64,000 nt of DNA from Chloroflexota bacterium (lineage in GTDB: Bacteria; Chloroflexota; UBA11872; UBA12225; JAJDUF01), in contig JAJDUF010000021.1 of NCBI GenBank assembly GCA_022826725.1, positions 41,853 to 105,852 on the forward strand, given 5' to 3'. The position numbers were made by a program, and so were the translations under genes. The first letter of the stretch is position 1. Each line of letters starts with the position of its first letter. Below are positions 1 to 64,000 of this stretch, piece after piece. The notes beneath the pieces were generated by a model that searched no databases, was not told where the DNA came from, and was given only the letters and a program-made list of their open reading frames with translations.

Positions 1-456
1 AAATAGGCTTCTAAATGTCGGGCGGTATTTGAGTTCTGGATTTTGGTTGGTAAGTCCAAACATCAACTCCCCTAACAGCGCATTCCAATCGTTGACGCCT
101 AGCGTCAGCATACTATTTCGGGGTTCGCTCGAAGCGCTCAGATCTCCGACTTCTCCGTCGACGTAGATGCGACTTGGATTATCTGTACTTCTGGTAATGG
201 TGAGCTTCCGGCCATTTATGCTCATGTCAAGCGTGAAACTCCACCCCTTCAGCGGTGTGACTAATAGGCCACGTTTACCGTAGGTTCGCGATCCAAGACA
301 AAAATGGATGATTTCAATCAGAGTAGTCTTACCGAGGCCATTCCTAGAGTCTCTCCTTGTGGAATCCTTCGTCCGGTCTGCCAACACAACATTGAACCCC
401 GGCTTAAACGCGACTGTTTTGAAAGAGGGCATGTTACAGCGAATCGCAATAATCAT
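1..456 (-). CDS. ABC/SMC-like ATPase of an ABC-three-component (ABC-3C)-like system, N-terminal 152 codons only (the gene runs off the window start)
   Basis: This is my own minus-strand translation; the ORF has no stop in the window and is absent from the ORF track. Sequence: MIIAIRCNMPSFKTVAFKPGFNVVLADRTKDSTRRDSRNGLGKTTLIEIIHFCLGSRTYGKRGLLVTPLKGWSFTLDMSINGRKLTITRSTDNPSRIYVDGE... It shows a Walker-A-like NGLGKTT after the beta-strand N-terminus typical of ABC/SMC ATPases. The ATG at 456-454 overlaps the TGA at 455-453 of the upstream gene. An alternative ATG lies at 432. Confidence 0.6.
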   Translation of the reverse strand, partial: MIIAIRCNMPSFKTVAFKPGFNVVLADRTKDSTRRDSRNGLGKTTLIEIIHFCLGSRTYGKRGLLVTPLKGWSFTLDMSINGRKLTITRSTDNPSRIYVDGEVGDLSASSEPRNSMLTLGVNDWNALLGELMFGLTNQNPELKYRPTFRSLF

Positions 457-683
457 CGAAGCGACCTACTTAAGAATCCATGGTTGTAGTCTATAGCCCC
501 AATCATATAAAGATAGTCAAGGGACAGTACAAAGCTGAGGAAATTTCCGACTTGCCGCTCATGCTTGACCGTTTCCCACAGGCTGCTCACAGATGATGGG
601 GATTCTAAGTGCTCAAGCAGCAGAGCGCCTGTCCCGACTAAGGAAAGACTGGTAGGAATATGCTTGTTGGGCAACAGCTTCAT
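453..683 (-). CDS. small 76-aa protein, candidate ABC-3C middle component
   Basis: The ORF sits between the HNH effector and the ATPase and shares ATGA start/stop overlaps with both (683/680 and 456/453). Its size and position fit the middle component of ABC-3C systems. I recognise no motif in it. Confidence 0.4.
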   Translation of the reverse strand: MKLLPNKHIPTSLSLVGTGALLLEHLESPSSVSSLWETVKHERQVGNFLSFVLSLDYLYMIGAIDYNHGFLSRSLR

Positions 684-1450
684 CGCTCGAAGACCTCACA
701 CCGTTCAAACAGGTACACTAAGACTGCTAAGCCTGCGCTTTGATATCGTATTTCCGATCTTCCTTGGCACGAAAACAACTGCATGGCATTAAACAGCGAA
801 TCACCTTCAAGGCCAGACCGCTTATGGCGACTATATTCCTCTACAAACCCAGATATTAATCTGTCTATAAATGTCCTGTCCAAGCTGCTCATTGTTTCGA
901 CGAAATCCTGGACTTGTTTGGACTGAAGTAGGCCAATATGTAAAAGAGATTCTGTTTGCTCTGTTAGTCCATTGCGACTCATCTTTGCCCTCGGCGGAAT
1001 GACGTCCATCGAAGTGGAGCGGGGTTCACTACTGTTCACTAGCGACTGTGTAACAGTTTCAAGCTCGGCAAGAGTGACGCTACCCATTTCTTGAGCTAGG
1101 AATTCGAGGCACCTTGTCTCCGTTTTCACCTTCCAGCCACGCATTACATCAACAGTGTAGGTATTGGGGCGAGCATCAGCAGTTTGGTGGTGGGTGGGAC
1201 ATAAGAGGATTAGATTAGAGTATGCATTGCGCTGCTGATCAGAGAGGGAGGGGTTTGCTCTCGGTCCAGCGTCGCTCTCTGCCTCAATGTGGGCGATGTG
1301 GCCAATTACGGCAGACTGGTCTTGGTTATTGGCTTCCCTGACCAACCTCTCATTACAACCAGGGAAGCAGCAGATGCCTCCAGAGCGCGACCACAGCAGA
1401 GCCCTGTCCGCGGATCTGTAGGATCTCCGACTGGAAGGAGACATAGGCAC
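680..1450 (-). CDS. HNH endonuclease with an additional ~150-aa C-terminal domain, candidate ABC-3C effector
   Basis: The N-terminal half carries an HNH signature: CCFPGC...IGHIAHIEA...NLILLCPTHH (CxxC, His, Asn, CxxHH). The C-terminal half (LAELETVTQ...FVEEYSRHKRSG...) has no motif I recognise. It is the first gene of the three-gene operon. Confidence 0.7.
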   Translation of the reverse strand: MPMSPSSRRSYRSADRALLWSRSGGICCFPGCNERLVREANNQDQSAVIGHIAHIEAESDAGPRANPSLSDQQRNAYSNLILLCPTHHQTADARPNTYTVDVMRGWKVKTETRCLEFLAQEMGSVTLAELETVTQSLVNSSEPRSTSMDVIPPRAKMSRNGLTEQTESLLHIGLLQSKQVQDFVETMSSLDRTFIDRLISGFVEEYSRHKRSGLEGDSLFNAMQLFSCQGRSEIRYQSAGLAVLVYLFERCEVFER

Positions 1451-1744
1451 TAGTCGCTCTGTCAGAATGGTGCCGCCGTGTGGACCTTGCTGCCCTGGTC
1501 GACGGCCACGTTCTCAAACGAAGTCGTTTACAAATGTCCCGCCGATCAGCGCTTCACAGGCAAGTCTCGGTCCTGATGGGGCAGTATACACTGTACCTAT
1601 GACCTATGGATTCGGAAGCCTCCTTGCCAATTGGTCTAAGAACCGTCGCTCCGGTGGACGTGGGGGCTTCCCGGAACCGGGACGGCTCGGCGAGGGTCCG
1701 GTACCCGATAGCCATCAACCGGACCGGACGCCCGGCCGCCGCCG

Positions 1745-2617
1745 TCAGATGCGGTACAGCGCCTCGGCATTCTGCGAGAAGAGGGCGGTCTGCTCGTCGT
1801 GGCTGAAGCCGGAGATGATTTCGGTGTAGGCGTCCACAAGCTCGTCATAGGTGCTCCACAGCCAGTCCACGGGCCAGTTGGTGGCGAAAAAGCAGCGCTC
1901 CACGCCGAACGTCTCGATGGAGGCGAGCACGTAGGGCCTGATGCTGTCTACCGTCCAGTTGTTGTCGGCCATGCCGAGGCCGGAGATCTTCCAGCGGACG
2001 TTGTCGCAGGTGGCGGCGATGGCCATGCCGCCCTTCCACTGCGCGAAGTACTCATCCGTGCGCTCTGCGGGTAAGCCGGTATGATCTACGACGATCATGA
2101 CGTTGGGGAACTTGTGTGCCAGGTCACGGAGCTTCCCCATATCCGGCCACGATGCCGGCATACTCGACACGAGGTTGTACTTCTCCAGCAGGGCAAAGCC
2201 GCGGTGGTAGTCCGGCTCGACGAGGTAGTCGCCGTAGGAGAAGTCGCGGATGCCGCGCATGTTGGGGGACGCGCAGTGCCGCTCCAGGACCGCCTCGACG
2301 CCGGGATCGCGCAGGTCGGCGTGCGCGACGATCCCGTGCGGAAACCCAGTGCGGTCCGCTGCCGCTTGCAGCCATTCGGTCTCCGTGACCGGGTCGGGGC
2401 TGCCGATGGCGGCCTGCACGTGGACGGCCTTGATGACGTTCGCGTTGCGGGTCTCGGCGATATAGTCCTCGGCGAGGTAGTTGCGCTCGGCGAGCTTCTG
2501 GTTTTGCCACCCCAGAGCCGGATGCGGCACGCCGGGTTGCCAGTGTTCGTACACCAGCTCCGGGTGCTGCATATCGTAGTAGTGGACGTGGGGATCAACG
2601 AACTCCAGCTTGGCCAT
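1745..2617 (-). CDS. amidohydrolase-2 family metal-dependent hydrolase (sugar lactonase-like)
   Basis: MAKLEFVDPHVHYYD provides the HxH metal motif at the N-terminus, and VVDHTGLP lies further in. The start was moved to the ATG at 2617. The upstream 162 codons of track ORF 1745..3103 are R/P/A-rich and overlap the next gene. Confidence 0.8.
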   Translation of the reverse strand: MAKLEFVDPHVHYYDMQHPELVYEHWQPGVPHPALGWQNQKLAERNYLAEDYIAETRNANVIKAVHVQAAIGSPDPVTETEWLQAAADRTGFPHGIVAHADLRDPGVEAVLERHCASPNMRGIRDFSYGDYLVEPDYHRGFALLEKYNLVSSMPASWPDMGKLRDLAHKFPNVMIVVDHTGLPAERTDEYFAQWKGGMAIAATCDNVRWKISGLGMADNNWTVDSIRPYVLASIETFGVERCFFATNWPVDWLWSTYDELVDAYTEIISGFSHDEQTALFSQNAEALYRI

Positions 2618-2700
2618 GTGCTTATCTCCTTGTGTCGAACGGTGAGACGGCGCCGCCCCGACAGCAGGGAGTTTACCGTGACGGAGCACCGGCAAGCCGT

Positions 2701-3846
2701 CTACCAGTTGGTGTAGGAGCCGTCGCGGCGGTGGAGGTGCGGGGCTTCCCAGAAGCGGAACGGCTCGCCGAGGACGGCCTCGTTGACTTCGACACCAAGC
2801 CCCGGCTCGGTGGGTACTGTATAGCCGGTGCCCTCCAACTGCGGCTGGACCGGGAAGATGTCGTCGGAGAAGCCGAATTCGAGCGCGCGCACTTCCAGCC
2901 AGGCATAGTTCGGCACAGCGGCGCCGTAATGGATGTTGGCGGCGGTGCTGATGGGGCCGAGCGGGTTGTGCGGCATCAGGTCTATGTAGTGGGCCTCGCT
3001 CCACCCGGCGACCTTCATCGCTTCCGTGAAGCCGCCGACGTTGCAGATGTCGAGGCGCGAGAAGTTGGTCAGCCCCTGCTCGATGTAGGGCAGGAAGGCC
3101 CACTTGCTGGGAAACTCCTCGCCGATGGCGAACGGTACGTCGGTCATCTGACGCAGGGTGGTGTAGGCGGCGGGGGTTTCGTCGCGGATCGGCTCTTCGA
3201 TGAAGTCGAGGGTAGCCGGGGGCATCCGCTGGCAGAAGGAGGCCGCTTCGGCCACGCTCAGGCGATGGTGGTAGTCAATGCCCAGCACCGGACCGGAGCC
3301 GACGGCCTCGCGCACCTTGGTCAGCCACTCGGCGGTGAACGCCAGCGATTCGCGCGGCTCGTAGAGGTCCTTGTCGCCGCCGGTATCGGGATGGCCGGGT
3401 GTCGTGCGGATGGCCTGCCAGCCGTCCTGGTAGAGCGCCTGCACCTCCTCGACTAGCTCGGGTCCCATCGGCGACCGGGTGGTTACAAAGCCTGGCACGT
3501 AGTCCCGATGCGCGCCGCCGAGGAGCTGGTAGACGGGGACGCCTAGTTTCTTGGCCACCAGGTCGTGGAGGGCGATGTCAATGGCAGAGATGGCGCCGGT
3601 GAGGATGCGGCCGCCCTCGAAGTATTGGCTGCGGTACATCTCTTGCCAAAGGGCGCCGATGCGCCGTGGGTCCCGGCCGAGCAGGAACTCGCGGTAGTGC
3701 TGCACCGCGCCTTGTACCGCCAGCTCGCGTCCCGATACGCCCGATTCGCCCCAGCCGTAGTAACCCTCGTCGGTCTTGACCTTAACCAGTAAGAGGTTGC
3801 GGATGCCTTCCCAGACGGGATAGCACAGAATGTCGGTGATCTTCAT
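2701..3846 (-). CDS. enolase-superfamily sugar-acid dehydratase (mandelate racemase / D-galactonate or D-mannonate dehydratase-like)
   Basis: MKITDILCYPV...VKVKTDEGYYGWGE...AIDIALHDLVAKKLGVPVYQLLGG...IEEPI are typical of the MR/MLE N- and C-terminal domains. The start is the ATG at 3846, in frame within the 797-aa track ORF. Confidence 0.85.
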   Translation of the reverse strand: MKITDILCYPVWEGIRNLLLVKVKTDEGYYGWGESGVSGRELAVQGAVQHYREFLLGRDPRRIGALWQEMYRSQYFEGGRILTGAISAIDIALHDLVAKKLGVPVYQLLGGAHRDYVPGFVTTRSPMGPELVEEVQALYQDGWQAIRTTPGHPDTGGDKDLYEPRESLAFTAEWLTKVREAVGSGPVLGIDYHHRLSVAEAASFCQRMPPATLDFIEEPIRDETPAAYTTLRQMTDVPFAIGEEFPSKWAFLPYIEQGLTNFSRLDICNVGGFTEAMKVAGWSEAHYIDLMPHNPLGPISTAANIHYGAAVPNYAWLEVRALEFGFSDDIFPVQPQLEGTGYTVPTEPGLGVEVNEAVLGEPFRFWEAPHLHRRDGSYTNW

Positions 3847-3935
3847 GTCATGCTCCTTGCTGGTGGGTACACGCCGGCATAGGTGCTGGATTATGGGCAT
3901 CGCGGCCTGGCGGCGCAACGTTTGGGGCGTCTCTG

Positions 3936-4020
3936 CCCCCCTATGGTCCCCCCGCCGCGGCAGGGGGACGGACAGTTCCCTCCCCCGTCGCAACGGGGGA
4001 GGATTAGGGTGGGGGTCAGG
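3936..4020. repeat. dispersed hairpin repeat copy (CCTATGGTCCCCCC module plus CCCTCCCCC..GGGGGAGG..GGGTGGGGGTCAGG module)
   Basis: cctatggtccccccgccgcggcagggggac is the reverse complement of a motif at 33541-33567. ttccctcccccgtcgcaacgggggaggattagggtgggggtcagg resembles the GGGGTGAGG hairpin family found elsewhere in the window. Confidence 0.65.
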
Positions 4021-4080
4021 CATCTCGTGTACAATCCCTCGCTGTACGCGCAACGGCATTCGGCCTCGGAGGTACAGAAT

Positions 4081-5109
4081 ATGGCAGTAGAACGCATCGG
4101 GGTGGCTATCCAGGGCGCGGGGAACGTGTCCACTGAGCACCTGCGCGCCTACATCAACAATCCGCATACCGAGGTGGTGGCTATCGGCAGCCGGACGCTG
4201 GAGGGCGCTGCGCGGAAACGTGACCAGATGGGCCTGAGCACCGACTGCACGCTCTACGATAGCTTGGCCGATCTGCTGGCCAATCCGCGCGTGGATGCGC
4301 TTTCGATCTGCACGCCCTCGGAACTGCACGCCGCGGAGACAATCCAGGCGGCGGAAGCGGGTAAGCACGTGGTCATCGAGAAACCGATCTCGGTTGACGC
4401 CGCCGACTTGCCGAATATCCGGGCGGCGGTCGAGTCGGCCGGCGTGCGAACGGTGGTGAGCTTTGTGCTGCGCTGGAACCCGTTGGTCGAGACGATCAAG
4501 GCGCTGCTGGCCGACGGCGCGTTCGGTGAGCCGTTCTTCGTGCAGACCGACTATTGGCATAACGTGGTGCAATCGCGGTACCCCGGTGGTGGGGGCTACC
4601 GCCGGCATCACCCGATGAGCTCGTTTCTCGCCGGCGGCTGCCATGCGGTAGACATGGCGCGGTTCTTGATGGGCAGCGACGTGGTCGAGGTCTCGGCCTT
4701 CTCCTACGACGAGGAGCCGGACACACCGGCGCCCAAGACGACGGTCGCCATCCTCAAGTTTGCGAACGGCACGGTCGGCAAAGTATCGGCCGGCACGGCG
4801 CAGTGGATGCCCTACGTGTTCAACATTGACCTGTTCGGGCCGGACGGCTCGATCCGCGGGAACAAGCTCTACACGCGCAAGCTGCCCGGCCAGACCGACT
4901 TTGCCACGATCCCGACGATTCCCCCGGACAGCGGCGCCGTCGCGCACCATCCGTTCCAGGAGGAGATAGACCACTTCGTGGACTGCATTCGCAACGGCGT
5001 CGAGTCGCACGTCAACCTCGCCGACGCGATCAACACCCACGAGGTGTGCTTTGCTGCCGAGCAGTCGAGCGCCGCGGCTGGCCGGACCATCCATCTGCCG
5101 ATGGGGTAG
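4081..5109 (+). CDS. Gfo/Idh/MocA family NAD(P)-dependent oxidoreductase
   Basis: MAVERIGVAIQGAGNVSTEHLRAY gives the Rossmann GxGxxS motif, followed by DALSICTPSELH and GKHVVIEKP. The start is the ATG at 4081. Confidence 0.85.
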   Translation: MAVERIGVAIQGAGNVSTEHLRAYINNPHTEVVAIGSRTLEGAARKRDQMGLSTDCTLYDSLADLLANPRVDALSICTPSELHAAETIQAAEAGKHVVIEKPISVDAADLPNIRAAVESAGVRTVVSFVLRWNPLVETIKALLADGAFGEPFFVQTDYWHNVVQSRYPGGGGYRRHHPMSSFLAGGCHAVDMARFLMGSDVVEVSAFSYDEEPDTPAPKTTVAILKFANGTVGKVSAGTAQWMPYVFNIDLFGPDGSIRGNKLYTRKLPGQTDFATIPTIPPDSGAVAHHPFQEEIDHFVDCIRNGVESHVNLADAINTHEVCFAAEQSSAAAGRTIHLPMG

Positions 5110-5222
5110 TAGAGGGGATGGGACTCACCCACTGATGGGCCAAAGCCGCACGGATAGTGCCAGGTGTGGTGCGCCTTTGGCCCATCACCCGGCCCCCTCT
5201 CCACATGGTGGAGAGAGGGAGT
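5110..5222. repeat. dispersed repeat copy (GGGCCAAAG..CTTTGGCCC hairpin plus CCCCTCTCCAC..GTGGAGAG hairpin)
   Basis: gggccaaagccgcacggatagtgccaggtgtggtgcgcctttggccc (5137-5183) recurs inverted at 33708-33754 and partially at 63362-63400. It is followed by ccccctctccacatggtggagagaggg. Confidence 0.8.
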
Positions 5223-5337
5223 GCAGCGTGGCACGCTAGGCATCTAGCCCCCGGCCTCTTCCCTGCCAAAGAAGAGGCTTCTGCGCGGCGACCGACTGGG
5301 GGCCGCTGACTACCGTCATTGACTGCAAATATGAGGA

Positions 5338-6984
5338 GTGCGTATGGCGAATGGATACGCAGCAGGTGGAGTGCCCGGTCCGGGGGTGAGCTATGGCGCG
5401 AACGGCATGGTGGCCTCGCGGTCGAAACGGGCCGCGGCGGCCGGGCTGCACGTGCTCCAGCGCGGCGGCAACGCCTTTGACGCCGCCATCGCTGTTGCCG
5501 GCGTGGAGTGGCTGACGCTGCCGGCGATGTGTGGGTTAGGCGGGGATATGTTCGCCGTGCTCTACGACGCGCGCAATGACCGGCTGGCCGCGATCAACGG
5601 CAGCGGCGAGGCGGCGCGGCGGGCGTCCCGCGACTACTACGTGAGCCAGGGACTCCGCACGATGCCGCTCGACGGCTGGCACGCGGCGGCCGTGCCGGGC
5701 GCGCCGCACGCCTACGCCACGCTCAACCGCGAATTCGGCACCATCCCGCTCGCCGACCTGCTGGCTCCAGCGCTGGCCTACGCCGAGGGAGGCATCATCG
5801 TCTCCGAGGATATGAGCCGGACCATCGCCGGGGCAGCCGGCAAGCTGGGGCAGTTTGCCGACAGCGCGGCGCTGTACTTCCCCGGCGGGAGCGCGCCGCG
5901 CCCCGGCGACCGTTGGGTGCTGCCCGATCTGGCGCGGACCATCCGGGCCTATGCCAGCGGTGGTCCCGAGGCGTTCTACCGCGGCGCGGTCGCGGCGGAG
6001 ATCGTGCGGGCCTCCGAGGCCAGCGTTGGCCTCTTCGGGCTGGAGGAGTTTGCCGAGCAGACGACCGACGTGTACGAGCCGCTGCATACCCGCTATCGCG
6101 GCGTAGACGTGTACCAGACGGCGCCGCCGTCGCAGGGGCTGCTGGTGTTGGAGTGGCTGAACATCATCGCCAGCGACGACCTGCGCGCGCTCGGTTTCGG
6201 CTCGGCCGACACGCTGCATCTCCTGGTAGAGGCCAAGAAGCTGGCCTTCGCGGACCGCAACCGCTACTGCGGCGACCCGCGGCTCATCGCCAACCCGCTG
6301 AACGACCTCCTCTCCCCGCAGTACGCGGCCCAACGACGGGCGGCCATCCGTCCGGATCGCGCGAATGACGCGCCGATGGCGGGCGCGCTGCCGGAGCACG
6401 GCGGTGATACGAGCTACTTTGCCGTTGCGGACGGGCAGGGCAACGCGATCTCGTTCATCCATAGCCTCTCCAACCTATTCGGGTGTGGCGTGGTGGCCGG
6501 GAAGACGGGCGTGCTGCTCAACAACCGCGTCGGTCGCGGCTTCACGTTGGAGGAGGGGCATCCGAACGTGATCGCGGGCGGCAAGAAGACGATGCACACG
6601 CTCAACTGCTACCTGCTCTGCCGCGATGGCCGGCCGTTCGTCGTCGGGGGCACGCCCGGCGGCGACTACCAACCGCAGTGGAACGTGCAGACGATCACCA
6701 ACCTGCTCGATTTCGGCATGAACGTGCGGGAGGCGGTCGAGGCGCCGCGTTGGATCAGCGTGCCGGGCACCGACCCGGAGACGCTGGATGAACCGTTCGG
6801 CTTGATCGTCGAGGATCGCTTCGACCCGGACGTGCTGGCCGAGCTGGAACGCCGCGGGCATCGTGTCCGCCGAGCCGGCCCCTGGAGCAGCCCCGGCGCA
6901 CTCCAACTCATCATGTTCGGCGCGGACGGCACCCTGCAGGGCGGCAGCGACCCGCGCGGTGGCGGCGCCGCCCTGGGCTACTAA
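5338..6984 (+). CDS. ggt: gamma-glutamyltransferase
   Basis: GLGGDMFAVLYD, the autoprocessing and nucleophile site GGDTSYFAVADGQGN, and GGTPGG are all present. The start is either 5338 or the ATG at 5344. Confidence 0.9.
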   Translation: MRMANGYAAGGVPGPGVSYGANGMVASRSKRAAAAGLHVLQRGGNAFDAAIAVAGVEWLTLPAMCGLGGDMFAVLYDARNDRLAAINGSGEAARRASRDYYVSQGLRTMPLDGWHAAAVPGAPHAYATLNREFGTIPLADLLAPALAYAEGGIIVSEDMSRTIAGAAGKLGQFADSAALYFPGGSAPRPGDRWVLPDLARTIRAYASGGPEAFYRGAVAAEIVRASEASVGLFGLEEFAEQTTDVYEPLHTRYRGVDVYQTAPPSQGLLVLEWLNIIASDDLRALGFGSADTLHLLVEAKKLAFADRNRYCGDPRLIANPLNDLLSPQYAAQRRAAIRPDRANDAPMAGALPEHGGDTSYFAVADGQGNAISFIHSLSNLFGCGVVAGKTGVLLNNRVGRGFTLEEGHPNVIAGGKKTMHTLNCYLLCRDGRPFVVGGTPGGDYQPQWNVQTITNLLDFGMNVREAVEAPRWISVPGTDPETLDEPFGLIVEDRFDPDVLAELERRGHRVRRAGPWSSPGALQLIMFGADGTLQGGSDPRGGGAALGY

Positions 6985-7160
6985 GCCGGCGAACGCCCAA
7001 TCCGCCACAAAGGGCACAGGGATGGTGTGCTGCAACCTTGTGTCCGAGTAGCACGTTAAGAAAACTACTGTCAGCATCCCAATGCTGCGGTGTTTACTCG
7101 CCACTGTTGTAGCTATCCTTGTGCAGTTTTGCTACAGGATGGGTCATCCTAGGGGAGACT

Positions 7161-8033
7161 ATGGTCCAGACAACACAACATCAGCGAACAACGAGACAGT
7201 ATTACTCCAATCGGACTGGAAAGAATCCCAAATCCAAGTTAGACCTCCCTTTTTTCAGGAGGATTTTCCTCTCTGTATATCGTGACTTCGAAGATAGAGG
7301 TTATTTCCAAGAGTCGTTTGGATACTATTGTGTAGATGCAGGCGACCTTTCCGGAGAATTAGGCTCCAACCTAGAGGAGCATTTTCTTCGTGCGTTACGC
7401 AAATCTGACCTTTGGACAATCGAGGAAAGACATCAGCAGTACTCTGAGGACGACTTATTTGATGTAATTGAACTTCTCTGGGATTACGTATCTGGGCCAG
7501 TTGATGGTTATTACCATGCATATGGCGACTGCGGTTGGCACTACGAGGAATTTGATAGACAGAAGGGAAGAGATGAGTACCGCTCCGTGATGAATGAGCA
7601 ACTGAGAGACTACGGGCAGGGCTACGAGCTATCGGATCAGGGCGAGATTCGACCTTTGCCACCACCTGGCATGGCGCAACTCTTTGAAGCGCAAGTGCCA
7701 ACGGACGATGAGAATAAAAAGCGAGTCGAGGCGGCCATCCATAAGTTCCGGGGGCGTGACTCGTCAATAGACGACCGCCGCCATGCTGTGAGAGACTTAG
7801 CTGATGTCCTAGAGTTCCTACGTCCCAAGGTGAAAAGCATATTGACCAAGAAGGATGAGAGGGATTTGTTTGAGCTTGCCAATCGGTTTGGTATACGGCA
7901 CAACAACGAGCGGCAGCTAATCCAGTATGACCCGGCTATCTGGTTGAGTTGGATGTTCTACTATTACCTCGCTTCCATCCACGCATTGACCCGGCTGCTC
8001 GAGAAGCGAGAGCAGGATGAAGGATTGCTGTGA
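7161..8033 (+). CDS. hypothetical 290-aa protein with a C-terminal Rx4H (HEPN-like) motif, AbiJ-like in size and layout
   Basis: The ATG at 7161 is preceded by AGGGGAG (7151-7157). The C-terminal region FELANRFGIRHNNERQ contains R242-x4-H247 (nt 7884-7901), followed by a hydrophobic helix. I recognise no other family motif. The TGA overlaps the ATG of the next gene (8030-8033). Confidence 0.5.
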   Translation: MVQTTQHQRTTRQYYSNRTGKNPKSKLDLPFFRRIFLSVYRDFEDRGYFQESFGYYCVDAGDLSGELGSNLEEHFLRALRKSDLWTIEERHQQYSEDDLFDVIELLWDYVSGPVDGYYHAYGDCGWHYEEFDRQKGRDEYRSVMNEQLRDYGQGYELSDQGEIRPLPPPGMAQLFEAQVPTDDENKKRVEAAIHKFRGRDSSIDDRRHAVRDLADVLEFLRPKVKSILTKKDERDLFELANRFGIRHNNERQLIQYDPAIWLSWMFYYYLASIHALTRLLEKREQDEGLL

Positions 8034-8221
8034 TGGCGTTACGTGAGCAATATGTCGTTGACGGTGATGGGAAGCGCACGGCTGTCATTCTGCCCATAGA
8101 GCAATACGAGCGGCTGCTGGAAGACTTGCACGATCTGGCCGTGATAGCGGAGCGTCGGGGCGAGGAACTGGTTAGCCTAGAGGATATGAAGCGACAGCTA
8201 CTGGAGGACGGCCTGCTTTAG
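8030..8221 (+). CDS. Phd/YefM-family type II antitoxin-like protein
   Basis: MMALREQYVVDGDGKRTAVILPIEQYERLLEDLHDLAVIAERRGEELVSLEDMKRQL matches the usual Phd/YefM pattern: a beta strand, then the EEYERLLE helix, then an acidic tail. It shares a 4-nt ATGA overlap with the upstream gene. Confidence 0.7.
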   Translation: MMALREQYVVDGDGKRTAVILPIEQYERLLEDLHDLAVIAERRGEELVSLEDMKRQLLEDGLL

Positions 8222-8297
8222 CTGGCGTACTTGCTCAAGCTCCTGCTCTAGTTCCTCTGCACTGCCGAGGAACCGCCAGAAGGGAAGGCGCCTCCCC

Positions 8298-9368
8298 CTA
8301 CTTGCCGGCGCTGGTCTGCACGGCCTGGATCAACGCACGCAGTCGGCCCGGTGCCGGTGCCGGGGCGGGGGAACGCAGGAGGGCGGTGCGGAGGGCGCTG
8401 CCGGCCTCGGTTGGTCCGAGCGCCGTCGTCAGCAGGAGGCGCAGGTCGGCGTGGGCCGACGCCCACTCGCGGTCCTGGAACAGGGCGGTGAGCAGCGCGG
8501 CACGTACCGTATAGCGGTCTACTAGCGCCGTGCCGAGCGGCAGGGGCGGTGCGTAGGCGTGAGTTGCGGTGACCATGCCGGCAAAGGCCCAGGGCAACGA
8601 CACGCCGGGCGGAATGGTGCCCTCTCCTTGCCCCTCCCCCCGGCTCTCTGCCGGAGGCGGAGGGAGATGACTAGGGCCGGCTGCCGCGCCGAGGTCTTGG
8701 CGTAGGCCGGTCGAGGAGACCGCTGCGACCACGCTCGGCAGCGGCAGGCTACGCACGCGGGCAGCGAACGGGCGGTTTTCCGGACGGCCCAGGAGGGCGG
8801 CGAGATCGTCTGTCGTCGCGTCGTCGCGTGGGGCGACGAGAAACGATGCCAAGCGAAAAAGCTCTCTGAGCGCGGCGTCGCGGTCGTCGTAGTAGCGCGG
8901 ATCGAAGATTTGGACGATCTTGTCGTAGCCGACGAGAAACAGCAGGTCATCTAGATCGGGCCATCGAGTGTGGACCGCCAACGCCTGGTCCACGTACAAG
9001 CCGCGGTTGAACAGGAGCACGCCGTAGTGCGGCTGATCTTGGACGAAGTGCCGCAGCGCGACGAGACGATCTTCGAGTAGCGTTCCGGCGATCTGCTCCT
9101 TGTCCACCGTGACGCGGGCCAGGCCGAGCCAGACCTCGGTGGCAGCGTTGGTTGCGAGGGCCGCGGCTGCCAGGGCCGCGTGCCCCTGGTGCAACGGATT
9201 GAAGGAGCCGGGCAAGATGGCGATACGACGTTCGGCAGCGGGCGCTGGCTCGGAGGAGACGAGCGCCGCGTGCGGCGCGGCGGCGAGATCAAGGGACTCG
9301 ATTGCGTCGTGGAGGGCTAGGAGCGTGGGAAGGTGGAAGTAATCGGGAGGTCTCATCGGCTGGGACAT
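8298..9368 (-). CDS. cytidylyltransferase-like (HxGH) nucleotidyltransferase with a C-terminal extension
   Basis: ILPGSFNPLHQGH gives the (H/T)xGH motif, with NadD-like spacing to LVGYD. A low-complexity linker (PPPPAESRGEGQGEG) leads to an unassigned ~110-aa tail. Confidence 0.6.
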   Translation of the reverse strand: MSQPMRPPDYFHLPTLLALHDAIESLDLAAAPHAALVSSEPAPAAERRIAILPGSFNPLHQGHAALAAAALATNAATEVWLGLARVTVDKEQIAGTLLEDRLVALRHFVQDQPHYGVLLFNRGLYVDQALAVHTRWPDLDDLLFLVGYDKIVQIFDPRYYDDRDAALRELFRLASFLVAPRDDATTDDLAALLGRPENRPFAARVRSLPLPSVVAAVSSTGLRQDLGAAAGPSHLPPPPAESRGEGQGEGTIPPGVSLPWAFAGMVTATHAYAPPLPLGTALVDRYTVRAALLTALFQDREWASAHADLRLLLTTALGPTEAGSALRTALLRSPAPAPAPGRLRALIQAVQTSAGK

Positions 9369-9373
9369 GGGTT

Positions 9374-9540
9374 GGACCTAACCCCCGGCCCCTTCCCTCC
9401 AGGGAAGGGGAGTCCAGTTTCCGCTTTTCGCGGGAATGACGGGCGGACAGCCCTTTCCCTCAGAGCAAGTGAGCCATCAGCACGCCCCTTCGCCCCTTCC
9501 CTTCAGGGAGGGGGTTGGGGTAGGTCTATTCGCCTCACCC
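9374..9540. repeat. dispersed hairpin repeat copies (CCCCTTCCCT..AGGGAAGGGG / GGGGTTAGGTCC variant)
   Basis: ggacctaacccccggccccttccctccagggaaggggag (9374-9412) is the inverted form of the copy at 17368-17408. A second copy, ccccttcccttcagggagggggttggggtaggtc, lies at 9493-9526. Confidence 0.75.
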
Positions 9541-9541
9541 G

Positions 9542-10522
9542 CTATAGCAGGCCGTCGTCCGCGGCTCGCTGCAGGACCACCTCGGCCAGCTTGCGGCTCG
9601 CCTCGTCCAGCATCTCCTCGCCGTCGAGGGCGACTGCGCCCAGCCCCTCTTCCTCCGTCGCCTGGAAGTAGCGGTCGCGGATGGCAGTGGCCTTGGCGAT
9701 CTCCGCTTCGGACGGAGAGAACACTTCATTCAGGACGGGAATCTGCGCCGGATGCACGGCCCACTTCCCATCGCAGCCCAGCATTTTGGCCATCTGCGCC
9801 GAGTTCCGCAGCCCCTCCAGATCGCGGAACTTGCCGAACGGGCCGTCAATGGTCTGCAAGCCGGCGGCTTTGGCGGCCGTGACAATCCGCTGGAGCGCGA
9901 AGTGGTAGATGTGGCCGGGGTAGGCGAAATCGTGTGCCCCGATGGATAGCACGGGCATGTCGGCGTAGGCGGCGTAGTCGCCGGGGCCGAACACGAGCGC
10001 GATCAGCCGCTTGCTGGCGAAGGCGATCTTCTCGACGCTGGAGATCCCGTTGGCATTCTCGATCTGCGCTTCGATCCCGATGGTATGGGTCAGGCCGAGC
10101 TGCTGTTCGAGGGAGGTCAACATAATATCTAGGGCGGCCACGTCCTCGGGACCGCGCGTCTTGGGCAGCATGATGGCTTCCAGCTTGGCACCGGCGCCCT
10201 CCACCACGTCTACCACGTCGCGCACGGCCCATTGCGTGGACAGGTCGTTAATCCGCACGACCGTGGCCTTGTCGCCGAAGTCGTTCTCGTTCAACGCTTG
10301 GACAATCCTTGCCCGCGAGGCCACCTTTTCGCTCGGCGCGACGGAGTCCTCCAGGTCAAGGAACACGGCGTCCGCGTCGCTGTTCGCTGCCCCGGCCATC
10401 ATGCGCGGGTTGCTGCCGGGCACGGCCAGCTCCGAGCGACGGCGGCGCGCCGGGCGCGGTGGCGCCGGGCGCCAACTCAGCGGGGGGCCGTCGTAAGGGC
10501 TGCCAGGAACCTGTTTTGTCAT
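9542..10522 (-). CDS. HpcH/HpaI aldolase / citrate lyase beta-subunit-like protein (CitE / malyl-CoA lyase family)
   Basis: RSELAVPGSNPRMM...DAVFLDLEDSVAP...IEAQIE...GPGDY...GKWAVHPAQI are hallmark CitE-family segments. Confidence 0.85.
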   Translation of the reverse strand: MTKQVPGSPYDGPPLSWRPAPPRPARRRRSELAVPGSNPRMMAGAANSDADAVFLDLEDSVAPSEKVASRARIVQALNENDFGDKATVVRINDLSTQWAVRDVVDVVEGAGAKLEAIMLPKTRGPEDVAALDIMLTSLEQQLGLTHTIGIEAQIENANGISSVEKIAFASKRLIALVFGPGDYAAYADMPVLSIGAHDFAYPGHIYHFALQRIVTAAKAAGLQTIDGPFGKFRDLEGLRNSAQMAKMLGCDGKWAVHPAQIPVLNEVFSPSEAEIAKATAIRDRYFQATEEEGLGAVALDGEEMLDEASRKLAEVVLQRAADDGLL

Positions 10523-10594
10523 TGCCTATCCCTTCCTCGTGTCTTGTCCTGCTCCCCCGTACCAGGTGTAGGCGAGGGCTTTGTGTCGTTCTAA

Positions 10595-12274
10595 CTATGT
10601 GACCGCGCCGACTGCTGCCGAGCTTACCAAACGCGCATACTTCGAGAGCATTCCCGACTGATACCTTGGCGTCGGCTCCTCCCAGGCAGCGAGGCGTGCC
10701 TGAAGCTCCTCGTCCGAGAGCCGCACACTTAGCTCTCGGTTCGGAATGTCAATCTCGATCACGTCACCTTCGCGCAGCACCGCGATTGGGCCGCCGACGG
10801 CTGCCTCCGGCGCCATGTGCGCGATCATCAAGCCGTAGGTGGCGCCGGAGAAGCGCCCGTCGGTCATCAGCGCGACGTGATCGCCGAGGCCACGCCCTTG
10901 GATGGCCGCCGTCACAGCCAGCATTTCGCGCATCCCCGGCCCGCCTTTCGGCCCCTCGTTGCGAATGACGACCACGTCGCCTTTGCGAATATCGCCGGCG
11001 AGCACGGCCTCGAAACAGGCTTCCTCGCCGTCGAACACTCGCGCCGGTCCGCTGAAGGTGCTGTGGGCGGCCCCGCCGACCTTGGCGACGGCGCCGTCCG
11101 CGGCGATATTGCCGCGCAGGATGGCCAGCGTGCCGGTCGCGCTGAGGGGGCGGTCCAGCGCAAAGGTGAGGTCCTGGTCCGGCTTTTCGCGGACCCGATT
11201 CAGGTGGTCGCCGAGCGTTCCACCGGCGACGTTGGGCGTGGTGCCGTCAATGATTCCGCCGTCGAGCAGCTCTTTCATCACGACCGGCACGCCGCCGACC
11301 ACGTCGAGATCGGCCATGACGTACTTTCCGGACGGCTTCAGGCTGGCCAAGTGTGGCGTGCGGTGACTGATCTCGTCGAAGTCCTCCAGCCGGAGGTCTA
11401 CGCCGGCTTCATACGCAATCGCCATCAGGTGCAGCACCGCGTTGGTCGAGCCGCCGAGCGCTTCCACGGTAGCGATGGCGTTGAGGAAGGCTTCGCGGGT
11501 GAGGAAGTCGCGCGGACGGATGTCCTCGCGCAAGAGCTGCATCACCCGCTCGCCGGCTTGAAAGGCCACCACCTGACGCCGCGCGTCAACGGCCGGGATG
11601 GATGCGCTGCCCGGGGGGGCCATCCCCAACGCCTCGGCCGCCGCGGCCATCGTGTTCGCGGTGAACATGCCCCCGCAGGCGCCGGCGCCGGGGCACGCCC
11701 GGCCGACGAGTTCGTCCACGTCCTCTTCGGACATCTCACCCCTGGCATGGAGGCCGGGTGCTTCGAACGAATCCTGAATCGTGACCTTCCGGCCGCGGTA
11801 GATACCGGGCATGATGCTGCCGCCGTACACGTAGACGCCGGGGATGTTCAGGCGCGCCAGGGCCATCAGGCCACCCGGCTGCGTCTTGTCGCACCCGGTC
11901 AGGGTCACTATCCCGTCGAGGCGGTGCCCAGTCACGACCAGCTCGATGGAGTCGGCAATCACTTCGCGGCTGACGAGCGAGGCGCGCATCCCCTCGGTAC
12001 CCATGGCAATGCCGTCGGTGACGCAGATGGTCCCGAACTCGATTGGCGTGCCGCCGGCCGCGCGGATGCCCTCCTTGACCTTCTCGGCGAGGTCGCGCAA
12101 GTTGAGTTGGCAGGGGGTCACGTCGGTCCAGGTATTGGCGATGCCGATGATCGGCTTCCGCAGGTCTTCCTCGCTGAGGCCGGTGCCTCGAAACATCGAG
12201 CGCGCCGCGGCGTGCTCGACGCCCATCGTCACTTCGCGACTCCGCGCTTTCACGTCAACGGCCGTTGCTGCCAT
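10595..12274 (-). CDS. ilvD: dihydroxy-acid dehydratase
   Basis: [35 protein letters not shown] and MTDGRFSG are present. The ATG at 12274 is preferred because AAGGA lies about 10 nt upstream. An alternative ATG lies at 12283. Confidence 0.93.
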
Positions 12275-12372
12275 GTTGCCCATTCCTTGTTACCGGCAAT
12301 ATCAGGGGACGGCTCAGAGTATACGTCAGGGCGATGGGGGTAAGCTACGCTACGGTGTGCTCTGTGCCTCCG

Positions 12373-13110
12373 TCAATCGAAGAAGCGGTAGCGGACGAGT
12401 GTCCAGAGCGTGTGGACCCCGTCGCGCCAGCCGATCTTCTTCCCTTCTGCAAAGGTCCGCGGCGTGTAAGAGATGGGCACTTGCGCGAGCCGGTAGCCGC
12501 GCTTGCAGATTTTCGCCGTGACCTCCGGGCAGAACTCGAACCGCGAGGCGTGCAGGTCCAAGCTCATGATGACTTCGCGGCGGAATACCTTGTAGGCAGT
12601 CGCCTCGTCGCAGATGAGGCGACCGTAAAGCACGGACGCGACGGTGGCGAAGACCCAGTTGGCGATCCGGTGGCGCCGGAGCATTCCCTTGATCGGGCGG
12701 TGAAACCGCACCCCGTAGACGACGTCCGCCGCTCCACGCTGGATTGGCGCGAGCAGGGCCGGGTAGTCGTCCGGGTCGTACTCCATGTCGGCATCTTGGA
12801 TCAGCACAATGTCACCGACCGCGTAACGCAGGCCGATCCTGATGGCAGTGCCCTTGCCCATGTTAATCATCGCCTGGTGGACAATGAGCACGTCGCCGGC
12901 CGGATCGTCGCGCAGCCGCTCGATCACGCCGACGGTCCCGTCGGTCGAGCCGTCGTCTACCACGATGATCTGCTTGCGGATGGGGACGGCCCGGACCCGG
13001 CGGAGCACCTCGCTGATTAGGTTTTCCTCGTTGTAGACCGGGATGACGACGGAGAGGAGCGGCGCCGCGGCGGCTGCACACCCCTCCGGCCGGTCACTAC
13101 GTTCAGCCAT
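12373..13110 (-). CDS. family 2 glycosyltransferase (polyprenyl-phosphate sugar synthase-like)
   Basis: LLSVVIPVYNEE...IIVVDDGSTDGT...LIQDADMEYDP carries the DxD motif. The start is uncertain: ATG at 13110 or TTG at 13197. Confidence 0.8.
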   Translation of the reverse strand: MAERSDRPEGCAAAAAPLLSVVIPVYNEENLISEVLRRVRAVPIRKQIIVVDDGSTDGTVGVIERLRDDPAGDVLIVHQAMINMGKGTAIRIGLRYAVGDIVLIQDADMEYDPDDYPALLAPIQRGAADVVYGVRFHRPIKGMLRRHRIANWVFATVASVLYGRLICDEATAYKVFRREVIMSLDLHASRFEFCPEVTAKICKRGYRLAQVPISYTPRTFAEGKKIGWRDGVHTLWTLVRYRFFD

Positions 13111-13231
13111 GACTTGCTCGCCCGCGATGCCGGCTTGCGTCCCCTTGACTCCTATCGGATCGAGCAAGCCGATGTTGTCGTCAACGATACGTGCCAACCG
13201 TCGAGTATGCCAACGGCTTGGCGAGGGACAG

Positions 13232-13268
13232 CCCCCACAAGGGTAGTTTTTTGTGTAGGGGGTAGGTG
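13232..13268. repeat. dispersed repeat module CACAAGGGTAG-T-run-GTAGGGG
   Basis: cccccacaagggtagttttttgtgtagggggtaggtg resembles 29636-29660, 33571-33592 and, inverted, 33799-33823. Confidence 0.6.
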
Positions 13269-13276
13269 TTGCTGCC

Positions 13277-15160
13277 CTAGAGCGGAATGCGTTTGGGGCC
13301 GCTGCGCGGCAAGTTGCCTGAGGGGCTGCCGCGGTCGAATGCCTGCTGCGCGGTGGCCTCCCGGTGCGCCGCCTGGAAGTCTTGCACCAGATCGCGGTCG
13401 GCCCCGCCCTCCGCGCCCTGGCGGCCGCTGACCTTGACCATCGCCGGGATGCGCGTCAGTCTTCCCAGCGTGACCACCTCGCCCTGATTGAGGCCTGGCA
13501 AGTTGCTCAGTAGCCCCTGGGATACCACCTCGGAGGCGCGCTGCACCGCCTTTTGGTCGTCGGGATTGGTCAGGCGCATGATGAGCTGCGAGGCACACTG
13601 CGACAGCGTATCGTCGGCGATCTTCGACGGCCGCTGCGTAATCACGATCAGGTAGACGCCGAACTTTCGGCCTTCCGCCGCCACGGTGTTGATGATCCGC
13701 GACGCCTTCGTTTGCTGGTCGCGCGGCCCGCCGCCAGGGACCAGATTGTGCGCCTCTTCCAGCACCACGAACACCGGCCACCGCAAACGGCCGCCGAGCG
13801 CGCGCTCCCACAGGTGGGAGAGTAGCCATTCGGCCGTGTAGGCCATCACGACCTTCTCGGTGCCGGCCAGATCAATGATCGTCGTCCTCATCGGCTCGAT
13901 GAGCCGCTCGATATTGACCGTGGTGTGCCCCCAGACCGGGTAGCGTTCCAGCCGCCGCACGTACCGCAGGGCGTTGCGGGCGTCGCGGCGGAGGTCGGCA
14001 TCCTCGCTCCCGGGCATTCCGCCGCCGCCGTATTGCGGTCGGCCGGCCGGTGGCTCGGAATCCGTACTGAGGGCTTGCAGCCCTTCCAGCCAGGCTTCGG
14101 AGGCAGCAGTGTCGTCGCCGTCGGGTGGCTCGATGGGTCCGGATGCGGCTTGATCGGACGACTCTTCCGGCGAGGTAGCGCCTTCATCCAAGGGGACGCC
14201 GGCAAAGTCCGCGAGGTCTTGGGCGAGGTCTCGCGGCACAAAGTCAACGTTCAGATGGCGCAGACGCGCGACCGATTGCGTAATCGCATCGCGGATGCGC
14301 GAGGCCGTCGTGGGCACGCCGGCGACGTCGGCGATGTCGTCGGCATCCAACTCGGCGAAGCGGATCGTGTAATCCTCCGTGGGTCCGACAAACTCGTCGG
14401 TGTACCGGCGCCCTTCGATGCCGGGGACGCGGAGAACGGAGATGCGGTCGGCGTGTGGCGTCTTGTTGGCATAGTGGTACGGTCGGTCGGCGTCGGCCTG
14501 TGTCTTGCGTAGCTGCACGTAGTCGGAGTTGGGGTCGAGGACGACGATAGTGGCGCCGAGACCGAGCAGGTCTTCGAGCAGCTTGCCGGCGAGATACGAT
14601 TTGCCGGCGCCGGTTTGGGCGATGATGGCGAGATGGCGCGACAGTCCGTTGGGGTCCAGGCGCACGTCAACGCCGCGGCGGTTAATCAGCGTGCCCAAGG
14701 TGATCGAGGAGGCCTCATCGCGCGAGAAGAACGCGCGGAGCAGCGCGTCGGGGGCGGTGTGGACGGGTGTGCCCGGTAGCACCATCATTCGCGCCTGCCG
14801 AACCACGCCGTCTTGCAGGTAGCCCAGCACGGTGGCCTCGGCCTGCACGCGCGGGGGGAGCGTCGCGTTCTGGGAGACGACCGTCTGCGCTTCCGCATAG
14901 TCCAGGTCTTCGCCGAGGGTCAGCACCTCCGCCCGGATGCCCGTCACTTGGGCGAGCAGGTCCACGGAACGGAACGTATCGTCCACCTGCTCACGGGCGC
15001 CGTGAATGACCACGTATTCGAGGCGCGGTGGCACCGTTTCCTCATCGGAGACGAACACAAAGCTCTGGGGCGAGGAGCGGCCGATGACAAAGCCGATCGG
15101 CTGCTCGGACGACTCTGGGGCTGCGGGAGGGCTGTCGCTGGGGGCGAAGAGCTGTACCAT
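13277..15160 (-). CDS. HerA/DUF87-type hexameric ATPase (HAS-barrel plus FtsK/HerA P-loop domain)
   Basis: The N-terminal barrel-like region is IGFVIGRSSP..LEYVVIH. Walker A is IIAQTGAGKSYLAGKLLE, Walker B is VFVVLEEAHNLVP, and the C-terminal ITQRPSKI...IMRLTNPDD is present. An acidic low-complexity insert lies mid-protein. Confidence 0.8.
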   Translation of the reverse strand: MVQLFAPSDSPPAAPESSEQPIGFVIGRSSPQSFVFVSDEETVPPRLEYVVIHGAREQVDDTFRSVDLLAQVTGIRAEVLTLGEDLDYAEAQTVVSQNATLPPRVQAEATVLGYLQDGVVRQARMMVLPGTPVHTAPDALLRAFFSRDEASSITLGTLINRRGVDVRLDPNGLSRHLAIIAQTGAGKSYLAGKLLEDLLGLGATIVVLDPNSDYVQLRKTQADADRPYHYANKTPHADRISVLRVPGIEGRRYTDEFVGPTEDYTIRFAELDADDIADVAGVPTTASRIRDAITQSVARLRHLNVDFVPRDLAQDLADFAGVPLDEGATSPEESSDQAASGPIEPPDGDDTAASEAWLEGLQALSTDSEPPAGRPQYGGGGMPGSEDADLRRDARNALRYVRRLERYPVWGHTTVNIERLIEPMRTTIIDLAGTEKVVMAYTAEWLLSHLWERALGGRLRWPVFVVLEEAHNLVPGGGPRDQQTKASRIINTVAAEGRKFGVYLIVITQRPSKIADDTLSQCASQLIMRLTNPDDQKAVQRASEVVSQGLLSNLPGLNQGEVVTLGRLTRIPAMVKVSGRQGAEGGADRDLVQDFQAAHREATAQQAFDRGSPSGNLPRSGPKRIPL

Positions 15161-15360
15161 GGGCCATCTCCTCTTGGTCGGGCTTGCCGTGCTGTGTGGA
15201 AGTTTAACAGAAGTTCTACTGCCAGTGTCATCTGAGCTACCGCGTCATTCCGGTGGGAAACTTGGCTGGTGGTAGAATGGTCTAACGAAGATAGTATGCG
15301 GTGAGACTCGGTCCGCAGCCGGCCACCGCGGCCGCGCACGGGGACGAGAGAGGGGAGCCA

Positions 15361-15924
15361 ATGAAGGGCCGCTACATGGAGCGGAGGTACCACGGGCATG
15401 TCGGCGCATCCGTTCTCGGCTGGGCGCTGATCGCCATTGGCGTGGTGGCGCTTGCGCCACAGCTGGGAAGCGTGCTCTTCGGTGGCTTGGTCGGCGTATT
15501 CGCGATTGTCGTGCCCCTCCTTGCTATCGCCTTGGCCGTGGTGATCGTGCTCGGCGTCCTTGGACTAGCCGGTGCCGTGCTGGCCGCGCCATTTGTCGCG
15601 CTGGTTGGCCTCCCGGTGATGGCGCTACGTGCTCTTTTCCGGTTCTGTTGTCCGCCGCATACGGACGCGCGGCAGCGCCGCGAGCGTGCGACCGGCCGGG
15701 ACGTGCCGCCAGCACAAGCGCCAGCGAGCCAAGACGCAGCGACGGAGATTCTGCGCCAACGCTACGCCGCCGGCCAGCTCTCGCAAGGCGAGTTCCAGGG
15801 GATGTTGATTAACCTGCTCAAAGAGCGCTATATCGCCGGGAAGATTGATCAGAGCCGGTACGAGCAGCAGCTTGAGGTATTGTTGCAGCCGCCGCCAACG
15901 TCGGACAAGGTCCTACGGGCTTAG
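15361..15924 (+). CDS. membrane protein with two C-terminal SHOCT-like repeats
   Basis: The ATG at 15361 follows GAGGGGAG. Hydrophobic segments (VLGWALIAIGVVAL..., IVVPLLAIALAVVIVLGVLGLAG...) are followed by EILRQRYAAGQLSQGEFQGM and LKERYIAGKIDQSRYEQQL. Confidence 0.6.
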   Translation: MKGRYMERRYHGHVGASVLGWALIAIGVVALAPQLGSVLFGGLVGVFAIVVPLLAIALAVVIVLGVLGLAGAVLAAPFVALVGLPVMALRALFRFCCPPHTDARQRRERATGRDVPPAQAPASQDAATEILRQRYAAGQLSQGEFQGMLINLLKERYIAGKIDQSRYEQQLEVLLQPPPTSDKVLRA

Positions 15925-15987
15925 TGCTTGACCGCCGGTGGCGTGACTGCGAGCAACGGTCGTGCCCACGCCGCATCGGAGTGACCC

Positions 15988-16647
15988 GTGTCTGCGTCGC
16001 TGGACCCACCGCTACCGATGGCGCAACTGACCGTAGAGCCTGGCGGCCAGTCATTTCCTCTACAGAACAACCGCACCATTATCGGTCGCGTTCCAGCGTG
16101 CGACGTGGTGCTGCCGGATCACTTGGTCTCCCGGCAGCACGCCGAAATCCGGCGGGCGTCGTTCGGTTATGCCGTTCGTGACCTTGGCAGCAGCAACGGT
16201 ACGTTTGTAAACGGCCAGCGCCTTAACGCCGATGAATCCCGTCCGCTGCGGGACGGCGATACGCTCCGACTCGGAGCGAGCGAGTTGCAATTCCACGATC
16301 CGAGCGCCACGTTGCGCGTGCCGGGGCTGAGTGAGCGCGTGGCCGTGGCGCCGGTCTTCCTCGACCATCGCCAGCAAGAGGCCTACGTGCGAGGTCAGCC
16401 GCTCTCCCTGGCGCCCAAGGAGTTCGCGTTCCTGGCGCTGCTTGCCGAGCGGCCCGGTGAAGTGCGGCGGCGGGCGGAGATTGCCCGGCTGGTCTGGCCG
16501 GAGTATGAAGGCGCGGTGAGCAACTACAACATTGACGTGCTGGCCAGCCGTCTCCGGCAACGTCTGAGCACGGCAGCCGGGCCGGAGGCCGCCGCGTGGC
16601 TCGTGACCGTGAAGAAGCGCGGCTACCGCTTGGTGGCCGGCGCGTGA
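15988..16647 (+). CDS. FHA domain protein fused to an OmpR/PhoB-type winged-helix DNA-binding domain, with no receiver domain
   Basis: The FHA part is IIGRVPACDVVLPDHLVSRQHAEI...GSSNGTFVNG. The winged-helix part is LSLAPKEFAFLALLAERPGEVRRRAEI...NIDVLASRLRQRL...VKKRGYRL. Confidence 0.8.
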   Translation: MSASLDPPLPMAQLTVEPGGQSFPLQNNRTIIGRVPACDVVLPDHLVSRQHAEIRRASFGYAVRDLGSSNGTFVNGQRLNADESRPLRDGDTLRLGASELQFHDPSATLRVPGLSERVAVAPVFLDHRQQEAYVRGQPLSLAPKEFAFLALLAERPGEVRRRAEIARLVWPEYEGAVSNYNIDVLASRLRQRLSTAAGPEAAAWLVTVKKRGYRLVAGA

Positions 16648-17423
16648 GCGGCTGGTGGCCCGGCCGGCCGGCGCTACGGAGGTGGACCGACCGCGTCGAG
16701 CTGATGGATCAGCCCGCGGTGTCGCCGCGCCTGCTGGCCCGCAGCCTGGCCGATATGCGGCGCCTCAATCGGCTCCTCGGCTGGCAGCGACCGGTATTGC
16801 GTGTGGTGCAGTCGCTGCTGCCCGTGTCCGGTCCCTGTACCGTGCTCGACGTGGCGACCGGCTCCGGCGATCTGCCGCTGGCGCTGGCCGGGCTGCTCGC
16901 GCCGCGACGCAGTGCTGCCCGTGTCATCGCCTCCGACGCGCATCCTACGGTGCTGCGGCTGGGACGGCACTATACGGCGAATAAAGGGGCGGTGCGTTGG
17001 GTCGGCCACGACGCGCGGCTGCTGCCGTTCCCACCCGGCAGCGTAGACGTCGTTACCTGCGCCTCGGCGCTGCATCACTTCGATGAGCACGACGCGATCA
17101 CCGTGCTTGCGGCGCTGGCCACGGTCGCGAGGCGGGGCGTCATTGTCGCCGATGCGTCGCGCTCGCTGCTCGCGCTGCTCGCCGTGTGTGTACTCAGCCG
17201 GTTTAGCCGTAGCCCATTGACCTGGCACGATGGGCCGCTGTCGGTGCGCCGGGCGTATACGGCCGATGAAGCGGTAGTCCTCGCGCAGCGGGCCGGGTGG
17301 CGGCGGATTGAGGTGCAGCGCCCCGACCCGTTTCGCTGGCTACTGATCGGCCGACCTCGCCGCACGGCCTCCCCTTCCCTGCCAGGGAAGGGGCCGGGGG
17401 TTAGGTCCAACCCCTTCATCTAG
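16644..17423 (+). CDS. class I SAM-dependent methyltransferase
   Basis: [15 protein letters not shown] is the motif I GxGxG-like segment, and [10 protein letters not shown] is also present. The GTG start at 16644 overlaps the TGA of the FHA gene (GTGA). The last ~18 codons are supplied by a dispersed repeat copy. Confidence 0.7.
17368..17408. repeat. dispersed hairpin repeat copy inside the 3-prime end of the methyltransferase CDS
   Basis: cctccccttccctgccagggaaggggccgggggttaggtcc matches the inverted copy at 9374-9412 and is translated as [13 protein letters not shown]. Confidence 0.8.
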
Positions 17424-19933
17424 GCGTCGTCCGGTGCTGCATCGCCGTTCAATGCGGTGCCGTTACCAGCGCCGTTGATCTCCGGCGGCACGGCCATCTC
17501 CAGGTCCTCCTGAGAGATAATGGCGATGGACGACAACCGATCACCTGCTTTCAGGTTAATGAGGCGCACGCCCTGACTATTCCGGCCGGTGAGCCGGATT
17601 GAGTCCAGCGGCACGCGGAGCATGAGACCATCGGTGGAGGCGGCGAGAATCTCGGTGTCACCTGACCTTATCGAGGCGCAGCCGACGACCTGGCCTGATT
17701 CCTCCCCCGTTCGGAAGGCACGAACACCTTGTCCACCACGGTGTTTGGGCTGAAACTCGCGGGCCAAGGTCTTCTTGCCGTAGCCGTGGTCCGTAACCAA
17801 GAGCAAGGCGCCGGCCGCGTCTGCGCGCACGAGGCCGACGACCCGATCGCCCGCGGCCAGACGGATACCGCGCACCCCGCCGCTGGTCCGCCCGGAGCTA
17901 CGCAGCTCGGTTTCGTGAAAGCGAAGGGCCTTGCCGGACGCAGTGACGACGATCACGTCGTCTTGGCCGTTGGTGAGGAGCACGCCACACAGCGCGTCGC
18001 CGGATTCCAGGTCCATCGTCTTCACGCCGGCTTGCCGGGCCGTCGCATACGCCGCCAGCGGGGTGCGCTTCACCTCGCCCTGGGTCGTCGCTTGGATCAG
18101 GTAGGCATCGTCTTGGAAGGCTGCCAGTGGCAGGACGGTAGCAATGCGCTCTTCCGGCTCCAGCGCCACGAAGTTGACCAGGGCGGCGCCGCGGGCGGTG
18201 CGACTGGCATCCGGTAGCTCGTAGACGTGGGTCCGCAGCACCCGGCTGTGGGTGGTGAACAGCAGCAGCGAGTCGTGGGTATGGGTCACGAACAGGCGCG
18301 CGACGAGATCGTCGTCGCGGGTGGTAGCGCCGATCACGCCGCGGCCGCCGCGGTGTTGTGCGCGGTAGTAATGCAGCGGCATCCGCTTGACGTACCCGCG
18401 CCGCGTGACCACCACCGCGACGGACATGTCGGGCACGAGGTCGGCGTCGTCGAGCGATTCGCTCGCTCCGACGAGAATGCTGGTCCGCCGCTCGTCTCCG
18501 AAGCGCTCTTTGAGGGCCAGCAGCTCCTCGCGGATGAGTGCCCGGACCCGCGCCGGGTCGGCGAGGATCGCCTCAAGGTCGGCGATGGTGCGGCGCAGGT
18601 CGGCCAGCTCATCGGCGACCTTCTGACGCTCCAGCGCCACCAACCGCCGAAGCTGGAGGGCGAGGATGGCGTCGGCCTGCGTCTCGGTCAGTCCGAACCG
18701 GTCCATCAAGGTCTGCTGCGCCGCCTCGGTGGTATCCGCTGCCCGAATGACGGCGATGACCGCATCGAGGTGATCGAGGGCGATGGTTAGCCCCTCCAGC
18801 ACGTGGGCGCGCGCTTGCGCTCGCCGCAGGTCGTACTGCGTGCGGCGCGTGATGACCTCTTGCCGGTACTCGAGGTAGTAGCGCAATGCCCGCCGGAGGG
18901 TGAGAACGCGCGGCTGGCCATCTACCAGGGCGAGCATGTTCACGTTGAAGGCGCTTTGCAGGGCCGTGTGCTTGTAAAGCTGATTGAGCACCGCCTGCGG
19001 CTGTACGCCGCTGCGGATGTCAATGGCGACGCGCAGCCCTTGGCGGTCTGATTCATCGCGCATCCCGGTGATGCCGGTGATGACCTTGCGCGTCACTAGC
19101 TCGGCGATCTTCTCCTGCAGGGCGGCCTTGTTCACCTGATACGGTAGCTCGGAGATTACGATCCGGAAGCGGTCCGTGCCGCTTTCTTCAACGGTCGCGC
19201 GGGCACGCATGACGACCCGGCCGCGCCCGGTCGCGTAGGCGTCGCGGATGCCGTCCACCCCAACGATGAGTCCACCGGTGGGGAAATCCGGCCCGCGTAC
19301 CAGGCGCTGGAGATCCTCGACGGACGCCTCGGGGTTGTCAATCAGGCAAATCAGGCCGTCGGCTACCTCACTCAGGTTGTGCGGGGGGATTTTGGTCGCC
19401 ATACCCACCGCAATGCCTTCCGCACCGTTGAGCAGCAGGTTGGGTAGCCGGGCCGGGAGCGCCAGCGGCTCCTGTTCCGTGCCATCGTAATTGTCGTCGA
19501 AGTCAACGGTCTCTTTTTCGATCTCGACCAGCAGCTCTTCCGCAATCGGAGTCAGCCGTGCTTCGGTGTATCGGATCGCAGCGGGTGGATCGTTGTCAAT
19601 GGAGCCGAAGTTGCCCTGGCCGTCAATCAGTGGGTAGCGGAGGGAGAAATCTTGGGCCATCCGCACCATCGCGTCATAGATCGCGCTTTCCGAGTGCGGA
19701 TGGAACTTCCCCAGCACTTCGCCGGTCGTGCGCGCACTCTTCTTGTAGGCGCTGTTGGCGCGAGTGCCACTGGACCACATGGTATAGAGAATGCGCCGCT
19801 GGACCGGTTTGAGGCCATCGCGGGCATCCGGGAACGCCCGACCGACAATGACGCTCATGGCGTATTCGAGGTAGGAGGTCCGCATCTCCGTCTCGAACTG
19901 AATCGGCCGCACGATGCCGATGCTGTCGGTCAT
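17420..19933 (-). CDS. gyrA: DNA gyrase subunit A
   Basis: [30 protein letters not shown] and [23 protein letters not shown] are present, followed by C-terminal beta-pinwheel repeats. The ATG at 19933 follows GGAGGG. The stop overlaps the convergent methyltransferase stop by 4 nt. Confidence 0.95.
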
Positions 19934-20187
19934 GGACCCTCCGTCTGTCTGCATGTGGGGCCGGCCGCGGTGTGCGGTGAGGCCGGTGAAATAAGTAGAT
20001 CGGGGGACAGCGAGGCGCCGCCGAGCGTAGCCGGATAGTGGCTCTGGATACACGCTTCGGAAAGCGAAAAGTGCCTCATCTATGCATGGTAAGTATACCG
20101 CACTACCGAGGTTTGCGCCGTGTGGCAGCAGTGTACGGCCAGGGAAATATCACTGATCCGCCCGCGCGATTGCGCTGTCCGGACCGC

Positions 20188-20916
20188 TTACAGTCGGGGC
20201 AGGATGAGGGCGAAATCGAGCCAGGCAACCAGGCTGCCGAGGAGCGTCCCGCCGGCGACTTGGGGGATGGTGTGCCGCGCGGCGCGCACTCGTGCCCAGC
20301 AGACGAGAGGCACAATGAGTATCCCCGGCAGAGCCGTAGGACCTAGCACATTGAGCAGCGCCGTGGCCGGGAGGGCGCTGCCGGCGGCGTGCATGCTGAT
20401 CTTCCAGCGTTGGGTAATCGCCGCCATCAAAACGCCCAAGAGCACATAGCCGAGGGCGAGTGCCCAGATGTGCTGCGGAGCGGAGAGGCGGATCAACACC
20501 ACGGCCCCGATGGCGCAACTGAGGGTGCAGACGAGGTAAGGGCGTAGCCGCTCTTCGGTAAACACCAGCTCAATGCCGCCGTGAATGCGCTGTCGCCGGA
20601 TGAGCCAGCCGATGTAGGCGGTCGGAATAATGACCATGAAGAGCATACTCACCAGTGCCGTGCGTGCCGCTACCAGTGGCTCGGCGACCAGATACGCGCT
20701 CAACACGACCAGCGCGCCGGTGGCAACCAGCGGCGGCATGAAGATGATGCCGATGAGCTTGGCCCAGCGATGCTGCTCGGCCGTAGCCATTGAAGCAGCT
20801 GGTGTGTCCTCGCTCGGTAGCTGCGCTACTGCCGCGCCGGAAGCGGACGATAGGGCCAGAGGCGGTGTGCTTTCGGCGCTGCTAGGTGGGCCGTCAGCTG
20901 CTTTCATAGAGGCCAC
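20188..20916 (-). CDS. PAP2-like integral membrane protein
   Basis: Multi-pass hydrophobic protein with ERLRP, SMHAAG and [15 protein letters not shown], which resemble PAP2 motifs 1-3. The last Asp is replaced by Gln. The start is uncertain because it overlaps the moaC stop by 23 nt; an alternative ATG lies at 20790. Confidence 0.5.
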
Positions 20917-21415
20917 TACGTCCCCCGCTCTTCCGAACCAACCGCACGTGCTCCAAGCGCATCCCGCGGTCTACGGCCTTGCACATATCATAGACGGTCA
21001 GCCCCGCTACCGAGACCGCCGTCAGCGCTTCCATCTCAACACCGGTCTTGCTTGTGGTACGCACCTCGGCTTCGAGTAGCAAGCGGGACTGTGCGCGGTC
21101 CCAATCGAAGCGCAAGGTGGCGCTGGTCAGCGGCAGCGGATGGCAGAGTGGAATAAGCTCCGCCGTCTTCTTGGCCGCCATGATACCGGCCACTTGCGCC
21201 ACCCCGAGCACGTCGCCCTTCCCGAGCCTTTGGCCTGCCGGGTCGGAAGGTTGTCCTTCCTGCTGGGCAATAATCAACTCCAGTGTGGCCGGCTCCATCA
21301 CCAACTCGGCCCGCGCAACGGCCTCACGCTGAGTGTCGGGTTTCGAACCCACGTCCACCATGCGTGCCCGACCGGCAGCATCAAGGTGCGTCAGCGATCC
21401 GGAAGCAGCGCTCAT
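20894..21415 (-). CDS. moaC: cyclic pyranopterin monophosphate synthase
   Basis: [21 protein letters not shown]...[16 protein letters not shown]...[25 protein letters not shown] are present. The start is the ATG at 21415. Confidence 0.9.
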
Positions 21416-21511
21416 TGTGCACCGTAAGGATACCACGCCGCTTGGATGCTTGTATGGGCGCAATAGGCTGTGCCTACCCTAGTGGCAGTAGCGTTCGGGT
21501 GCCGGTATGGT

Positions 21512-22402
21512 TCAGCGTGCCGGCGCCGGCGACGCGGGGCTGATGGGTACGGCGAGGCGGTCTTCGCCCACGACGATGGTCCCGTCGAACACCGCCGCGG
21601 CCTCGGCACACATGCGCTCGCGGAGACCGGGGGCGAGCACTTGCTCCGTGAGATGCACGAGCACGAGGGTACGCACGCCGGCCTCTTGGGCGGTGCGGGC
21701 TGCATCGAGGTGGCCGGAGCAGGCTGCGGTCATGCGAGGGTCGACTTCCTCGCCGTTGATGAAGTGGCACATGTGCAGGAGCACGTCGGCCCCTTGCGCC
21801 AGCTCGGTTAGGCGCGACGTCGGTGCGGTATCACCGCTGTACACGACGCTCCCGCCGGCCGCATTCAGCCGGTACGCGACCGAGTGCAGGTGCGGTTGGC
21901 AATGGCGCGTCTCGGCCACCGTCACCTGCCAGTTGGTACCGGGCACGCTGGCGCCGTCCTGGACTTCCGTGACGAGAGGCTGCGGTCGCTGCCGCGGCAA
22001 GACGCCACCCCGGCGCTGATAGATGGCCTGGCTGCTCCCGTGCTGGGTCCTGCCTTCCAGGTCCGGTCCCCAGACGCCGGTCTCGTCGAAGAGCAGGCGT
22101 GTCATCCGCGCCACGCCGCGGGGACCGTAGACCGCCAGATCGGGAATGCGCCCGGCGCCCTGATCCCAACGGGTCAGCACCAGGTAGGGATAGTCATTGC
22201 AGTGGTCGTAGTGGAGGTGGGTAAGAAACAGGTGGGTCACCTCTGTGGGCGCGACGCCGACTTCCAGCAGCCGCCGTACTGCCCCCGGCCCACAGTCGAA
22301 GAGCAGCCGATCATCACCGCACTCGATCAGAAAGCTGGCGCCGGCCCGGTAGAGCAGCGGAGTCGGCGTACCCGTACCAAGTAGCCTGAGTCGTGGGACC
22401 AT
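21512..22402 (-). CDS. MBL-fold metallo-hydrolase (RNase Z / beta-lactamase-like)
   Basis: LRLLGTGTP...LFDCGPG...LFLTHLHYDHCNDYP carries the HxHxDH motif. The start is the ATG at 22402. Confidence 0.8.
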   Translation of the reverse strand: MVPRLRLLGTGTPTPLLYRAGASFLIECGDDRLLFDCGPGAVRRLLEVGVAPTEVTHLFLTHLHYDHCNDYPYLVLTRWDQGAGRIPDLAVYGPRGVARMTRLLFDETGVWGPDLEGRTQHGSSQAIYQRRGGVLPRQRPQPLVTEVQDGASVPGTNWQVTVAETRHCQPHLHSVAYRLNAAGGSVVYSGDTAPTSRLTELAQGADVLLHMCHFINGEEVDPRMTAACSGHLDAARTAQEAGVRTLVLVHLTEQVLAPGLRERMCAEAAAVFDGTIVVGEDRLAVPISPASPAPAR

Positions 22403-22650
22403 GGTGGCTCCGTATCCGTCCTCTGCGAATGGTGCAGCTAGTGTGCCATAGCCGGCACCCGTACTGCGGCGAAAGCCGGGATCCATGCTCCCCTGCCGCG
22501 GCGGGAAGGCCGCAGGGGCCCTGGCGCCGGCTGTGCCGGGGAACGCGGGCAACTGCAAGGGTTGCCCCTACGGCGGCCTGGCGCCGGCTGCTGCTATCCT
22601 TTGCAGGGCATTGGCCCCCTCGGGTCATAGAGCAGGCCGGCAACCGGACG

Positions 22651-25600
22651 ATGACCGGCTTCTGCACAATCCGACGGAGCTATAGCCGTGCCGACCTGGC
22701 GGTCAGACGTATGATCCAGCGCGCGTTCTCACAGCTTCCGGCCGTCTATCACGCATTTCACCGGGCCACGTGGCTGCACGTGCTCGTCATTCTCGCTGCC
22801 GGCATTGCCGTCCGCTGGCCGCTGTTAGCTTTGGCACCCTTTTTCACCACCGATGGCGCCTGTTGCTACTACCATTCTGCCGCTAACCAACTCCTCGCGG
22901 GTCAGCCCTTCGACTCGCACCTGCACTATCCGCCGGGCTATTCCCTCTTCCTCGCTGCCATCCTCGCGGTCACTGGGGGCAGCACGGCGGCTGCCATGCT
23001 CGTCCAGCATCTCATGGGTCTCGCTGCCGGCTTGCTGGTCTATCTCATTGGCCGTCGCCTGTTTGGTCCTCTGGTCGGGCTAGTGGCTGCGCTGCTGACC
23101 GTGCTTGACGTGGAGCTGGCGCTGTACGAGCACGCGGTCATGACCGAGACCCTCTTTGCCCTGCTCCTGCTCTGTGTCCCCGCGCTGGTCCTGTTGACCT
23201 GTCAGAACGGCACCACCATACGCTCACCGGATCGTGCCGTTCTGGCGGGTCAATTGCGCTTGTCTGGCTCCATCTGGCTGAAAGTAGCGGGCTTTGGACT
23301 GCTGGCCGGCACCGTGACATTAGTCCGGCCCACGGGGACTTTTCTTCCCTTCTTGGTGCTGCTCATGCCGGGGCTTGACTCAGTGCGTGATGCTGCCGGA
23401 GCCGCCGCCAGGCCGGCCTGGCGGCGGCTCCGGCAGCTCTGGTACGCCAGCCGGCGAGTACGGCTGACGCTGGTGGCTCTCATGGGAATGGCCCTCATCG
23501 TGGTACCGGTTATGGTCTGGAATAAGCAGACGCATGGGGTGTTTGCCCTCACCTCGTCGTTCCAGCGCAACATGCTCTATCCGATTGAGGAAGCCCCAGA
23601 GCGCCTGCTGCAGGGGCGTGGGGGCGGAGACCCGTTGCTCGGACGAGTCAAGGCGACCATCAGTCACCACCCCACGTCGCCCTGGGTAGGGCCATATGGC
23701 CTGCTGCAGGACCGCTTTCACCTCTCGAGCGAGGCGCTGGATCGGCTGCTGCTGCGTGCGGCGTTGGACTTTGTGCTTGCCGATCCGCTGGCCTACATCG
23801 GTAGGACCATGCGCCGGCTGCCACGGCTCCTGACGGCAAGCGGGACCACTGCCGTGGGCCTTGTGCAGTGGGGAGATCAGCAGTACGCCAACGCCGGCGG
23901 GCCGGCCCAGTTGGGCGTCAGCGCGTACGACTACGAGGCGGAGTTAGCGGCGGCGCAAGTCTTCGATCAGCGGACGGAGTTCTTGCGCTATGGCCACTAT
24001 GCCTGGGTACTGCTCGTCCTGGCTATCTTTGCCGGAACCCGCTATTACGGCCGCGCTGCCCCGTTCGTGGCCGTGATTTTGGTCATCACCGTGGTGTCTG
24101 CTGGCGTGATCAACGACGACGCCTTCCCCCTGCGGTATAGATTCCCGGTGAACTGGGCGATCTACCTCCTCGCCGCGGCCGGCGCGGCCGGAGTGTTCAG
24201 CATGGTCCGGACCGCGCTGATGACCCCCGCCGGGCGGTGGCGTGGCCTATGGCCTATGCCCCCGATCTGGCCGACCATCCGGCGCGGTCAGCTGCCGGTG
24301 CTGGTCGCGCTGCTCGCCACGGCGGTTGTGCTGGCAGCTCTGGCTGCGGGACACCAAGCCTTCACTCATCGCCCGCAGGTGGTTCACCCTCTGGCCACAC
24401 TCGGCAGCGCGGGACCGCCGCTGAGTGCGCTGCTTGCTGCGGCCCGTGCCACCACGCCACAGTTGGCACCGGCGCCACGGGCTGCGGTCTTGCTGCTCGC
24501 CGCCGACCAGGCCGTTGATGTGGTGGGTCCGGTGGAGGACCGGCCGGATGGCCAACCCGATCATGCCGTCCTACTCGCGCTCGGTCAGGAGGTGCATGAC
24601 CAGCGCGTCACCTTCATTGAACTCCGGGCCGCTGACGGTGCCATTTGGGATACAACGGGATGGTACGGTCCCCTACTCGTCTTTCAGCTTGAAGGTGGCG
24701 CGGTCCTGTCGCCGCGGGCTGTACCGGGGCCTGTGCCTCCACAGTTGCTTGGCGGTGACCACCTTTTGCTGCTCGCCGCCGCGAGGAGCATTCCACCCGA
24801 CACGCCGGCCTTCCGCGCGGTGACGCTCCATTTCCGCGATGGGCAAAGCCGCACGTATCCGGTTGATACCGCGCCCGTGCCGGCGAGCCGGGTAGCTGCT
24901 GCCCAGGCGTTGATGCCGGAGCAATGGCTGGCGCGCTACGCGACACCGGACGCTCGCGTGGCCGTCATGCACCGGGAAGTGGCCATGCTTATGGCGGCAC
25001 ATTTGGCCCCCTACGCTGCGTTGCAGTCTCTTGAGCTACCGGCCGATGACCGCGCCGCGATCCACAAGTGGCTGCACGCCGAGGCGCTGGCGCGCCACGC
25101 GATTGAGTATGTCTGGGTGGGGAACTCTGCGGCCCTCAAGGGGGAAGCGGCGACGGCTGTGCTGGACCCGACGCGCCTGCGTCCGGTGCTGCTCGAGGTA
25201 CAGCCGGGCGAGTGCCCGGTGCGCTGGCGGGGCCTGTTCGTCGTCGCCACCGCCGCGGCAGCGACCGATGCCCCGCTGATCCCGCTGACGATCCCGCACG
25301 CTCTGGCCGCTGATGAGTTTCCGGGCATGATTCGCTTTAGCTTTACGGCTGTAGAGCCGCTGGCGCCGGGCGCGGCAACGACAATACACCTGGAAGTGAC
25401 TAACCGGAGCACGCAGCGGTGGTACGGCACATGTAGTACCCGGGACTATCCGGTAGGAGTAGCGGTGGAGGGGCGGCGTTCACCGGAGATTCCCTGGACG
25501 CTCGTCGGGGAGGCGCTGTTGACGGACGACCTGCCGGCCGGAGGGACGGCCCAGGTGGCGGTGGAGGTCACGGCCCCGCGTGAGGTGGGCCGGTACGAGC

Positions 25601-25680
25601 TGCGGGCACGGCTGGTGCAGCGGCCGGATCGCGTCTCGCCAGCCACGCCGGCTATGACCAGCCTGGTGGTCTCGGATTAG
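22651..25680 (+). CDS. large polytopic membrane protein, GT-C (GT39/ArnT-like) glycosyltransferase N-terminal region with a ~450-aa extracytoplasmic C-terminal region
   Basis: LHYPPGYSLFLAAILAVTGG and more than 10 hydrophobic segments fit phospholipid-carrier-dependent glycosyltransferases. The C-terminal region is unassigned and ends in an Ig-like looking segment (IHLEVTNRSTQRW...VAVEVTAPREVGRYELRARL). The start is the ATG at 22651. Confidence 0.55.
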   Translation: MTGFCTIRRSYSRADLAVRRMIQRAFSQLPAVYHAFHRATWLHVLVILAAGIAVRWPLLALAPFFTTDGACCYYHSAANQLLAGQPFDSHLHYPPGYSLFLAAILAVTGGSTAAAMLVQHLMGLAAGLLVYLIGRRLFGPLVGLVAALLTVLDVELALYEHAVMTETLFALLLLCVPALVLLTCQNGTTIRSPDRAVLAGQLRLSGSIWLKVAGFGLLAGTVTLVRPTGTFLPFLVLLMPGLDSVRDAAGAAARPAWRRLRQLWYASRRVRLTLVALMGMALIVVPVMVWNKQTHGVFALTSSFQRNMLYPIEEAPERLLQGRGGGDPLLGRVKATISHHPTSPWVGPYGLLQDRFHLSSEALDRLLLRAALDFVLADPLAYIGRTMRRLPRLLTASGTTAVGLVQWGDQQYANAGGPAQLGVSAYDYEAELAAAQVFDQRTEFLRYGHYAWVLLVLAIFAGTRYYGRAAPFVAVILVITVVSAGVINDDAFPLRYRFPVNWAIYLLAAAGAAGVFSMVRTALMTPAGRWRGLWPMPPIWPTIRRGQLPVLVALLATAVVLAALAAGHQAFTHRPQVVHPLATLGSAGPPLSALLAAARATTPQLAPAPRAAVLLLAADQAVDVVGPVEDRPDGQPDHAVLLALGQEVHDQRVTFIELRAADGAIWDTTGWYGPLLVFQLEGGAVLSPRAVPGPVPPQLLGGDHLLLLAAARSIPPDTPAFRAVTLHFRDGQSRTYPVDTAPVPASRVAAAQALMPEQWLARYATPDARVAVMHREVAMLMAAHLAPYAALQSLELPADDRAAIHKWLHAEALARHAIEYVWVGNSAALKGEAATAVLDPTRLRPVLLEVQPGECPVRWRGLFVVATAAAATDAPLIPLTIPHALAADEFPGMIRFSFTAVEPLAPGAATTIHLEVTNRSTQRWYGTCSTRDYPVGVAVEGRRSPEIPWTLVGEALLTDDLPAGGTAQVAVEVTAPREVGRYELRARLVQRPDRVSPATPAMTSLVVSD

Positions 25681-25768
25681 GTCCGGTCTCGGAGTCATGT
25701 CGTTGGGATTACGCGGCCCTGTAACATCTCCTGACTTCTCGGCCAAGTAGTTCATAAGGCCAGAGTGA

Positions 25769-26479
25769 GTGTGCAGCCGCGGCTGCGATGGCCTGGCGAG
25801 GTTTCGGGAGATGCGCGTGACGCGAGCGATGACACGCGACGTACCGGCGGCTGTCTCGGAGCTTTCCGATGACAGCGCCAGCGCATCGCCAAGTGCCGTC
25901 TTGGGCGCAGGCATCGAGCACGACTTCGTAAGCCTGCGGCGCGCGGTGGAGCTGCTCGTGTGGCGCTTCCTCGCGCAGCAAGGTCGTCCACTCGACCATG
26001 AGGCGCTCCGTACTACCGCGGAGGACGTACTCCAAGAGGCTATTGCGCGTGTCCTGCAGCGGGCGGCGGCATATGATCCGCAGCGCTCGGCCCACGCCTG
26101 GGTGCTCGGGTTTGCCATCAAGGTGCTCCAGGAGCGGCGCCGGCGTGAGCACCGTGAGCGCCAGTATCTCGTCGCCGCTACCGGCGGCGCTGCCTCGGAG
26201 GCGGAGCACGCTGCCGACACCCTGCTGGAGCGCGTCAGCGACCTAGCAACGACCGACCGGCAAGGGCTGCTGGAGCTGCTCGATCTCGTGAGCGCAGCCG
26301 ACCGGCGAGTCCTCACCTTGCGGTTTGTCTACCGGCTGCGCGGGCGAGAACTGGCCCAGGAACTGGGTATCTCGCATGGCGCCGCGCGCACACGGTTGAG
26401 CCGTGCGTTGAGCCGCTTGGCCACAGCCTATCACCGGGCCGACCGGTTCGCTGGAGAGGGTGTGGCAGAGGAGGGCTAG
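25769..26479 (+). CDS. ECF-type RNA polymerase sigma-70 family factor
   Basis: The region 2-like part is EDVLQEAIARVLQRAAAYDPQRSAHAWVLGFA. The region 4 part is LSAADRRVLTLRFVYRLRGRELAQELGISHGAARTRLSRALSRL. The start is uncertain: GTG at 25769 or ATG at 25811. Confidence 0.8.
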   Translation: MCSRGCDGLARFREMRVTRAMTRDVPAAVSELSDDSASASPSAVLGAGIEHDFVSLRRAVELLVWRFLAQQGRPLDHEALRTTAEDVLQEAIARVLQRAAAYDPQRSAHAWVLGFAIKVLQERRRREHRERQYLVAATGGAASEAEHAADTLLERVSDLATTDRQGLLELLDLVSAADRRVLTLRFVYRLRGRELAQELGISHGAARTRLSRALSRLATAYHRADRFAGEGVAEEG

Positions 26480-27780
26480 TGATGCCAGATACGAATGGTT
26501 TGCATGACCGGCCAGCGCCGCACGATCCACACGATCCAATGGAAATCGGTGCTGCGGCCCCGGCCGAGCACCGCGAGCGGCAGCGAGAGTTGGTGCTGTG
26601 CCGCTATGTACAGGCATTCGACCGCGGGGACCTGGCGGCGCTGGCCGCTGCCCTGGCGCAGGCGGCCGACGATCCGGAGCTTGACCGCCAGATCATGGCG
26701 GTGAATACGGCACTGCACAGCGAGGCGGGCCTCCGACCATTGGCGACGCCGGCGGCGTTCGTCGCTCGTCATAGCCACAATGGCGAGCGTGCTGCCGAGA
26801 CGGTTGGTACCGCTGCCGCCGGTGCGACTGCCGGCGTCCAATCTCGCTCGCCGCGGCCGGCCATTGCTGGCCGGCGGAAAGGGGAAAAGCCGATGGCAGT
26901 TTCGAGATCGCTTTCCTGGTTCACGTGGCTGGCCGGCCAGTGGCGCTGGCGGCTGGCCGCGGCGGTAGCCGTCGTGGCGGTGCTGCTGGGCGGTGTGTTG
27001 GCGACGCCAGCGGGCCGGGCCTTGGCGACGGAGTTGCTGGGGCAGTTCCGGGTGCAGAAGTTCGCCCTCATCACGGTCGCGCCGCAGGACCCGGTGGCTA
27101 ACTTTGCCAGCCTGGAGCAGTTCGGCACGCTGCACGTGCCTGAAGATATGCAGGAAGGGGGTACGGAGGCGACCAGCGTTGCCGCGGCCGCGGAGCAAGT
27201 CGGCTTTACCGTCCTGCCGCCCACGCACCTACCCTCCGGCCTCTCGGCAGACCCGCAGGTCCACACGATGCCGGCTTCTACGGTGAGCTTCACCGTAGAT
27301 CGGGACAAGGCGCTGGCCTACCTGGCCGAGCAGGGTCACTCCGACGTCAGCGTGCCGGAAGCGCTGGACGACTCCACGATTCATCTGACCATAGCGGCAG
27401 CCGTGCTGTTGATCTACGGCGACGATGCCGGGCAAGTATCGCTGGTGGTTGGTCAGTCACCTAGCCCGACGGTGACTGTCTCCGGCGAGGCGACACTGGA
27501 GCAGTTCCGCTCATTCCTGTTGAGTTTGCCGGGCCTCCCGGCCGACACGGTAGCCCAGTTGCGGGCGATTGACGACTGGACGCAGACGTTGCCCATCCCC
27601 GTACCGCAAGATGAGGCCGTCTCCCAGCACGTCACGGTTGATGGAGCACCTGGCGTCAGCGTGCAGGATGCCCAGACGCGGCACGGGGTTGTGCTGTGGC
27701 AGCGGGACGGCATGGTGTACGGCGTGGGCGGGAGCTACGACGAGCAAGAGCTACTGGCCGTCGCTGCTTCCCTCCAATAG
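26479..27780 (+). CDS. putative membrane-anchored anti-sigma factor with an extracytoplasmic DUF4367-like domain
   Basis: The start overlaps the sigma gene stop. There is a cytoplasmic N-terminal helix region and one TM segment (LAAAVAVVAVLLGGVLA). The C-terminal part FTVLPPTHLPSG...VLWQRDGMVYGVGGS resembles the domain found in anti-sigma factors. Confidence 0.5.
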   Translation: MMPDTNGLHDRPAPHDPHDPMEIGAAAPAEHRERQRELVLCRYVQAFDRGDLAALAAALAQAADDPELDRQIMAVNTALHSEAGLRPLATPAAFVARHSHNGERAAETVGTAAAGATAGVQSRSPRPAIAGRRKGEKPMAVSRSLSWFTWLAGQWRWRLAAAVAVVAVLLGGVLATPAGRALATELLGQFRVQKFALITVAPQDPVANFASLEQFGTLHVPEDMQEGGTEATSVAAAAEQVGFTVLPPTHLPSGLSADPQVHTMPASTVSFTVDRDKALAYLAEQGHSDVSVPEALDDSTIHLTIAAAVLLIYGDDAGQVSLVVGQSPSPTVTVSGEATLEQFRSFLLSLPGLPADTVAQLRAIDDWTQTLPIPVPQDEAVSQHVTVDGAPGVSVQDAQTRHGVVLWQRDGMVYGVGGSYDEQELLAVAASLQ

Positions 27781-27785
27781 CGACC

Positions 27786-28739
27786 ATGGCTGCACGTACC
27801 GATGCCCAGTCAGGATGGGCCATCGAAACCGAGGGACTGCGGAAGGTCTACGGTCGCTTCGTGGCCTTGGAGGACCTCACGCTCCGCGTCGCGCCTGGTG
27901 AGGTCTTCGGCTTTCTCGGACCGAACGGCGCCGGCAAAACGACGGCGCTCAAAATCCTGCTCGGCTTGGCCGCCGCGACCAGCGGGAGTGGGCGCGTCCT
28001 GGATCGGCCGGTTGGTGACCGGGCGGTGCGGCGGCACGTCGGCTACCTGCCGGAGCACTTCCGGTTTCCCGACTGGCTGACCGGCAGCGAGTTCGTGGAT
28101 ATTCACGGTCGCCTCGCCGGGCTGTCGCGCACCGCGCGCCGCGAACGAGTCCCCCAGGCGCTGGCGACCGTCGGGTTGACGGCGGCGGCCGATAAGCAGC
28201 TCCACACCTACTCGAAGGGAATGCAGCAGCGTGTCGGACTGGCGCAAGCCATTGTCCACCGCCCCACACTGGTCTTCCTGGACGAGCCGACCTCGGCGCT
28301 GGACCCGGTTGGCCGCCGCGACGTGCGGAATCTGATTAGCCGACTCCGTGACGAGGGCGTGACGGTCTTCCTCAATTCGCACCTCCTGAGCGAAGTAGAG
28401 CTGGTGTGCGACCGCGTAGCCATCGTGAACCACGGCCGCGTGGTGCGCGCTGGCGCGCTGGCCGACTTGCTCGCCGGTGAGCACGTGCTGCGGCTCACGG
28501 TAGACCGCGCCACCGAGCAGCTCTGCGCGGCCCTTCGCGCTTGGGGCACCGTCGAGCGCTTGGACGAACGCGAGCTACGGATCGTCACGTCGGGACCGGG
28601 AGTGGCGCCGGCGGTGGCCGCGGCGGTCGTCGCGCAGGGTCGGCAACTGTTCGCGTTGATTCCCGAGCAGCACTCCCTGGAGGAGGTCTTTCTCGGTGCG
28701 CTCGGCGCGGCCGGTGACGCGGAGGACGCGACGCCATGA
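27786..28739 (+). CDS. ABC transporter ATP-binding protein (ABC-2 / DrrA-like)
   Basis: Walker A is [12 protein letters not shown], the signature is YSKGMQQR and Walker B is [12 protein letters not shown]. The start is the ATG at 27786. Confidence 0.9.
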
Positions 28740-29614
28740 GCCATCCCGTCATCCTCGTCGCGGAGCTGACGATCCGCGAAGCTGCGCGTCGGCGCATTTT
28801 CCTGGCCATTATCCTGCTCAGTCTGCTGTACGTGGCGGTCTTTGGCCTCGGGTTCGGCTTCTTGATTCAGGAGGTTGCGCGGGAAGAGGCGGCCCAGCCG
28901 GCGACTGAAACGACACCGCAAGCCGCCATGCTGGTGCCGCCGATCATGACGACCCTGGGCATCTACGGCCTCAATCTCATGGCCGGTGGCGCAGCGCTGT
29001 TCTTGGGCGCCGGTACGCTCGCCGGTGAAGTGGCGTCGGGGCTGATGCAGGTGGTGGCGGCCCGACCGCTGCGCCGCGGCGACATCGTAGTCGGCAAGTG
29101 GCTGGGTCTGCTGGTCATTGCCACCCTCTACATGGCCGGCACGTTCGCGCTGCTGCTGCTCATCGTGTGGGTGCTGTCGGGTTACGTACCGCCGCTGCCG
29201 CTGCCGGCCGTAGGGCTGCTCGTGCTGGAGATGGCCTTGCTGCTCGCTATCGCTCTGCTCGGGAGCGCGCTCTTCTCCACGGTCACGAACGGCATCATCA
29301 TCTTCATGCTCTACGGCGCAGCCTGGATCGGCGGCTTCATCGAGCAGATCGGCGCGGCGTTGCGGAGCGACCTCATGGTCAACTTGGGTATCGTCGTGAG
29401 CTTGCTGGTGCCCAGCGACATACTCTGGCGGGCGGCCTCGTTCTACTTGCAGCCGTCCTGGCTGCTCTTGATGCAGAACGCGGCGGCTACCGGCACGGGA
29501 CTGCCGTTCACTGCAAGCACCCCCACCGCCCCGGCCATGCTGATCTGGGCCGGCCTCTACACTGTCGCAGCGTTAGGCGTCGCTATTGCCGTCTTCAGCC
29601 ACCGCGATCTGTAG
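28736..29614 (+). CDS. ABC-2 type transporter permease
   Basis: It shares an ATGA overlap with the ATPase gene and encodes a six-segment hydrophobic protein. Confidence 0.7.
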
Positions 29615-29620
29615 CTGCGG

Positions 29621-29796
29621 ACCCACCCCCAATCCCGCACAAGGGTAGGTTCTTGCGTAGCGGCGCGCTGAATCGCGCCCCTCGCCCCGTCATTGCGGCG
29701 CAGGCCGCAATCCAGCACCCTCTCCCCCTGCGAGAGGACCGGGGTGAGGGCAGACCCCCCTCTCCACTCATGTGGAGAGGGGCCGGGGGTGAGGCG
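29621..29796. repeat. cluster of dispersed repeat modules (CACAAGGGTAGG module, GC hairpins, two tandem CCCTCTCC..GAGAGG..GGGGTGAGG hairpins)
   Basis: The modules are cacaagggtaggttcttgcgtagcggcgcgctgaatcgcgcc, attgcggcgcaggccgcaat, caccctctccccctgcgagaggaccggggtgaggg and cccctctccactcatgtggagaggggccgggggtgaggcg. Confidence 0.8.
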
Positions 29797-29799
29797 CAT

Positions 29800-30885
29800 C
29801 TACCCGACGGCGGCGAGGCGCTCGGCTTGGTCCGCTTGTGCGAGCACCGCGATGAGGTCGTCGAGGGCGCCGTCGAGGATGCCGGGCAGATTACTCGCCG
29901 TCAGGCGCACGCGGTGATCGGTCACGCGATCCTGCGGGAAGTTGTAGGTCCGTATCTTCTCGTTGCGGTCGCCGCTCCCGATTTGCGAGCGGCGGGCATC
30001 GCCGCGCGCCGCCGCTGCCTGCCGCCGCTGCCGGTCGAGCAGGCGCGCTCGCAGTACGGCGAGCGCCTTCACCCGGTTCTTGAGCTGCGAGCGCTCGTCC
30101 TGACAGGTCACCACCATGCCGGTCGGCCGATGGGTAATCCGCACCGCCGAATCGGTCGTATTCACGCTCTGGCCACCGTGACCCGATGAGCGGTAGGTCT
30201 CGAAAACGAGGTCCTCCGGGTCAATCTCGACCTCGACCGCCTCCGCGACCGGCAGCACGGCCACCGTGCTCGTGGACGTGTGGATGCGCCCGCTGGCCTC
30301 CGTCGTCGGCACACGCTGCACCCGATGCACGCCGCTCTCGTATTTGAACTGGCTGTAGACACCGCGCCCATTCACCTGGAAGATGACCTCTTTGTGGCCG
30401 CCGATCCCGGTTTCGTTGAGGCTCACGAGGTCCATCTTCCAACGCTGGCGCTCGGCAAAGCGGACGTACATGCGGTAGAGTTCGGCAGCGAACAGCGCCG
30501 CCTCCTCGCCACCCGTGCCGGCCCTGATCTCGACAATGACGGCCCGCTCGTCGTTAGGGTCGGGCGGCAGCATGGCCAGCCGCAAGTCGTGGGTAAGCTG
30601 CTCCACTCGCTCTTCCAACTCCGCGATCTCGTCGCTCGCCAGTTCGGATAGCTCCGGGTCGTCCGACTCCGCCAGCACCGACCGCGCCCCCTCCAGCTCC
30701 TCGTCGAGACGACGCAGGTCGCGGTACAGCGAGACCCGTTTCTCCAGCCGGCTCTGCTCTTGGCCGTATTCCCGCAGCAGCTTGGGATTGGAGAGCGTTT
30801 CGGGTGTGGTGAGCAGGCCCTCAAGCTCCGTGTAGCGGGACTGGAGCTGCTCCAGTTGATTAATCATGGGTGCCGTTGGCGGCAT
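29800..30885 (-). CDS. prfA: peptide chain release factor 1
   Basis: RVPTTEASGRIHTS carries the RF1-type PxT tripeptide and SGHGGQSVNTTDSAVRITH carries GGQ. The ATG at 30885 follows GAGG by 6 nt. Confidence 0.95.
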   Translation of the reverse strand: MPPTAPMINQLEQLQSRYTELEGLLTTPETLSNPKLLREYGQEQSRLEKRVSLYRDLRRLDEELEGARSVLAESDDPELSELASDEIAELEERVEQLTHDLRLAMLPPDPNDERAVIVEIRAGTGGEEAALFAAELYRMYVRFAERQRWKMDLVSLNETGIGGHKEVIFQVNGRGVYSQFKYESGVHRVQRVPTTEASGRIHTSTSTVAVLPVAEAVEVEIDPEDLVFETYRSSGHGGQSVNTTDSAVRITHRPTGMVVTCQDERSQLKNRVKALAVLRARLLDRQRRQAAAARGDARRSQIGSGDRNEKIRTYNFPQDRVTDHRVRLTASNLPGILDGALDDLIAVLAQADQAERLAAVG

Positions 30886-31146
30886 GATGAACCTCGCATA
30901 GGACGTGAGTGTTTGACCGGGGGCACGTGCCGCTGGCTAGGCCGCTAACCGGGCGCCGGGCTGGCCACGGCCGGGTTACGCACGGCGCCCGCCAGCGCAC
31001 GGCGGCTCCGCATCATCACCCCCTCGATGACTGCCGGCCCCCCATAGTTGGGGATCGAAGGCGCTGCCGTGCTCTCCATCGGTGGCCGTCCTCCCGGCCC
31101 AACACGCTCGCGACGCCCACGCCTCCGGCGTACTGCTCCCTACGTC

Positions 31147-31178
31147 AAAAGAAGGTAGGGCGGATCAACCCTACCTTC
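31147..31178 (-). terminator. rho-independent terminator downstream of rpmE
   Basis: The minus strand reads GAAGGTAGGG-ttgatccg-CCCTACCTTC (perfect 10-bp stem) followed by TTTT. It lies 23 nt after the rpmE stop. Confidence 0.75.
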
Positions 31179-31200
31179 CCCCATGGTGCGCGTCCGTGTG

Positions 31201-31464
31201 CTAACCGGCGGTGGCTTCGGCTATTTCGGCTGTCGCAGCATCGCTGGCCTCGGATCCCTCGGAGGTGAGGCCAAAGCGGCGGTGGAAGCGCTCGACCTGA
31301 CCGGCGGAGTCGACGATGCGCTGCTGACCGGTGAAGAAGGGGTGGCAGGTCGAGCACAACTCTACGCGGATTTCCGGCCGGGTCGAGCCGGTCGTCCAGG
31401 TGTTACCGCAGGAGCAAATGACCTTCGCGTCGTCATAGTAGCGCGGATGGATGTCCGATTTCAC
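31201..31464 (-). CDS. rpmE: 50S ribosomal protein L31 (Zn-ribbon type) with an acidic Ala-rich C-terminal tail
   Basis: VKSDIHPRYYDDAKVICSCGNTWTTGSTRPEIRVELCSTCHPFFTGQQRIVDSAGQVERFHRRF is present. The start is the GTG at 31464, and the upstream part of the track ORF was discarded. Confidence 0.9.
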   Translation of the reverse strand: MKSDIHPRYYDDAKVICSCGNTWTTGSTRPEIRVELCSTCHPFFTGQQRIVDSAGQVERFHRRFGLTSEGSEASDAATAEIAEATAG

Positions 31465-31617
31465 GCTGGTTACCTTTCGTCTCTTTCGTCCGTGCCTGCC
31501 CGGCGCTACCCGGCCGGAGGCGGCCCGCAACGGCAGCGCCGGAGCGAGCGCTGTACCACCGTAGTATACCACTGGCTGACAGCTGACGGCTGATTGCTAA
31601 TAGCTAATGGCCGATAG

Positions 31618-32397
31618 CTACCCCGGTGGGGTCAGCCGGTGCAGATCAACGACAAGCCGCTGTCCCAGGCCGGCAAACGGCACCGATTGGACAACATCGT
31701 CCCACCCGGCCTCGCGCAGCAGCGCCACGAAGCGGCCGCCGGCCTCCCGCCGCGGCTCGGCCAGCCACAGCCAGCCGCCCGGCGCCAGCAGTTGGGGCAC
31801 GAGCGCGGCGAGCGGCTCCACGTCGCGCCGCTCGTACAGCACGTCGGCGGCTAGGACTATGTCGTAGGGCGGCTCCAGCCACGCGCCGGGGTCGGGGCCA
31901 CGCCAGTTGCCCAGTTTGGTGACGAGCGAGACGCCGGCCAGCGCCTGCACATTGTAGGCGGCGAACGCCAGGGCATCCGGCTCGCAATCCACGGCGAGCA
32001 GCTCGGCACCGGCGACGAGCGCCGCCGCGGCGGTCAGCCCCAGGCCGCAGCCTAGTTCCAGCACCCGCTGCCCGGCGAGAGCGTCGGTCGTCAGCACGGC
32101 CTCGGCGAGCACCTGCCCGGCGGGCCAGAGCTGCGCCCAATAGGGCAGTCGGTCGTCGTCGTTGGGCTGGATCGCGTCAATGAGCGAGTCGGGATCGGCC
32201 GGTCCCAGCATGGACCACGAGCGCCCGCCGACTTGCACCGGCGTCCGCCCCAGCCGATAGCGCGCGGCGAGCCGATCGGGCGGCGCAGCCGCACCGTATA
32301 CTGCTGTCTTGGCGGGAGCCTCTGCGCGTCGCTCCGGTGCGGAGAGTGGACGGCCCCACAGGCCACGGCGCTTACGGGCCGCCTGCCGGCTACGCAT
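31618..32397 (-). CDS. class I SAM-dependent methyltransferase (Methyltransf_16 / protein-lysine MTase-like)
   Basis: WPAGQVLAEAVL...GQRVLELGCGLGLTAAAALVAGAELLAVDCEP...YDIVLAADVLYE are present. Confidence 0.65.
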   Translation of the reverse strand: MRSRQAARKRRGLWGRPLSAPERRAEAPAKTAVYGAAAPPDRLAARYRLGRTPVQVGGRSWSMLGPADPDSLIDAIQPNDDDRLPYWAQLWPAGQVLAEAVLTTDALAGQRVLELGCGLGLTAAAALVAGAELLAVDCEPDALAFAAYNVQALAGVSLVTKLGNWRGPDPGAWLEPPYDIVLAADVLYERRDVEPLAALVPQLLAPGGWLWLAEPRREAGGRFVALLREAGWDDVVQSVPFAGLGQRLVVDLHRLTPPG

Positions 32398-32427
32398 TGC
32401 TCAATCTGTCCCGCTGTCGTGGTACGT

Positions 32428-33501
32428 ATGGGCGTTCAACCACCAGCGTCAATCAGCCTCGAGTCGTCGCGTCTCCAGCGTGTTCACACCGACTTGCTGC
32501 GCTGGTATGAGGAACAGGGCCGCCGCCTGCCCTGGCGGCAGACGCGCGATCCCTACGCCATCCTAGTCGCGGAGATGATGCTCCAGCAAACGCAGGTGGA
32601 CCGTGTCATGCCGAAATACGCGGCGTTCCTGGCGGCGTTTCCGACGCTTGCTGCGCTGGCCGCGGCCTCGCGGGGCGAGGTGATCCGCCAATGGGCCGGG
32701 CTGGGCTACAACCGCCGCGCCGTGTACTTGCACCGCATTGCCCAGCAGGTCGTGGCTGACCACAACGGCAAGCTCCCAACTGACCCGGCCACCCTGCGGA
32801 CCTTACCGGGTATCGGCCGCTACACCGCCGCGGCCGTCGCCTGCTTCGCGGCGGAGACGCCTGTGGCGGTCTTGGATACCAACGTCCGCCGGGTGCTGGG
32901 ACGGGTCTTTCTGGATGCCTGGTTCAGCGACGACGAGCCGACGGAAACACCCCCGGAGCGTACCGGCTGGCTACTGGCCGAGGCCGCCTTGCCGCAGCGA
33001 TCTGCCTACGCCTGGAATCAGGCGCTTATGGACCTCGGCGCGACCGTCTGCACGGCCGCGCGCCCGGCGTGCCGCGTGTGTCCGCTCGCGCAGGTCTGCG
33101 CCTATCGCCGGCGGCGCTTGGCAACCACCGCGCTAGGCCCGCTCTTCGGCCGCGCGGAGTCTGAAGCTCCGGTGCGTCAGGCGGCAGAGGTAGCCGGGGA
33201 ATACCGAGCCGATGTGAATGACGATGCCGGCAGCGCGCCAAAGTCGGAGCCGTTTCAGGGCAGTCGCCGCTGGTACCGCGGGCGCATCCTGGCCAGCCTC
33301 CGGCCGCTGGTACCTGGGGAGACGATGACTCTCACCCGGCTCGGCCCGCAGCTCCGCGACGACTTTGCGCCCGACCATGTCGAGTGGCTGGCCGATCTCC
33401 TCCTAGCGCTGGTCAATGATGGGTTAGTGGAGTGCCACGGCGACCTACGCGACGCGGATAAAGACGCGCTGGCGGCCGTCGAGGTGGCGCTCCCGGCGTA
33501 A
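32428..33501 (+). CDS. mutY: MutY-like HhH-GPD / [4Fe-4S] adenine DNA glycosylase with a non-NUDIX C-terminal domain
   Basis: PWRQTRDPYAILVAEMMLQQTQV carries the MutY-type catalytic Glu context. GLGYNRRA, LPGIGRYTAAAV, LDTNVRRVLGRV and the FeS loop CTAARPACRVCPLAQVC are present. The C-terminal 110 aa (FQGSRRWYRGRIL...) do not look like the MutT-like domain. The start is the ATG at 32428. Confidence 0.7.
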   Translation: MGVQPPASISLESSRLQRVHTDLLRWYEEQGRRLPWRQTRDPYAILVAEMMLQQTQVDRVMPKYAAFLAAFPTLAALAAASRGEVIRQWAGLGYNRRAVYLHRIAQQVVADHNGKLPTDPATLRTLPGIGRYTAAAVACFAAETPVAVLDTNVRRVLGRVFLDAWFSDDEPTETPPERTGWLLAEAALPQRSAYAWNQALMDLGATVCTAARPACRVCPLAQVCAYRRRRLATTALGPLFGRAESEAPVRQAAEVAGEYRADVNDDAGSAPKSEPFQGSRRWYRGRILASLRPLVPGETMTLTRLGPQLRDDFAPDHVEWLADLLLALVNDGLVECHGDLRDADKDALAAVEVALPA

Positions 33502-33502
33502 G

Positions 33503-33850
33503 TAGTGGTCAGTTGCCGGTAGCTAGTGGTCAGCGGTTCGTCTCCCTGCGGAGCGGGGGGACCATAGGCTCACAGGGGTAGGTTTTTTGTAGGGGCGTGA
33601 TTCATCGCCCCCAGGCGCTGGTCATTGCAGCGAGAGCCGCCGTGCAGGGCCATGCATCGGCCCCGGTCCGAGCGTTACACCACCTCTCCACCATGTGGAG
33701 AGGTGACGGGCCAAAGCCGCACCACACCTGGCCCTATCCGTGTGGCTTTGGCCCGTCAGGGGGCCGGGGGGTGAGGTCGGCCCCGCCCGCGGCCCCCGCA
33801 GAAAAACTACCCTTGTGAGGGGACCATAGGGGGGCTTGCCGCTTGCAGGG
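33503..33850. repeat. largest cluster of dispersed repeat modules in the window
   Basis: TAGTGGTCAG occurs twice (33503, 33524). The gtctccctgcggagcggggggaccatagg module and the cacaggggtaggttttttgtaggggcgtgattcatcgcccc module are present. The cacctctccaccatgtggagaggtg hairpin, the gggccaaag...ctttggccc hairpin (33708-33754), ggggccggggggtgagg, and an inverted CACAAGGGTAG module (33799-33823) are also present. Confidence 0.8.
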
Positions 33851-33900
33851 AGGCTACCAGCGCCGAAAATGAGCCTGTGGTATAGTTGTATGGGCGCTAT

Positions 33901-33976
33901 GCCGAGATAGCTCAGTTGGTAGAGCACGTGACTGAAAATCACGGTGTCGGCAGTTCGATTCTGCCTCTCGGCACCA
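33901..33976 (+). tRNA. tRNA-Phe (anticodon GAA), CCA encoded
   Basis: GCCGAGA-TA-GCTC-AGTTGGTA-GAGC-A-CGTGA-CTGAAAA-TCACG-GTGTC-GGCAG-TTCGATT-CTGCC-TCTCGGC-A-CCA folds as a cloverleaf with a 7-bp acceptor stem and a GAA anticodon in a 7-nt loop. Confidence 0.95.
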
Positions 33977-33995
33977 TCCTCCCTACGTAAATGCT

Positions 33996-34030
33996 GGCCT
34001 CCGTGTTGTCACGCAGAGGCCGTTTGATTA
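33996..34030 (+). terminator. possible terminator after tRNA-Phe
   Basis: GGCCTCCGTG-ttgt-CACGCAGAGGCC forms an imperfect stem with one bulge, followed by GTTTGATTA. The T-tract is weak. Confidence 0.4.
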
Positions 34031-34084
34031 TCCTTGGCGGCCGGGTAACTCTCCTCCCTCTTGCGTCGCGCTGGCCACGCTTGC

Positions 34085-34747
34085 TCACTCTGCCGGCATC
34101 GTCGGTGCCGACTGTGCCCAACGAACGGCAAGGACGATGAAAAACAGTCCCATAGCGATCAGAAACGCGCCGGCCAGACCGATAATAACCCGATAGACCT
34201 CGGCGTCGAAGAGTTGCTGTCCGGCGCTGACGAGCAGGGCTATCGGCACGTACCAGCCGAAGTCGGCCATGATGTGGCCAACGTAAAAGGCACCTAGCCC
34301 CGCGGTCCCGTGGCGGAGCGCCAGGGCCGTGTAGCCGGCGCCGACCGTGACCCACCACAGCACCCAATAGGGATTGCTCACGCTCACGACAACGCCGGTG
34401 AGAATGGGCAAGGCCGCCGCCGAGGCCGTTTGCGTCTCGTCAAGGTGAACGGCGCCGATCCACGCGGATCGCGCGAGATCGCCGCCCAACACGAGGAGGG
34501 TGATGCCGCCGAGCGCCGCAATCGTCCGCAGGACTAGCGGGTTGCGGATTGCCCGTGCCAACCCCCGCGCCAGGGCCAGTACCGTGACTAGCTCCAGCAG
34601 GGCGTGTCCGAGCACGAGCAGCGGCGCCGTCCAGAAGCCGGTGCGGGCGACATCGCCAATCACCGCCGTCAGCAGGGGTCCCGGTGCGACGGCGCCGGAC
34701 AAGCCGACGAGCAGCGAGGTGGCGAAAAGACCCCAGAGCACTCTCAT
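34085..34747 (-). CDS. LysE/RhtB family amino-acid exporter
   Basis: LLVGLSGAVAPGPLLTAVIG is the characteristic N-terminal PGP motif. The protein has six hydrophobic segments. The start is the ATG at 34747. Confidence 0.8.
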   Translation of the reverse strand: MRVLWGLFATSLLVGLSGAVAPGPLLTAVIGDVARTGFWTAPLLVLGHALLELVTVLALARGLARAIRNPLVLRTIAALGGITLLVLGGDLARSAWIGAVHLDETQTASAAALPILTGVVVSVSNPYWVLWWVTVGAGYTALALRHGTAGLGAFYVGHIMADFGWYVPIALLVSAGQQLFDAEVYRVIIGLAGAFLIAMGLFFIVLAVRWAQSAPTMPAE

Positions 34748-34909
34748 CGTTGGTCCACAATCGGCTCTAGCGCGTTGGGTGCGCTGCCACAACGATACCG
34801 CACGGCAGCCCGGAATAAGAGCGTGCAGTGGCCGCTCACCTCGGCTCAGATAACCGACCGGTGGCTGCTAGAATGGCCGCGCCGCGTTGGCACATAAGGA
34901 GATAGCACA

Positions 34910-36097
34910 TTGACGAGCAACGATCCGCTGGGCATCGCCGTCGTGGGCTGCGGTGGGATGGCTGGCTCCCATCTGCGGGCCTACCGCGAGTTGGCGCAGA
35001 GCGCGCCGGGCCTCATCACGGTGAGCGCAACCTGCGACGTGGACGAGGCCCGCGCGCGCCGCGCCGCTGCCGAGGTTGCCGAGTTCCAGCCGGAGGCGCC
35101 GCGTATCTACACTGACTTTCGGCAGCTGCTCGACGAGCACCGGCCGGCGGCGGTTGATCTGGTCCTGCCGCACAACGTCCACCACACGTTCGTCGTCGAG
35201 GCCCTCGACGCTGGCGCCCACGTGCTGGTGGAAAAGCCGCTCGCCGTCAGTATGGCCGCGGGCCGGCGGCTCTTGGCGGCGCACGAGCGGGCGTGCCAGC
35301 GGTCGCCCGTTGTCTTGGCCGTGGCCGAGCAGTACCGGCGCCGGCTGGAAGAGCGGGCAAATTGCTGGGCTATCCGCGATGCGGGCCTCATCGGCGAGCC
35401 GCGGATGATCTTCTCACAGCGCGTAAATCTCAGCATGGGGCTGATCGTCGGCACCGCCTGGCGGCACGACCGCCTGCTGTCGGGCGGTGGCTGGGTGCTC
35501 GATGGTGAGGTGCATACGTTCGATCTCTTTCACTACCTGTTCGGTCGTATCGCGACGGTCTATGCCGCGGTCCGGACCTTCGAGCCGCTCCGCTACCAGG
35601 ACCCGCAGACACTTAGCGGCCCGACACCCTCCGACGTTGAGGACGCTGCGATAGCCGTGCTGACGTTCGAGAGCGGGCTGATCGCCAACTTCACCTGGAC
35701 CCAGGCTGCCCCGGGGAAGGAGTTCCAGCGGCGCCGCTACTACGGCAGCGACGGCTCGCTGGACCAGGACGGCCTGCACAAGCGCGATGGCACCGTTCTT
35801 AGCAGCGCCGAGCTACAAGAGCAGTTCCTGGCCTCGCTCACCCCGGAGCAGAAAGAGACTTTGTTTCCCTACGACACCCGAGACCCGGTCGTGGTAGAGA
35901 TCGTGGATTTCGTCCGCGCCGTGCGCGACGGTACCGCACCGGAGGTAGACGGCCGCGAGGGGTTGGCCGCGATGGCCGTGAGCGAGGCGTTGTACGAGTC
36001 GGAGCACGCCGGTACGCCGATCAAGGTCGCCGATGTCGAAGCCGGCCGCGTCCGAGCGGCACAGCACGACATTGACGCCCACTGGGGCTTGCTGTAG
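34910..36097 (+). CDS. Gfo/Idh/MocA family oxidoreductase
   Basis: The TTG start follows AAGGAG. LGIAVVGCGGMAGSHLRAY, DLVLPHNVHH and GAHVLVEKP are present. Confidence 0.85.
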   Translation: MTSNDPLGIAVVGCGGMAGSHLRAYRELAQSAPGLITVSATCDVDEARARRAAAEVAEFQPEAPRIYTDFRQLLDEHRPAAVDLVLPHNVHHTFVVEALDAGAHVLVEKPLAVSMAAGRRLLAAHERACQRSPVVLAVAEQYRRRLEERANCWAIRDAGLIGEPRMIFSQRVNLSMGLIVGTAWRHDRLLSGGGWVLDGEVHTFDLFHYLFGRIATVYAAVRTFEPLRYQDPQTLSGPTPSDVEDAAIAVLTFESGLIANFTWTQAAPGKEFQRRRYYGSDGSLDQDGLHKRDGTVLSSAELQEQFLASLTPEQKETLFPYDTRDPVVVEIVDFVRAVRDGTAPEVDGREGLAAMAVSEALYESEHAGTPIKVADVEAGRVRAAQHDIDAHWGLL

Positions 36098-36106
36098 CAC
36101 AGCGTG

Positions 36107-37264
36107 CTAACTGTCCCCGACCGCATGAAGGAGGCGGTGCAGCTTGGCGGCGCTGCGCTCCCAGGTAAACCGTGCGGCTTGCGCCGTCCCGCGCTCGATG
36201 AGCGTGGCGCGTAGCTCCGTGTCGCCGAGACAGCGGGATAGCGCCTCGGCTATGGCTTCCACGTCGGTTGGCTCCACCAATAGCCCGGCGTCACCGACCA
36301 CTTCCGGTACGGACGACACCGCCGAGGCCACGACGGGGCAGCGACAGGCCATCGCCTCGACACAGGGCAGGCCAAAGCCCTCGTAGAGCGAGGGGTAGGC
36401 GAGTGCGACCGCGCCAGCGTACAGCAGACGCAGCTCGCCGTCGTCAGCGTCCTCGATCAGCCGGAACGAGTCGGCCATTGCGTGGTCTTGCACTGCCTGC
36501 TCCACCTCGGCGTAGAGCCAACCACGCCGGCCGGCATGGACGAGCACGATGTCCTCGCCGGTCCACTCGTGGAGCAGGCGCACGGCGGCGATCAGCCGGG
36601 GCAGGTTCTTGCGCGGCTGGATCGTGCCTACCGAGAGGATGTAGGGACGGTCGAGGCTGCGCCGGCGGCGCATCGCTGCGAGCACGGCGGGATCGTCCAC
36701 CGGCCGGAAGATCGGATCGGCGGCCGACAGGAGCACGGCCGTCTTTTCCGCCGGGACACCTAGCAGCGCGATGGTGTCTTGGCGCGTGTGCTCCGAGTCG
36801 GCAAGCACCAACGCTGCGGCTCGCACGGCCCGGGGCACCGCCGCGGTGAGGAAGGCGACCAGGCCGGGGTCGTGCGTCTCCGGATAGCGCAGGAACGAGA
36901 GATCGTGGACTGTGACCACCCCTTTGGCATGTAATAGCGGCGGTAAGACGAAGTTCGGTGAGTAGAACACCGCGCTACCCGGGCTACAGAGGTCGGCCCA
37001 GAGAGGCACGCGCCAGCGATGCCACAGGACCGTCAGTAGGCGCTCCGGAATGGGCAAGCGCCGCAGCGTTACCGCCCCTCCGTCGCGGCGCGACTCCTCA
37101 TCTACACCTGCGGAGAGAGGAATGGCAGGTGCGGCTCCCGCATAGAGCAGGGTGTAGCCGTCGTCCGGCGCGGTATGGATGAGCGCCTGGACCAGAGATC
37201 GGGTGTAGCGACCAACACCGGCTATTTGCCGCACGGCTGGGGTGTAGTCAATGGCGATCTTCAC
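36107..37264 (-). CDS. family 4 (GT-B) glycosyltransferase
   Basis: VKIAIDYTP..., then EGFGLPCVEAMACRCPVVASAVSSVPEVVGDAGLLVEP carrying the E-x7-E motif. The start is either the GTG at 37264 or the GTG at 37282. Confidence 0.85.
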   Translation of the reverse strand: MKIAIDYTPAVRQIAGVGRYTRSLVQALIHTAPDDGYTLLYAGAAPAIPLSAGVDEESRRDGGAVTLRRLPIPERLLTVLWHRWRVPLWADLCSPGSAVFYSPNFVLPPLLHAKGVVTVHDLSFLRYPETHDPGLVAFLTAAVPRAVRAAALVLADSEHTRQDTIALLGVPAEKTAVLLSAADPIFRPVDDPAVLAAMRRRRSLDRPYILSVGTIQPRKNLPRLIAAVRLLHEWTGEDIVLVHAGRRGWLYAEVEQAVQDHAMADSFRLIEDADDGELRLLYAGAVALAYPSLYEGFGLPCVEAMACRCPVVASAVSSVPEVVGDAGLLVEPTDVEAIAEALSRCLGDTELRATLIERGTAQAARFTWERSAAKLHRLLHAVGDS

Positions 37265-37296
37265 AGCACATGTCTCGTACACAAGTCTCCGGCAGA

Positions 37297-37346
37297 CTCC
37301 CCCTCTCTATCGCCGAGCGATGGAGAGGGGGCCAGGTGGTGAGGCG
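37297..37346. repeat. dispersed hairpin repeat copy
   Basis: ctccccctctctatcgccgagcgatggagagggggccaggtggtgaggcg. Confidence 0.75.
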
Positions 37347-37359
37347 TACCCGGTCGCCC

Positions 37360-38343
37360 CTATTTCGTGTGCTTGCTGACGAGGAAGACGGGCAGCCCGG
37401 TCACGATCAAGCCCCAGAAGCTGATCGAGCGATCCACCAACGCCACGCCGAGCGCCACCTCCGGCGCAACACTGAATAGCGCCAGCACGCCTACCATGCC
37501 GGTCTCGACGGCGCCCAAGCCGCCGGGAGTCGGGACAACGAGCAACAGCGAGGCGGCGGTCAGGACGAACAGCACCGCCCCGATTGTGAGCGGAACGTGG
37601 AGTGCATACAGCACGAAGAACAGGCGGCCGGCCTCCGCCAGCCACGCGAGGATAGTCAGCGTGCCGACGACGGGCAGGTCCTGGAACGAATTGAAGACGC
37701 CGTGCTGGAAGCGCGAATAGTAGGCTTGGATGCGCGCACTGAAGAAGCCGATGATGCGCGGACCACCGTACCGCAGGGCCAGTACGCCAGCGATGAGCAC
37801 GGCGAGGATAATGGCCGCGAGCAGCTCCAGCTGCACCAACTCGGCGCCCACGCGGCCCCGTAGCACCAGCAGCCCACTCAACGCTAACAGGAGGATGAGG
37901 GCCAGCACGTCAATGACCCGCTCCGCAAACACCGTGCCCATCGCGCGCGAGAACGACACGCGGTCGGTGCGCTTGAGGAGATAGCCACGGTACGCATCGC
38001 CGAGCTTGAGTGGCGCGATGCTGTTCACAAACCAGGAGAGGTAGATAATCTCGGTCAGCCGCCCCACAGACAGATAAGGGTGCCCCACGTTGCCCAACAA
38101 CCGGCGCCAGCGCAGCCCCCGTACCGGGAACGTGCAGACATACGAGCCAATCGCCAGCAGGTAGAACCAGGGGTTGGCGTTGGTGATGCTTGTCCAGGTG
38201 ACATCGAGATTCACGTCAGCAGCGCGGACGACCGCGATCAGGACCGCCAGCCCGATGAGGAAGGAGATGGCAGTACGGACGTTCAGCAGCCGACGCACCC
38301 AACTCTTGGACTCGCTGGCCGGCGGTGTGGTTGCTGCGGTCAC
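37360..38343 (-). CDS. flippase-like / lysylphosphatidylglycerol-synthase-TM-region (UPF0104) family membrane protein
   Basis: The protein has eight hydrophobic segments and the FPVRGLRWRRLL motif typical of the family. The GTG start overlaps the stop of the upstream gene (GTGA). Confidence 0.6.
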   Translation of the reverse strand: MTAATTPPASESKSWVRRLLNVRTAISFLIGLAVLIAVVRAADVNLDVTWTSITNANPWFYLLAIGSYVCTFPVRGLRWRRLLGNVGHPYLSVGRLTEIIYLSWFVNSIAPLKLGDAYRGYLLKRTDRVSFSRAMGTVFAERVIDVLALILLLALSGLLVLRGRVGAELVQLELLAAIILAVLIAGVLALRYGGPRIIGFFSARIQAYYSRFQHGVFNSFQDLPVVGTLTILAWLAEAGRLFFVLYALHVPLTIGAVLFVLTAASLLLVVPTPGGLGAVETGMVGVLALFSVAPEVALGVALVDRSISFWGLIVTGLPVFLVSKHTK

Positions 38344-39854
38344 GCCGGCACTCCCGAACGGCTGCCGGCTGCCGTCTCGCGCTCCGGCCGCAGCCGGGAT
38401 GGAGCCGCCACGGTCGTCTGCTCCGGAGCGGGCGCCGCCTGCTCCAGCAGGGCCAGCAGCAGGCCCAGCAGCACCCCCATGCCCTGGACGAAGAGCATGT
38501 CGAAGATGTTGTGGATCGAGTAGGCCGCCAGGCTACCTAGAATACCCACCGCCAGCGCCCGCACGGCGCGGTCGTGCCGGTTGCGGAGCGCACGTCGTCC
38601 CACGTGTACGATAGCCAGCGCGAGCACGAGATAGGCGCCGAGACCCAGCAAGCCCGTCTCCGCCGCGATGTTCAGGTAGAGATTATGCGCGTGTCCCAGG
38701 GGTTGCTGCCAGTCTGGCAGTGCAACCTCCGGGTAGTAGGCGTCGTAGTTGCCAACGCCGATCCCGGTCAGGTAGTTGTCCTGGAACATGCGTAGGCCGG
38801 CGTGCCATTGGGAGAGCCGCTCCAGCACCGACCAGTTCTCCGGGGTCGCCGGGGTGCTCGCCACGGTCCGCACGTTGACGGCGGCCAGAGCCGCGTCCAG
38901 CGTCGGGTCGGTGACTCGGTCCGGCAGCGCCAGGCCCGCGACGATAGCGAGCGCGAGCACGGCAGCGCCGCCGGCCAGCGTGAGGCGTCGCATGGCCCGG
39001 CTGCCGAGCAACAGGACCACCAGCACGGCGCCGGCCATGCCGAGTAGCCCCCCACGCGACAGTGACGCCAGCAGCGCGCTACCGAGCACGATCACCACCA
39101 GGCCGGTACACGAGCGGATCCACGGCAGTCGCGCTTCCAGATCGCCAAACGCCCAGAGCGCCAAGGCAATGGGGAAGAACAGGACCAGATAGCCGGCAAA
39201 CGGATTGGGCTGGCCGAACGTGCCGTGTGCCCGCATCAGCACGCCGTTGAACAGGAAATGCTCCGGCCCGATGCGGCCGAGCGTCTGCACCAGCCCTACT
39301 CCGGCCTCGGCCATTGCCGCTACCAAGAGACCGCCCACTACCCACCACCGCCAGCGAGTGACGCGCAGGAGCACCACCGTTACGACGTAGACGGCGAGCA
39401 GCTCGGCCCACTTGATGATTTCCTCCAGCGAAGACTCGATGTCCTGAGAGCGTAGGATACTCAGCATAAGCACGGCGCACAGCACGAGTCCCGGCAGGAG
39501 CAGCAGCGGGCGCGGCAGCCCACGTGTCCGGCGCAGCGACAGCAGCGCCGCGGCGACGTACAGCAGGACCAGCACCTCCGTGATGCTGACCCGGAACTCT
39601 CCTAGCGTCGTAGCGACGAGCGACTGGAAGGGCACCGACCAGGCGAGGAGGAACACGCCTACGAGCGGCTGCACCAGCAGCAGCACGAACACGAGCACAC
39701 CGGCGAAAGCTGCGGCGGATACCCAGGGTGGGGCAATGGCAATGGCGCTGCCGAGAGCCAGCAGCCCCACGGCGTCTCTGATGCGGGACCATGGCGCAGA
39801 CCCGGCGCCCAACGCCGGCCGAATGCCTCGATGTGCTCTCGTCGGTAGGCTCAC
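38340..39854 (-). CDS. O-antigen ligase / Wzy-like polymerase family membrane protein
   Basis: Polytopic protein with LLASLSRGGLLGMAGAV, the Wzy_C-type SRG loop. Confidence 0.7.
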   Translation of the reverse strand: MSLPTRAHRGIRPALGAGSAPWSRIRDAVGLLALGSAIAIAPPWVSAAAFAGVLVFVLLLVQPLVGVFLLAWSVPFQSLVATTLGEFRVSITEVLVLLYVAAALLSLRRTRGLPRPLLLLPGLVLCAVLMLSILRSQDIESSLEEIIKWAELLAVYVVTVVLLRVTRWRWWVVGGLLVAAMAEAGVGLVQTLGRIGPEHFLFNGVLMRAHGTFGQPNPFAGYLVLFFPIALALWAFGDLEARLPWIRSCTGLVVIVLGSALLASLSRGGLLGMAGAVLVVLLLGSRAMRRLTLAGGAAVLALAIVAGLALPDRVTDPTLDAALAAVNVRTVASTPATPENWSVLERLSQWHAGLRMFQDNYLTGIGVGNYDAYYPEVALPDWQQPLGHAHNLYLNIAAETGLLGLGAYLVLALAIVHVGRRALRNRHDRAVRALAVGILGSLAAYSIHNIFDMLFVQGMGVLLGLLLALLEQAAPAPEQTTVAAPSRLRPERETAAGSRSGVPA

Positions 39855-39896
39855 GTTGCCTCGCTACCTGTGGTCCGGATTCTACACGCGAGGACC

Positions 39897-40889
39897 TTAG
39901 CGGTCCGGACGGCGGGCATACTCGGAGCCGCGCGTGGCCCGAAACCAGGCAATCGTCTCCGCCAGCCCCTCGCGCAGCGGCACCGTCGGTTCCCACCCCA
40001 ACACCGTGCGGGCCTTGGTGATGTCTGGACAGCGCCGGCCGGGGTCGTCCCGGTACACCGGGTCGGCTTCCCGAACCGCCTGCCGCGTGATCGGGGACCG
40101 CGATCCGGCCACCTCGACGACCAGTTCTGCAAACTTGCCTACCGTCCACTCGTCCGGATTGCCGAGGTTGAAGACCTCGCCGCGCGCTGCGGATTCGGGT
40201 GCTGCGATGACGCGCAGAATGCCGGCGGCCAAGTCGGTGACGTAGCAGAAGCTCCGTGTCTGCTCACCGGTACCGATCACGGTAAGCGGCTCGTCGGCGA
40301 TGGCGCTACAGATGAAACTGGGCACGACACGGCCGTCGTAGTGGCGCGTGCGCGGCCCATAGGTATTGAAAATCCGCACAATCCGCACGTCCAGATCGTA
40401 ACGACGGCCGTGGGCCATCGTCAGTGCCTCACCGTATCGCTTACTCTCGTCGTAGCAGCCGCGGAGGCCGATGGGGTTCACGTGACCCCAGTAGGTCTCG
40501 CGCTGTGGGTGCTCTTGGGGGTCGCCATAGACCTCCGAGGTCGAGGCAAAGAGAAACCGACTACCGTGCTGCCGCGCAAGCGCGAGCAGGTGCTCGGTGC
40601 CGCGCGCGTTGACTGCCATGATCTCCAGGCTCAGGTGTCGGAAGTCCAGCGGGCTGGCCGGGCTGGCCAGGTGGAGAATCCAGTCCATGGCGGGCAGATC
40701 GGCGGGTAGTGCCCCGCTAACGTCGGCGTTGACAAACGTAAAGCCGGGCCGGTCGGTCAGGCCGGCCACGCTCGCGCCAAAGCCGGTGAGCAGGTTGTCC
40801 AGACACCAGACCTCGTGGTCGTCGGCAAGCAGCATTTCACAGACGTGGGAGCCGATCATACCGGCGCCACCGACGACGAGTACACGCAT
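39897..40889 (-). CDS. UDP-glucuronate decarboxylase (UDP-xylose synthase), SDR family
   Basis: MRVLVVGGAGMIGSH, STSEVYGDP, YDESKR, RIFNTYGPR and PDITKA are present. The start is the ATG at 40889. The other 559 codons of the 889-aa track ORF are artefactual. Confidence 0.9.
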   Translation of the reverse strand: MRVLVVGGAGMIGSHVCEMLLADDHEVWCLDNLLTGFGASVAGLTDRPGFTFVNADVSGALPADLPAMDWILHLASPASPLDFRHLSLEIMAVNARGTEHLLALARQHGSRFLFASTSEVYGDPQEHPQRETYWGHVNPIGLRGCYDESKRYGEALTMAHGRRYDLDVRIVRIFNTYGPRTRHYDGRVVPSFICSAIADEPLTVIGTGEQTRSFCYVTDLAAGILRVIAAPESAARGEVFNLGNPDEWTVGKFAELVVEVAGSRSPITRQAVREADPVYRDDPGRRCPDITKARTVLGWEPTVPLREGLAETIAWFRATRGSEYARRPDR

Positions 40890-40891
40890 GG

Positions 40892-43800
40892 CTAGGCACT
40901 CTTCTCCGGCGTGGCGGGCGGCGAGCCGAGTGTGTGTTGCATGAGTACGACCAACACGCCCACACCAGCCCAGCAGACGTAGGCGAGGTCCGGTAGGAAG
41001 TAGGAGTTGTCCACTAGCCCGTGTACCACAAAGGCGGTGAGGCTGCCGGCCAGCCCCAGCGCAAGCAACTGCGAACGGCGCACTCCGTCCGGCGGAGCAT
41101 TGGGTACAGTGGCACCATCCTTTCGCAGCACCCGCCACACGCCGCGGCCCCAAGCCGCGAGTAGCCAGCCGAGTGCAGCGATGCCCATTATACCCCCGCG
41201 CAGCCAGTAATCGAGAATCAGGTTGTGGGGGTGCGAGACGAACGGCTCTTTCCAGGCGACACCCTCGCGGTAGGCCGGATAGGCGTACAGGAATCCGTCC
41301 GGCCCGACGCCGAAGAGCGGATGATCCAGTGCCATCCGCAGCGCGGCCCCCCAGAGCTGGAGGCGCAGGGCCATCGTGCCACCGAGCGGGTCGCCAACGC
41401 TGCTCAACCGCTCCACGCGCGTTGCCAAGCCAATCCCCAGGATGATGACGAGAACGAGAGCCGCGACCACGGCGATGAGTGTGCGGCGCCCGGCGGCCCC
41501 TCCGCGCCGTCGTGTCACGGAACGCCACCAGGTCCTCGGCGCGACACCGCCCCTGAGCGCCAGCAAGCCGATCAACACTACCCCCACGCCGGCGGCGTTG
41601 GCCAGCCACGCGCCGCGCGAAAACGAGAAAAGGAGCGCCGCGCCGATGATGCCGGTGCCCAGCAGCGCCACGCCTGACTGCCAGGTCGGCAGCAGCCGAT
41701 TGGTGCGGTGGCGCTGCCCTGACGTGTCTACTTGCCCGCTGCCGGTATGGAGGAGCACGAGGGCTATGGCGAGGGGGAGCAGTCTGCCCAGGAAGAGCGC
41801 GAGGTGGTTGGGGCTGCCGGAGAGACCGGCGAGCCGTACCACGCCCTCCGCCTCGATGAGCCGCTGGCCGGCCGCGCCCAGTGCCAGTGCCGCCGCTCCG
41901 GCGCCGATCCCGGCGGCCACCAATGCCCAGGTCAGCCGGGCCGGGTCGCCGCGCCGCCGGAACAGCGTCACGATGAGCACCAGCAGTAGGGCCGGCTCCA
42001 GCACGACGACTCGTAACTCGCGCAGTGCCAACAGCGGCACCTGCGAGCCAACGGTGGCCACGGTCGCCGCCACGATCAGCAGCGCGGCCGGCCCTCCGAA
42101 CGGCCCCGGCCAGCGCGGCCAGCGTTCGTGCCACACTGCTCGCGCCACGACGGCGGCGACCGTGGCGAGCCAGAGTAGCTCCGTCAACGTCACGCGCCCC
42201 AGCCCCAGTTGTACGGCGTGGGCGTGCAGGGGGAGCGATAGGATAAGCAGATACACCCCGGTCCGCGGGCGCCACAGGATGAGCAGGCCAAGAGACCCGG
42301 CCAGGGCCAGTGCCGGCCAGCCCGGCAGCAGGAGCATGGCCGTCGCGACGGCCAATGCCGCTGCCAGCGGCCACCCGTCTGTGCTCCGCCACCGGCGCAA
42401 CAGACCATGCGGTGGCTGTTCGTCCGCCGCCGCGCGGCGGCCGTGCCACGCGGCGTTTCCATCCACCGCTCCCGGTTGTCCCAGGAGCGGGGCCAGTAGT
42501 GGCGCCAGGCTGCGCCGCAGCCGGCGGCGCACGCGCCAGAGCAGTGCGAAAAGCGCCGCACCCCACACGCCGCCGGTAATGAGATACGGGCCGAGGGGCC
42601 GCGCTCGGCCGATCAAGACTGCGTCCACGCCGACGGCCGGCCCCGAGGAGGATTCATGCCGCCGACCCGTCACGACCAACTCTAGCGCGTGGAGACGATC
42701 CGGGAGTCCCGTAGCGATGGAAATGTGCTGCTGGGATACGGCTTCCGGCCGGTATTGGTCGAGCAGGGCCCGGCTGGCGGGACCGGACGGGAGCCGATTG
42801 GCCAACGTTGGCACACCGTCAATGGTCACTTCGGCGATACCACGTCCCGGCCCCACCGGCGCCAGCAACACCACGTCCGTGCCACGGAACGTGAGGCGGA
42901 GTGTCGTGCCGGCGACGGGGCTTTCCCAGTACCGCTGTCCACTGGCAGCCGGATCGAAGGTATGCTGGCCGGTGCCCTCGATCAGGATGTCCTCGTGAGC
43001 CTCCTCGTGCCAACCCGGTCCGAGTGCGGCAACGGCGCTCGCCGCTTGCAGCGGGGCGTACAAGGGGCGCGGCTGCCAGTCGTCGTCGAGCAGCGCGAAG
43101 AACGCGGTCGGGTCGTCGGGATGGACGCCCGGAATGCGGAGCACCCACAGCGCCATGACGCCGACGAACGGCCACTCGTCCCGCGCTCGCTCCAGCCCGC
43201 GCACCGTCGAGCGCCGCTGCTCGGCCACGGAGAACGATCCCCACGGTGAGGGGTGTCCTTGCCAACCGGCTGGCAGCGCGTTCCAGCCGAACTCCGAGAC
43301 CCAAATCGGCTTCGAGCCGTCTCCCCAGGCTTCCATCAAGCGCCGCGTGAGTATCAGACGGGGAAAGTTCGTGCGTTCGGGCGCAATGCGATGGTCGTCG
43401 GCATCGGTCCAGAGACCGTAGGCCATCACCGAGGCAATGTCGAAGAAGTCTTTGGCTCCATGCTCATACATGCGTTCGAGGAAGGCGAGGTCGTCCAGGC
43501 CACGGTCGCCGCGTTCGAGGGTGGGCGCGAGGCCGGCCGCCAGGACGCGGATCGTGGGATCGGCTTCTTTGGCCCGCCGATAGGCGGTGCGGAGCAGCTC
43601 GACATACGCAGCGGGATCAACCGGACGGTCGCCCCATTCGTGGTTCAGATTCGGCTCGTTCCAGATTTGGATGTGGCTGATCCGACCCCGGTAGCGCGTG
43701 ACGAAATCGTAGACGAAATCGCCGTAGTCGAGGTAGTTCAACGGTGGGTGCGTGCCGCTACTGTCGGGAGGACGTGCCCATTCGGGGGGGCGGTCCAGCC

Positions 43801-44197
43801 GCGCGATGATCCGTATGCCGTGGCTCGCGGCCGTGTCTACGATGTGGTCGTACTTGTCCCAGGTGGTGCGGCCGGTCGTCTCGTGACGGTATTGCCCCTT
43901 GCGTCGCTCCAGATCGGTCCACAGGAACTCCTGGCGTATCCAGCGGATGCCCGCCGCTTGGGCCAACTGCAATGAGCGCGTCACTCCCGCGGGTGTTTCC
44001 AGTTCCAGGCGCGTATTGACGCCCAGCTGTGCCACGGCGCGGTCCGCAATCGGCGCGGCCGGCAGGCCGTAACTGACGCCATCCTCGACAACGAGACGGT
44101 ACAGCAACATCCCGCCGGTCGTGCTGACAAGCGCCAGCAGCCAGAGCACGAGGATGCCGAAGCCGACTAGCCGGGTGTGCCGGCGACGTTGCCCCAC
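40892..44197 (-). CDS. fusion protein: N-terminal clan GH-A glycoside-hydrolase-like domain plus C-terminal polytopic Wzy/O-antigen-ligase-like domain
   Basis: An N-terminal TM anchor is followed by IQIWNEPNLNHEWG (acid/base NEP) and IWVSEFGWNA (nucleophile Glu). More than 10 TM segments follow, with LLFSFSRGAWLANAAG (Wzy_C-like). The stop lies 2 nt before the UXS start. Confidence 0.65.
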   Translation of the reverse strand: MGQRRRHTRLVGFGILVLWLLALVSTTGGMLLYRLVVEDGVSYGLPAAPIADRAVAQLGVNTRLELETPAGVTRSLQLAQAAGIRWIRQEFLWTDLERRKGQYRHETTGRTTWDKYDHIVDTAASHGIRIIARLDRPPEWARPPDSSGTHPPLNYLDYGDFVYDFVTRYRGRISHIQIWNEPNLNHEWGDRPVDPAAYVELLRTAYRRAKEADPTIRVLAAGLAPTLERGDRGLDDLAFLERMYEHGAKDFFDIASVMAYGLWTDADDHRIAPERTNFPRLILTRRLMEAWGDGSKPIWVSEFGWNALPAGWQGHPSPWGSFSVAEQRRSTVRGLERARDEWPFVGVMALWVLRIPGVHPDDPTAFFALLDDDWQPRPLYAPLQAASAVAALGPGWHEEAHEDILIEGTGQHTFDPAASGQRYWESPVAGTTLRLTFRGTDVVLLAPVGPGRGIAEVTIDGVPTLANRLPSGPASRALLDQYRPEAVSQQHISIATGLPDRLHALELVVTGRRHESSSGPAVGVDAVLIGRARPLGPYLITGGVWGAALFALLWRVRRRLRRSLAPLLAPLLGQPGAVDGNAAWHGRRAAADEQPPHGLLRRWRSTDGWPLAAALAVATAMLLLPGWPALALAGSLGLLILWRPRTGVYLLILSLPLHAHAVQLGLGRVTLTELLWLATVAAVVARAVWHERWPRWPGPFGGPAALLIVAATVATVGSQVPLLALRELRVVVLEPALLLVLIVTLFRRRGDPARLTWALVAAGIGAGAAALALGAAGQRLIEAEGVVRLAGLSGSPNHLALFLGRLLPLAIALVLLHTGSGQVDTSGQRHRTNRLLPTWQSGVALLGTGIIGAALLFSFSRGAWLANAAGVGVVLIGLLALRGGVAPRTWWRSVTRRRGGAAGRRTLIAVVAALVLVIILGIGLATRVERLSSVGDPLGGTMALRLQLWGAALRMALDHPLFGVGPDGFLYAYPAYREGVAWKEPFVSHPHNLILDYWLRGGIMGIAALGWLLAAWGRGVWRVLRKDGATVPNAPPDGVRRSQLLALGLAGSLTAFVVHGLVDNSYFLPDLAYVCWAGVGVLVVLMQHTLGSPPATPEKSA

Positions 44198-44245
44198 CAG
44201 GTCTGTACCACCTTGAACCCCAACGGATTATGCCGGCCAAGCGCG

Positions 44246-45394
44246 TCACCAGCCGCGGCGGGCCGTGGCCGCCCGCTTGACTGCGAAGTACACCGGGCGC
44301 GGTGCGAAGTCCGGCTCAACCATGCGGAAGTAGTATTCGGACTGCGCCGGACCTATGTCTCCGACCTGCCGGAAGTACCAAATCATGATCGAGCCAACCC
44401 AGGGCCACTCGCGTCGGGCATGGAGCACCCCCTCGACCGTCCATTCCGCCTGCTGCTGTTCGGTAACTCGGCGCCAGATCAGCTGCTCCGGCGGCATGGT
44501 CGGCGGTGAAGCGTTCCAGCCGTATTCATTGAACCACACCGCCTTCGCGCCGTCATCGTGGCGAACCATTACGTCGCGCAGCAGGCGCACGCGCTGGAAG
44601 TTGAGCGTATCGGTACGCGGTGGCTCTGTCGGCGGCCGGTCCATCCCGTAGGCGTTGGCCAGCATGATGTCGAAGTAAGGTTGAGCGCCGGCTGCGTAGA
44701 GTTGATCCAGGTATTCCAGCTCGTTCAGATTGACCGGGCCGCGCTCCAGGTTGATCGCCAGCGGCGCGCAGAGCACCACGGCGTCGGGGTTGGCGGCCTT
44801 GGCCCGCGTATAGGCGATCTCCAGCAGTTCCGCGTAGGCGTCCGGGTCCACCCGCCCGGTCCACTCCGTGCCGAGGTTTGGCTCGTTCCAAATCTGAAAG
44901 TGCTCTACCCGGCCCCGGTAGCGGTCTACCGTGGTCGTCACGAAGTCGCCGAAGTCGTCGAAGTCGTCGGGTGGGTGGCTGTGGCGCTCTTGGTTCGAGC
45001 GTGCCCACGCCGGCGGCCGATCCAGCCGCGCGATCACCTTCAAGCCGTGCCGCTCGGCGCGGGCGACAAGATCATCGAACTTTGCCCACGTGACCTGGCT
45101 ATACTTCGTGTCCCAATACTGCCCTTTGCGCGGCTGCTCGATCTCTTCCCACGGAAACTGCTGCTTGATCCACCCGATGCCGGCGTCGCGGATCATCCGC
45201 AAGGAGAGGTCCTTCTTCCAGCCTTCGACCTCCTTGTGGAGGAAGGTGTTGACACCCCAAGGGTTGCCACTGGTGTGGGGAATGGTGCGCTCCGGCGGTG
45301 GCTCCTCGGTGAGCGTACACGCGCCGGCGAGCGCCGCGGCCGTACTCAAGCCGGCGACCTGCCCGAAGCCGCGACGCGACACTCCGACACTCAT
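44246..45394 (-). CDS. secreted clan GH-A glycoside-hydrolase-like protein, paralog of the N-terminal domain of 40892..44197
   Basis: A Tat/lipoprotein-like N-terminus (SRRGFGQVAGLSTAAALAGAC) is followed by FQIWNEPNLGTEW and VWFNEYGWNA. It aligns by eye with the neighbouring fusion protein: RLDRPP(E/A)WAR and P...DFGDFV. Confidence 0.7.
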   Translation of the reverse strand: MSVGVSRRGFGQVAGLSTAAALAGACTLTEEPPPERTIPHTSGNPWGVNTFLHKEVEGWKKDLSLRMIRDAGIGWIKQQFPWEEIEQPRKGQYWDTKYSQVTWAKFDDLVARAERHGLKVIARLDRPPAWARSNQERHSHPPDDFDDFGDFVTTTVDRYRGRVEHFQIWNEPNLGTEWTGRVDPDAYAELLEIAYTRAKAANPDAVVLCAPLAINLERGPVNLNELEYLDQLYAAGAQPYFDIMLANAYGMDRPPTEPPRTDTLNFQRVRLLRDVMVRHDDGAKAVWFNEYGWNASPPTMPPEQLIWRRVTEQQQAEWTVEGVLHARREWPWVGSIMIWYFRQVGDIGPAQSEYYFRMVEPDFAPRPVYFAVKRAATARRGW

Positions 45395-45403
45395 GCTACC
45401 CGC

Positions 45404-47938
<2,535 letters not shown>

Positions 47939-47960
47939 TACCCTTCCAGTATCCAGGTAT

Positions 47961-48668
47961 TCAGGCCACCTTTGCCGCGTTAGGGCGGCCGGCGCACCGT
48001 TGGTCAATCCGCTGGAGTAGCCGTCGCGGCGTGTGCTGCAGTAGCTCCGATAGCGCGGACTCCGGCAATCCCGCTCCCAGAACCACGTTCCGCGCCGTAG
48101 TGCGGGTGAGATAGTCGCCGGGCTGGTGTCCATCGCTATTAACGATCAGCGTCGCACCGTGCTCACGCGCCAACCGTGCGACGTGCCCGTTCGTCAGGCT
48201 GTGGCCGCGCTTTGCGGAGAGTTCCAGGTAGACGCCATGCTCACGTGCCAACCGCACGTCCTCGGCGGTTATCAGCCCCGGATGCCCCAGAATATCCACG
48301 TCCGGGCAGGTCACGGCGGCGCGATTCGTGCCCTCCACCACCGGCTCCGCGACGGATTCCCCATGCACGACCACCACGGCCGCGCCTGCTCGTCGCGCCT
48401 GCGCTGCCGCCGGGGCAATAACCTCCGGCGGCAGGTGGGTCAGCTCGACGCCCGGCAGGCAGCGAATGTCCCAATACCGCTCGGCCTCGGCGCAGTCGGC
48501 GGCCAGTGCTTCGAGCAGCTGCTCGATACCGCCAACACCGATGTGGTCGGTGATCGCGATGGACCCATAGCCCTGGATGTGGACGCGGCGGATCAGCTCG
48601 ATGGGTGAGAGGGCGCCGTCGCTGAGGAAGCTGTGCGTATGAAAGTCGTAGATCGGCTCGTCAGTCAC
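47961..48668 (-). CDS. PHP-domain metal-dependent phosphoesterase
   Basis: YDFHTHSFLSDG, ITDH and VVVHGES are present. Confidence 0.8.
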   Translation of the reverse strand: MTDEPIYDFHTHSFLSDGALSPIELIRRVHIQGYGSIAITDHIGVGGIEQLLEALAADCAEAERYWDIRCLPGVELTHLPPEVIAPAAAQARRAGAAVVVVHGESVAEPVVEGTNRAAVTCPDVDILGHPGLITAEDVRLAREHGVYLELSAKRGHSLTNGHVARLAREHGATLIVNSDGHQPGDYLTRTTARNVVLGAGLPESALSELLQHTPRRLLQRIDQRCAGRPNAAKVA

Positions 48669-48741
48669 AGAAATACCTCCACTAAGGATTCTATAGCACG
48701 GCCTGCCGCTTGGTGTCTTGTCTCACCACCCGGCCCCCGGT

Positions 48742-50073
48742 CTAGGCGTACCGGAGCTGCGGCCGGGCGGCCAAGAGGGCGAGTGTGCAGACGATGGTGA
48801 GGCCGCCGCCAAGGGCTACCGCGACCGGCGCACCCCAGGCGGCAGCGATGATCCCAGCCGGGACCGTCCCCAGCGGCATCAAACCCATCAGGAGCAGGTA
48901 GATGCCGCTCACGCGGCCGCGCAGATTGTCGGGCGCAAGCTCTTGGATGACCGAGCCGTTGAGCGTGGTGAACACCGCTCCGGCGGCCCCGACGGCAGCC
49001 AGCGCCAGCAGTCCCACCGGCAGCCACGGCGCCACACTGAGCACAATTAAGAAGACCCCGTTCGTTATCGCGACCAGCACGGTGGCGAACTGCTTGCGCC
49101 GAATGCCGCGCCGCGAGGCCAGCAGCACGGCCCCAGTCAAGGCGCCGGTACCCATGCCGGCGTACAGCAGCCCCAATCCGCCCGGACCGATGGCGTAGAC
49201 ATCGCGGGCGAAGGCCGGCAGCAGGGTCATGTAGGGCATCGCCAGCACCATCGGGGCAACGGCCAGTAGGAGCTGGAAGAGCAGAGGCTTGGTGCGGAAG
49301 CAGAACTCCAGTCCTTCCCGCAGGTTGGCGAAGACGCCGGCGCTGGCCCGGCCGATGCGCCGGGGGCCGGGTGTCCGCATCTGCAAGACGTTGCCGATGG
49401 CCCAGAGATAGGCCAGGCTTTGGAAGGCGAGGCACCAGGCCACCCCGGCCACGCCCATGATGACCCCGGCCACGCTCGGCCCGATAACGCGACTCAAGCT
49501 CTGTGTGGATGAGAATAGGGCCAGCGCGTTGGTCAGCTTCTCCCGCCCCACGACCTGCGGAATAAGCGCCTGCCGTGCTGGGAGCTGGACCGCAATAGCG
49601 ATGCCATGGAAAGTGCTGGCGATCAGGATATGGGTGATGGTAATGCGTTCACTGAAGATCAGGAACGTGATGAGGGCGGTAACGACAAAGAGGACCGTTT
49701 GCGAGGTGAGGATGATGAGCCGCCGGTTGACGCGGTCGGCCAGCACGCCGGCAACGGGCGCGAGCACGAGCGAGGGGGCCGTCCGACAGAACCCGGCCAC
49801 ACCGAGGAAGAAGGGTGAGCCGGTGAGGTCCAGGATCAGCCAGCCGATGGCGACCTGCTGCATCCAGAAGCCCATCGAGGTGATGCTGTTGCCCTGCCAC
49901 AGGAGCCGGTAGTCGCGCACGCGCAGGGCGTCGAACGTAGAGCCGCCCCACCGTGCCAGGCTACGCCGCAGCCGGCGCAGGCCGCGCGCGCGTCCCTCGG
50001 CGGACGGCTGGGACCACGGGGATAGCGGTGCCGGTTCTTCGGCGGCGGCCGCCGGCGGTAGATCGGTCTTCAT
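48742..50073 (-). CDS. MFS transporter (EntS/MFS_3-like)
   Basis: Twelve hydrophobic segments and the loop GVLADRVNRRL, an MFS motif A-like segment. Confidence 0.85.
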   Translation of the reverse strand: MKTDLPPAAAAEEPAPLSPWSQPSAEGRARGLRRLRRSLARWGGSTFDALRVRDYRLLWQGNSITSMGFWMQQVAIGWLILDLTGSPFFLGVAGFCRTAPSLVLAPVAGVLADRVNRRLIILTSQTVLFVVTALITFLIFSERITITHILIASTFHGIAIAVQLPARQALIPQVVGREKLTNALALFSSTQSLSRVIGPSVAGVIMGVAGVAWCLAFQSLAYLWAIGNVLQMRTPGPRRIGRASAGVFANLREGLEFCFRTKPLLFQLLLAVAPMVLAMPYMTLLPAFARDVYAIGPGGLGLLYAGMGTGALTGAVLLASRRGIRRKQFATVLVAITNGVFLIVLSVAPWLPVGLLALAAVGAAGAVFTTLNGSVIQELAPDNLRGRVSGIYLLLMGLMPLGTVPAGIIAAAWGAPVAVALGGGLTIVCTLALLAARPQLRYA

Positions 50074-50199
50074 ACGTCACGACTGGGCGGCGAGCGTGAC
50101 CCGCGCCGTCTGCGCGGTCGCAGGTCCCCGGAGCGGAGGCAAACGGGAGCGCGGGGAGGCCGCGCTCCGTAGATTATAGTGGCCGACAGCCGGCACTTA

Positions 50200-50234
50200 C
50201 CCTCTCCCCGTGGGAGAGAGTCGAGGTGAGGGCC
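50200..50234. repeat. dispersed hairpin repeat copy
   Basis: ccctctccccgtgggagagagtcgaggtgagggcc. Confidence 0.7.
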
Positions 50235-50249
50235 GAGAAGTGTCGCCGC

Positions 50250-51101
50250 CTAGCCGTCGCGCAGCCGCGGCAGGCCGGCTTCCTGCCACGCGGCGTTGAG
50301 CACCGCATACGACTGCCGGGCGGCAGCGAACGGATCGTAGTCTGGCCGGGCCTGGACCTGCTTGCTGATTTCTACCGTAATCGAGCCGGTGTAGCCGGCC
50401 GCATCCATCGCCTGGAGGTACCGCGTGTAGTCCATCTCGCCCTCGCCGGGAATCAAGAACTCGTAGTCGGGCAGCACACCGCGCTCGTCCTTGACGTGGG
50501 TGTGAACACTCACCGGAGCCATGGGCGGGACGGTTTCCTCGATACTCATGCCCTGGACGTTGAAGTGGCTGATATCGAAGTTCACCTTCAGCCACGGCGA
50601 GTTAATCCGGTCGAGGAGCCAGAGCGTCTTTTCCGGTGAGTTCAGACCCTGGCCGACATGCGGCTCCAGCGCGATCACCACGCCCCGCGACTCGCCGTAG
50701 CGTGTCAACTCGCCGATCCGCTCGACGGCCAGCTCCTTGTCGGTCTCCCAGTGCTCCGGATCGCCGCCGGTGGCGGTATTCAGCGCTGGGGGACCGTCGG
50801 CTCCGGCCAAGTCCACGGCGAGGTCTACCTCCGCTTGCAGGCGGGCGAGGTTCTGCTGGTACTCGTCTTCAGGTGTGAGTATAGGGACGTGTCCGGCCAA
50901 TGCCGGGAGATCAATCTGATAATCGTCGTAGAGCTGGCGGATGGCGCGTCGGGCCGGCGCATCGAGCGTGGACAGCTCCGTTACCCAACCCGGGATGACG
51001 GTCAGCTCGACCGCCTCGAATCCTAGCTTGGCGAGGTAGGGAATCGCCACGTCGGCCGGCAGGGTCGGCATACCCCAGGTGCTATATCCGAGTTGCATCA
51101 T
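50250..51101 (-). CDS. xylose-isomerase-like TIM-barrel protein (sugar phosphate isomerase/epimerase)
   Basis: MMQLGYSTWGM...GFEAVEL...ALEPH...HVKD are present. The ATG at 51101 follows AAGGAG. Confidence 0.85.
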   Translation of the reverse strand: MMQLGYSTWGMPTLPADVAIPYLAKLGFEAVELTVIPGWVTELSTLDAPARRAIRQLYDDYQIDLPALAGHVPILTPEDEYQQNLARLQAEVDLAVDLAGADGPPALNTATGGDPEHWETDKELAVERIGELTRYGESRGVVIALEPHVGQGLNSPEKTLWLLDRINSPWLKVNFDISHFNVQGMSIEETVPPMAPVSVHTHVKDERGVLPDYEFLIPGEGEMDYTRYLQAMDAAGYTGSITVEISKQVQARPDYDPFAAARQSYAVLNAAWQEAGLPRLRDG

Positions 51102-51231
51102 GGTGAGGCACTCCTTTCGTGTGGCGCCAGCGTTAGCACGACCGAGATCATAGCAGGACCCGGTGCCGGGCAGCCGTGCTGCCTGCCGGGAGCCGGTCGT
51201 TGATGGCAGTTCGATATGGTATAAGTAGGAC

Positions 51232-52005
51232 ATGACGACAGCATCCCCTCGACTCGACCCGGAATCCCTGGTAGCTCGCATCATCGCCGAGCTTCAGGCG
51301 ACCCCTGGCGCGCAAACACTGTTGCTGCGCGCCATGCTCACCAATGAGTTTCGGGGTATGCCGCTCCGTCTGGAGCGCATCGAGGCCGATATCGCCGAGC
51401 TTAAGGCTGATGTGCGCGAACTCAAGACCGATGTCCGTGAACTCAAGGGGGATGTCCGTGAACTCAAGGGGGATGTGCGCGAACTCAAGGGGGATGTCTC
51501 CGGGCTGAAGACCGATGTCTCGGAGTTGAAGGCCAGAGTGGGTCGCTTAGAAGGCGATGTTGCAGTCCTCAAGGGAGACAGCCTGGAGGCGAAGCTCCAC
51601 CGGCGGATTCGCCCACTTCTCAGCCAGAGGCTGAGCCTACGCCGGCCGCAGGTGCTGCACAGCCCGGTATCGGACACCGAATCCGAGCTTTACGAGCCGG
51701 TTGAAGCAGCCCTGGATAATGGGATCATCACCGCCGCGCAGGACACCCGCATCAGCGCGACGGACATCATTCTTCGCGCCCAACGCAAGGCGGCGGACCG
51801 CTCGCCGGTCTGGGTGGCCGTCGAAGTCTCCAACGACATCAGCCAACGCGACATCGAGCGGGCACGGCAGTCCGCCGAGGCACTGAGCCGCGTATTCTGC
51901 CAGGACAACATGGCGGTCGTTGCCGGCTATCGCATCCATCCCCAAGACCAAGAGCGGGCTGCCAAGGCCGACGTGCATACCCTCCTCATCGCAGAAGACG
52001 GTTAG
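51232..52005 (+). CDS. coiled-coil protein with nine DV(R/S)ELKG heptads and a C-terminal domain with a possible PD-(D/E)xK-like signature
   Basis: The heptads read DIAELKA DVRELKT DVRELKG DVRELKG DVRELKG DVSGLKT DVSELKA RVGRLEG DVAVLKG. The C-terminal part ISATDIILRA...VWVAVEVSNDIS fits D...E-x-S/K spacing loosely. I remember similar hypothetical proteins from thermophiles but cannot verify that here. Confidence 0.55.
   Translation: MTTASPRLDPESLVARIIAELQATPGAQTLLLRAMLTNEFRGMPLRLERIEADIAELKADVRELKTDVRELKGDVRELKGDVRELKGDVSGLKTDVSELKARVGRLEGDVAVLKGDSLEAKLHRRIRPLLSQRLSLRRPQVLHSPVSDTESELYEPVEAALDNGIITAAQDTRISATDIILRAQRKAADRSPVWVAVEVSNDISQRDIERARQSAEALSRVFCQDNMAVVAGYRIHPQDQERAAKADVHTLLIAEDG
51388..51576 (+). 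repeat. in-frame 21-bp tandem repeat, 9 units of which units 2-5 are near-identical
   Basis: The units gatgtgcgcgaactcaagacc, gatgtccgtgaactcaagggg (twice) and gatgtgcgcgaactcaagggg lie at 51409-51492. They are flanked by more diverged units. Confidence 0.9.
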
Positions 52006-52342
52006 GCGTCCCCGGCACACGAGCCGGACGCAGGCAACATAACTGGGCCGCCCCCTCCCCACGCTGGCGCGGATGTGACCGGCCCACGGCCACAGCGCCT
52101 AGAAAGCCGGGAGCGACCCACCGGGCAAGCCACAGGTGGTGATTATCATGCTAATGATGACGAGCAGGCCGATGCCGGCCAGAATGGCGGTGGACCACCG
52201 CCGCCGACTACGGTCGGCGCTGCTCCTATTGGGCAAGGTGTTGGCGGCACGGGCGGCTCGTGCTCGTCGCCGGCTGGCAGCGGAGCGCCTGCTTCGGGGC
52301 ATGATGGTACTCCAACTCTCCGACGCGCGCGGCGGACGTGTG

Positions 52343-53077
52343 TTACTGGCGCGTTAGCGTCCGCAGCTTGCGGCGCATGCGTAACAAGCCTCTAATATCG
52401 GCGATGGCGGTCGGAATGATTCTGACGCGCGAGTCCAAGTCCTCCACCCACTCGACGGGCACTTCGGCGATGCGGTACCCCAGATGCTCGGCGAGGAGCA
52501 GGAGTTCGGTGTCGAAGAACCAGCTGGTGTCCTCGATCAGCGGCAGGAGCTTCTCCGCGGCCTGGCGCGTGAGGGCCTTGAAGCCGCACTGCGCGTCGGA
52601 GAAATGATGCCAGAACAGCGCCTTAATCAGCAGATTGTAGCCCTGCGACAAGACCTCGCGCCGGAAGGAGCGGCGGATGCGTGAGGCCGGCACCAGCCGA
52701 GAGCCGGTCGCTACGTCGCAGCCGTACCGTAGGGTATCGAGCAGGGGACGAAAGGCCAGCAGATTCGTCGAGAGGTCCACGTCCATATAGGCCACGAGGT
52801 CGGAATCCGTAGCCAGCCAAGCGTGCTTGAGTGCTCTCCCCCGGCCGCGTTGGGCCAGGTAGAGGTAGGCCACGTCGGCATATTCTTGCGCCAGGGTCTG
52901 GGCTTCCGCTGCCGTCGCGTCGGTGGAGCCATTGTCGGCAATGATGACGTGGCACTCGTAACCAGCGGCCGCGGCGACGTGCTCGTTCAGAAAGGCGCGG
53001 AGGATGAGTACCTGCCGCCGCAGCGTCGCGGCCTCGTTGAGCACCGGGATGACGACGGAGACGGTCAGCAGGTCCAC
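52343..53077 (-). CDS. family 2 glycosyltransferase (dolichyl/polyprenyl-phosphate beta-glucosyltransferase-like)
   Basis: VSVVIPVLNEA...IIADNGSTDAT...MDVDLSTN are present. Confidence 0.85.
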   Translation of the reverse strand: MDLLTVSVVIPVLNEAATLRRQVLILRAFLNEHVAAAAGYECHVIIADNGSTDATAAEAQTLAQEYADVAYLYLAQRGRGRALKHAWLATDSDLVAYMDVDLSTNLLAFRPLLDTLRYGCDVATGSRLVPASRIRRSFRREVLSQGYNLLIKALFWHHFSDAQCGFKALTRQAAEKLLPLIEDTSWFFDTELLLLAEHLGYRIAEVPVEWVEDLDSRVRIIPTAIADIRGLLRMRRKLRTLTRQ

Positions 53078-53209
53078 TGGCTAGTCCGTATACGCGCCTG
53101 TTGCTACGCGATGCTGTGCGCCGGGATGGCTCCCGCTATCCGGCACGATCTCCGCGATTATAACAGCGGCCTCCTCCCGCTAAGGGCCGGCATGACGTGG
53201 GAGGCTGCT

Positions 53210-55078
53210 CTAGCCGATGGCGGCGATGCGGACCGGCTCTTCGACGTAGTCTGGCTCGTCGTCGCTGGTGCTGAAGCCGGTGGTGTAGAGCCGGAAGTAG
53301 TAGCCCTCCGTGTCCAGTAGCTCGGTGTGGGTACCCTGCTCCACGAGCCGGCCGCGATCCAGTACCAAAATCCGCGTGGCGTTCTTGATCGTCGAGAGGC
53401 GGTGGGCGATGATGAGTGCCGTGCGATCTTGCATCAGCCGGTCCAAGCCCCGCTGAATGAGCAGCTCCGTCTCGGTGTCCACCGACGAGGTCGCCTCGTC
53501 GAGAATGATGATCCGCGGGTCAATGAGCAAGGCCCGCGCCAGTGAGATGAGCTGTCGTTGCCCCCCGGACAGGTTGTCGCCTCGCTCTTCGACAATCGAG
53601 TCGTAGCCATCCGGTAGCCCGGCGACGAACGGATGCAGGCCGACGAGTTCGCTCGCGCGGACGATGTCCTCGTCGGTCGCCTCCGGCCAACCGTAGGCGA
53701 TGTTCTCGCGGACCGTGCCGGCAAACAGGAACGGCTCCTGGAGCACCAGACCGATCCGCCGGCGTAAGCTCTCCTGGGTCACCGCACGCACGTCGTGCCC
53801 ATCAATCCGCACCGCGCCGCCGTCCACGTCGTAGAAGCGCATGAGCAGCCGAATAATCGTGCTCTTGCCGGCCCCGGTGCGCCCCACGAAAGCGAAGCGG
53901 TCGCCGGGATTCACCGTGAACGACAAATCATGGAAGACGGGTACTTGGGGGTGGTAGCCGAATCGCACGTGGTCGAACTCGATGCGTCCCTTCACCGCCG
54001 GCAGGGCCTGGGCATCGGGACGATCTGCGACCTCGATCTTGGTCTCCAAGAGGCCGAAAATGCGCTCGCCCGCGGCCATAGCTGCTTGCAGCACGTCGAA
54101 CCGCGTCGTGAGGTCCCGGATCGGCTCGAAGAACCGGGTGATGAACAGCATGAAGGCCGTCAGCACGCCGATGGTCAGCTCGGACGCGGCATCGCCAAGA
54201 AGCCACTGCCCACCCACCCAGAGCACCAGCACCGTGGCGGCGGCATCCAGCAGGTCCGTCACCGGGAAAATGCCCGCGTGTGGGCCGATGGTCGCGTAAG
54301 TAGCCTGGAGATTGTAGTCGTTCACAATGTCGAAGTGGGCCGCATTGCGCTCCTCGCGGCGAAACGCCTGCACAATCCGCATCCCCACGATGTTCTCGGC
54401 GAGGTTGGAGTTCATGTCGGCCACGGCCAGCCGCAGCCGCCGGTAGGCGTTCCGGCCGTACCGGGCAAACAGGCGGGCAATCACGTACATGATCGGCAGG
54501 ACCGTGAACGTCACGAGGGTGAGCCGCCAGCTCATACTCGTCATAATCGCAATCGTGCCAACGAGCAGAACGAAATCGGCGATGGTGCTCGTCAACCCTT
54601 GCGTCAGCACTTCGTTCAGCGCGTTGACGTCGGACGTTTGCCGCGAGATGACCTCACCGACCGCGGTCCGGTCGTAGTAGCGCAGCGAGAGTGACTGCAA
54701 GTGCGCGAACAGTCGGCGGCGAATATCGAGCAGCACCCGCTGTCCGATCCACGAGAGCAAGTACGTTTGGGCGTAGGAGGCGGCCCAGAAGACGATCAGC
54801 GAGACGACAAAGGCGAGGGCCGTTGCATTCAGAGTGCCCAAGCTGCCGGGCCGCTCGTCGGTCCCGATCCCGTGGTCAATGGCCACCTGGATCAGCCACG
54901 GCTGCGCCATCATCATGCCCGAGACGACCATGACGAGCAGAAACGCGAGCACCATCCGGCGCCGGTACGGGTAGAGCAGTCCGCCGAAGCGACTCAGCAC
55001 GTCGCGGTCGGTCAGGCGGCGCGCGTTCGGATCGTAGTCCGGCAGGTCGGCATAGAAGTTCATCCAGCGGCCGCCCAT
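53210..55078 (-). CDS. ABC exporter, fused permease/ATPase (type I exporter, MsbA/MDR-like), subunit 2
   Basis: Six TM helices are followed by Walker A (GRTGAGKST), the signature (LSGGQRQ) and Walker B (IIILDEATS). The ATG at 55078 follows AAGGAGGA. Confidence 0.9.
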   Translation of the reverse strand: MGGRWMNFYADLPDYDPNARRLTDRDVLSRFGGLLYPYRRRMVLAFLLVMVVSGMMMAQPWLIQVAIDHGIGTDERPGSLGTLNATALAFVVSLIVFWAASYAQTYLLSWIGQRVLLDIRRRLFAHLQSLSLRYYDRTAVGEVISRQTSDVNALNEVLTQGLTSTIADFVLLVGTIAIMTSMSWRLTLVTFTVLPIMYVIARLFARYGRNAYRRLRLAVADMNSNLAENIVGMRIVQAFRREERNAAHFDIVNDYNLQATYATIGPHAGIFPVTDLLDAAATVLVLWVGGQWLLGDAASELTIGVLTAFMLFITRFFEPIRDLTTRFDVLQAAMAAGERIFGLLETKIEVADRPDAQALPAVKGRIEFDHVRFGYHPQVPVFHDLSFTVNPGDRFAFVGRTGAGKSTIIRLLMRFYDVDGGAVRIDGHDVRAVTQESLRRRIGLVLQEPFLFAGTVRENIAYGWPEATDEDIVRASELVGLHPFVAGLPDGYDSIVEERGDNLSGGQRQLISLARALLIDPRIIILDEATSSVDTETELLIQRGLDRLMQDRTALIIAHRLSTIKNATRILVLDRGRLVEQGTHTELLDTEGYYFRLYTTGFSTSDDEPDYVEEPVRIAAIG

Positions 55079-55080
55079 GA

Positions 55081-57015
55081 CTAGCCGTCCTCCTTCCGCA
55101 CGCCGTCGCCACGGGCCGAGTTTCCGTGCGCGGCTTCGTCAGGGGGCGCTCCGTTAGTTGTTTCCGACTGCTGGCGAGCGGCCAGGTATTCCTCCTGGTC
55201 CCGCATCTGCACCTCGTAGATGCGCTGGTAGGGGCCGTCTTGTCGGATAAGCTCCTCGTGGGTGCCGCGCTGGACGATCTTCCCGCGCTCCATGACCAGC
55301 ACCTGATCGGCACGTTTGACGGTCGAGAGCCGATGGGCGATGACGAACGTGGTCTTGCGGTTCATCACGTCTTGGAGCGCCCGCTCGATGCGGAATTCCG
55401 TCTCCATGTCCACGCTGGACGTTGCATCGTCCAGGATCAGGATGCGCGGCTCGACGAGGATAGCGCGGGCCAACGACACCCGCTGACGCTGCCCACCGGA
55501 CAGCATCGCCCCGCGGTCGCCGACCTGGGTCTCGTAGCCGTCGGAGAGCCGCGAGGCAAAGTGATGGGCCTCGGCGCGCGTGGCCGCGCCCTCTACGTCC
55601 GGCAGCTCGGAGTCCGGGCGGCCGTAGGCAATGTTGCTCCGCACGCTTTCCGAGAAGAGGAATGGGTCCTGGGGTGCGACGGTCATGTGCCGGCGCAGGC
55701 TCCTGATCGTGAGGTCCCGCACGTCCTGTCCGTCAATGAGCACCCGCCCGCGCGTGGCGTCGTAGAACCGGGGGATGAGGCCGGTCAGGGCGCTCTTCCC
55801 GGCGCCCGTCTCGCCGACCAAGGCGATCACTTCCCCGGGCTTGGCGACGAGGTTGATGTCTTGCAGCACCGGCACCCCCGGCTCGAACTCGAACCACACG
55901 TGCTCCAGGCGCACCTCACCCTCGATCTCTTCCAACTCGCGGGCGCCCTCCCGGTCCTTGACCTCCGGGATCGTATCGAGCACCTCGAAGATGCGTCGGG
56001 AGGAGGCCCCGGCGCTGGCGACCATGTTGATGATCCAGCCAAACCGGCGGCTCGGCCCCACCAAGCGGTTGAGGTAAATCTGGAACCCGATCAGGAGACC
56101 AATCGTCACCGTCCCGTCGAGGACGAGCCGGCCGCCCCACCAGATGACGAGGATGGCCCCTAGCCCGGCAATGGACGTGAGCAGCGGCTGGCGCAGCGCC
56201 ATCGCCCGCGCCAGCCGGATGGAGCGCCCGAACAACTCTTCGATGCATTGCCGGAACTTGGCGATCTCGCGTGGCTCTTGCGCGAACGCCTTCACGACGC
56301 GCACGCCGGTCGCGTTCTCGGCCATGATGCCGGTGACGGTGCCGTATTGCTGCTGCACCCGGCCATAGAGCGGACCGGCGACGTTCCCGAAGCTGAGGCC
56401 GGCCCAGATCATCAGCGGTAAGGTCACGATTGCCAGCAGCGTCAGCTGCCAGCTCAAGAAGACTATCACGCCTAGCGTAATCAGATAGGTCCCCGCCGCG
56501 ACGACAAAGCCCGTGGTGCCGTGCCCCATGAACCGCTGCACCGCGTCAACGTCGGAGGTCGCGCGGGCGATCAGCTGCCCGGTGTCGGCGCGATCCAAGT
56601 AGGCGAACGACATCCGTTGTAGGGCCGTGTAGACCTCCTTGCGGATGTCGCGGGCGGCGCGCGCCTCATAGACGTGGAATAGCGAATAGTAGCCGTAGCC
56701 GATGATTGCTTTGGCCAGGAATAACCCCGTTGCGATCAGTAGCGCCGTGGTGAGCACCTCCGGGCGGCCCGCGGTGATGCCGTCGTCAATCGCCGACTTG
56801 ATTTGCAGGGGAATGAGCATGTCCATTGCGATGGAGAACAGCCAGCAGGCATAGCTGACAGCGACCAGGTGCCAGTAGGGGCGGAGATACCCCAGCACGC
56901 GGAGGATGTCCCGCCACGAGCCACCCTCGCCGGAGCCAAGCGTCAGCGAGCGGGGCACCCGCGTCCCCGCTCCGCCAGTGCTGGCACCCGCGGTCCCGGA
57001 GCCGAGGCCGATCAT
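55081..57015 (-). CDS. ABC exporter, fused permease/ATPase, subunit 1
   Basis: Walker A is GETGAGKSA, the signature is LSGGQRQ and Walker B is ILILDDATS. It sits in tandem with 53210..55078, which implies a heterodimer. Confidence 0.9.
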   Translation of the reverse strand: MIGLGSGTAGASTGGAGTRVPRSLTLGSGEGGSWRDILRVLGYLRPYWHLVAVSYACWLFSIAMDMLIPLQIKSAIDDGITAGRPEVLTTALLIATGLFLAKAIIGYGYYSLFHVYEARAARDIRKEVYTALQRMSFAYLDRADTGQLIARATSDVDAVQRFMGHGTTGFVVAAGTYLITLGVIVFLSWQLTLLAIVTLPLMIWAGLSFGNVAGPLYGRVQQQYGTVTGIMAENATGVRVVKAFAQEPREIAKFRQCIEELFGRSIRLARAMALRQPLLTSIAGLGAILVIWWGGRLVLDGTVTIGLLIGFQIYLNRLVGPSRRFGWIINMVASAGASSRRIFEVLDTIPEVKDREGARELEEIEGEVRLEHVWFEFEPGVPVLQDINLVAKPGEVIALVGETGAGKSALTGLIPRFYDATRGRVLIDGQDVRDLTIRSLRRHMTVAPQDPFLFSESVRSNIAYGRPDSELPDVEGAATRAEAHHFASRLSDGYETQVGDRGAMLSGGQRQRVSLARAILVEPRILILDDATSSVDMETEFRIERALQDVMNRKTTFVIAHRLSTVKRADQVLVMERGKIVQRGTHEELIRQDGPYQRIYEVQMRDQEEYLAARQQSETTNGAPPDEAAHGNSARGDGVRKEDG

Positions 57016-57247
57016 GCGTTCGTTACCGTCATCCCGGCTGGCCGGTTGCCACGACAGGGGCAGCGGCGCCTGTCCGCTTGGTCGGCCGCAAGACGATGGA
57101 GGTGAAGATTCATGGCAGTACTAGCGGTGAGCACTGGCGAGGGTACCACGCTTGCAACTTAACAGTCACGTTATCGTTGTGTACGCTCAGAGTCCAAGCA
57201 GTTGATTCGCGGCGCGAGATCGGCCGCCGGAGGCGCAGGAAGCACCG

Positions 57248-57931
57248 ATGCCGGATAGTTCCCCCGAAGCTGACCGCTGGCTGCCGTCCGCCTCGGCGCA
57301 GGCCGGGCTGACCGCGCTGCGCCACCATGTCGCCGGCCACCGGCGCGGCCGCATCTTTATCCTCTCCGCGCCATCGGGTGCCGGCAAGGACAGTGTGATC
57401 GAGCGGCTGAAGCAGGACGAGGTGGCTATCAGCTATACCCTGCACACGACCACGCGGCAGCCACGGCCTGATGAGGTAGACGGCGAGCATTATCGCTTCA
57501 TCACACTGGAGCAGTTCCGTGCCGATCGCGACCGGGGCGGCTTCTTGGAGTGGGCAACGTACCTCGACAGCTACTACGGCACGCCGCGGGCGCCGGTGGA
57601 GCAGGCGCTGGCGCGTGGGGAGGCGGTGCTGGCCAAGCCCGACGTGCAAGGGGCGATGCAGATTCGTGCCCAGTTTCCTGATGCCGTCCTGATCTTCTTG
57701 GCGCCGCCCGATACCGGTGAGCTAGTCGCCCGGCTGTCCGGCCGGGGCACGGAGAGCCAGGCGGAGCGACAGCGCCGTGTCGAACGATCCCTGGCGGAGA
57801 TTGCCCATATCCCGCAATACGACTATCTGGTCATCAACCACCACGGACGGCTCGATGACACCGTGGCCAAGGTCAAAGCCATTATCGTCGCCGAGCAACA
57901 GCGCGTGTACGCCGCGCCACGCCGTCCGTGA
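57248..57931 (+). CDS. gmk: guanylate kinase with a ~35-aa N-terminal extension
   Basis: IFILSAPSGAGKDS, TTRQPRPDEVDGEHYRF and YYGTP are present. Confidence 0.9.
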   Translation: MPDSSPEADRWLPSASAQAGLTALRHHVAGHRRGRIFILSAPSGAGKDSVIERLKQDEVAISYTLHTTTRQPRPDEVDGEHYRFITLEQFRADRDRGGFLEWATYLDSYYGTPRAPVEQALARGEAVLAKPDVQGAMQIRAQFPDAVLIFLAPPDTGELVARLSGRGTESQAERQRRVERSLAEIAHIPQYDYLVINHHGRLDDTVAKVKAIIVAEQQRVYAAPRRP

Positions 57932-59220
57932 ACGGTTCCAAGGAGGCAAAGTACGTGGCAGCCCTAGCCATCAACGGCGGAAATCCTATCCGGACGGCGC
58001 CCTGGATACGCTGGCCGCAAGCCGACGAGCGTGCCTTGGAGCTGGTCACGGAGGTGCTACGCAGCGGCTACTTGAGCGACGACGGGCCGATGGAGCGGCA
58101 GTTCGCAGCCGATTTCGCGTCCTTCTGCACGGCGGCGCACGGAGTCTGCGTGATGAACGGCACCGTCTCGCTGCGCGTGGCGCTCGAAGCCGCGGGTGTG
58201 CAGGCGGGCGACGAAGTGATCGTGCCCGGTCTCACCTGGGTTGCCACCGCCAGCGCGGTCGTGGACATCAACGCCGTCCCGATCTTCGTTGACGTTGACC
58301 CGGAGAGCCTATGCATGGACCCCGCGGCGGCGGCGGCAGCGATTACAGACCGCACGCGGGCGATCATCCCCGTTCATCTCTCCTGCGCCGTCACTGATAT
58401 GGGCGCTGTGTTGGAGGTGTGTCGCCGGCACAACACGCCACGCCCCGACGATGAGCGGATTTGGGTCATCGAGGACTGCGCCCACAGCCACGGTGCGCAG
58501 TGGCGCTTGCCCGATGGCAGCGTGCGGGGCACCGGTTCGATGGGGGATTTCGGCTCATACAGCTTCCAGTCCAGTAAGTCCCTTTCAAGCGGTGACGGGG
58601 GCATTATCGTGACCTCGGACGAGGAGTTGGCCGACCGCTGCTGGTCGCTACGCAACGTCGGCCGGGCGCGCTATCCCGGCCAGACACCGGGCTACGGGAA
58701 CAACTATCGGCTGACCGAGCTACAGGCGGCGGTGATGCGAGCCGGCCTCGAACGGTTGCCGGCGGAGATGGCGCACCGCCAGCGGAACGCCGACTATCTC
58801 ACGCGCGGCATTGCCGACCTACCGGGCCTGCGGCCCCTCGCCCGCGACCCGCGGCTGGTGCGCCAAGCGTTCTACGGCTACATCATTCGCTACGACGCCG
58901 CGGCGTTCGACGGCGTGCCCAAGGCGACGTTCCTGAGCGCGCTCAAGGCCGAGGGCATCTTCTGTGCCCCCGGCTACCTGCCGGTCTACGAGCAGGAGCT
59001 GTGGCACATTGATCGCCGCCGCTTCCCCTTCGCCAGTCGGTACGATCCGGCGGCGGCCGACTACGACCCGCCGCACTGCCCGGTGGCGGAGCAGGCGTCG
59101 CACAACGAGGTGATTGCGCTCCCGCAGCCGTTGCTGCTCGGCTCGCAGTCCGATATGGATGATGTACTCGCGGCCCTGACCAAGCTGGTCGAGCACCGCG
59201 CGGAGCTGGCCCAGGGGTGA
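57928..59220 (+). CDS. DegT/DnrJ/EryC1/StrS family PLP-dependent sugar aminotransferase
   Basis: VIVPGLTWVATASAV, EDCAHSHGA and SFQSSKSLSSGDGG (PLP-binding Lys) are present. The GTG start overlaps the gmk stop. Confidence 0.9.
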   Translation: MNGSKEAKYVAALAINGGNPIRTAPWIRWPQADERALELVTEVLRSGYLSDDGPMERQFAADFASFCTAAHGVCVMNGTVSLRVALEAAGVQAGDEVIVPGLTWVATASAVVDINAVPIFVDVDPESLCMDPAAAAAAITDRTRAIIPVHLSCAVTDMGAVLEVCRRHNTPRPDDERIWVIEDCAHSHGAQWRLPDGSVRGTGSMGDFGSYSFQSSKSLSSGDGGIIVTSDEELADRCWSLRNVGRARYPGQTPGYGNNYRLTELQAAVMRAGLERLPAEMAHRQRNADYLTRGIADLPGLRPLARDPRLVRQAFYGYIIRYDAAAFDGVPKATFLSALKAEGIFCAPGYLPVYEQELWHIDRRRFPFASRYDPAAADYDPPHCPVAEQASHNEVIALPQPLLLGSQSDMDDVLAALTKLVEHRAELAQG

Positions 59221-59250
59221 GACGCAACGCCCCTCTACGGCACGACGCCG

Positions 59251-61644
59251 ATGACAGCCACGAACGACCAGGAGATGCCGCCGGGTGCCGTGTCCGAATT
59301 CGAGGCGGTCGCGGTGGCCGTGGCCGCTTATGGGACGCACGACCCGCGGCGCTTCACCTACACGGTGCCGGACCACCTGCACGGGCGCCTCCGGCCGGGG
59401 CAACTCGTGGCGGTGCCGTTCGGGGAGCGGACCACCTACGGCCTCGTCACCGCGCCCGTGACGGAGCGGCCCGACTTCGAGCTGCGCGCCGTCGAGCGCC
59501 TACTACACCCGGCGCCGCTCGTCTCCCCTACCCACCTGGCATTGGCCCTATGGTTGGCGGATACCTACGTCACGTCGGCGTTCAGCGCCGTCCGCCTCGT
59601 GCTGCCGCCCGACCTGGAAACGTGGCTGCGGAGGATGCTCGATCCCAAGCCTGGCGCGTCCGAGCAGCGGCGGATTCTCGCGCTCGCGTCAGCACTGCCA
59701 AGGCTCCGACTTACACCAATCGCTGACATCCCGACAAAGCCGAATAGCCGTTGGAGCGAGGCGTATCGCCGCTGGTATGAGCTTTTGAGCAGTGTAAGTG
59801 GCGCCGTCCGATGGCCACACATCTGCGAGGCGGTCGGAGAGACGGAAGCGCGCCTTTTTCTGCGCCGCTGGCTTGATCGCGGCTGGATTACGCTCACGTT
59901 CGAGGAACTCCACACGATGGCCTCCCCCTCTCCACTCGTGGAGAGGGGGCCGGGGGGTGAGGAGAGTCCTCCTTGCCCCCCGGCAACGCAAGACGACGGC
60001 CACGCGGTCAGCGTGCTCCACGCCACGCTACCGCAGACTCGGTTCGACCACTACCGGACGCTGATTCGCAACTGTGTCGAGGCCGGGCGGCAGGCGCTCC
60101 TGCTCGTTCCGGACCGCCAGCAGATCACCCCAGCGCCCGACCGCCTTCAGCTCGATGATCTCCGGGTAGCAACCTGGTACGCGCAGCAAGTGCAGACGGA
60201 GCGTTTGGAGCACTGGGCGCGTGCCCAGGCGGGGGCTCTCGACCTCGTTGTCGGTGTACGGTCGGCACTCTTCGCGCCGCTGTCGCGGCTCGGCCTCATC
60301 ATCGTCGAGCAGGAGCACGACGACGCCTACAAGAACGACGCGACGCCACGGTACCGCGCTGCGACGGTGGCCGTCGAGCTAGGCCGGCTGACCGGCGCCC
60401 GCGTCGTCCTCGGCAGCGCCACGCCGGATGCTGCCACCTACTTGCAGGGGCGCCGGGGCGCGTGGACGCTCAGCCAGCCGCCGGAAAGTGAACCGCCGCG
60501 GTCCGTCGAGGTCGTTGATCTGCGCCGCGAGCGCACGGTGGGCCGGCAGGAGCTAGTCAGCCGCCCCCTGCACCGGGCGCTCGGCGCAACGCTATCGTCC
60601 GGCGAGCGCGCCATTCTCCTGCTGACACGCCGCGGCGCTGCCCATTCGCTGCGCTGCCGCGACTGCGCCTACGTCCTGCGCTGCCCGCGCTGCGCGACGC
60701 CGGTGGCGGTCCACGGGCAAGGGGACGGCGCCGGACGCGGATCACACCTGGCACCATCGTCTGCATCCGGCGGGTCACCGGCGGGTCTGCTGTGCCACTA
60801 TTGCGGCTCGGCGCTGCACATCCCGGCGCTTTGTCCCCAATGCGGCGGGACGCGGCTACGGGCGCAGGGGCCGGGCACCCAAGGACTGGAGACCGAGCTA
60901 CGGACGCTGTTTCCGCGCACGACGGTCTTTCGCTGGGATGCCGACACGGTTTGGCCGCCGGGCGGGCCGGCCCAGGTGTTGGCGGCCTTTGCTCGCGGGG
61001 ACATTGCCGTATTGGTCGGTACCCAGCGGCTGCTACGGATGCCGAGCCGCGTCGCCGCGCCGCTGGTCGGGGTCGTTGACGCGGATACCGGGCTACACCT
61101 GCCCGATTTTCGCGCCGCCGAGCAGGTCTTCCGCAGCCTGCTCGGCACTGCCGCCCTCGCAGCAGGCACAAGCACCCGGCCGGCTCGCGTGCTTATTCAG
61201 ACGCGTGAGCCGCAGCACTACTGCTTTCGCGCCTTCCTGCTCCCGCGACGCGCACCGTCCGGCCCCGGCGCCGCCCTGGACCCCGCCGACCTCCGCGCCG
61301 CCTACGCCCGCTTCATGGCCGCCGACGGCGTTGATCGGCGGGAGCTGGATTATCCGCCGTATGGCACCTTGTGGCGACTGCTGTTCCTGCATCGGCTGGA
61401 TAGTACGGCCGAGCGGGAGGCGTCACGCTGCGCGATCACCCTGCGAAACGCCGTCGCGGCGCAATCCGCTCCCGCCGACGCCGAGGTGGAGGTCATCGGC
61501 CCGGCGCCGGCCTACGTTCGCCGGCTACGTGACCGCGCACGCTGGCACGTGCTATTGCGCGGCCCACCTCACCGACTGGCCACGCTGGTGTCCCACGTTC
61601 CGCGCGGGTGGACCATAGACACCGATCCGACCACCCTGCTATGA
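59251..61644 (+). CDS. priA: primosomal protein N-prime (PriA) homolog with degenerate ATPase motifs
   Basis: PriA-specific features are present: VAVPFGER, GVRSALFAPLSRLGLIIVEQEHDDAYK, LGSATP, and the Cys-rich Zn region CRDCAYVLRCPRC...CHYCGS...CPQCGG. The Walker A position reads ATLPQTRF rather than GxGKT, and DEEH reads EQEH. Confidence 0.8.
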   Translation: MTATNDQEMPPGAVSEFEAVAVAVAAYGTHDPRRFTYTVPDHLHGRLRPGQLVAVPFGERTTYGLVTAPVTERPDFELRAVERLLHPAPLVSPTHLALALWLADTYVTSAFSAVRLVLPPDLETWLRRMLDPKPGASEQRRILALASALPRLRLTPIADIPTKPNSRWSEAYRRWYELLSSVSGAVRWPHICEAVGETEARLFLRRWLDRGWITLTFEELHTMASPSPLVERGPGGEESPPCPPATQDDGHAVSVLHATLPQTRFDHYRTLIRNCVEAGRQALLLVPDRQQITPAPDRLQLDDLRVATWYAQQVQTERLEHWARAQAGALDLVVGVRSALFAPLSRLGLIIVEQEHDDAYKNDATPRYRAATVAVELGRLTGARVVLGSATPDAATYLQGRRGAWTLSQPPESEPPRSVEVVDLRRERTVGRQELVSRPLHRALGATLSSGERAILLLTRRGAAHSLRCRDCAYVLRCPRCATPVAVHGQGDGAGRGSHLAPSSASGGSPAGLLCHYCGSALHIPALCPQCGGTRLRAQGPGTQGLETELRTLFPRTTVFRWDADTVWPPGGPAQVLAAFARGDIAVLVGTQRLLRMPSRVAAPLVGVVDADTGLHLPDFRAAEQVFRSLLGTAALAAGTSTRPARVLIQTREPQHYCFRAFLLPRRAPSGPGAALDPADLRAAYARFMAADGVDRRELDYPPYGTLWRLLFLHRLDSTAEREASRCAITLRNAVAAQSAPADAEVEVIGPAPAYVRRLRDRARWHVLLRGPPHRLATLVSHVPRGWTIDTDPTTLL
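59921..59964. repeat. dispersed hairpin repeat copy inserted in frame inside priA
   Basis: cctccccctctccactcgtggagagggggccggggggtgaggag is nearly identical to the intergenic copy at 29754-29795. It is translated as SPSPLVERGPGGEE. Confidence 0.85.
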
Positions 61645-61725
61645 TCTTCCGCATTGTCCGGACGGCCGGGCAATGTCCAGGATTCTCGTACCCGATCTTC
61701 AAGTGGCGAATCTAGGGCGAACGCT

Positions 61726-62283
61726 ATGGCAATCCGACCGATCCTGACCGAAGGCCACCCCATGCTGCGCCAGCAGGCGAAAAAAGTGCGCCGCCTTGAC
61801 GCCTCGCTGCGGCGCCTGGTTGACGATATGTTCGACACGATGCACGACGCCGACGGTCTCGGTCTGGCCGCGCCGCAGGTCGGCGTGCCGCTGCGGCTCA
61901 TCGTGATCGAGCACGAAGACGAGCGTTACGTCCTGTTCAACCCGGAGATTACCCGGCAGCGGGGCACGGTCACTGATGATGAAGGCTGCCTGAGTCTACC
62001 GCAGTGGTTCGGTCCGGTCGCCCGCAGCGAGCAGGTGACCGTCAAGGGGCGTGACCGCGCGGGCAAAGCAGTCCGTCTCAAGCTGGAGGGCCTCTTGGCA
62101 CGCGCCATCCAGCACGAAGTGGACCACCTCGATGGCACGCTGTTCACGGATCGGGTCGAAGACCGTGCCCAGCTCCGCTACGTAGACCCGGCGCAGGACA
62201 CCGGCCCGCAGCCGCCAGCTTCCGACGACCCGGACGGTACAGCGCCCGCGGACGAGCCGGATCAGCAAGCGGCCGCGTCGTAG
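61726..62283 (+). CDS. def: peptide deformylase
   Basis: GLGLAAPQVG, EGCLSLP and QHEVDHLDG are present. The start is the ATG at 61726. Confidence 0.93.
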   Translation: MAIRPILTEGHPMLRQQAKKVRRLDASLRRLVDDMFDTMHDADGLGLAAPQVGVPLRLIVIEHEDERYVLFNPEITRQRGTVTDDEGCLSLPQWFGPVARSEQVTVKGRDRAGKAVRLKLEGLLARAIQHEVDHLDGTLFTDRVEDRAQLRYVDPAQDTGPQPPASDDPDGTAPADEPDQQAAAS

Positions 62284-62342
62284 GCCCCACCCTCGCCGTC
62301 CCCCTGCGGTGCGGCCGGGCCGTCTCCGGAGACGAGAGGACC

Positions 62343-63320
62343 GTGTTGACTACGGAACCACCCAAGAGCAGTCCGGCACGGGCCGTCTTCATGGGCACGC
62401 CCGACTTCGCCGCCGTCATCTTGCAGCGCCTCCTGCAACGCCCGGACCTCGTGACGGTGGCAGCGGTGGTCACGCAGCCAGACCGGCCGGCCGGAAGGGG
62501 CCGCCGGCTAGAGCAGCCGCCGGTGAAGATGGTGGCGGCGCGTGCCGGCGTCGAGGTGGTCCCGCCGGTAAGCGTCCGCCGCCCGCGGTTTGCAGCGTGG
62601 CTCCGGCGCGTGGCACCGGACCTGCTACTGGTGGCGGCGTATGGCAAGATTCTGCCGCCGGCAGTCCTCGCCATCCCGCCCCGCGGCGCGCTCAACATCC
62701 ATGCGTCGCTCTTGCCCCGGCACCGCGGTGCCTCGCCGGTGAGCGCTGCGCTGCTCGCCGGCGACACGGTAACCGGTGTCTCGCTCATGCTGATGAACGA
62801 GGCGATGGATGCCGGCGCGGTGCTGGCAACGGCCACAGAGCCGATTGCGCCCGACGATACCACCGAGACGCTGACGGAACGGCTGTCCGCGTTGGGCGCC
62901 ACGCTACTCATTGAGACCCTCCCGCAGTGGCTCGCCGGCGCCGTGACGGCACAGCCGCAGGACGATAGCCGCGCGACCTACTGCCGTCCCCTGCGGCGCG
63001 ACGATGGCCGGTTGGAATGGGACGCGCCGGCCGCGTACCTGGCCCGCCAGGTGCGGGCCATGATCCCCTGGCCCGGCACCTACACCAATTGGGCGGGGCA
63101 GCAGCTCAAGGTGTGGGCGGCCACGGTGCTCCCTGCGGATGACGGTAGCGCCACGCCGCCGGTACCCGGCACGGTCGTCGAGCAGGACCGCCAACCGGCG
63201 GTCGTCTGTGGCGAGGGCCTCCTCGCCCTGGACCAGGTGCAGCTCGCCGGCCGGCGCCGCATGGCCGCCGCCGACTTCCTCCGTGGCCAGCGCGCCTTTG
63301 TCGGCACACGGCTCGGCTAG
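62343..63320 (+). CDS. fmt: methionyl-tRNA formyltransferase
   Basis: AVFMGTPDFA, TQPDRPAGRG and NIHASLLPRHRGASP are present. The start is the GTG at 62343. Confidence 0.93.
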   Translation: MLTTEPPKSSPARAVFMGTPDFAAVILQRLLQRPDLVTVAAVVTQPDRPAGRGRRLEQPPVKMVAARAGVEVVPPVSVRRPRFAAWLRRVAPDLLLVAAYGKILPPAVLAIPPRGALNIHASLLPRHRGASPVSAALLAGDTVTGVSLMLMNEAMDAGAVLATATEPIAPDDTTETLTERLSALGATLLIETLPQWLAGAVTAQPQDDSRATYCRPLRRDDGRLEWDAPAAYLARQVRAMIPWPGTYTNWAGQQLKVWAATVLPADDGSATPPVPGTVVEQDRQPAVVCGEGLLALDQVQLAGRRRMAAADFLRGQRAFVGTRLG

Positions 63321-63413
63321 TGGTCAGTGGTGGGTGAGGCGAGTTGTACCTAACCCCTGACCGGCCAAAGCCGCACGGATAGCGCCAGGTATGGTGCCTT
63401 ACTCGCCCGGCCC
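63318..63413. repeat. dispersed repeat copy (TAGTGGTCAG module, GGGTGAGG, partial GGCCAAAGCCGCACGGATAG hairpin arm)
   Basis: tagtggtcagtggtgggtgagg begins with the fmt stop codon. ccggccaaagccgcacggatagcgccaggtatggtgcc matches 5138-5172. Confidence 0.7.
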
Positions 63414-63494
63414 CAGCCAATGAGTCCGAGGTGTCCTCCCCTGCTACACTGAAGCGGGACTGCGCGACCGGGGCGCCGATGCAGGAGAGCCACC

Positions 63495-64000
63495 ATGGTG
63501 ACGACGACGCCGACACTGCCGCCCGCGCCCGCCGCGGCGGATGTCTGCTATCCCGAATCGGATGGCCAACCCGTGGCTGAAACCGATGTCCACCGCACCT
63601 TGATGTTCGAGCTGATCGGGATGCTCCAGACCTTCTTCCGCGCCGATCCGCACGTCTATATCAGTGGCAATCTGTTCGTGTACTACCAGGAAGGTGATCC
63701 GCGGCAGGTGGTGGCGCCGGACGTGTTTGTGGTTCAGGGCGTTCGCAACCGCCAACGACGCATCTACAAGCTGTGGGAGGAAGGTGTGGTCCCGGCGGTG
63801 GTCTTCGAGCTGACCTCACGCAGCACGCGGCGGGAGGACCTCCACAGCAAGTATGACCTCTACGAGCGGCTGGGGGTGCGAGAGTATTTCCTCTTCGACC
63901 CGCTCGGCGAATACTTGCGGCCGCCATTGCAGGGTTACCGCTTGCACCAAGGCCGGTACCGGCCGCTGGCGGTAGATGCGGATGGGTCGTTGTGGAGTGC
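63495..64000 (+). CDS. Uma2 (DUF820) family PD-(D/E)xK endonuclease, C-terminus beyond the window end
   Basis: This is my own translation; the ORF has no stop in the window. Sequence: MVTTTPTLPPAPAAADVCYPESDGQPVAETDVHRTLMFELIGMLQTFFRADPHVYISGNLFVYYQEGDPRQVVAPDVFVVQGV...PAVVFELTSRST...KYDLYERLGVREYFLFDP. It shows the characteristic YPESDG, PD-V-V and E-x-S/K, and EY-x-DP segments. The ATG follows AGGAG. Confidence 0.8.
   Translation, partial: MVTTTPTLPPAPAAADVCYPESDGQPVAETDVHRTLMFELIGMLQTFFRADPHVYISGNLFVYYQEGDPRQVVAPDVFVVQGVRNRQRRIYKLWEEGVVPAVVFELTSRSTRREDLHSKYDLYERLGVREYFLFDPLGEYLRPPLQGYRLHQGRYRPLAVDADGSLWS

Follow-up and report, generated by a model that had tools for sequence, protein, structure and literature searches.

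A probable short type II Lamassu (ABC-3C) operon with an HNH effector on a Chloroflexota chromosome

The first 1,450 positions of the window (the whole 64,000-nucleotide stretch of Chloroflexota contig JAJDUF010000021.1 that was analysed) contain, on the minus strand, two complete genes and the beginning of a third that we assign, with a probability of about 0.85, to a complete lmuA-lmuC-lmuB operon of the short type II Lamassu, that is, an ABC-three-component (ABC-3C) system of the CTD10/MC6/DUF2326 class with an HNH effector, acting by the mechanism proposed below. In the literature ABC-3C is the type II Lamassu/DdmABC family; since 2022, members of this family have been examined experimentally and their structures determined by cryo-EM, and they defend against phages and plasmids. 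The initial annotation, which proposed an ABC-3C system from the sequence, described such systems as essentially untested; this is out of date, given that defence has been shown and a structure solved for the family. The literature searched contained no experiment on an HNH/CTD10/MC6 system, so the activity and trigger described here are extrapolated; the terms 'PDC-M68' and 'DUF2326' also returned nothing relevant.

The three minus-strand genes are joined by two ATGA overlaps, as the initial annotation had read them. The effector gene, lmuA (680–1450, from the ORF list and its match to PADLOC PDC-M68A), encodes an HNH nuclease followed by a CTD10 coupling domain; its stop codon overlaps the start codon of lmuC at 680–683 (TCAT on the plus strand), an arrangement that, from the sequence, implies translational coupling. 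The middle gene, lmuC (453–683), encodes a protein of 76 aa, the length given originally, that belongs to MC6 (Pfam PF20293), and its stop codon overlaps the start codon of lmuB in the same way at 453–456 (again TCAT). Translation of positions 456 to 1 yields the 5' part of lmuB, that is, the first 152 of 580 codons of an SMC/Rad50-like ABC ATPase, with the frame open to the window edge. The rest of the ATPase gene, sought outside the window, was found intact and without truncation in an overlapping contig (L001) that was retrieved by a look-up of the 76-aa protein; L001 is identical to the window across a 2,265-base overlap, and the complete lmuB of 580 aa is read at L001:2580–4322, the remainder lying beyond window position 1. 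These ORFs are real genes rather than chance frames, because 326 LmuA and 1831 LmuB homologous clusters (90 % identity) reach E<=1e-5.

The start of lmuA can be placed at a GTG at 1450 (256 aa) or at an ATG at 1444 (254 aa). The ATG is the likelier start: the gene is called as 254 aa from this codon in L001, and the members of the 326 LmuA clusters are mostly 253–254 aa long. A look-up of the 256-aa protein from the GTG start returned no record. The intergenic region upstream of lmuA (1451–1744, minus strand) ends at the stop codon of a host Amidohydro_2 gene in the ORF list and is presumed to contain the operon promoter; a promoter and terminator scan found nothing beyond shuffled expectation.

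The class assignment is carried by profile matches to all three proteins. LmuA matches PADLOC PDC-M68A with E 6.9e-85 (residues 10–255 on profile positions 4–251 of 253), and LmuB matches PDC-M68B with E 3.5e-200 (residues 1–580, end to end on the 581-position profile), so the adjacent genes constitute a PADLOC candidate PDC-M68 system. The PDC-M68, or CTD10-MC6, class has the same three proteins, order and overlaps as the locus described here; PADLOC, which has profiles for just two of these genes, lists the class as a candidate rather than as a validated defence. LmuC matches Pfam MC6 with E 6.5e-17 and 61.7 bits (cut-off 27.2), and no match to this 76-aa protein was found with the PADLOC LmuC models. 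In the related loci a 73–90-aa LmuC homologue lies between lmuA and lmuB, and the homologues on plasmids are entered in RefSeq as 'ABC-three component system middle component 6'; a small middle component encoded between effector and ATPase is characteristic of Lamassu and ABC-3C systems. Thus, the ABC-3C identity proposed earlier is borne out by the MC6 score, by a full-profile match to CTD10 (vide infra) and by the PDC-M68 profiles; the suggested comparison of the two smaller proteins with the Pfam ABC-3C families recovered both expected families, CTD10 with a score below the cut-off.

LmuA is built as expected for a Lamassu/ABC-3C effector, with an N-terminal enzymatic domain and a C-terminal CTD. 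Both its sequence and its predicted structure place the effector among the HNH nucleases of the Cap5/SPARHA clade: the HNH (His-Me finger) domain (residues ~10–125; 1076–1423, minus strand) matches the SPARHA HNH domain (9OM4) with E 6e-25 and Cap5 with E 1e-8 to 1e-6, its AF2 model has a pLDDT of 79–94, and Foldseek matches the LmuA model best to 8fmf, an activated Cap5 tetramer, and to entries related to it (E 5e-5, probability 1.0). Seven residues (C27, C32, H54, N79, C84, H87 and H88) are invariant across 32 LmuA homologues; by analogy with Cap5 and SPARHA, we infer that C27, C32, C84 and H87 would be zinc ligands and H54, N79 and H88 catalytic. The HNH signature noticed in the initial annotation is real, with C27-x4-C32 (CCFPGC) as its first zinc motif in place of the CxxC that was read there. 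In an alignment read by eye, the Glu bridging the HNH dimers of SPARHA and Cap5 seems to fall at a variable position of LmuA, which speaks against the preferred reading.

The C-terminal extension measures ~128 residues (129–256) rather than the ~150 first estimated, and residues 129–255 (686–1066, minus strand) constitute the CTD10 coupling domain (Pfam PF20275). LmuA matches this profile over positions 2–134 of 134 with E 1.7e-4 and 22.6 bits, a score below the Pfam cut-off of 28.1 bits; among the 32 homologues, 23 match CTD10 at E<=1e-3 (best E 7e-7), and a homologue from Aeromicrobium (L050) scores 48.4 bits. The domain, which has 19 invariant columns in the 32 homologues, terminates with the near-invariant motif AGLAVLVYLFERCEVFE. 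The AF2 model of this part is all-helical and of low confidence (pLDDT 41–66), and the fold search with the LmuA model found matches through the HNH domain only, that is, the CTD10 part matched no solved LmuA CTD. We predict that CTD10 docks LmuA onto LmuB/LmuC and mediates self-association once the effector is released. A CTD10 match within LmuB prompted an hhalign comparison of the LmuA and LmuB families, which found them unrelated (probability 0.2 %).

LmuB has the layout of a Lamassu ATPase, with the two halves of an SMC/Rad50-like head split by a coiled-coil insert: the Walker A motif lies at residues 37–45, a helical region extends over residues ~170–450, and the signature motif, Walker B and D-loop follow at residues 474–519. 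The Walker A motif reported as NGLGKTT in the initial annotation is present as SRNGLGKTT (322–348, minus strand, by direct reading), and N39, G42 and K43, as well as H507, D508 and S509, are invariant in 18 diverse LmuB homologues. The Walker B motif is LLIHDS, without the catalytic Glu; the short coiled coil has, as read directly from the residues, no CxxC zinc hook. In addition to PDC-M68B, the protein matches one PADLOC LmuB model (E 3.3e-11) and Pfam DUF2326 (E 1e-38). HMMER searches of the PDB with LmuB, LmuC and an 18-member LmuB profile gave coiled-coil noise only (gp41, protein L, occludin), so the tie to the solved Lamassu complexes comes from fold comparison alone. In the Foldseek comparison of the LmuB model with the PDB, the five best matches are Bacillus subtilis YydD (2.3e-19) followed by the LmuB chains of four solved Lamassu entries (e.g., 1e-9 for LmuB of type I LmuAB-DNA, 3e-9 for LmuB of type II LmuACB and 2e-7 for Salmonella LmuACB); Rad50, cohesin, Smc5/6 and JetC rank after these chains, AriA is 19th and RecN 33rd, and the top 50 include no PtuA or GajA chain. 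YydD (586 aa; DUF2326) is only 18 % identical to LmuB despite being its best fold match, and JGI names the LmuB homologues 'YydD (DUF2326 family)'. In PDB 9a6c, YydD is modelled with its partner YydB, which we take to be of the phosphoesterase type and not an HNH protein.

These features place the system with the short Lamassu. Haudiquet et al. describe as hallmarks of the short form an LmuB of ~600 aa and a Walker B motif of the form hhhhD[Q/S/T/E] instead of hhhhDE/DD; LmuB has 580 aa here, and its LLIHDS conforms to the short-form motif. The same authors list HNH as an effector specific to short Lamassu and report that some short clades likewise lack the CxxC zinc hook. Vibrio cholerae DdmABC and Salmonella enterica LmuACB (PDB 9hqu, 9hqx, 9uxh) share with the present system the order of the genes (the effector first, then the small middle component, then the SMC-like ATPase), an LmuB of ~600 aa whose coiled coil is short and whose Walker B motif has no catalytic Glu, and an effector composed of an N-terminal enzyme and a helical C-terminal docking domain. 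However, their effector is a Cap4/PD-(D/E)xK nuclease whereas LmuA is an HNH protein, and their docking and middle families are CTD7/MC3 instead of CTD10/MC6; the solved complexes use CTD7/MC3 and CTD12, and any similarity of these to the LmuB or LmuC described here is undetectable by HMMER.

The triad is conserved as a unit. Of 77 related loci, which come from Chloroflexota, Acidobacteriota, Planctomycetota, cyanobacteria, Methanothrix, Asgard archaea and Nitrosopumilaceae, 64 have all three genes on a single strand in the order lmuA-lmuC-lmuB, and among these 64 an NTGA overlap occurs at 61 lmuA/lmuC and 50 lmuC/lmuB junctions. The closest homologues are 77 % (LmuA) and 91 % (LmuB) identical. 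The chassis is also modular, that is, in two loci (L061, L066) CTD10 is fused to PNP_UDP_1 instead of HNH. Decayed copies occur in related Dehalococcoidia genomes (L010, L012, L045, L046), and IS elements interrupt the module in related genomes.

Horizontal acquisition, as proposed in the initial annotation, is supported by the difference in GC content, by plasmid homologues and by the occurrence of the module across unrelated bacterial phyla and archaea. The GC content is 0.46–0.48 at 1–1250 and 0.62–0.70 past position 1500 (0.502 for the whole module vs 0.658 in its flanks), and the climb from ~0.47 to ~0.60 within 1451–1744 marks the border of the islet; the lower GC content is therefore as claimed, and the measured gap of 15–18 GC points is close to, but under, the ~20 % given earlier. 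Homologues of the module are found on 47 plasmids, 25 of which are predicted to be conjugative or mobilizable, and RefSeq already labels the plasmid homologues ABC-3C; none were found in phage records. One plasmid copy adjoins a mobF relaxase and type IV secretion genes on a conjugative Pseudomonas plasmid. On the Pseudomonas psychrotolerans plasmid NZ_CP102430, a full-length LmuA homologue (32 % identity, E 2e-46) has neighbors annotated as MC6 and DUF2326; that copy is on a plasmid, whereas the one described here is a new sequence on the chromosome of a high-GC genome, among metabolic genes. The flanks of the module contain no plasmid or integrase genes, no direct repeats bracket it, and no tRNA occurs within 33 kb. 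A search of metagenome contigs for an empty site, using the flanking Amidohydro_2 gene, identified 16 relatives (62–84 % identity) without lmu genes and without the Ldh_2 neighbor, that is, no empty site was found. Taken together, the data support the description of the module as a 2.9-kb foreign insert with a complete Lamassu-type defence system. Toxin-antitoxin-like modules, present as small inserts, also occur near the lmu operon.

Septu (PtuA and PtuB) likewise uses an ATPase of the ABC type together with an HNH nuclease in defence, so the locus could be read as a two-component Septu-like system with an incidental small ORF between its genes, and PADLOC PtuB does give a weak match (E 0.021). 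This reading has almost no probability and we rejected it: neither the ATPase nor the middle gene fits, inasmuch as the matches to PDC-M68A and PDC-M68B reach E 6.9e-85 and E 3.5e-200, no PtuA model matches, Pfam AAA_15 is absent and AAA_21 falls below its cut-off (E 0.047), the fold of the ATPase ranks YydD and the solved LmuB first with PtuA missing from the top 50, and the small ORF encodes a genuine MC6 protein that is conserved as middle component in the 64 intact loci; the HNH clade and ATPase architecture of Septu are unlike those of LmuA, which belongs with Cap5/SPARHA, and LmuB. It is also very hard to sustain a housekeeping repair function akin to SbcCD, Rad50-Mre11, RecN or RecF. 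The Rad50-like heads of LmuB are split by a coiled coil as in Rad50-Mre11/SbcCD, its fold resembles Rad50, SbcC and RecN, and SbcCD is the proposed ancestor of Lamassu, with DNA ends recognised by both; however, the coiled coil of LmuB is far shorter and has no zinc hook, its Walker B motif is degenerate, and the nuclease is an HNH protein that is unrelated to the Mre11/SbcD phosphoesterase and is tethered via CTD10 and MC6. The match to RecF (TIGR00611) has E 0.12 and 11.5 bits against a cut-off of 172, no other NCBIfam model and no SbcC family matches, and the genes are mobile, patchily distributed over phyla and plasmids, 15 GC points below the host and disrupted by IS elements in related genomes; a RecF, RecN or SbcC identity was rejected on the sub-cut-off RecF score, the 33rd rank of RecN by fold and the mobile context. 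Gabija/OLD was rejected as well, since neither PADLOC nor Pfam gave a GajA, OLD or TOPRIM match and the nuclease is HNH. Thus, none of the ATPase families against which LmuB was to be checked (PtuA/AAA_15, OLD/Gabija, RecF/SbcC) fits by profile or by fold.

Two further readings accept the Lamassu identity and differ in what the module does. It could be an acquired relic that is silent or non-functional in its present host, as the distance of its GC content from that of the host, the lack of a recognisable promoter or terminator in the scan and the decayed copies in Dehalococcoidia would allow; we consider this quite improbable, because none of the three frames is broken or shortened, the invariant residues for catalysis, zinc binding and nucleotide binding are all present, and both coupling overlaps are preserved. 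Somewhat less improbable, although still unlikely, is that a genuine Lamassu-type machine serves mainly in competition among mobile elements (plasmid exclusion or stabilisation of its carrier, as for DdmABC) rather than in anti-phage abortive infection. The plasmid homologues, including the one beside conjugation genes, the phage records without a homologue, the toxin-antitoxin-like modules close by and the targeting of plasmids in addition to phages by Vibrio DdmABC favor such a role; on the other hand, the module is chromosomal here, with metabolic neighbors and no adjacent plasmid or integrase genes, phage protection is known for the tested Lamassu systems, and the two roles are not mutually exclusive.

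For the preferred reading, a short type II Lamassu system, the proposed mechanism is drawn by analogy with the solved Vibrio, Salmonella and Bacillus Lamassu complexes, in which a sequence of sequestration, release and tetramer formation has been described for other Lamassu subtypes. In an LmuA1-LmuB2-LmuC1 complex, the short coiled coils of the two LmuB protomers would fold around LmuC and the CTD10 domain of LmuA, and the HNH nuclease would thereby stay monomeric and inactive. The complex would bind DNA ends or other aberrant DNA from a replicating phage or plasmid; ATP-driven engagement of the LmuB heads, predicted to be slow because the Walker B motif (LLIHD-S) has no catalytic Glu, would then release LmuA. 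The freed effector would self-associate via CTD10, and probably also via the helix at the N-terminus of its HNH domain, as in Cap5 and SPARHA, and non-specific DNA cleavage would follow from the composite active site formed in the oligomer; death or arrest of the infected cell, or loss of the plasmid, would be the outcome.

The HNH subfamily of LmuA is shared with CBASS Cap5 (HNH-SAVED) and SPARHA (HNH-APAZ with a short Argonaute), whose effectors are inactive until a sensor module permits assembly and are activated by tetramerisation; the regulatory module is a cyclic-nucleotide-binding SAVED domain in Cap5, an Argonaute in SPARHA, and CTD10 with LmuB and LmuC here. The SPARHA authors predict activation of the tetramerisation type for the HNH effectors of ABC-3C, too; for LmuA we infer a tetramer from this analogy only. 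Because the CTD10/MC6/DUF2326 branch has diverged beyond the point at which HMMER connects it with any solved Lamassu, its mechanism may differ from that of the Vibrio/Salmonella systems, and we allow as a minority possibility that it responds to another nucleic-acid cue or has another stoichiometry.

This genome gains a clean annotation, that of a complete defence system of the Lamassu type whose effector is an HNH protein. The field gains little, the identification being correct yet fairly ordinary: the CTD10/MC6 architecture was predicted in 2020, is profiled in Pfam and PADLOC, falls within the 2025 Lamassu classification and is named in RefSeq plasmids. A representative of the class could be used to ask whether the rule "sequester, release, oligomerise" covers HNH effectors and whether HNH/CTD10 effectors assemble like Cap5 and SPARHA; the copy of the uncultured source would be harder to handle than those from cultivable hosts (the Pseudomonas conjugative plasmid, Aeromicrobium, Agrobacterium). 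The minority possibility, if true, would show a single logic of nuclease activation that three kinds of sensor (cyclic-nucleotide SAVED domains, Argonaute and an SMC-like ATPase) have recruited independently of one another, and the presence of the module in archaea (Asgard, Methanothrix and Nitrosopumilaceae) would turn it into an example that crosses domains.

The operon consists of three minus-strand genes: lmuA, encoding the effector (680..1450; 256 aa from a GTG in the ORF list, or 254 aa from the ATG two codons in); lmuC, encoding the middle component (453..683; 76 aa); and lmuB, encoding the ATPase, the 5' part of which translates from 456 to the window edge as an open frame of 152 residues that starts MIIAIRCNMPSFKTVAFKPGFNVVLADRTKDSTRRDSRNGLGKTT. 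The plus strand reads TCAT at 680-683 and at 453-456, so both junctions are ATGA start/stop overlaps, as the initial annotation had described. Looked up by exact match, the 76-aa protein led to L001, a 7,096-base Logan contig that is identical to the window at all 2,265 overlapping bases aligned and reaches ~4 kb beyond window position 1; the ATPase gene, cut off in the initial annotation, is thereby recovered in full (L001:2580-4322; 580 aa) and the operon is intact. Given this perfect overlap, the window's own contig presumably continues as L001 does. In L001, lmuB is succeeded by a host Ldh_2 gene in convergent orientation, beyond which lies a PemK/MazF toxin-antitoxin pair; because the lmuB gene is complete and the host Ldh_2 gene is next, the low-GC insert is ~2.9 kb and contains exactly three genes.

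LmuC matches Pfam MC6 (ABC-3C middle component 6) with E 6.5e-17 (61.7 bits; cut-off 27.2). LmuB matches the PADLOC model PDC-M68B end to end (E 3.5e-200), with the LmuB models next (3.3e-11), and Pfam DUF2326 (1e-38). Conserved among 18 diverse homologues are N39, G42 and K43 in the Walker A motif, the signature serine S476, H507, D508 and S509 in the Walker B motif (LLIHDS), and V515 and D516 in the D-loop; neither a catalytic glutamate in the Walker B motif nor a CxxC zinc hook in the coiled coil is present. HMMER searches of the PDB with the LmuB sequence, the LmuC sequence and the LmuB profile returned nothing meaningful. The fold search was performed with the model of a LmuB relative (91 % identical; mean pLDDT 65.5) and ranked Bacillus subtilis YydD first (E 2.3e-19), followed by LmuB of the type I LmuAB-DNA complex (1.2e-9), type II LmuACB with DNA (3.4e-9) and, fourth and fifth, Salmonella LmuACB (1.8e-7 and 7e-7); Rad50, cohesin, Smc5/6 and JetC occupy ranks 6 and below, with AriA 19th and RecN 33rd, and no PtuA or GajA chain is found among the top 50 PDB matches. 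The TM-scores of these matches are low (0.3-0.4), in keeping with what flexible coiled coils should give; the evidence is the ranking, not the superposition.

LmuA matches PADLOC PDC-M68A over its whole length (E 6.9e-85), and its N-terminal 110 residues match the PADLOC profiles for CBASS HNH-SAVED effectors. In an alignment of 32 LmuA homologues, C27, C32, H54, N79, C84, H87 and H88, the catalytic residues among them, are invariant, and the C-terminal block AGLAVLVYLFERCEVFE is nearly so; the HNH motif proposed initially is present, but its first zinc motif is CCFPGC (C27-x4-C32) rather than CxxC, and the extension that follows the HNH domain is ~128 residues rather than the ~150 proposed. 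Residues 129-255 span the entire Pfam CTD10 profile (22.6 bits, under the cut-off of 28.1). CTD10 is matched by 23/32 of the homologues (best E 7e-7; 48.4 bits for the Aeromicrobium protein), so the assignment is firmer for the LmuA family than for the window's protein alone. In the AF2 model the HNH domain is confident (pLDDT 79-94) and the helical CTD is weak; Foldseek of this model against the PDB ranks activated Cap5 tetramers first (E 5e-5), and the SPARHA HNH nuclease 9OM4 is the solved protein closest to LmuA in sequence (6e-25), with Cap5 next.

The CTD10 profile also matches the coiled-coil arm of LmuB (residues 290-384; L001:3447-3731) with 38.6 bits, that is, above the cut-off and higher than the effector's own C-terminal domain, and nearly every LmuB homologue has the same match among its precomputed hits. 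When the profiles of the LmuA and LmuB families were compared with each other, no relation emerged (probability 0.2 %); the match inside LmuB is probably an artefact that the Pfam model produces through helical bias.

Using one genome per species, we found 77 related loci. The closest (55-70 % identity) are in Dehalococcoidia/Chloroflexota MAGs; the others are bacterial (Acidobacteriota, Planctomycetota, Omnitrophota, Nitrospirae, cyanobacteria and one Aeromicrobium isolate) and archaeal (Methanothrix, Promethearchaeota, Heimdallarchaeota, Bathyarchaeia and Nitrosopumilaceae). In 64/77 loci lmuA is followed on the same strand by a ~75-codon gene and a ~580-codon gene, with NTGA overlaps at the lmuA/lmuC junction in 61/64 and at the lmuC/lmuB junction in 50/64. 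The chassis is modular: in two Planctomycetota loci (L061:5143-6420 and L066:3313-4590) a 425-aa LmuA carries a PNP_UDP_1 (nucleoside phosphorylase/MTAN-like) effector on the CTD10/MC6/LmuB chassis. In Microcoleus, Nostoc and Scytonema (loci L054-L075, lmuA at about 5790-6430), the LmuA N-terminus is only ~100 helical residues without a recognised enzyme domain; Haudiquet et al. mention an effector-less short-Lamassu clade, to which these cyanobacterial forms may belong. Among the Dehalococcoidia copies, some have decayed or are broken up by insertions with transposase-like proteins. In one, ~2.4 kb with transposase-like ORFs splits lmuB (L012:7580-10008), and the translations, read by eye, resemble IS630-type proteins in two parts, HTH plus DDE; in another, a similar element separates a 5'-truncated lmuA from lmuC (L010:6775-7910); two more (L045 and L046:6001-6640) retain only the last 95 lmuA codons (78 % identical to the window's) and a lmuC-like ORF without lmuB.

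The base composition of the module is foreign: GC is 0.46-0.48 in window 1-1250 and 0.62-0.70 beyond 1500, and the whole module has 0.502 vs 0.658 in its flanks, so the lower GC noted initially stands but its size is corrected from ~20 % to 15-18 points. GC is below that of the flanks in 62/68 related loci (median -6.3 points), and the gap at this locus exceeds that in any of the 68. Homologues of LmuB occur on 47 plasmids; none was found in phage records. The conjugative Pseudomonas psychrotolerans plasmid NZ_CP102430 encodes the full HNH/MC6/DUF2326 triad, annotated by RefSeq (9371-12080), directly downstream of a mobF relaxase gene and beside type IV secretion genes; the plasmid's HNH protein and LmuA are homologous over their full length (E 2e-46). 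The module is absent beside 16 metagenomic relatives of the flanking Amidohydro_2 gene, none of which kept the Ldh_2 neighbour either, and no exact empty site, flanking repeats, tRNA target or integrase was found at the module. The horizontal acquisition proposed initially is supported by the GC gap, phyletic spread and plasmid carriage.

Elsewhere in the 64 kb there is just one further low-GC islet (7050-8230; GC about 0.47-0.52 vs about 0.66), which lies 5.6 kb from the operon. Its two plus-strand genes (7119..8033 and 8030..8221) overlap by 4 bp and encode a 304-aa protein with weak matches to AbiJ_NTD4 (E 0.004, under the cut-off) and the PADLOC candidate PDC-S32 (E 4.5e-5) and a 63-aa RelB-like/Phd-YefM antitoxin (E 3.5e-9); the islet has the appearance of one more small acquired module, toxin-antitoxin or Abi-like in kind. 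The PemK/MazF pair (L001:5621-6264), ~1.3 kb beyond the end of lmuB with the one Ldh_2 gene between, is a 96-aa ORF overlapping by 4 bp the gene for a 118-aa toxin; neither matches a PADLOC model.

The MC6, CTD10, PDC-M68A and PDC-M68B matches and the LmuB fold ranking establish that the initial identification as ABC-3C was right. Several papers equate ABC-3C, type II Lamassu (LmuA-LmuC-LmuB) and DdmABC as one family, so its description as essentially untested is outdated: cryo-EM of the Vibrio, Salmonella and Bacillus systems places the effector CTD buried in a LmuA1-B2-C1 complex that binds DNA ends, and an ATP-dependent step releases LmuA, which then forms an active tetramer. Haudiquet et al. 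distinguish a long and a short form of Lamassu; the LmuB of the short form has a mean length of 600 aa, a hhhhD[Q/S/T/E] Walker B motif and zero to two zinc hooks, and HNH is among the effectors specific to short Lamassu, and the locus fits all of these traits. The solved systems differ in using CTD and MC families other than CTD10/MC6. PADLOC lists the HNH/CTD10/MC6 subtype only under a PDC label (PDC-M68), which we read as "phage defence candidate"; a source searched uses the term PDC but does not mention PDC-M68. The system was correctly spotted but is already catalogued.

By analogy, a LmuB dimer and LmuC would sequester the HNH effector via CTD10, the part of the LmuA model that is poor, and the complex would sense invaders' DNA ends or replication intermediates. 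Release of LmuA, slow and dependent on ATP, would allow it to oligomerise into an active, non-specific nuclease, with abortive infection or plasmid loss as the outcome. The SPARHA paper states that the HNH clade, in which it explicitly includes ABC-3C effectors, is probably activated by tetramerisation, like Cap5; in our reading, the glutamate that bridges the HNH dimers of SPARHA and Cap5 appears at a variable position in LmuA. The literature searched contained no experiment on the HNH/CTD10/MC6 subtype; the residual value of the locus is that it represents an apparently untested HNH subtype with homologues better suited to experiments in cultivable hosts, of which the NZ_CP102430 triad is a tractable one.
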